This document shows, one piece after another, positions 1-24,230 of a DNA stretch of 24,230 nt. Under the pieces are notes generated by a model. The model searched no databases. It saw only the letters and a list, made by a program, of their open reading frames with translations, and was not told where the DNA came from. Source of the DNA: Candidatus Micrarchaeia archaeon (GTDB taxonomy: Archaea > Micrarchaeota > Micrarchaeia > Micrarchaeales > Micrarchaeaceae). A program made the translations under genes and the position numbers. Position 1 is the first letter of the stretch. Each line of letters starts with the position of its first letter. Location of the stretch: the NCBI GenBank assembly GCA_049964795.1, contig JBMFWY010000012.1:1-24230 (forward strand), read 5' to 3'.

Positions 1-928
1 TTACAGAGGTAGAAGAAACTGACGTAGAAGATACTGAAGTAGAGCTTACAGAGGTAGAAGAAACTGACGTAGAAGATGCAAAAGTGGTGGTCAATAGTAT
101 CCCCTTAATCGTGGTGGTTGTTGTGGTAACTTTAGAGAACGTCGCTGTTATTGTAGAGTTAGATGACAAAGAAAGTGTTGTGTTGCCTGATGTCGGCGAT
201 GAGAGCGAAGAGGATGTAGAACTTATGGACCAAGCGGAAAAGTAATACCCTGAGGGTGGCGATGCAAAAAGCGTATATTTTCCCCCCACCAAAAACGCGG
301 AGGTTCCATTTGCGTATCCTATATTGTTCACAAATATTTTGCCAGATTGCGGGTTGGCTACGAAGCTTACCTTATATATGCTCGTGCCTGGTGGTGAAAG
401 ACTCTGCAATGCATAGCCTGTCGTCTTGTAAATTCCAGAGCAGCTGCTTTGCACTGCACTTTTGCAAATCGCATATTTTATATTGAAATTTACTCCTACT
501 TGGGATCCTGTAGGTGGTGTTTTGGTCCCTGGTATGTTAGCAATGCATCTTATCACATCGCTTTGCAGTGCGATTTGAGGGTAGCAGTTCCCTAAGTAGC
601 TGTTTGTCCCAGCTTCGCCCACATTGGTAAGTGTTACATTAAGTGCGTTGCTGGGAAACTCTATTATAGCTCCTAGATCGTTGGTAAAAAGCACAGTAAA
701 GGTTATAGGTTCAATGCTGTTGTAGCCGCTTATTGCAGCTTGGGCGCACGGGAACGCAGGGTCTATGTTGCAGGTAGCCTGCAAATATGTGCTCGGAGGC
801 CTGCTTCCATTAAGCACTACCACAGCTGCTATAAATATCGCTATTATGAGGAAAGCCCAGGAGTAAGTTGTGAGCAACTCGAGGGCGCTTTGCTGCCTCG
901 CCTCTTTGCCTTTATGTACCTTTTTCAT
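1..928 (-). CDS. Class III signal peptide (pilin-like) surface protein with Cys-rich domain, InlB-B/Flg_new-like repeat and (SSTSV)n linker; 3'-partial
   Basis: Not in the ORF track because it has no stop in the window. My translation from ATG 928 (in-frame ATG also at 934) is open to position 2: MKKVHKGKEARQ|QSALELLTTYSWAFLIIAIFIAAVVVL..., a 6-Cys domain, ASPPSGYYFSAW...ITATF, then TTTTTT...SSTSVSSTSV. Confidence 0.88.
   Translation of the reverse strand, partial: MKKVHKGKEARQQSALELLTTYSWAFLIIAIFIAAVVVLNGSRPPSTYLQATCNIDPAFPCAQAAISGYNSIEPITFTVLFTNDLGAIIEFPSNALNVTLTNVGEAGTNSYLGNCYPQIALQSDVIRCIANIPGTKTPPTGSQVGVNFNIKYAICKSAVQSSCSGIYKTTGYALQSLSPPGTSIYKVSFVANPQSGKIFVNNIGYANGTSAFLVGGKYTLFASPPSGYYFSAWSISSTSSSLSSPTSGNTTLSLSSNSTITATFSKVTTTTTTIKGILLTTTFASSTSVSSTSVSSTSVSSTSVSSTSV
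2..76 (-). repeat. Coding tandem repeat (SSTSV)x5, 15-bp unit with a 45-bp higher-order period
   Basis: Positions 1-32 are identical to 46-77 (ttacagaggtagaagaaactgacgtagaagat). The minus strand reads SSTSV five times up to the window edge. Confidence 0.95.
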
Positions 929-995
929 TAGCATCCATCTATTGAGTATCTGCTAAGCTATTTAGCTTTTTCATTTAGCTTATTTATATGTTTTT

Positions 996-1868
996 ATGAA
1001 CAGGATAGCCGCGTTTCTAAAGCTCACAAGAATAGAACACAGTGCAATGCTCGTTGTCGCAGTGATAGTGGCAGAAATAATAACCAAATCCATTCCAAGC
1101 GCCTTTGTGCTTCTGCTAAGTATTATCACCCCTATTTTCATAAGTATGGGCTCCTTTGCAATAAACGATTATTTTGACGTAGAGGCAGATAGGATAAACA
1201 AAAGATTTGACAGGCCAATAGTCTCCGGCGCAATCTCAAAGAATGCCGCTTTCGCAATAGCGATCGCCTCATTTGCAATAGGTATATTTGCGAGCCTTTT
1301 CATAAACTACATCGCCTTTGCAATAGCGCTTGTATTCGGTGTGCTTGCATTCTTCTATAGCTACAAGCTTAAGGATACACTGCTTTTGGGCAACGCTTAC
1401 ATAGCGCTTTCAATGGCAATACCTTTCTTCTACGGTGATTTTGTTGTTTCCGGCACGCTAAACCCCAACATTGCAATAATAAGCGTGATAATATTCTTGA
1501 GCGGCCTTGCGCGGGAGATACACGGGATGATAAGAGACTACGAGGGCGACTCTAAGGCACGCAAGTCACGTAACCTTCTTTCGCATGCAGGAAAAGCTGC
1601 ATCTTCGCTATTTGCGCTTTCTCTTTATCTAGCTGCCATCCTCCTAAGCATCTTTATGTTTTTCTATGAGAAACCGTTTGCATACAATCTTGCATATGCG
1701 ATCCCGATAGCCATTACTGATGCTTGCTTGTTGTATGTTTCAATTGCCTATCTCCGCAAAAATCTTTCAGCAAGCTTTTTCAGGATTGCCAGAAACCTTA
1801 GCCTAGGCGCAATGGCTCTTGCTCTTTTTGCATATTTGGCAGCTGCGCTTGCCTATGTGCCAATATGA
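996..1868 (+). CDS. UbiA-family prenyltransferase, probably digeranylgeranylglyceryl phosphate (DGGGP) synthase-like
   Basis: LKLTR N-terminus, NDYFDVEADRINK...RPIVSG motif, YSYKLK, second acidic motif REIHGMIRDYEGD, multiple TM helices. Confidence 0.85.
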   Translation: MNRIAAFLKLTRIEHSAMLVVAVIVAEIITKSIPSAFVLLLSIITPIFISMGSFAINDYFDVEADRINKRFDRPIVSGAISKNAAFAIAIASFAIGIFASLFINYIAFAIALVFGVLAFFYSYKLKDTLLLGNAYIALSMAIPFFYGDFVVSGTLNPNIAIISVIIFLSGLAREIHGMIRDYEGDSKARKSRNLLSHAGKAASSLFALSLYLAAILLSIFMFFYEKPFAYNLAYAIPIAITDACLLYVSIAYLRKNLSASFFRIARNLSLGAMALALFAYLAAALAYVPI

Positions 1869-1952
1869 GCCCATAAGCTCAAAGAGTAGAAAGCATACAG
1901 AGCAAAATAAAGTAATAAGTCCGCAGCAGAGCTTGCAGAGAAACTTTGCCAA

Positions 1953-2582
1953 TTATTGCTTTCCTTGCGATCTCTCGTCGACTCTTGCTTCGAATTCGTC
2001 AACAGAGTGCTTGAAATCCTCCTCGCTTTTCAGTTCTCCTCTTGCTTTTAGAACCTCTTTCGCAAGCACGTAATATATGAATGCAAGAGATCTCCTGCCC
2101 CTATTGTTTGAAGGTATTATAAGGTCGACGAACTTGGTAGAGTTGTCCGTGTCGCAGAGCGCAATTATCGGTATGTTTACCATGCTCGCCTCTCTTATCG
2201 CCTGCTTTTCGTTTCTTGTATCGCTAACTAGGATAAGCTTCGGTTCTATAAAGCCACTTTTGTTTGGGTTAGTGAATATTCCGGGAGCCACCCTACCCTT
2301 TATGAATCGCGCACCTATTATCTCAGCGAATTTACCCGCTGGCATTATCGCGTAAAGCCTTGATGCGGTAACTACAACGTCATTTGGATCGTAGCTCGCA
2401 ATCATTCTTGCTGCCGCCCCAAGCCTTTCATCTATTGTTTCAAGATCAAGAAGGTAAAGCCCGTCGTCTCTTGTTCTATATATGAATCTTTTCATGCCCG
2501 GGCTCTTGGTCCTGGTAGCTATATTTATTCCTACCTTTAGATAATCTTCCCTGTTTGCAACCATATTTTTTTCTTCAGCCAT
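1953..2582 (-). CDS. rpsB: 30S ribosomal protein uS2 (archaeal)
   Basis: MKRFIYRTRDDGLYLLDL, PGIFTNP, IPIIALCDTDN, DLIIPSNNRGRRSL motifs. Confidence 0.97.
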   Translation of the reverse strand: MAEEKNMVANREDYLKVGINIATRTKSPGMKRFIYRTRDDGLYLLDLETIDERLGAAARMIASYDPNDVVVTASRLYAIMPAGKFAEIIGARFIKGRVAPGIFTNPNKSGFIEPKLILVSDTRNEKQAIREASMVNIPIIALCDTDNSTKFVDLIIPSNNRGRRSLAFIYYVLAKEVLKARGELKSEEDFKHSVDEFEARVDERSQGKQ

Positions 2583-2608
2583 CTAATCACTTTTTGGGGC
2601 CGCCGAGA

Positions 2609-2621
2609 TTTTCAAAGCGCT
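2609..2621 (-). other. tRNA intron at 59/60 (AGCGCTTTGAAAA)
   Basis: Relaxed BHB (bulge-helix-loop): central helix TTCA/TGAA, 3-nt bulges AA|A and AA|T, outer helix is the T-stem. Confidence 0.82.
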
Positions 2622-2627
2622 TTTGAA

Positions 2628-2638
2628 TTCCCGCGGTT
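2628..2638 (-). other. tRNA intron at 53/54 (AACCGCGGGAA)
   Basis: Relaxed BHB: central helix CCCG/CGGG, bulges AG|A and AA|T, outer helix GA/TC. Confidence 0.82.
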
Positions 2639-2710
2639 CTCGGGTCGCTAGCACCCCAAGCTAGTAGCCTACCAAGCTAGCAGACGGCCCCATAACTAAA
2701 TCAATGTAAA

Positions 2711-2911
2711 TCATTTCCTCCCTAGCTCCATGAACTCGTCAATTACCTCTACATTGCTCAGGAACATTCTCCTGCAGCAGTACCTTTTCACTCCAAGGTC
2801 GTCAAGCACCTTGCCAGGCTCCTCCTTGTTCTTGTTGACTCTCCTGTCGTACTCTTCCCATTTGTCGGCTACGACCGCGCCACATGTAAAGCATCTCACA
2901 GGCATCATCAT
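2711..2911 (-). CDS. rpoN: RNA polymerase subunit Rpo10 (N)
   Basis: PVRCFTCG and [14 protein letters not shown] zinc-binding signature. The start may be the 2nd or 3rd Met. Confidence 0.97.
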
Positions 2912-2954
2912 GCTATCATCTAAAATATAATAATTGCAAAAAGCAAGGCAAATT

Positions 2955-3524
2955 TCACCTGTATGAAGTCTGGAATCTTGCCCTAGCTTTCGGCCCCTTG
3001 AACTTCTTTGGTTCCACCCTTCTGGGATCGTCTACGAGCAGCGATCTGTCATAGCGCAAGTATTCCTTCCTTATCATATCACTATCCGCATACTCTGAAA
3101 TTCCCTTTGCTATTGCGCTTCTAACCGCCTGCGCCTGCGCGCTTCTGCCTCCTCCATACACATTTACTTCTATGTCAACTCCTTTCGCAAGCTCTTTTGC
3201 AATGTTTGAAATATTAAGCGGCTCAAGCATCATGCTTCTGAACTCCCTTGGCTCTATCAAGCTTATATCTACGCTGTTTATCTTTATTCTTCCAGCGCCT
3301 TTTTTCACCACTGCTCTTGCCCTGGCTTCTTTTCTTTTGCTGGAGCCGAAAGAAACCTTATCTTTTCTCAAAACTTTCTTTTTTGGTCTTGCTGCGGTCT
3401 TCTTTTTCTGTGCTTCCTGGCTTGCATTATCTTTTCCTTCCGTTTTCGCTGAAGCTGCGTTCTCCGCTGGCTTCTGCGCTTGTGCATCTGCAATCTTTTG
3501 AATATCAACTTGATCAGCCATCAT
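2955..3524 (-). CDS. rpsI: 30S ribosomal protein uS9 with N-terminal extension
   Basis: [54 protein letters not shown]-like AGGTGA just upstream. Confidence 0.96.
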
Positions 3525-3529
3525 TTCAC

Positions 3530-3991
3530 CTAAAACTTGTCATACCCAAGCCTTTTTGAGAGCTCTCCTATTGTCATGTATCCTACATATATCTCTTTCG
3601 GATTTTTCTCCGCTACCTCTATCATTTTGGCCCCCTTGAAAGCTTCCGGCACCCCTATAAAAACCCTAAGGTTGTCATAAGCCCTCTTTCCATGCGGCTT
3701 TCTATATGGGAGCATGCCTCTTATTATCCTCTTAAGCAAAAGATCAGGGCGCCTTGGCCAGTACGGCGAATTGTCTGGGTCTACCTTGTTCTTGAGGTTT
3801 ACCCTGGTTTTGTAATTTTCTATTATACCGCTTTTTTTGCCGCTTATTATTGCGCTTTCTGCATTCACTATTGCGACTTTCTCTCCGTTGAGCGCCATCT
3901 TTGCCGCCTTGCTCGCAAGCCTCCCCGCAATCGCGTTCTTGGCGTCTATCACTTTGTAATCGTCAGCTTTTATTCTTTCCATGCAAACCAT
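3530..3991 (-). CDS. rplM: 50S ribosomal protein uL13
   Basis: VIDAKNAIAGRLAS, VNAESAIISG, PDLLLKRIIRGMLPY, LRVFIGVP. The start may be Met4. Confidence 0.96.
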   Translation of the reverse strand: MVCMERIKADDYKVIDAKNAIAGRLASKAAKMALNGEKVAIVNAESAIISGKKSGIIENYKTRVNLKNKVDPDNSPYWPRRPDLLLKRIIRGMLPYRKPHGKRAYDNLRVFIGVPEAFKGAKMIEVAEKNPKEIYVGYMTIGELSKRLGYDKF

Positions 3992-3994
3992 TTT

Positions 3995-4345
3995 TTATAC
4001 AATTATCTTAACCTTTTTTTCTTCCATGAGCTCTTCGAATTTTGCAATTTTAGAGCCGGACCTTTCCAGCTCCTCCTTGGCTTTCTTCGAATATCCCAAA
4101 GCGGCAATGCTTATCTTGTGGTTGAGAGAGCCTTCAGCAAGCACCTTGCCAGGCACTATCACAGAATCGTTTTCGCTAGTATACTTGTTTATCTTGTAAA
4201 TATCTGCGTCTTTCCTTTCTCTTGCTGGCACGTCTACAAGCTTTAGCAGCTTCTTTGAAAGCCCCACTTTTTTCCTGCTTGCGATATTACCTTCAAGCAC
4301 TGCTACCAAAGCGCGTATGTCGCCTCTTTCAACATTAGACTTCAT
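3995..4345 (-). CDS. rpl18e: 50S ribosomal protein eL18
   Basis: VIVPGKVLAEG, IAALGYSKKAKE; located between rpoD and rpl13. Confidence 0.92.
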   Translation of the reverse strand: MKSNVERGDIRALVAVLEGNIASRKKVGLSKKLLKLVDVPARERKDADIYKINKYTSENDSVIVPGKVLAEGSLNHKISIAALGYSKKAKEELERSGSKIAKFEELMEEKKVKIIV

Positions 4346-4361
4346 AATATCACATCTGCTA

Positions 4362-4464
4362 TGCGGGGGGTGAGATTTGAACTCACGCAGTCACTAAAGA
4401 CACAGGAGTTCTGAGCGCAAAGCACCTCAGTCCTGCGCATTTGGCCATGCTCTGCCACCCCCGC
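4362..4464 (-). tRNA. tRNA-Leu(GAG) with a canonical 37/38 intron (16 nt, 4409-4424); CCA not encoded
   Basis: Acceptor GCGGGGG/CCCCCGC+A, anticodon stem CAGGA/TCCTG, loop CT-GAG-G|C, long variable arm, T-arm GTGAG-TTCAAAT-CTCAC. The intron TGCTTTGCGCTCAGAA forms a full BHB (helix CTGA/TCAG, bulges GG|T and AA|C). Confidence 0.95.
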
Positions 4465-4477
4465 CTGCACAAATTGC

Positions 4478-5047
4478 TTACTTGACTCCTTTTTCTATTT
4501 CCTTTACGCCTTCAATTAATTTGCTGCAAGCTTTATTAATAATTTCCTTGGGTGGCATCTGGCCGAAAGACTCAACATAAAATTCAAACTTGTCTTCCCC
4601 TTTCGGTTCAAAGGTGGCAAGCCCCGGCTGGAACTTTGCATGCTTTAGTGCAGTTCCCAATACTGCCTTGCCCTCAAGCCTCAGCCTCTGCTCATTTGCA
4701 AGCTTCATTATTGGTATATTTTCGTTTGCTACTTTTACGTTTTTGTCAGGGCTTACCAAATCTCTTGAATATACTGTTTTCGGCCCTGTTGCTTCCAGCG
4801 TGAAGAGAATCTCGTCTTTTTCATCGTAGCCTTTCAAAGGTGTCACGATCGGAACGAGGCCTATCCTGTGTGCTATATACTCGTCGAACATAGAGCTGGT
4901 ATTTTCGTAAAAAGTTATTTTGTCTATGGCAAAGGTTTCTACGCTGTTTATGGCTGCCCTCCTAAGCGCATTGGCATAGGAGACGTCAACGTCATTCAGC
5001 ATGAACCTGAAAGCTTTTTCGCTGCTCTCTATAACCTTTATTTCCAT
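4478..5047 (-). CDS. rpoD: RNA polymerase subunit Rpo3 (D), short form without the Fe-S domain
   Basis: YANALRRA, ENTSSMFDEYIAHRIGLVP, GPKTVYSRDL, IPIMKL, HAKFQPG, FYVESFGQ. Confidence 0.96.
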   Translation of the reverse strand: MEIKVIESSEKAFRFMLNDVDVSYANALRRAAINSVETFAIDKITFYENTSSMFDEYIAHRIGLVPIVTPLKGYDEKDEILFTLEATGPKTVYSRDLVSPDKNVKVANENIPIMKLANEQRLRLEGKAVLGTALKHAKFQPGLATFEPKGEDKFEFYVESFGQMPPKEIINKACSKLIEGVKEIEKGVK

Positions 5048-5099
5048 CTATTCACTTTGCCGTCTTCTCCGGCTGCGATATTGGATTTATCCAAAAGGA

Positions 5100-5107
5100 T
5101 TTATAAA
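5100..5107 (-). promoter_or_regulatory. Putative TATA box for the rpoD operon
   Basis: TTTATAAA about 52 nt upstream of the rpoD ATG, in a divergent intergenic region. Confidence 0.45.
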
Positions 5108-5221
5108 TATGGTTGCTTTGCTGCTGCTTTGCGCAAAATGAGCCCAAACAAATAAAAACTATAAACTCCTTTATACCTTCAAGTATAAAAGATTTGTGGT
5201 AATAGGCAAGAGGCGCTGCGG

Positions 5222-5869
5222 ATGGCTTTCAGGGATATAATACTAGACGAATTTGAAAGGGGCTTACTCGGCAAGGGCCAATATTTGCAGACATACAAGC
5301 CCCGCCCTCACATTTCAGCCTCTAAAATCGAGGAGCACAATGACGTCTCATACATAGGCACAGGGGAGAAAATAGCATGCAAATACTTCTTGCCAATAGA
5401 CAAGAGGTATATAGGGGCCAAGGAGCTATCCTATGACCTTTTGCTTTCGCTCTACGAAATAAATTCGAAAAGCGCTTTCGCGATAAGGCTTTACAAAGAT
5501 TCAGGCAGCGCCACAAAGCTTGTTGACAATTACCTGGCAAGTTTGCGCCGCTTGAAAAAGGCAATCGTCGAGGCTAGAATTATAGGCATGCAGGACAACG
5601 AGGATACAAGCACGCTTGGCGATGTGCTCTCAATGCTTGCCAAAAGAAAGATAGAAATCTACGAAGCCGATCTTTTTGGTACAAGTACGCGCCATATAGC
5701 GCTCGACCTGCATACCGGGGCAACTTTCGACATACTTATATATGACAGGATTTACAAGCCAGGAGAGCTGGCAAACAAACTCACAGAAGAGCAATTCTCA
5801 AGATCTTATAATCCTGCGAGCGCAACTTTGCAAAGTGGTGCCACGGCAAATGCAAAACCTAAAGCCTAA
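5222..5869 (+). CDS. Hypothetical protein with CheD-like (CheD/YfiH/CNF1-type) fold, catalytic residues apparently substituted
   Basis: By-eye match to the CheD pattern: YIGTGE, LSYDLLLSLYE, AIRL, VEARIIG, IEIYEADLFGTSTRHIALDLHTG. Confidence 0.6.
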   Translation: MAFRDIILDEFERGLLGKGQYLQTYKPRPHISASKIEEHNDVSYIGTGEKIACKYFLPIDKRYIGAKELSYDLLLSLYEINSKSAFAIRLYKDSGSATKLVDNYLASLRRLKKAIVEARIIGMQDNEDTSTLGDVLSMLAKRKIEIYEADLFGTSTRHIALDLHTGATFDILIYDRIYKPGELANKLTEEQFSRSYNPASATLQSGATANAKPKA

Positions 5870-6435
5870 TCGAGAATCTTCTCATGCAAAACAGTGTGGA
5901 TTACTCCTTTGCCCGTGAACTCGCTCTTCTTTAGCACTATTCTTTCGCACAAGAAAGACCCAAATTCAAAGTCTTTGTAAGCAGATTCAAGCTTTTTCAG
6001 CGCTTCCCAAATCTCTTCAATTTCTCTCCTCCCAAGCTTCTCTGTTTTTATCCTAGCAAGCGTAAGGTGAGGCGAAAACTCCCTTTTTTCCAGAGCTACG
6101 CCTGCTTTTTCGATAGGCCCATAAAGCATATTATAGAGGCTTTTCAATTCGTCCCTACCTTCAAATATCTTCGCAATTGCAACGCGGGGCACCTTGCCGC
6201 CAAAAAAGCCCAACCCTTTTATTTCTATCACAAAGCGCTGGGCTTCAATCGAATCAATCGCACTTTCTATCTTGCCTTTTTGCGATTCGCTTATCTCACC
6301 GAGAAAATGGAGGGTTATATGCATAGCCTCTTTATCTACTTCCCTTGCCTTCGCCGCTTCTGCAACCTCTTTTGCCACCTTGTAAGCTTTGTCTTTGATT
6401 GCATTTGGTACATCTATCGCGATAAAAGCGCGCAT
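5866..6435 (-). CDS. thpR: RNA 2',3'-cyclic phosphodiesterase (2H family, LigT/ThpR)
   Basis: MRAFIAID start; two HxT motifs (HITLHFLGE, FSPHLTLARIK). Confidence 0.93.
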   Translation of the reverse strand: MRAFIAIDVPNAIKDKAYKVAKEVAEAAKAREVDKEAMHITLHFLGEISESQKGKIESAIDSIEAQRFVIEIKGLGFFGGKVPRVAIAKIFEGRDELKSLYNMLYGPIEKAGVALEKREFSPHLTLARIKTEKLGRREIEEIWEALKKLESAYKDFEFGSFLCERIVLKKSEFTGKGVIHTVLHEKILD

Positions 6436-6537
6436 GGAAATGCACTCTGGGCATCAAAAGTCGCATTGCGTTGCAACGTAGATACAAGTCAAATGATATC
6501 AAACAAAAGTTTTAATACTTGTCTCATAAATTACAAT

Positions 6538-8151
6538 ATGCAGACAAGATATGTAGTTGTTTTGGGTTCACTGCTAAGCGGGTTGGGCAAGGGGGTCGTT
6601 ACTTCTTCTATAGCAAAGATACTTTCTTTCTATGGCCATAAAGCCATGCCTCTGAAGTTCGACGGCTACCTAAATTATGATTGTGGAACCATGAACCCCT
6701 ACAGGCATGGGGAAGTTTTCGTGCTTGACGACAAAAGCGAAGTTGACATGGATTTTGGGAATTATGAGCGTTTTCTCAATGTAAATCTATCAGGAGACTT
6801 TTCGCTAACAGGCGGAAAGGTATTCAGTGCAATAATCTCCAAGGAGAGGAAAGGCGATTTCCTGGGCAGGGACGTCCAATTCATACCTCACGTCACAGAT
6901 TTTATCATTGGAAAAATAGAAGAAGTGTCAAAGAAAAACCGCTTGGAGGTAATGGTCATAGAAGTTGGGGGCACTGTCGGCGACATAGAAAACAGCTATT
7001 TCATAGAGGCAATGAGGCAGCTGGCGCTTAAGCACAAGGTTGTTTTTGTTGATGTTACATATGTCCCTAAGTTAGGCGCAGTGGGAGAGCAGAAGACAAA
7101 GCCCACCCAGCTTGCCTTGAGGGGCATGATGCAAATGGGCATAAACCCAAGCATAATAATATGCAGGAGCGAAAGTGCATTGGAAGATGGTGCAAGAATC
7201 AAAATAGCAAACTTTGCAAACTTGCCGGCCGAAAGCGTATTTGATGACAGCAACATGCAGAGCATATATGAGCTTCCACTTCATCTAATAAAACAGGGAT
7301 TTGATAGTAGAATCCTTTCTTCTCTGGGAATAGGCGGCAAGCTCGACAAGGGGAAGCTGAGCGTATGGGAGAACAAGGTAGAAAAAATCAAGGAATCTCT
7401 ATCTTCTCCAAATAAAGCAAGGATATCTATAGTGGGCAAGTATACAGGCTTGCACGATTCCTATGTAAGCCTCAATGAAGCGCTAGTCCATGCGGCGTCA
7501 GCTGTAGGCACAGGCATAGAAATAAATTGGGTAGAGTCAGAGGATCTCGAGCATGGAAATGCGGATCACTTGCTCAAGGGAAGCGACGGTATAATAGTGC
7601 CTGGGGGATTTGGAAAGCGTGGCATAGAAGGGATGATAAATGCGATAAGGTACGCGCGCGAAAACAAAATCCCCTACCTAGGTCTCTGCCTTGGCATGCA
7701 GCTCATGTCTATAGAGTATGCGAGAAACGTGTGCGGGCTCAAGGGGGCAAATTCAACAGAATTCAACAAGAGCGCAAAGCACAAGATAATAAAGCTGATG
7801 GAAAGCCAGCATGCAGTAAAATACAAAGGAGGCACTATGCGCCTCGGTTCCTGGCCTTCAAAGATAAGGAAAGGCACAATAGCATATGGCGCTTACGGAA
7901 AGGAGATAGTCTTCGAAAGGCACAGGCACAGGTATGAATTCAACAATTCTTACAGGAAAAAGATGCAGGGCAATGGGCTTGTCATAAGCGCAACCACGCC
8001 GAACAACATGCTAGTTGAAATGGTAGAGTGGAGAAATTCTTTCGGGATAGGTACGCAAGCGCATCCAGAGCTAAAATCACGCCCCGAATCTCCTTCGCCG
8101 CTTTTTGTCTCTTTTCTCAATGCCGCTTCAAGAAGGAGGCAACAGCCTTAA
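6538..8151 (+). CDS. pyrG: CTP synthase (537 aa)
   Basis: True start MQTRYVVVLGSLLSGLGKG at ATG 6538; GTMNPYRHGEVFV, EVGGTVGDIE, KTKPTQ, VPGGFG, GLCLGMQ, ERHRHRYE, QAHPE. Confidence 0.97.
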   Translation: MQTRYVVVLGSLLSGLGKGVVTSSIAKILSFYGHKAMPLKFDGYLNYDCGTMNPYRHGEVFVLDDKSEVDMDFGNYERFLNVNLSGDFSLTGGKVFSAIISKERKGDFLGRDVQFIPHVTDFIIGKIEEVSKKNRLEVMVIEVGGTVGDIENSYFIEAMRQLALKHKVVFVDVTYVPKLGAVGEQKTKPTQLALRGMMQMGINPSIIICRSESALEDGARIKIANFANLPAESVFDDSNMQSIYELPLHLIKQGFDSRILSSLGIGGKLDKGKLSVWENKVEKIKESLSSPNKARISIVGKYTGLHDSYVSLNEALVHAASAVGTGIEINWVESEDLEHGNADHLLKGSDGIIVPGGFGKRGIEGMINAIRYARENKIPYLGLCLGMQLMSIEYARNVCGLKGANSTEFNKSAKHKIIKLMESQHAVKYKGGTMRLGSWPSKIRKGTIAYGAYGKEIVFERHRHRYEFNNSYRKKMQGNGLVISATTPNNMLVEMVEWRNSFGIGTQAHPELKSRPESPSPLFVSFLNAASRRRQQP

Positions 8152-9738
8152 AAATATCCTTGAATACCCTATCAGGTACTTTATTACAGTGCCTACTACC
8201 GGCACTTCCTTTGTGGCCTTTTTCACTATTTCCATGTCGCTCTCTTTCATTCCCTTTACAAGCACGAGCGTAGGCGGGTAGACGAAAACGATTATTATTG
8301 CGGAAATAATAAGAGCAGGTATCATCATGGTATTGCCTATGGCAAGCCCTACAATTCCTACAGGCACAATGCTTATCGCATTTGCCAATATAACTCTCGA
8401 AATTTTTTCAGGCTTTATTCCTATATTGAACGTCTTGTGCAATCCATAAACGTAAAGGAAGTCGCTCGCAAGAGGTGCTATTACGAAAAGCAGCACTGTA
8501 AGGCCGACCCCTTTGAATAAAGGTATCAGCAGAGGCAAAAGCAAAAGCTCGATGGCAGAGGTAATGGCCGTGTAAATCAAGACTTTCCTTACTTTGTTGG
8601 CGCTGATCATCAAGTTGTACGAGTATCCTCCTATCAAGCCTATAAAAATTCCCACAGCCATTATTGCTATATATAACGGGGAAAGCTTGTAGACTCCGCT
8701 GAATGCAACATAAGAGAAAGGCTTTGCCAGCGCCGCGATGTAAAATAACAGCGGCGTTATAAGGATAAAGGCAAGATAAAGCGAGTAGTTGTAGAATCTC
8801 GCTATCTCTTCTTTGCTCTTGCTAGAGGCAAGCGCTGCGGAAAACATCGTTATCAGCGAAACGCTTATCGATCCTGTTATGAGGTCTATAAGGGAGCCAA
8901 CTTTTGAAGCAACTCCAAAATTGCCTATTACTGTAGAAGCTGCAAACAAACCCAAAACTACAAGCGAAATGTTGCTCATTAGCGTGCTCATAAGGTTTGA
9001 GACGCCAAGCGGCAGCGAAAAAACGAGCAGCTCCTTGATCCTCGAAATGGAGATGCTGCCTCCTTCTGTATCCTCCAAAGCCCTAAGCACAAAAGAGAGC
9101 GCTACAAGCAGTCCAAGCGTGTAAGCTGCCACAAGCCCCAATATAGGCGCAAGTGCCCCATAGCCGAGCAAAGCCAGCAATACGCTCACCAGCGCTTGCG
9201 TTGCAGATTCTACACCAGCGGTTATCGCGATGCTCTTGCTTGCCCTGAGACCTATAAGCGCCGAATATGCATCGCCGTAAAGTATTGAGAGTACTATAAG
9301 AAATGAAGCTGCCTCTATTATGCCTGTGTAAGAAGCGTTGTGGTATATGCTAGTTGCAAACAACGCGGCAAGCAAAAACATGGCTGCAGTGAGCACTCCT
9401 CCAAAAGCAAGCAGGACCGCAAATCCATTTTTTAGAAGTTCCCTCGCCTTGACTTTTTCGCCTTTTTGCATGTATTCCGGCAAAAACTTGTTAAAGCTGA
9501 TACCGATGCCAAGATCCCCAACAGAACCGAATATGCCTATCACTGCCATTGCGAGGGTATATATTCCGTACGTGCTTGGGCCCAATAACCTTGCAACTAC
9601 TACAAATGAAAGACCTACAAGTATGAATATGATAAGCTTCCCGAGCAGCACTGAGCTTGCAACTTTAGCAGTGCGTGCTCCAAGCTCTATATTCTGCTGC
9701 ATCTGCGTGCCTGCTTCAGCAGCTTCAGGTACTTCCAT
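8128..9738 (-). CDS. Wzx/MOP-family oligosaccharide flippase
   Basis: VARLLGPSTYGIY, DLGIG, ELLVFSLPL, about 14 TM segments; convergent 24-nt overlap with pyrG. Confidence 0.88.
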   Translation of the reverse strand: MEVPEAAEAGTQMQQNIELGARTAKVASSVLLGKLIIFILVGLSFVVVARLLGPSTYGIYTLAMAVIGIFGSVGDLGIGISFNKFLPEYMQKGEKVKARELLKNGFAVLLAFGGVLTAAMFLLAALFATSIYHNASYTGIIEAASFLIVLSILYGDAYSALIGLRASKSIAITAGVESATQALVSVLLALLGYGALAPILGLVAAYTLGLLVALSFVLRALEDTEGGSISISRIKELLVFSLPLGVSNLMSTLMSNISLVVLGLFAASTVIGNFGVASKVGSLIDLITGSISVSLITMFSAALASSKSKEEIARFYNYSLYLAFILITPLLFYIAALAKPFSYVAFSGVYKLSPLYIAIMAVGIFIGLIGGYSYNLMISANKVRKVLIYTAITSAIELLLLPLLIPLFKGVGLTVLLFVIAPLASDFLYVYGLHKTFNIGIKPEKISRVILANAISIVPVGIVGLAIGNTMMIPALIISAIIIVFVYPPTLVLVKGMKESDMEIVKKATKEVPVVGTVIKYLIGYSRIFLRLLPPS

Positions 9739-9906
9739 ATTCTCCCTTTCTCTTATAAAGACAGCATTTGAAAATTGAAAAATTCCAAAAAGGCGCGAAT
9801 CCCTACAATTGCACTTTCAAGATAAATGTAGAAAATATATAAATTACTACTTACAATCTAATGTTTGTTCTTGCATAGCAAAATGGCAAAAATCTGAGCT
9901 GATTAG

Positions 9907-11928
9907 ATGGTTTACGCTCTTGGATTGGCAATGTCTACTCTTTTTTATTTTGCCGGAATATTGTTTGGGATAAGCATAGTCAAATATTTTCTTGACGATG
10001 AAATAGAAGACATACTGGCAAAGTATGCGTTTGCTTTTCCTATAGGGTTCTCAGTTTCCTCTTTTATAGTGCTTGCTTTCGATGCGATTTTTCACGGATT
10101 CGGAAGCTATATGATGTGGCTTGCATCGTTAATAATGCTTGCAATATCGATCTTCCTTTTGCTCCGCAGCAAAAGCAAATCGCATAGTATGTTTAGCTTG
10201 AAGTCGTTCAAGCTCCAGGTAAAGAGGGAAAAACTATTCTATGTGCTTTTGTTTATTGTTATAGCGGTTCTGATAATATTTCAGTATCGCGGCGAGTATT
10301 ATACTTCAAGGGGGCTATGGGGCGGGGACAATTATGGTTCCGACTTCCTTTTCCATGTGAGCATAGGAAATTCCCTGATTTATACCGGCTGGCCACCAAA
10401 GCTGCTTTATGCCGATGGCGCAATAAACGTCTTTCCTTTCATTGCAGACTTCTACACCGCAATGCTTTCATTTGGCGGCATACCTGCTGTATTTTCCCTT
10501 TACATGATGAATTTCTTGCTTTATTTTTCCATTGTCGTGCTTTTTGTATACTTAATCGCAATGATAACTAGGCACAAAATAGCAGCGCTTGCCGGATTCA
10601 TACTATTCTTATTCTGCAGCCTTGGAGTAAACATGATAGTGCTTTACCTGTTCCATATAAGTCTCCCCTACCTGTCTTACAGCCAAATAGCCGCTTCTAC
10701 TTCTAATTTGCTGGGCTTTCTCACCACGCCCTTATTTAATTTCTCCAATCCTATAGGAAGCAATTTCGCGCCCCAGCATGATCTTGTGCTAGGATTTCCA
10801 ATGGCGCTGATAATCCTTATACTTCTTTACAAGCCTTTCTTCGAAAAATTGGAAAAGGCAAAAAACGTAGGTCAAAAGATAGGTAAGCATACATTACTTT
10901 ACTCTTCCCTAACGGGCTTGCTTATAGGTATGATGCCTCTTATACATCCTTTCTCTCTCGTGTTCGTTGCCATTTTCGCGGCATTTGCTTTCGTGTACTC
11001 TTTGTTTAGCAAACATAGGAAAAGCATCTTCTTGTACTTTTGGCTTCCATTGCTTATTGTTGCACTAGCAGTTGGAACGCCGCAGCTTCTTTTCATAAAG
11101 TCCGGGGAATTTGCCCAAGGCTTTTCCGGCTCTGTATTGGACCAGCCTTTCTGGTCGAGTACCTCAATAATAAACGCAGTGCTTTTACATATCTACTTCT
11201 GGTTTGAGACAATGGGGTTGATGCTCGTTTTGGGCCTTATCGGATTGTATTACTTGCGGAAGCGCCTAATTATCTTTATTCCTGCATTCATTGCGCTTGC
11301 TCTTGTGAATTTCGTTAGGTTCTCGCCCAGTTTTGGCGACTCAAACAAAATTACACTTTATTTCTTGCTTTTCATAAGTGCATCAGCATCTGAGGTTTTC
11401 TATGCGATGTGGAAAAGGGGCTGCCTCTTCAAGGAACTTGCAGTATTGCTTTTTGTAGGGACAATATTTACTGGTGTTATAGCAGAATATATCGGCCTAT
11501 TTCAAGGCAATTACCTAATAGCTTCAAATGTTGAATTGAACGCAACAAGCTGGATTCGCACTAATCTCCCACAGAACAGCACGCTCGTTGATAGCTGTTA
11601 TGGCACGATATTTGGGCTTACCTCTTCTCTAGGCGCAAAGAAGACTCTAATAGAGATACAGCCTTATATCTCTACTGTAGGCCTTTCCGATTACAACGTT
11701 GGCCAAGTAGCTTACCAAACGCAAAACTTTTTCAAGGAGCCAAATTGCACTTTTGTCAAAGAATACAACATAAGCTACGTTTTCATAGAAAACATGAGCA
11801 ACTTCGCGCCTGCATGGTGTGACACTGTTAATTATACCGCTTTCTCCAACTCTTCAAATTTCACTCTTTACAAATCCTTTAAATCTTCTTACACTCGCCT
11901 GTTCCTTTACAAGCCGGAATGCGGATAA
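9907..11928 (+). CDS. Multi-pass GT-C-like membrane protein with a C-terminal extracellular domain
   Basis: Many TM helices, first large loop GGDNYGSDFLFH, C-terminal ATSWIRTNLPQNSTLV...SSLGAK...YNISYVF; no WWDxG motif. Confidence 0.65.
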   Translation: MVYALGLAMSTLFYFAGILFGISIVKYFLDDEIEDILAKYAFAFPIGFSVSSFIVLAFDAIFHGFGSYMMWLASLIMLAISIFLLLRSKSKSHSMFSLKSFKLQVKREKLFYVLLFIVIAVLIIFQYRGEYYTSRGLWGGDNYGSDFLFHVSIGNSLIYTGWPPKLLYADGAINVFPFIADFYTAMLSFGGIPAVFSLYMMNFLLYFSIVVLFVYLIAMITRHKIAALAGFILFLFCSLGVNMIVLYLFHISLPYLSYSQIAASTSNLLGFLTTPLFNFSNPIGSNFAPQHDLVLGFPMALIILILLYKPFFEKLEKAKNVGQKIGKHTLLYSSLTGLLIGMMPLIHPFSLVFVAIFAAFAFVYSLFSKHRKSIFLYFWLPLLIVALAVGTPQLLFIKSGEFAQGFSGSVLDQPFWSSTSIINAVLLHIYFWFETMGLMLVLGLIGLYYLRKRLIIFIPAFIALALVNFVRFSPSFGDSNKITLYFLLFISASASEVFYAMWKRGCLFKELAVLLFVGTIFTGVIAEYIGLFQGNYLIASNVELNATSWIRTNLPQNSTLVDSCYGTIFGLTSSLGAKKTLIEIQPYISTVGLSDYNVGQVAYQTQNFFKEPNCTFVKEYNISYVFIENMSNFAPAWCDTVNYTAFSNSSNFTLYKSFKSSYTRLFLYKPECG

Positions 11929-12000
11929 ATCTCCAGAAGCTTTTAATTGCTATGGCTGCAAGTAGATCTTGGTTCGGTCTAAAACTGTTTTATAGATGTG

Positions 12001-12711
12001 TCAAGCCCTGAACGCAGAGACGAGTACTTCTAGCATATGCCTAATCCTGAGCTTTGATTTTCCCACCACTCTGGGATGGAATGTTGCATATCTTACTTCT
12101 GAAATCTTTGTTTTCTTGTCAAGCATCCTAAGTATATCCAAAAGGACCTTATACCCTCCAAGCACAAATTCCTCCCTCCTCTCCTTTGCAAGCTTTTTCA
12201 ATAAATTTGCCCTTATCCCAAAAAAGCCAGACATCATATCGGAGCAAGTAGGTTTTCCCCTTAACTTAAAAACAAAATAAACAAAATACGAGATACTTTT
12301 TGAAAGTAACTTTCTGTATACGCCCCAATTTTTAACTTCTGTCCTTGTCCCTATGCAAAGATCGCTTTTGCGCATTTTTTTGGCAATGCTCTTAACCAAT
12401 TCAGGAGGATGCTGCAGGTCCCCGTCCATTACAATTATATAATCCGTATTAACTTTCAAAGAGGCATCAACAATGCTTGCTGTCAATCCATGCTCCATGT
12501 ACTTGTCATGCTCAAACAGGGCTATGTTGCTGTTTTGGCTTTCTGCTTTAAGCACCTCCTTGCGCGTATTGTCTGTCGAACCGTCATCACTTACTATTAT
12601 GTGCACCCCTTTGTAGCTTCTTGTTAGCAAACTTAGCAGTTTGGCAATATTCTTTTCTTCATTTAGTGTAGGTATTATTATTGTAAAGCTTGAGAAATTG
12701 TTTTGCCCCAT
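12001..12711 (-). CDS. GT2 glycosyltransferase, polyprenol-phosphate mannose synthase (DPM1)-like
   Basis: IIIPTLNEEKNI, VSDDGSTDNT, VMDGDLQHPPE, SDMMSGFF, RVVGKSKL. Confidence 0.9.
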   Translation of the reverse strand: MGQNNFSSFTIIIPTLNEEKNIAKLLSLLTRSYKGVHIIVSDDGSTDNTRKEVLKAESQNSNIALFEHDKYMEHGLTASIVDASLKVNTDYIIVMDGDLQHPPELVKSIAKKMRKSDLCIGTRTEVKNWGVYRKLLSKSISYFVYFVFKLRGKPTCSDMMSGFFGIRANLLKKLAKERREEFVLGGYKVLLDILRMLDKKTKISEVRYATFHPRVVGKSKLRIRHMLEVLVSAFRA

Positions 12712-12813
12712 ATATTCACTAGCCTTTTATGCTGTTTTAAGATTTATATTTGTTGATTTGGAAAAATAATTAATACAATGTAGAAAGCCTTAGTTAACCC
12801 AAAAGGTGTGTTT

Positions 12814-13452
12814 ATGCATGAGGAGCAGGTAAAGGTAATAGTTGATCAAAGGGAAAGAAATGAAGCCCTTTTGTCAGCGCTTGCTTCAAAAGTCGAGATA
12901 GAAGTCAAAACTCTGCCTGTAGGCGACTACATCGTTTCAGACAGGGTAGCCATAGAGAGAAAGACAGTGCAAGATTTTGAAAGCTCAATTATAAATGGAA
13001 GGCTCTTCGATCAGGCCAAAAGATTGCACGAATATTATGGCAGTCCCATAATAATACTCGAAGGAGATCGCAGCGAGTTCCTGCTTGGGGAAAACATAAT
13101 TTTAGGGGCAATAGTAGCACTATATATAGATTATGATTCAGCAGTTATCCTTTCAAAAAGCCCGGAAGAAACAGCTAAAATAATTGCCAGCATAGCGAAG
13201 CGGGAGCAGGTTTCTGAAAAAAGAGCTTTGTCTTTGAAAGGCGCGGCAAGAGCGCACAACCTTCATGATTTTCAGCTTCTTGTTGTAGGCAATCTGCCAG
13301 GTGTAGGACCTAAAATATCCGAGTCGCTTCTTCAGCATTTCAAGAGCCTCAAAAATCTTGCAAATGCAAGCGTTGAAGACCTGATGGAAGTTGAAAAGAT
13401 AGGCAAAAAGAAAGCAGAGAAAATCTATCATGTGCTAAATGAGTCCTTTTGA
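12814..13452 (+). CDS. ERCC4/XPF-family nuclease with HhH2 domain (short form, no helicase)
   Basis: VIVDQRE, GDY, IERKTVQDFESSI.NGRLFDQ, LPGVGPK, VEKIGKKKA. ATG 12814 follows SD-like AGGTG. Confidence 0.92.
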   Translation: MHEEQVKVIVDQRERNEALLSALASKVEIEVKTLPVGDYIVSDRVAIERKTVQDFESSIINGRLFDQAKRLHEYYGSPIIILEGDRSEFLLGENIILGAIVALYIDYDSAVILSKSPEETAKIIASIAKREQVSEKRALSLKGAARAHNLHDFQLLVVGNLPGVGPKISESLLQHFKSLKNLANASVEDLMEVEKIGKKKAEKIYHVLNESF

Positions 13453-13944
13453 TTAGCCTTTGCTCAAGATTCTTGAAAGCGTCATCGCATTCAATACCTC
13501 AAAAACAGCATCTTTCTCTTTTCTCAAGCCATATCTTACAGCAGCTTTTGCGTTAAAATCCTCTAATTCTCCAAAAATTGAAATGCTGTGGCTTGAAATA
13601 TCGAGCGCGACTTTTGAAGTGGCAAACAAGACAAAATCTTTGCTCGATTTTGCACCTGCCATCTTTATCGCATTGCTTATCTGATCGGTCATTGCAACAA
13701 AGAGGAGCATTTCCATAGGCAGGCTTTTTGCAATGTTCATCTTTTCCTTAAACGAATTCAAAGCGCTAATGTATGCTCCTAGTATATGAGTTTTGCTTAT
13801 TATTGCAGAAGGATCAAAAAATTGCACAAATTCGCCTTTTCCAAAATCTTTTTTCGCAGCTGCAAGCTCATTTATTTTAAGATTAGAATTTGCTCTTGCT
13901 ACTATCGCCTTTTCAAACCCTCCAACTCTTGAAAAATCAATCAT
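13453..13944 (-). CDS. cgi121: KEOPS complex subunit Cgi121
   Basis: QFFDP...HILGA...NIAKSLPMEMLLFVAMTDQISNAIKMAG matches the Cgi121 pattern. Confidence 0.8.
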   Translation of the reverse strand: MIDFSRVGGFEKAIVARANSNLKINELAAAKKDFGKGEFVQFFDPSAIISKTHILGAYISALNSFKEKMNIAKSLPMEMLLFVAMTDQISNAIKMAGAKSSKDFVLFATSKVALDISSHSISIFGELEDFNAKAAVRYGLRKEKDAVFEVLNAMTLSRILSKG

Positions 13945-14030
13945 GTAATCTTTTAGGTAAACACAGGTAAATTATAAATAGATTATAAATAAATAGCAAA
14001 CAAAACCTTCAATTCAATAAGGCGTTTAGG

Positions 14031-15830
14031 ATGTCAATCGTTTTAAGCCTCATGCCAAACTTCTTCAACTTTGGCCAAGTGATATTCTATTATTATTACA
14101 TCGCCCTATTTTCTGCGTTCTTTGTTTTTGCTGCGATCGAATACAAAGCAATTTACCAACATCTCAAAAAGCTTGGCAGGAAATATTTTTTGCTCCTTTT
14201 GGCGGTTTTAGCGGTATTCCTTGCTTTTGACCTCCTTTTTGTACCTGCGACGCAGCAGCTTTTTAACGATGAGTATATTTACCAATCGATAGCGAAAACG
14301 ATACTTTATGACCATATCGTTGGCATATGCAGCTTTTCAACTGCAACTCATTGTGTTCCAAATACAGCAGGGCTTTTTCACCAGCCTGGCGGTTGGCCCT
14401 TCTTGCTGGCTATCACCTTTGCGATTTTCGGTATAAATTTTGGCGCCGCCTTTAATCTTACACTGTTTATCTCAGCAATAAGTATAATCCTTGTAGCCTA
14501 TGTGGCATTTTTCATGTTCGGCGATAAAAGGGTAGCAGTGCTTTCTGGGTTTACCATGGCTTTTACGCCTCTTTTCATAACATTTTCACGCGCAACTTTG
14601 TCAGATATGCCTGCAATGGCATTTGGCTTGCTTTCTATACTTTTTCTGCTTCTATACCTTCGTGAAAGGTCGCTGCGCTTTGGCGTGCTGTCTGCGCTTG
14701 CTATAGCGATTACATTGAGTATGAAAGTTGACGCTGTAATAATATTGCCTATATTGCTTGTGATATTATTGCTTAACAGAGAGACTTTCAAAAAGAGATG
14801 GAAGCCCGTTGAGCTCTACAAGCTTGCAGCGACAATCTCTTTGCTTTTTGTGATACTAATACCAGAGCTTCTTTTCCTTGACTTTGCTCCATCTCAAGGA
14901 TTTGGAAATCCATCAGGCACTCCAATGTTTAGCCTTAATTATCTTAAAGAAAATATTACTACAAATACTCTTTTCTGGTTTGGATCTTATACAAGCACGC
15001 AATTTGGCTACAACGGAACGAATTACATATACCATGTAGAATACCCTCTAAGCTTTACCGCCTTTGCGCTTGTAGGGCTTGCCTTTATCCTTTTCCGCAA
15101 GCAATTCCGTGCGGCATTCCAGATGATTCTATGGTTTGCTTTTGTGTTGTTTTTTTATACTTCATATTACGGCGGAAGTGTCCTTTATAGCGTTGGAGAT
15201 GATGTTAGATATTTCCTAATAGCTTTTCCTGTTATAGCTATTCTTGCCTCTGTAGGTACAGTGTCTCTGCATGATTTTGCAAAAGATCATATGCCCGGAA
15301 ACTTGCCTCATAGCCCAAAAAGAAAACCCAAGCACAGCATGCATATAATTTTAAGGAATGCACTTTTAGCTTCCTTGCTGCTTATGCTACTTTTTTCTAA
15401 TGCTGTAATACAGATAGTCAATATCGTTACTTTACCTCCTTCTCATCTTCTTCCATTTGCTGCAGAACGCTACGACGAGCATTTTATACTGGCTTCCGAG
15501 AGCCTAATACCAAAAAATTGCATGGTAGTAACTTTCAAGCCCCCCTTATGGTATATACTTGGCTATCCAAATATCTATACCTCCTGGACCAGCCTGCCAC
15601 AATTTGAAAGCAAATTCAATAAAATTTCAAATAATTGCGTTTACTTTGACAAATCAACAAGTTGCTACTTAACAAATGCCAACCAGGGCGGGCCAAATAC
15701 AGAGCAACAATGTGACAATTTTATGCAATCACATCTACTTTTGCCTGTAAACACGACAAATTTTGACAATTTTACTTGGAATGTCACATTCGGCATATAC
15801 AAAGTGCTGCCCCTAAATTCTTCTTCATAA
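14031..15830 (+). CDS. GT-C fold glycosyltransferase (PMT_2/ArnT-like)
   Basis: FNDEYIY acidic pair after an early TM, HQPGGWPFLL, SDMP, RYFLIAFP, Cys-containing C-terminal domain. Confidence 0.8.
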   Translation: MSIVLSLMPNFFNFGQVIFYYYYIALFSAFFVFAAIEYKAIYQHLKKLGRKYFLLLLAVLAVFLAFDLLFVPATQQLFNDEYIYQSIAKTILYDHIVGICSFSTATHCVPNTAGLFHQPGGWPFLLAITFAIFGINFGAAFNLTLFISAISIILVAYVAFFMFGDKRVAVLSGFTMAFTPLFITFSRATLSDMPAMAFGLLSILFLLLYLRERSLRFGVLSALAIAITLSMKVDAVIILPILLVILLLNRETFKKRWKPVELYKLAATISLLFVILIPELLFLDFAPSQGFGNPSGTPMFSLNYLKENITTNTLFWFGSYTSTQFGYNGTNYIYHVEYPLSFTAFALVGLAFILFRKQFRAAFQMILWFAFVLFFYTSYYGGSVLYSVGDDVRYFLIAFPVIAILASVGTVSLHDFAKDHMPGNLPHSPKRKPKHSMHIILRNALLASLLLMLLFSNAVIQIVNIVTLPPSHLLPFAAERYDEHFILASESLIPKNCMVVTFKPPLWYILGYPNIYTSWTSLPQFESKFNKISNNCVYFDKSTSCYLTNANQGGPNTEQQCDNFMQSHLLLPVNTTNFDNFTWNVTFGIYKVLPLNSSS

Positions 15831-15851
15831 AATGATCCATGAATTGCGGTT

Positions 15852-17489
15852 TTATCTCTTGTAGTATATGTTGCCTGTATATGCTATAAAGTATCTGCCT
15901 CTAGCTGCGCTGCTGTTGTATATATTTGCATATAAAGTCAGGCCGCATTCACTTGTGTTGAAGGCCCAAGATTCATTTATCGGCCAAAGGTTTAATTCGT
16001 TTATATAATAAAGGGCCTGTTTGTTAGGTATTATAAGATACGTGTTGTTTGGGATTGAACTGCATGTTGGGAACACTAGCGTCAGGTCCTTTCCATTTCC
16101 ATATTGGCCAAAATTCTTCGTAGGGGCATAGCCCATGTAGTAATCCAGGTAGTAAGGCGTAAGGGCAGAGCCAAATACACTAGCATTGTAGAGATCAGGC
16201 ACTTTTAGGAGATCCTGTGCCATCAATTTTATCTGGTTTGTGGTGTTGTGGTTCAATATATAGAAATCATAATCCAAAGGCAACGAAGTTGCAAAAAGAA
16301 ATCCCACTATTACAAATATAAATATTATTTTGAGCAGCTTTTTGTTTCCAAAAAGCCTTTCCTCCAAATCCATAATTCCAAAGCCCAATATTAACATCAA
16401 AGGCGGTGCCACTATCGTAGTAAACCTCATTAGTTTGTATATAGGGAAGTAATGGGTTATGCTCATAGTGCCAAATTCCATGTAGGCTACAAGAAATGCC
16501 CCCCACGCCAAAACAAACCAATATTTTTTGTTTCTTGTAGCAAGCAAGTATATGCCTAAAAGGACTGCAAAATAGCTAAAGAAGCCTACGTCATTCAGAT
16601 TTAAGCTATAGATATTAAATAAGTTGGCCAAGTCTTGCGTATTTGTTGCGTTGTATGGGAAATACCCGTTTATGTAAAATGTCAGGCTGGGGTTTGTGTA
16701 ATATATCTCATCAGGCCCTCCCGCTGCACTATAATAGCTATTCGTAAGCTTAAGCTCGTAGAACGGATTGTGGTTTTGTGCTATATACATATTTACAAAT
16801 CCCAGTATAAGCAACGCAGTTACTATACCAAGATAATAAATTAAGTATTCATAATGTGGCCCCGGTTTTTTCTTGATCCAACCCCTTGCAAAGTCCACTG
16901 CAATATATACAGTAAAGAACAGCACGTATAGATATGCCAGCGGATTCACCAGTGCTCCCGCAAAATTGAAAATTCCTGAAAGTGCATAAAGCCAGTAATT
17001 GTGCTTTTTTTTAGCATATATAAACATCAGCACGCTTAGCAAAAGAAACATTATTAGGGGCAACATAGGGTTTGGCTCAGTATTAAATTTTATTATTGCA
17101 GGATAAATTCCGAAAAGCAAAGCACTTAACAAAGATGCTTTATTGCTGTAAAACTCTTTACCTATAAGAAATACAAGTAGAATGCTTGCCAAGTAGCAAA
17201 TGAAAGCGTATAATCCTGCCCCCAAATCTGTGTATCCAAATATCTTTACAAAAAACGCCATTGGAAAAAGAAGCAGAAGCCTTAGCGAGAATATATTAAG
17301 GTTTACCTGAAAGCCGCCTCTGAGTATGAGGGGCATGAATCCCGCGTAAGCGAAATCATCACCGTAAAAGCTCATTCCTTTAAACATGGAAAATGAAAGA
17401 ACTCCAGAAAAAACTATTATTGCAAGTAGCATTAAATACGCAGATCTTTTGCTTATATCCTTTGCGTGCCCGCTTTTATTTTTTCGCAT
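15852..17489 (-). CDS. GT-C fold glycosyltransferase (PMT_2/ArnT-like)
   Basis: YGDDFAY after TM1, LVFLIGKEFY, MRFTTIVAPP. I prefer the start at 17489 (MRKNK), just after the upstream stop; the ORF extends to 17507. Confidence 0.78.
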   Translation of the reverse strand: MRKNKSGHAKDISKRSAYLMLLAIIVFSGVLSFSMFKGMSFYGDDFAYAGFMPLILRGGFQVNLNIFSLRLLLLFPMAFFVKIFGYTDLGAGLYAFICYLASILLVFLIGKEFYSNKASLLSALLFGIYPAIIKFNTEPNPMLPLIMFLLLSVLMFIYAKKKHNYWLYALSGIFNFAGALVNPLAYLYVLFFTVYIAVDFARGWIKKKPGPHYEYLIYYLGIVTALLILGFVNMYIAQNHNPFYELKLTNSYYSAAGGPDEIYYTNPSLTFYINGYFPYNATNTQDLANLFNIYSLNLNDVGFFSYFAVLLGIYLLATRNKKYWFVLAWGAFLVAYMEFGTMSITHYFPIYKLMRFTTIVAPPLMLILGFGIMDLEERLFGNKKLLKIIFIFVIVGFLFATSLPLDYDFYILNHNTTNQIKLMAQDLLKVPDLYNASVFGSALTPYYLDYYMGYAPTKNFGQYGNGKDLTLVFPTCSSIPNNTYLIIPNKQALYYINELNLWPINESWAFNTSECGLTLYANIYNSSAARGRYFIAYTGNIYYKR

Positions 17490-17490
17490 G

Positions 17491-18975
17491 TCAACCAGCC
17501 GTGTCATCCAGCAAATCTCCTAATCCTATAGTAACAACCTTGCCTTGGAGGCTAGGTACTATAATATTGTTTTTTGTTATTGTCAACTCGTTAGAAAGAT
17601 GGTGCAAACCTATATTTTCCTCTTTTATCATGTTGCCTGTTGTCGCATTTATTACATATAATATACCATAGTCATTTAAAATAAATAAATCTCCTTTGTA
17701 TATATTGGGATTGCTTTCCGATTGACCTGTAAGAAAAGCCCAGATAACTTTTCCTGTTGTGGCGTTCACCGCAAAGAGTATACCCATATAATTTGAATCG
17801 GAATATGCCACACCATTGTTCATGGTTATTGCAGACATAGTCGGCTCTGTAAGGGGCTCTGTAGAAATAAGCTGTGGCGAGGGGATTATTATCTTGTTGC
17901 TCTTTAAATATGCAGTCTCGTCTACTTTCCAGATTCGCTTGCCTGTTGTGGCATTTAAGCCAATAAGCACAGGGTATGTATACATGCTATGATTCAAATA
18001 GCCAGTAACAATAACCCCCTTGTAAATAGATGGGGTTACATCGTTAAGACCACCTCCCGGTTGCGTGAGATTATCTACCCATACAGGATTTCCGGTGCTC
18101 ATATTTATAGCCCAAAATCTGAAAGTTCCTGTTATGTTGTTTGAAGTGAACATTGATGTTTCCCCATTCCCAAAATAAACAGTGCCATTTGCCAAAAGCG
18201 GCGAAGACATTGTATCCGGCAAGCCTGTGGTAACATTTTTTATTACCTTGCCATTGCTTTCATTTATTAAGAGGTAGGAATACATTGTAGGTAGAAAGAG
18301 CTTACCCTTGGAATATGCGGGAGTAAGCATCGATGGCGCCGTAAGGTTCAATTGCCAGATAATTTTTCCATTTGCCATATTTATTGCATACAACCGGTCT
18401 ATCTCATTGTTATACTTACTAAAATTTTGTGGAGGTATCTCTTCATTATTACTCATTGATACTATTATTGTATTGTTAACTGTGACAGGTTGGGATATTA
18501 TCTGGTTTGGGAAGTAATCCCTCCATGCTATTTTGCCAGTGTATGCATTTATTGCAGCTAAAGATCCAGGCGTTTTTTTATAATCTGCTATTAGCTGATC
18601 CTTATACGGCCCGGCCGTTACTACAAAAAGATACCCCTTGTAAACCGTAATGGGGCCCATTATCGTATCGTTAAGGCTTACATTGAGGTTTCCTATATTT
18701 TCTCCTATGAAGTAAGTGTGATTTATTCCTCCATCATATTGCTCTACTGCTCCAACGTTTCCCCAACTTGCGTTAGGCGTTAATATGCCGCTGCCTAAGC
18801 TATAAGAGCTAACATTTTGGCTTGAGGTCCTTAAGTAAAAATATGTAAATGCGGCTGCGATCAAAATTGCAGCCAAAAGCATGTAGTACACTGAAAGTTT
18901 TTTTTGGATCTTGTTTTTTTTGCCTGCTTTTTTGGCCATATAACCACGCGAATCTAATTTTGGATACTTTCTCAT
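17491..18975 (-). CDS. Membrane-anchored PQQ-like/BamB-like beta-propeller protein
   Basis: Basic N-terminus plus one TM helix; seven AINxxTGKxxW-type blade motifs. Confidence 0.88.
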   Translation of the reverse strand: MRKYPKLDSRGYMAKKAGKKNKIQKKLSVYYMLLAAILIAAAFTYFYLRTSSQNVSSYSLGSGILTPNASWGNVGAVEQYDGGINHTYFIGENIGNLNVSLNDTIMGPITVYKGYLFVVTAGPYKDQLIADYKKTPGSLAAINAYTGKIAWRDYFPNQIISQPVTVNNTIIVSMSNNEEIPPQNFSKYNNEIDRLYAINMANGKIIWQLNLTAPSMLTPAYSKGKLFLPTMYSYLLINESNGKVIKNVTTGLPDTMSSPLLANGTVYFGNGETSMFTSNNITGTFRFWAINMSTGNPVWVDNLTQPGGGLNDVTPSIYKGVIVTGYLNHSMYTYPVLIGLNATTGKRIWKVDETAYLKSNKIIIPSPQLISTEPLTEPTMSAITMNNGVAYSDSNYMGILFAVNATTGKVIWAFLTGQSESNPNIYKGDLFILNDYGILYVINATTGNMIKEENIGLHHLSNELTITKNNIIVPSLQGKVVTIGLGDLLDDTAG

Positions 18976-20603
18976 TTAATTTTATAAATATAAGGCACAA
19001 TCACTTGTGCACTGCCGTTCACAATTTTTTTCACAAAACTAATAGTGCAATTTTTACCTAGCCAGTCAGCAAGATAGTTTTTCTGTTGCAGCGTCTGGTA
19101 AGAACTATTTATATTACCTAAAACGATCAAGTACGCACCATTTTCGGCTGTGCTTTTATTGCAGATAAGGGAAGGTGCATCGGAAGGGAAGCTGTTGCGG
19201 TAGTCCGTGCTGTGCAAGTCTATACTTTTGCTGTATTTAAAAGCGAACTCTTCAAATAACAGCCCTAGCAATTCTATTCCGGGCGTGCCATCTACAAAAA
19301 CTTCCGTTGCATTATTTTTACTTATTGGATTTGATTCTATATAACTTACCTGGGCGTATACCTCCCTTGTTTCTGTAAGTGTACCTACATAATAATAGTA
19401 ATTAATGTCAGAATACAAAGGTAAGTATGATAATTCAACTAAAATTATAAACGCAAAGAAGAGCAAATTTAGTACCTGCCTTCGCCTCGCACTGCCATTA
19501 GCCATATCATATATACAGAATAATGCATAACCTCCAAGGACACCAAGCATCATTGCATTCATGTCAAAGAATCTTGATACGACAGGCACCGGTATATACC
19601 TCTCTAATGAGCTAGTGCCAAATATCATATAAGCAAAAAGAGACCAATTAAAAAAGGAGATATAATTTATCCTCTTGTCTTTCTTCCATAAACCGCTTAA
19701 GCTCCCAATTGCAGCCAATATTGCTATAGGCCCAAGCGGAAACATCTGGTATATATCAGTGCGGGGCATATGTATAGCTATCGGACTAAAAAGTATGCCT
19801 AGTTCTTCCAAAGGCCCTATCGTACTGGGGCTTGTCATAAAATGCTGCAATGGGAAGAAAGGATCTAAAAGCACAAAATAAAAAACTGCGAAATAAGCTA
19901 ATATACCAATAGACAAGCCTGCCATAGAAGCCAAGAGGTTTTTAAGCTTCCAGATCCTTTTCTGCTTTTCAATTTTTCTTAAGCGAAATATGCTCCTGTA
20001 TTCTATAATATTTGCAGCAAGAAAAAGCAAAACATAGAAGAAAGCATCTATTTTTATGTATATTGTCACTGCGGCAACGAATCCAGAAAGCAGCGATAAC
20101 TTTGTATCCTTCTTGCTTATGCTCAAAAGAAAAAGCGATAGTGATATCGCTACGGCAAGCCCAACAGCGATGTCGCTGAGGACTCGCATAGCATAGCCCA
20201 CAAGAAAAGGTGCAGATGCAACCATCAACGTGCCGGCAGAAGCAAAATACTTGCCATATATCTTATAGGCTATGGCAAAAGTGATAAATATCAGGAGCGA
20301 ATACTCAACAATGCTAGGCAGCACTGCTTGCAGGCTACCATTTCCAAATAAATTCGTTGACATTGCTATTGGTACTATATACAAGAAAGGGTAGCAAAAT
20401 TCGTTTTCTATGAAAGTAGTATTTCCTGTGATGAGTGCATGTGCACAGTTTAAATAGTAAACATCATCATAAATTGGCATAGGCCCAGAATAAAGGTATG
20501 CGCTTGCAGCAAGCCCTATAGCAAGCACAGCCAAGAATAGCATGATCGCCTGCCTGTCATTCCAAAACAATTTCTTGAAGCTATTCAACTTTGCACCTTT
20601 CAA
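18972..20603 (-). CDS. GT-C fold glycosyltransferase (PMT_2/ArnT-like)
   Basis: IYDDVYY after TM1, VLSDI, IYIK, VSRFF; TTG start; ATGA overlap with the downstream propeller gene. Confidence 0.78.
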   Translation of the reverse strand: MKGAKLNSFKKLFWNDRQAIMLFLAVLAIGLAASAYLYSGPMPIYDDVYYLNCAHALITGNTTFIENEFCYPFLYIVPIAMSTNLFGNGSLQAVLPSIVEYSLLIFITFAIAYKIYGKYFASAGTLMVASAPFLVGYAMRVLSDIAVGLAVAISLSLFLLSISKKDTKLSLLSGFVAAVTIYIKIDAFFYVLLFLAANIIEYRSIFRLRKIEKQKRIWKLKNLLASMAGLSIGILAYFAVFYFVLLDPFFPLQHFMTSPSTIGPLEELGILFSPIAIHMPRTDIYQMFPLGPIAILAAIGSLSGLWKKDKRINYISFFNWSLFAYMIFGTSSLERYIPVPVVSRFFDMNAMMLGVLGGYALFCIYDMANGSARRRQVLNLLFFAFIILVELSYLPLYSDINYYYYVGTLTETREVYAQVSYIESNPISKNNATEVFVDGTPGIELLGLLFEEFAFKYSKSIDLHSTDYRNSFPSDAPSLICNKSTAENGAYLIVLGNINSSYQTLQQKNYLADWLGKNCTISFVKKIVNGSAQVIVPYIYKIK

Positions 20604-20699
20604 TTAAACTTTATAACGCATAAAATAGGTATATAAACTTATAACTTATACAAATCAATTTATAAATCAATTATCGGATAAATCCTAAAATATCTGTAG

Positions 20700-22577
20700 G
20701 TGAATGATTTGAAGACTCTAACTCTTTTGGTGGCGCTGTTTGGAATGCTTTTCTATTTAGCCTTAGCAAATTCTTCATACGCCGGAATGCAAAATACAAG
20801 TCAACAGTGCTTTTATAGTTTGGCTAAACCTGGCTCCTATCATATCCTGCCTAGCGCATGCAAAAGTCTTTCTGTTAATATAAGCGACAACATTCAGGCT
20901 TCTACTGTAGATTGTGCGAGCAATGTAATAGTCTCTTCAATAGTGACAGGAGCTTTTGACAACAACGATTCATTTTACAATTGTACGTTTGAAAATAATT
21001 CTTATGTACTTGTTCAGAATAATTCAAGGATAAATATCATCAGCCCTTTCGGCTTTCCAAAAATAAACGTCAAGGGCAAAAATTCTAGTGCCACTATAGG
21101 ATACATCTTACAAGTTAATGTTTTCGAGCCTTACGGATATAATTCTACATCCATTTTTGGCTCAGCTCCTACTGACCGCGTTGCCGGGTTTGGTTACCTT
21201 GTGCCTCTTATCGGCGGCAGAATAAAGCTTAATGAATCACAGCTTACTCCAGAGCCTTCCTTTTTGCCGCAACTGAATGAAACTTTGCACAATATAAGCG
21301 AAGTAGTGCCTTTTGGGGTTTACAATCAATCCCAAACGCAAATAAATTACAGCAAGCAAAACCTTAGCTTTGGCAAGGTAATAGGCAGCAAAAAGTTTGC
21401 TGTAGCTTCATACACTGTATTCGATAACAGGACGGTAAATTACAATCCCTACAAGCTAGTTTATTCGTTTTTCGCTTATGACCAGCTCATTTTCTTTAAT
21501 TTGACAATCAATAGCGATATCAACTTGACACCAATTTATATTCAGCCCCTATTCCCTAAATTTAATTTTTACACAATTCCTGATAACAGAACAAAAAACT
21601 TCACAATAAAATGGCTGGTTGCAGTGCCACCTCAAGACTATGGCTGGAACTTTACAACACTACTTTATAGGTATACAACAAACATTGCCTTTACTACAAA
21701 TCCTATAGGCGCACAACTCGGCCCATACTCTTCATTGGTCAAAGTATTGCAAGTACCAAATTCAAGCTACAGTTTTGTAACCGTGAATGGGACTCGTTTA
21801 TATTTCATAAATTATACTTCAAACCTGCCTGTTGGGCTCAATTCGAGCATAACCATGACAATGGGTAGTGGGGAGAAAAATATAACATACTTACAAGATT
21901 CTACTACTCCCTCTTTTGGCCATGGTGTGAGCTTTTGTGCGACTATAGTCAATTCCAGCATAATTGTTTCTACAGTGCAATATCCTGGCTATTATGATTT
22001 TGTGCACGAGCTCCTGCCATTTGACAATAACTCTCCAGTCCTAGTGCCTCAAAAGTGTGGTATAGGTCTTTATGTTACTGGAAAGAATATTTATCTGAAC
22101 TGCAATGGTGGCATAATAAACGACCAATTTATGGGAATATACTTTGACGGCTCAAGGAACGTGACAATAAATGGCTGCAGGATATACGGAAACGGGATAT
22201 CTTTCAACAACGCAAGCAATATTAACATTTTGAACACTGTAATAGCACCAAATTCATACAATAGCAGTTTTGCAATAAGATCGATCGACTCAAGCAACAT
22301 TTATTTTTATAATGTTAGCGTGGGCACCGGCTATGCAGAAAATTATCAAGTGGAAAACAGCACAAATATAGAGCTGAGCAACATTTCGGTTCAAAGCAAG
22401 CTTCCCTCTACAATTACCACAATCGCGCCAGTGCCTGCTCAATCTGTAAACCCTGCAAAGATAAAAGAATATGATTACTTGCTTTATATAGCCTCAATGG
22501 TTGTTGCCAGTATTTACATCTCATTATATCTCTTAAGTAGGAGGAAAAGTAGCAAAAGAAGAAAAATTCCAAAATAA
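20700..22577 (+). CDS. Secreted, C-terminally anchored surface glycoprotein with right-handed beta-helix (NosD/CASH-like) repeats
   Basis: Signal peptide; YPGYY...C...NIYLNCNG...GIYFDGSRNVTINGCRIYGNGISF repeats; P/T linker, TM helix and RRKSSKRRK tail. Confidence 0.8.
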   Translation: MNDLKTLTLLVALFGMLFYLALANSSYAGMQNTSQQCFYSLAKPGSYHILPSACKSLSVNISDNIQASTVDCASNVIVSSIVTGAFDNNDSFYNCTFENNSYVLVQNNSRINIISPFGFPKINVKGKNSSATIGYILQVNVFEPYGYNSTSIFGSAPTDRVAGFGYLVPLIGGRIKLNESQLTPEPSFLPQLNETLHNISEVVPFGVYNQSQTQINYSKQNLSFGKVIGSKKFAVASYTVFDNRTVNYNPYKLVYSFFAYDQLIFFNLTINSDINLTPIYIQPLFPKFNFYTIPDNRTKNFTIKWLVAVPPQDYGWNFTTLLYRYTTNIAFTTNPIGAQLGPYSSLVKVLQVPNSSYSFVTVNGTRLYFINYTSNLPVGLNSSITMTMGSGEKNITYLQDSTTPSFGHGVSFCATIVNSSIIVSTVQYPGYYDFVHELLPFDNNSPVLVPQKCGIGLYVTGKNIYLNCNGGIINDQFMGIYFDGSRNVTINGCRIYGNGISFNNASNINILNTVIAPNSYNSSFAIRSIDSSNIYFYNVSVGTGYAENYQVENSTNIELSNISVQSKLPSTITTIAPVPAQSVNPAKIKEYDYLLYIASMVVASIYISLYLLSRRKSSKRRKIPK

Positions 22578-22579
22578 TC

Positions 22580-22630
22580 TTAGTATTTTTCTAAGCTTTA
22601 TGATAAAGCTTAGTTTTCAAAAGATACTAA
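22580..22630. repeat. Nested inverted repeat (possible operator or terminator hairpin)
   Basis: Perfect CTAAGCTTTAT-G-ATAAAGCTTAG at 22591-22613; outer arms 22580-22590 and 22620-22630 match at 10 of 11. Confidence 0.75.
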
Positions 22631-22645
22631 CGTTATAAATACCTT

Positions 22646-22655
22646 TTTATATAAA
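22646..22655 (+). promoter_or_regulatory. Putative TATA box of the pilin-like gene
   Basis: TTTATATAAA about 27 nt upstream of ATG 22682. Confidence 0.5.
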
Positions 22656-22681
22656 GCAAAATATAGTACTTAAGGGATTAA

Positions 22682-24230
22682 ATGGCAGGCGGGAAGCGCA
22701 ATAGAAATCATCCTTCTTATTATCTTCCAGCCTCGAGAAGGCAAGTTAAAGCTAGGATCAAGCAATCAATCAGAAAAGAGGAGGAAGGCCAGAGCGCCAT
22801 GGAATATCTAATGACTTATGGCTGGGCACTTCTTCTAATTGCAATAATTGCGTCACTTCTATATCTGTATATAGGCGTGCCTCATGTAATTGTTCCTTCT
22901 TCATGTGCATTCACTTCCGGAGCTTATTGCGATGATCTTGTTGTTGGCGCAAATGCAACTACTCACGCTTCAAAACTTGCAGTATTCCTTACAAATACAC
23001 AAGCATACCCTATCCTTCATCCAGAACTTTTTGTAAATGTGAATGGGGTAAATTCAAGTGCCAGTGCATGCCAACCTAATTATGTGCTTCCTGGCGGCGC
23101 GATAATATGCGAAGTTTCTCTGCCCGTGCAGGAATCCCTCGGCTCATTTCTTGCAGGCAAGATATACCTCAATGCTTCATATTGCGGGCTTGCAGTAAAT
23201 ACAACCCCCCAAGGCTGTGAAAGTGCACCAAAAGAGACATACGTCGGAAGCTTCTCTGCGCACACTGCTCCTCTTATTTCAACCTCTTCTTCACTCACTC
23301 TTTCAGTTAAAAATTCTACTCAGTCCGCAATTGAAAATGTCAAGGACCCGCTTTATGCTACTGTAAAGCTTCTTGGCTATCCTCTTACAGGAGCAACAGT
23401 TAACTTTACTGCATTCTTCCAGTCAAACGGCACTTCTGCAATACCTCCATATTCAATAAATCCTGCAATTACTACTACAAACACCACAGGCACGGCGCTT
23501 AGCTACATATATGGAAATAGGCCGGCAAAGGTAATTGTTTATGTGTATTATGCAAACTACACCAGCAACACGGTAATAAATTTCACACCTCCAATTGCAA
23601 TAACCTTTTCACTTTCGAACAATATGGGCTCTTTGCTGTCTTCAAGCACAGCAATAGTTGTAGTACTAGATGGCAATTCTTACGATTATTCACAGCTTGT
23701 CAGCGCGTTAAAAACCGTAAGCTTAAACAGCAAGCAGGTATTGAATTTCTCTCAATACATATATCCTAACTCTAATGAGAGGCTGGTATTTAAGAATGCA
23801 ACGATAAATGGCGTTAACTACACAACAACAAACATAACATTTACCGCAACTTCAAACACTACCATAAGTGTGAATTATTACACCCAATACTACTTTACTG
23901 AACTCGCAAGTCCAAGTGCTGGCGGTTCTGTAAGCCCTGGCAACGGCTGGTATAATGCTTCTAAGATATTGACAATATCGGAGGCGCCAAACGCAGCCTA
24001 TGTATTCCAGGACTGGACGTGCACTGGCACAGGGTGCTATTCCGGAACCCTTGCAAGCACAGCAATAACTCTTAACAATCCGATAAGCGAGACTGCTAAC
24101 TACTACGCACTTGTTTCTTCAACTTCAGTCTCTTCAACATCTGTATCTTCAACTTCCGTATCTACTTCAGTTTCTTCAACCTCCCTTTCAACAACAACCT
24201 ATCTTCTTTTCTCAACCTCGTACAGCTCAA
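22682..24230 (+). CDS. Class III signal peptide (pilin-like) surface protein with Cys-rich domain, Ig-like region, InlB-B/Flg_new-like repeat and (SSTSV)n linker; 3'-partial
   Basis: Not in the ORF track. Open frame from ATG 22682 to the window end: MAGGKRN...RKEEEG|QSAMEYLMTYGWALLLIAIIASLLYLY..., a 6-Cys domain, GATVNFT, GGSVSPGNGWY...APNAAYVFQDW...ETANY, then VSSTSVSSTSV. Confidence 0.9.
   Translation, partial: MAGGKRNRNHPSYYLPASRRQVKARIKQSIRKEEEGQSAMEYLMTYGWALLLIAIIASLLYLYIGVPHVIVPSSCAFTSGAYCDDLVVGANATTHASKLAVFLTNTQAYPILHPELFVNVNGVNSSASACQPNYVLPGGAIICEVSLPVQESLGSFLAGKIYLNASYCGLAVNTTPQGCESAPKETYVGSFSAHTAPLISTSSSLTLSVKNSTQSAIENVKDPLYATVKLLGYPLTGATVNFTAFFQSNGTSAIPPYSINPAITTTNTTGTALSYIYGNRPAKVIVYVYYANYTSNTVINFTPPIAITFSLSNNMGSLLSSSTAIVVVLDGNSYDYSQLVSALKTVSLNSKQVLNFSQYIYPNSNERLVFKNATINGVNYTTTNITFTATSNTTISVNYYTQYYFTELASPSAGGSVSPGNGWYNASKILTISEAPNAAYVFQDWTCTGTGCYSGTLASTAITLNNPISETANYYALVSSTSVSSTSVSSTSVSTSVSSTSLSTTTYLLFSTSYSS
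24113..24187 (+). repeat. Coding tandem repeat V-SSTSV-SSTSV-SSTSV-STSV-SSTSL
   Basis: Degenerate 15-bp units, e.g. TCTTCAACTTCAGTC / TCTTCAACATCTGTA / TCTTCAACTTCCGTA. Confidence 0.92.

Follow-up and report, generated by a model that had tools for sequence, protein, structure and literature searches.

The locus described here raises the question of whether a 97-nt segment lying between two protein genes of a Candidatus Micrarchaeia archaeon encodes a functional tRNA and, if so, in which order two short introns located within its T-arm would be removed. The segment belongs to the window, i.e., the whole stretch of 24,230 nucleotides that was analysed (assembly GCA_049964795.1, contig JBMFWY010000012.1, positions 1-24,230). 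The source genome, designated G000, totals 724,721 bases, is divided into 34 contigs and has a completeness of 91.6%.

The predicted tRNA-Pro(GGG) gene and its boundaries

In the first-pass annotation, this segment had been read as a tRNA-Pro(GGG) gene with micro-introns at positions 53/54 and 59/60, the 24 extra nucleotides of the T-loop being divided into an 11-nt and a 13-nt intron around a 6-nt exon. Both parts of this reading have held up. Removal of the two segments gives a 73-nt RNA, this computed doubly spliced 73-mer is called tRNA-Pro(GGG), with a cloverleaf, by ARAGORN, and the same junctions are found in related genomes. The predicted gene, its parts and its neighbours, all on the minus strand, are as follows:

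2595..2691, minus strand: tRNA-Pro(GGG) gene, twice interrupted, 97 nt; only copy in the genome
2639..2691, minus strand: exon 1, 53 nt, tRNA positions 1-53 (acceptor 5' strand, D-arm, anticodon arm, 4-nt variable region, T-stem 5' strand)
2655..2657, minus strand: anticodon GGG, from ARAGORN on the spliced form
2628..2638, minus strand: intron 1, 11 nt, at 53/54; exactly missing here in 23 of 56 orthologues
2641..2644, minus strand: 5' strand of helix 1, exon C48-G51, CCCG; identified by reading, with pairing predicted at a probability of 0.95
2630..2633, minus strand: 3' strand of helix 1, CGGG, intron 1 bases 6-9, then the bulge AA|U54; CGGG in 33/33 and AA|U in 32/33 intron-1 copies
2622..2627, minus strand: exon 2, UUCAAA, 6 nt, T-loop positions 54-59
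2624..2627, minus strand: 5' strand of helix 2, exon U54-A57, UUCA; identified by reading, with pairing predicted at a probability of 0.91
2609..2621, minus strand: intron 2, 13 nt, at 59/60; exactly missing here in 8 of 56 orthologues
2611..2614, minus strand: 3' strand of helix 2, UGAA, intron 2 bases 8-11, then the bulge AA|U60; all four pairs in 47/48 intron-2 copies
2595..2608, minus strand: exon 3, 14 nt (U60, T-stem 3' strand, acceptor 3' strand, discriminator A73)
2711..2911, minus strand: upstream neighbour, RNA polymerase subunit N (Pfam PF01194, E 2.2e-30)
1953..2582, minus strand: downstream neighbour, ribosomal protein S2 (Pfam PF00318, E 1e-20)

The last encoded base of the tRNA is the discriminator A, CCA being absent from the 3' end of the gene. 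The gene is part of a same-strand run encoding an Rpo3/RpoD-like subunit, tRNA-Leu, an L18e-like protein, L13, S9, RpoN, tRNA-Pro and S2; the S2 start codon lies 12 nt past the tRNA-Pro 3' end, and S2 follows the gene in relatives too. The junction of intron 1 is unique by sequence. Owing to a run of A residues, that of intron 2 is fixed by sequence only within 56/57-59/60, and it is the helix geometry which picks 59/60.

It had been anticipated that standard scans would miss this gene, which proved true for ARAGORN and Rfam, the scanners tried. In its default mode, ARAGORN finds no tRNA in the window, and neither the precursor nor the two singly spliced forms are called tRNA by this program. 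Likewise, the Rfam tRNA model gives no match in the window at the gathering score and none at E<=10 between positions 2500 and 2800, while a genome-wide search at E<=1 returns 42 matches, the tRNA-Pro(GGG) locus not being among them. A search for an intact Pro(GGG) gene elsewhere, suggested in the first-pass annotation as a possible refutation, combined the tRNA search with BLAST. No second copy was found in this 91.6%-complete genome: BLAST with the precursor returns only itself, and the other Pro tRNAs are limited to Pro(CGG) on contig C2 and Pro(UGG) on contig C20. Of the 36 Pro codons in the six ribosomal-protein and RNA-polymerase genes that flank the locus, 10 are CCU or CCC.

Once spliced in silico, the T-arm of Pro(GGG) equals that of Pro(CGG), and the loop UUCAAAU is common to all three Pro tRNAs. 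The D-stem of Pro(GGG) contains a U10-U25 mismatch. By reading, the D-stems of Pro(CGG) (C2:11464-11536) and Pro(UGG) (C20:6687-6761) consist of one Watson-Crick pair (G11-C24) and a U-G pair. According to Fig. 1A of the ARMAN-2 study, the Pro(CGG) and Pro(UGG) tRNAs of that archaeon similarly have only one Watson-Crick pair in the D-arm (PMC3239211), a weakness thus shared with the source genome.

Another interrupted tRNA gene of the window, tRNA-Leu(GAG) by reading (4362-4464, minus strand), contains a 16-nt intron at the canonical position 37/38 with a CUGA/UCAG helix and an AA|C bulge. It escaped both the default ARAGORN run and the scan of the window with Rfam at the gathering score, is mislabelled Arg(cct) by ARAGORN when introns are allowed, and reaches 45.3 bits in the genome-wide covariance model search.

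Intron distribution, splice motifs and splicing machinery

When G000 and 60 relatives were searched at the DNA level, matches were obtained in 58 of the 61 genomes, and 58 candidate loci were parsed or fetched. A recognisable orthologue is present in 56 genomes, G000 included, which belong to two families (f1 and f3); among the 61 genomes, none was identified in G013, G017, G018, G037 and G038. The matches in G018 and G038 were rejected as orthologues, being Pro(CGG) and Pro(UGG) genes. Four configurations occur among the 56 orthologues: both introns in 27, intron 2 only in 21, intron 1 only in six and neither in two (G007 and G015). The own genus of G000 already contains two of them, with both introns in G001 and G002 and intron 2 only in G003 and G004. 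In every configuration, the junctions are identical in all orthologues. Since the same junctions recur in 56 genomes, intron-less genes included, this pattern is far beyond chance. The intron-less orthologue of G007 scores 45.2 bits with the Rfam tRNA model (cut-off 29) and is identical to the spliced G000 form at 66 of 73 positions, and single-intron orthologues are missed by Rfam at E<=0.01.

The stems have been maintained throughout. In the 50 orthologues analysed by script, the 17 base pairs that make up the acceptor, anticodon and T stems gave no non-pair in 850 cells, and compensatory double changes are seen at pairs 1-4 of the anticodon stem, at pairs 5 and 6 of the acceptor stem and at the first pair of the T-stem. 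With respect to the anticodon, GGG is found in 34/34 orthologues of family f1, and the orthologues of the sister family f3 (L065, L068-L088) are Pro(AGG) in 22/22 parsed. An A at position 34 is unusual for archaea. It has been noted in ARMAN-4 and ARMAN-5 (PMC3239211).

The introns themselves are mostly unique, with 32 distinct sequences among 33 copies of intron 1 (11-22 nt) and 37 among 43 copies of intron 2 (11-24 nt). An identical 13-nt intron 2 occurs in L053 (G022, family f1), L080 (G049, f3) and L078 (G058, f3), most copies being unique; its presence in two families could reflect ancestral retention, convergence or transfer.

While the interiors vary, the last six bases of the introns are fixed. 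In intron 1, CGGG is followed by AA (32/33) or UA (1/33) and pairs with C48-G51 in 33/33 copies, with a U-G wobble in two. In intron 2, UGAA (UGGA in one copy) is followed by AA, AG or AC and pairs with U54-A57 in 47/48; its 3' bulge, with the predicted cut, is AA|U in 42/48 and, in the remaining six, either AG|U or AC|U. The outlier is G030, whose intron 2 ends in ...UGUGAA, outside the helix-2 register. Each intron thus provides only the 3' strand of a 4-bp helix and two bulged bases, the 5' strand being exon. Judged from sequence, such an arrangement, in which 4 bp of helix lead, on the 3' strand, into a bulge of 3 nt to be cut between its second and third bases, is the one that would be expected for archaeal introns spliced by the endonuclease. 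In the RNA substrate crystallised with the ARMAN-2 endonuclease, a deoxy residue occupies the second bulged position (PMC12397907), which is consistent with a 2|1 cut.

On the 5' side, the motifs are looser. In G000, the distal helix h' amounts to no pair for intron 1 and one pair for intron 2, the strict hBHBh' form being found for neither, and both 5' sites are predicted to fall within hairpin loops (7 and 9 nt). Among the orthologues, h' reaches at least 3 bp in only 4/33 intron-1 and 9/43 intron-2 copies. As G000 has no distal helix, both of its introns are of the relaxed hBH, or bulge-helix-loop, type. The earlier description of 4-bp helices with 3-nt bulges cut 2|1 is thus valid for both helices and, with the cut as predicted, for the AA|U 3' bulges, but not for the 5' sites, which are in loops. 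In 16/33 copies, the helix-1 stem can be lengthened to 6 bp so as to cover the 5' site; in the sequence of G000 and G001, helix 2 can likewise reach 6 bp and cover the 5' site of its own intron. A single 24-nt intron and a composite motif in which the two outermost splice sites would be paired were also considered and were rejected from the sequence, C48-G51 being unable to pair with UGAA and no single deletion restoring a consensus T-loop.

The enzymes required are encoded by the genome. The splicing endonuclease (EndA) of G000 is a single protein of 389 aa, composed of an N-terminal domain and of two domains of the catalytic type (Pfam PF01974 and PF02778), which matches the ARMAN-2 enzyme (PDB 4FZ2/9W2K) over residues 2-389 (E 1.3e-170). 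9W2K corresponds to the ARMAN-2 epsilon2 enzyme-RNA complex (PMC12397907). Y160, K161, K228, H251, R275 and W384, six residues which have been named for bulge binding and catalysis (PMC12397907), are all identical in this alignment, and full-length homologues with 53-58% identity were found in 5/5 relatives tested (one of family f1 and four of f3). This full-length match agrees with the broad-specificity endonucleases which the first-pass annotation attributed to ARMAN-2/Micrarchaeota. RtcB is also encoded in G000 (E 2.3e-171). The relaxed bulge-helix-loop motifs would be cut by the three-unit epsilon2 endonuclease and the ends joined by RtcB.

These data can be set against two other readings of the locus. 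If it were a decayed, non-functional tRNA pseudogene with two T-loop insertions, neither its weak D-stem nor its recognition by no scanner tried (ARAGORN and Rfam) would be surprising, and a search for RNA sequencing runs on positions 1500-5500 of the window listed none. Such a reading is nevertheless very improbable. The gene is the sole Pro(GGG) gene of a genome in which CCY codons are in use, it has been kept in 56/61 genomes, its stems changing in a compensatory manner and no pair being broken, and its splice-motif bases are conserved within otherwise variable introns; as to the weak D-stem, it is common to the other Pro tRNAs of the genome and has been reported for ARMAN-2 Pro tRNAs (PMC3239211). 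It could also be proposed that only one segment is removed, or that other junctions are used, leading to a mature tRNA with an enlarged or different T-loop. In favor of this, the intron 2 junction is ambiguous over four positions, though the product is the same for all four. The proposal must be reconciled with relatives lacking each segment separately, exactly at the proposed boundaries, and with two lacking both; in addition, only the doubly spliced form is called tRNA and its T-arm equals the Pro(CGG) T-arm. It appears as improbable as the pseudogene. The locus is thus, with high probability, a functional single-copy tRNA-Pro(GGG) gene of a small, ARMAN-2-like archaeon of the Micrarchaeota type, whose transcription and junctions we infer from sequence comparison and whose two T-arm micro-introns would be spliced by the epsilon2 endonuclease of the genome together with RtcB.

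Relation to known tRNA introns

Although novelty had been implied for this gene, the same structure has already been described. According to the legend of Fig. 1C in Fujishima et al. (2011, NAR 39:9695; PMC3239211), the pre-tRNAPro(GGG) of ARMAN-2 (Candidatus Micrarchaeum acidiphilum) has introns at 53/54 and 59/60. It shares with the G000 gene the anticodon, the intron positions, the 6-nt middle exon and the epsilon2 endonuclease type. As far as text and legend allow a comparison, the two differ in that the ARMAN-2 motifs are called strict hBHBh' in the legend (PMC3239211), whereas both are relaxed in the source genome. The EndA of G000 is a close homologue of the ARMAN-2 enzyme but is not identical to it, which indicates a different species.

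The concept of ordered removal has been published as well: for archaeal tRNA introns, it is mentioned that the last motif forms only after the others have been processed (PMC3728597). Gene layout and ordered-removal concept being on record, the source-genome gene is a confirmation and not a discovery. In the sections of PMC3239211 that were accessible, no passage was found on the splicing order of pre-tRNAPro(GGG), and a literature search under the name Micrarchaeota returned no paper on T-loop tRNA introns. What is added here is the 56-genome breadth, the four configurations, the conserved six-base tail and the relaxed motifs of the source genome.

Several other systems show partial likeness. 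In vitro, ARMAN-2 EndA has been reported to cut a 13-nt hBH intron at 59/60 of pre-tRNACys (PMC3239211). In position, length and relaxed class, this pre-tRNACys(GCA) intron matches intron 2 of the present gene (PMC3239211; PMC3488258; PMC12397907). It differs in being found in another tRNA and, as a single intron, requires no refolding step. The multiple or "nested" tRNA introns of Thermoproteales (Sugahara et al., 2007, 2008, as cited in PMC3728597) resemble the present case by the occurrence of several short non-canonical introns, by a broad-specificity endonuclease and by a last motif which forms late, but they belong to another phylum and to an (alpha-beta)2 endonuclease architecture. Similarly, multi-intron pre-tRNAs of Cyanidioschyzon merolae include a 53/54 T-arm intron, and RT-PCR of intermediates has been reported to show an ordered intron removal correlated with motif stability (PMC3728597; PMC9602550). 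This organism is a eukaryote (a red alga), its motifs fold independently and, in the cases described, its introns are not adjacent.

Within the source genome, a genome-wide scan for T-loop introns gave 11 matches, seven tRNA-like and four chance-like, tRNA-Pro(GGG) being the only tRNA-like match with an intron at 53/54. Six more tRNA genes of G000 carry an intron at 59/60 (C2:~54670, C3:~1048, C6:~17854, C10:~23092, C18:~3657 and C18:~3979), namely Lys(CUU), Arg(UCG), Ala(GGC), Arg(CCU), Lys(UUU) and a Ser gene with a second intron. These introns form the helix UUCA/UGAA (UCCA/UGGA in Lys(CUU)), followed by a two-base bulge, AA, AC or UA, before U60. In the covariance model search, most of these genes are seen only as truncated matches ending at UUCAAA. 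The 32-nt T-loop introns of Lys(UUU) (C18:~3711) and Arg(CCU) (C10:~23146) differ at one base only, a near-identity which suggests, at the level of sequence, a recent transfer or conversion between unrelated tRNA genes. Intron transfer between tRNA genes has been proposed for Thermoproteales (Fujishima, 2010, as cited in PMC3239211). Other apparent interruptions include an 11-nt micro-intron of the loop type at 58/59 of tRNA-Leu(CAA) (C17:8430-8482, minus strand, and downstream), with a GUUC/GAAC helix and an AC|A bulge, a D-loop intron in Leu(UAA) (C3:27496-27599, plus strand) and, in a Val(UAC)-like gene (C25:~2832, minus strand), additional sequence separating the D-arm from the anticodon arm.

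Order of intron removal

A sequential pathway had been proposed on the grounds that the two splice motifs would be mutually exclusive and that the T-stem, which is the outer helix of intron 2, would abut the central helix of this intron only after removal of intron 1. Folding was computed with ViennaRNA at 37 C, a treatment which ignores protein, tertiary structure and growth temperature and which misfolds the D and anticodon region. In the G000 precursor, the predicted probabilities are 0.95 for helix 1, 0.91 for helix 2, 0.01 for the T-stem and 0.00 for the outer helix of intron 1. In the whole family, this last helix is only 2 bp long (A46-U55 and G45-C56), with predicted probabilities of 0.00-0.07. 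After removal of intron 1, helix 2 reaches 0.96 and the T-stem 0.90, the outer helix of intron 1 remaining at 0.00, and the AAU bulge sits, in the predicted fold, between the T-stem and helix 2. After removal of intron 2 instead, helix 1 is at 0.95, the T-stem at 0.02 and the outer helix of intron 1 at 0.07.

The shift of the T-stem from 0.01 to 0.90 agrees with the proposal that it abuts the central helix of intron 2 only when intron 1 is gone. Mutual exclusivity stands in part: the 2-bp outer helix of intron 1 does compete with helix 2 (probability 0.00), but the two central helices are predicted to coexist. Across the 27 two-intron precursors, ViennaRNA favours helix 1 (probability above 0.5) in 19 and the T-stem in four, and after in silico removal of intron 1, T-stem and helix 2 both exceed 0.5 in only nine of 27.

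From these folds, the following sequence of events may be envisaged. In the precursor, helix 1 would hold the 5' strand of the T-stem. Intron 1 would be excised and its ends ligated first, after which the T-stem could form directly under helix 2, giving a standard hBH substrate for intron 2. Removal of intron 1 before intron 2 is slightly favoured on this model.

The main alternative retains the same gene and introns without any obligatory order, either intron being removed first, or intron 2 preceding intron 1, as a relaxed enzyme would need only a 4-bp helix and one bulge. This alternative draws on the coexistence of helices 1 and 2 in the predicted precursor (0.95 and 0.91), on the persistence of helix 1 after removal of intron 2 alone and on the ability of the ARMAN-2 enzyme to cut bulge-helix-loop substrates, as reported (PMC3239211; PMC12397907). 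Moreover, relatives contain natural intron-1-only (six) and intron-2-only (21) genes, which implies that each of the two half-spliced intermediates is shaped like a substrate occurring in nature. It has to contend with the 3' bulge of intron 2, which in the precursor is predicted to lack a flanking outer helix, and with the fate of the middle exon: were both introns to be excised ahead of any ligation, the 6-nt exon would come free as a hexamer and be lost. Whatever the order, ligation must then fall between the two excisions. Overall, the absence of an obligatory order is a serious possibility, to which we give rather less than an even chance.

Under the preferred order, in which intron 1 leaves first, helix 1 may be seen as a timing device, intron 2 not becoming a substrate until exon 1 has been joined to the 6-nt exon. 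This function, taken together with the idea that the micro-introns have been gained or lost independently many times across the taxonomic order, including in the own genus of G000, is advanced tentatively, the combination being somewhat doubtful. If helix 1 were such a device, it would enforce a cycle of cutting, ligation, refolding, cutting and ligation in which loss of the hexamer is prevented. If such gains or losses were independent, the four configurations would constitute a natural series, usable to test the coupling between the endonuclease and RtcB.

For annotation, the consequence is that default tRNA scanners miss an essential gene, so that genomes of this lineage look unable to read CCU and CCC codons. 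For the family, the 56 orthologues and their four configurations provide a compact natural resource for studying what the epsilon2 endonuclease minimally requires of its substrate and how micro-introns turn over.
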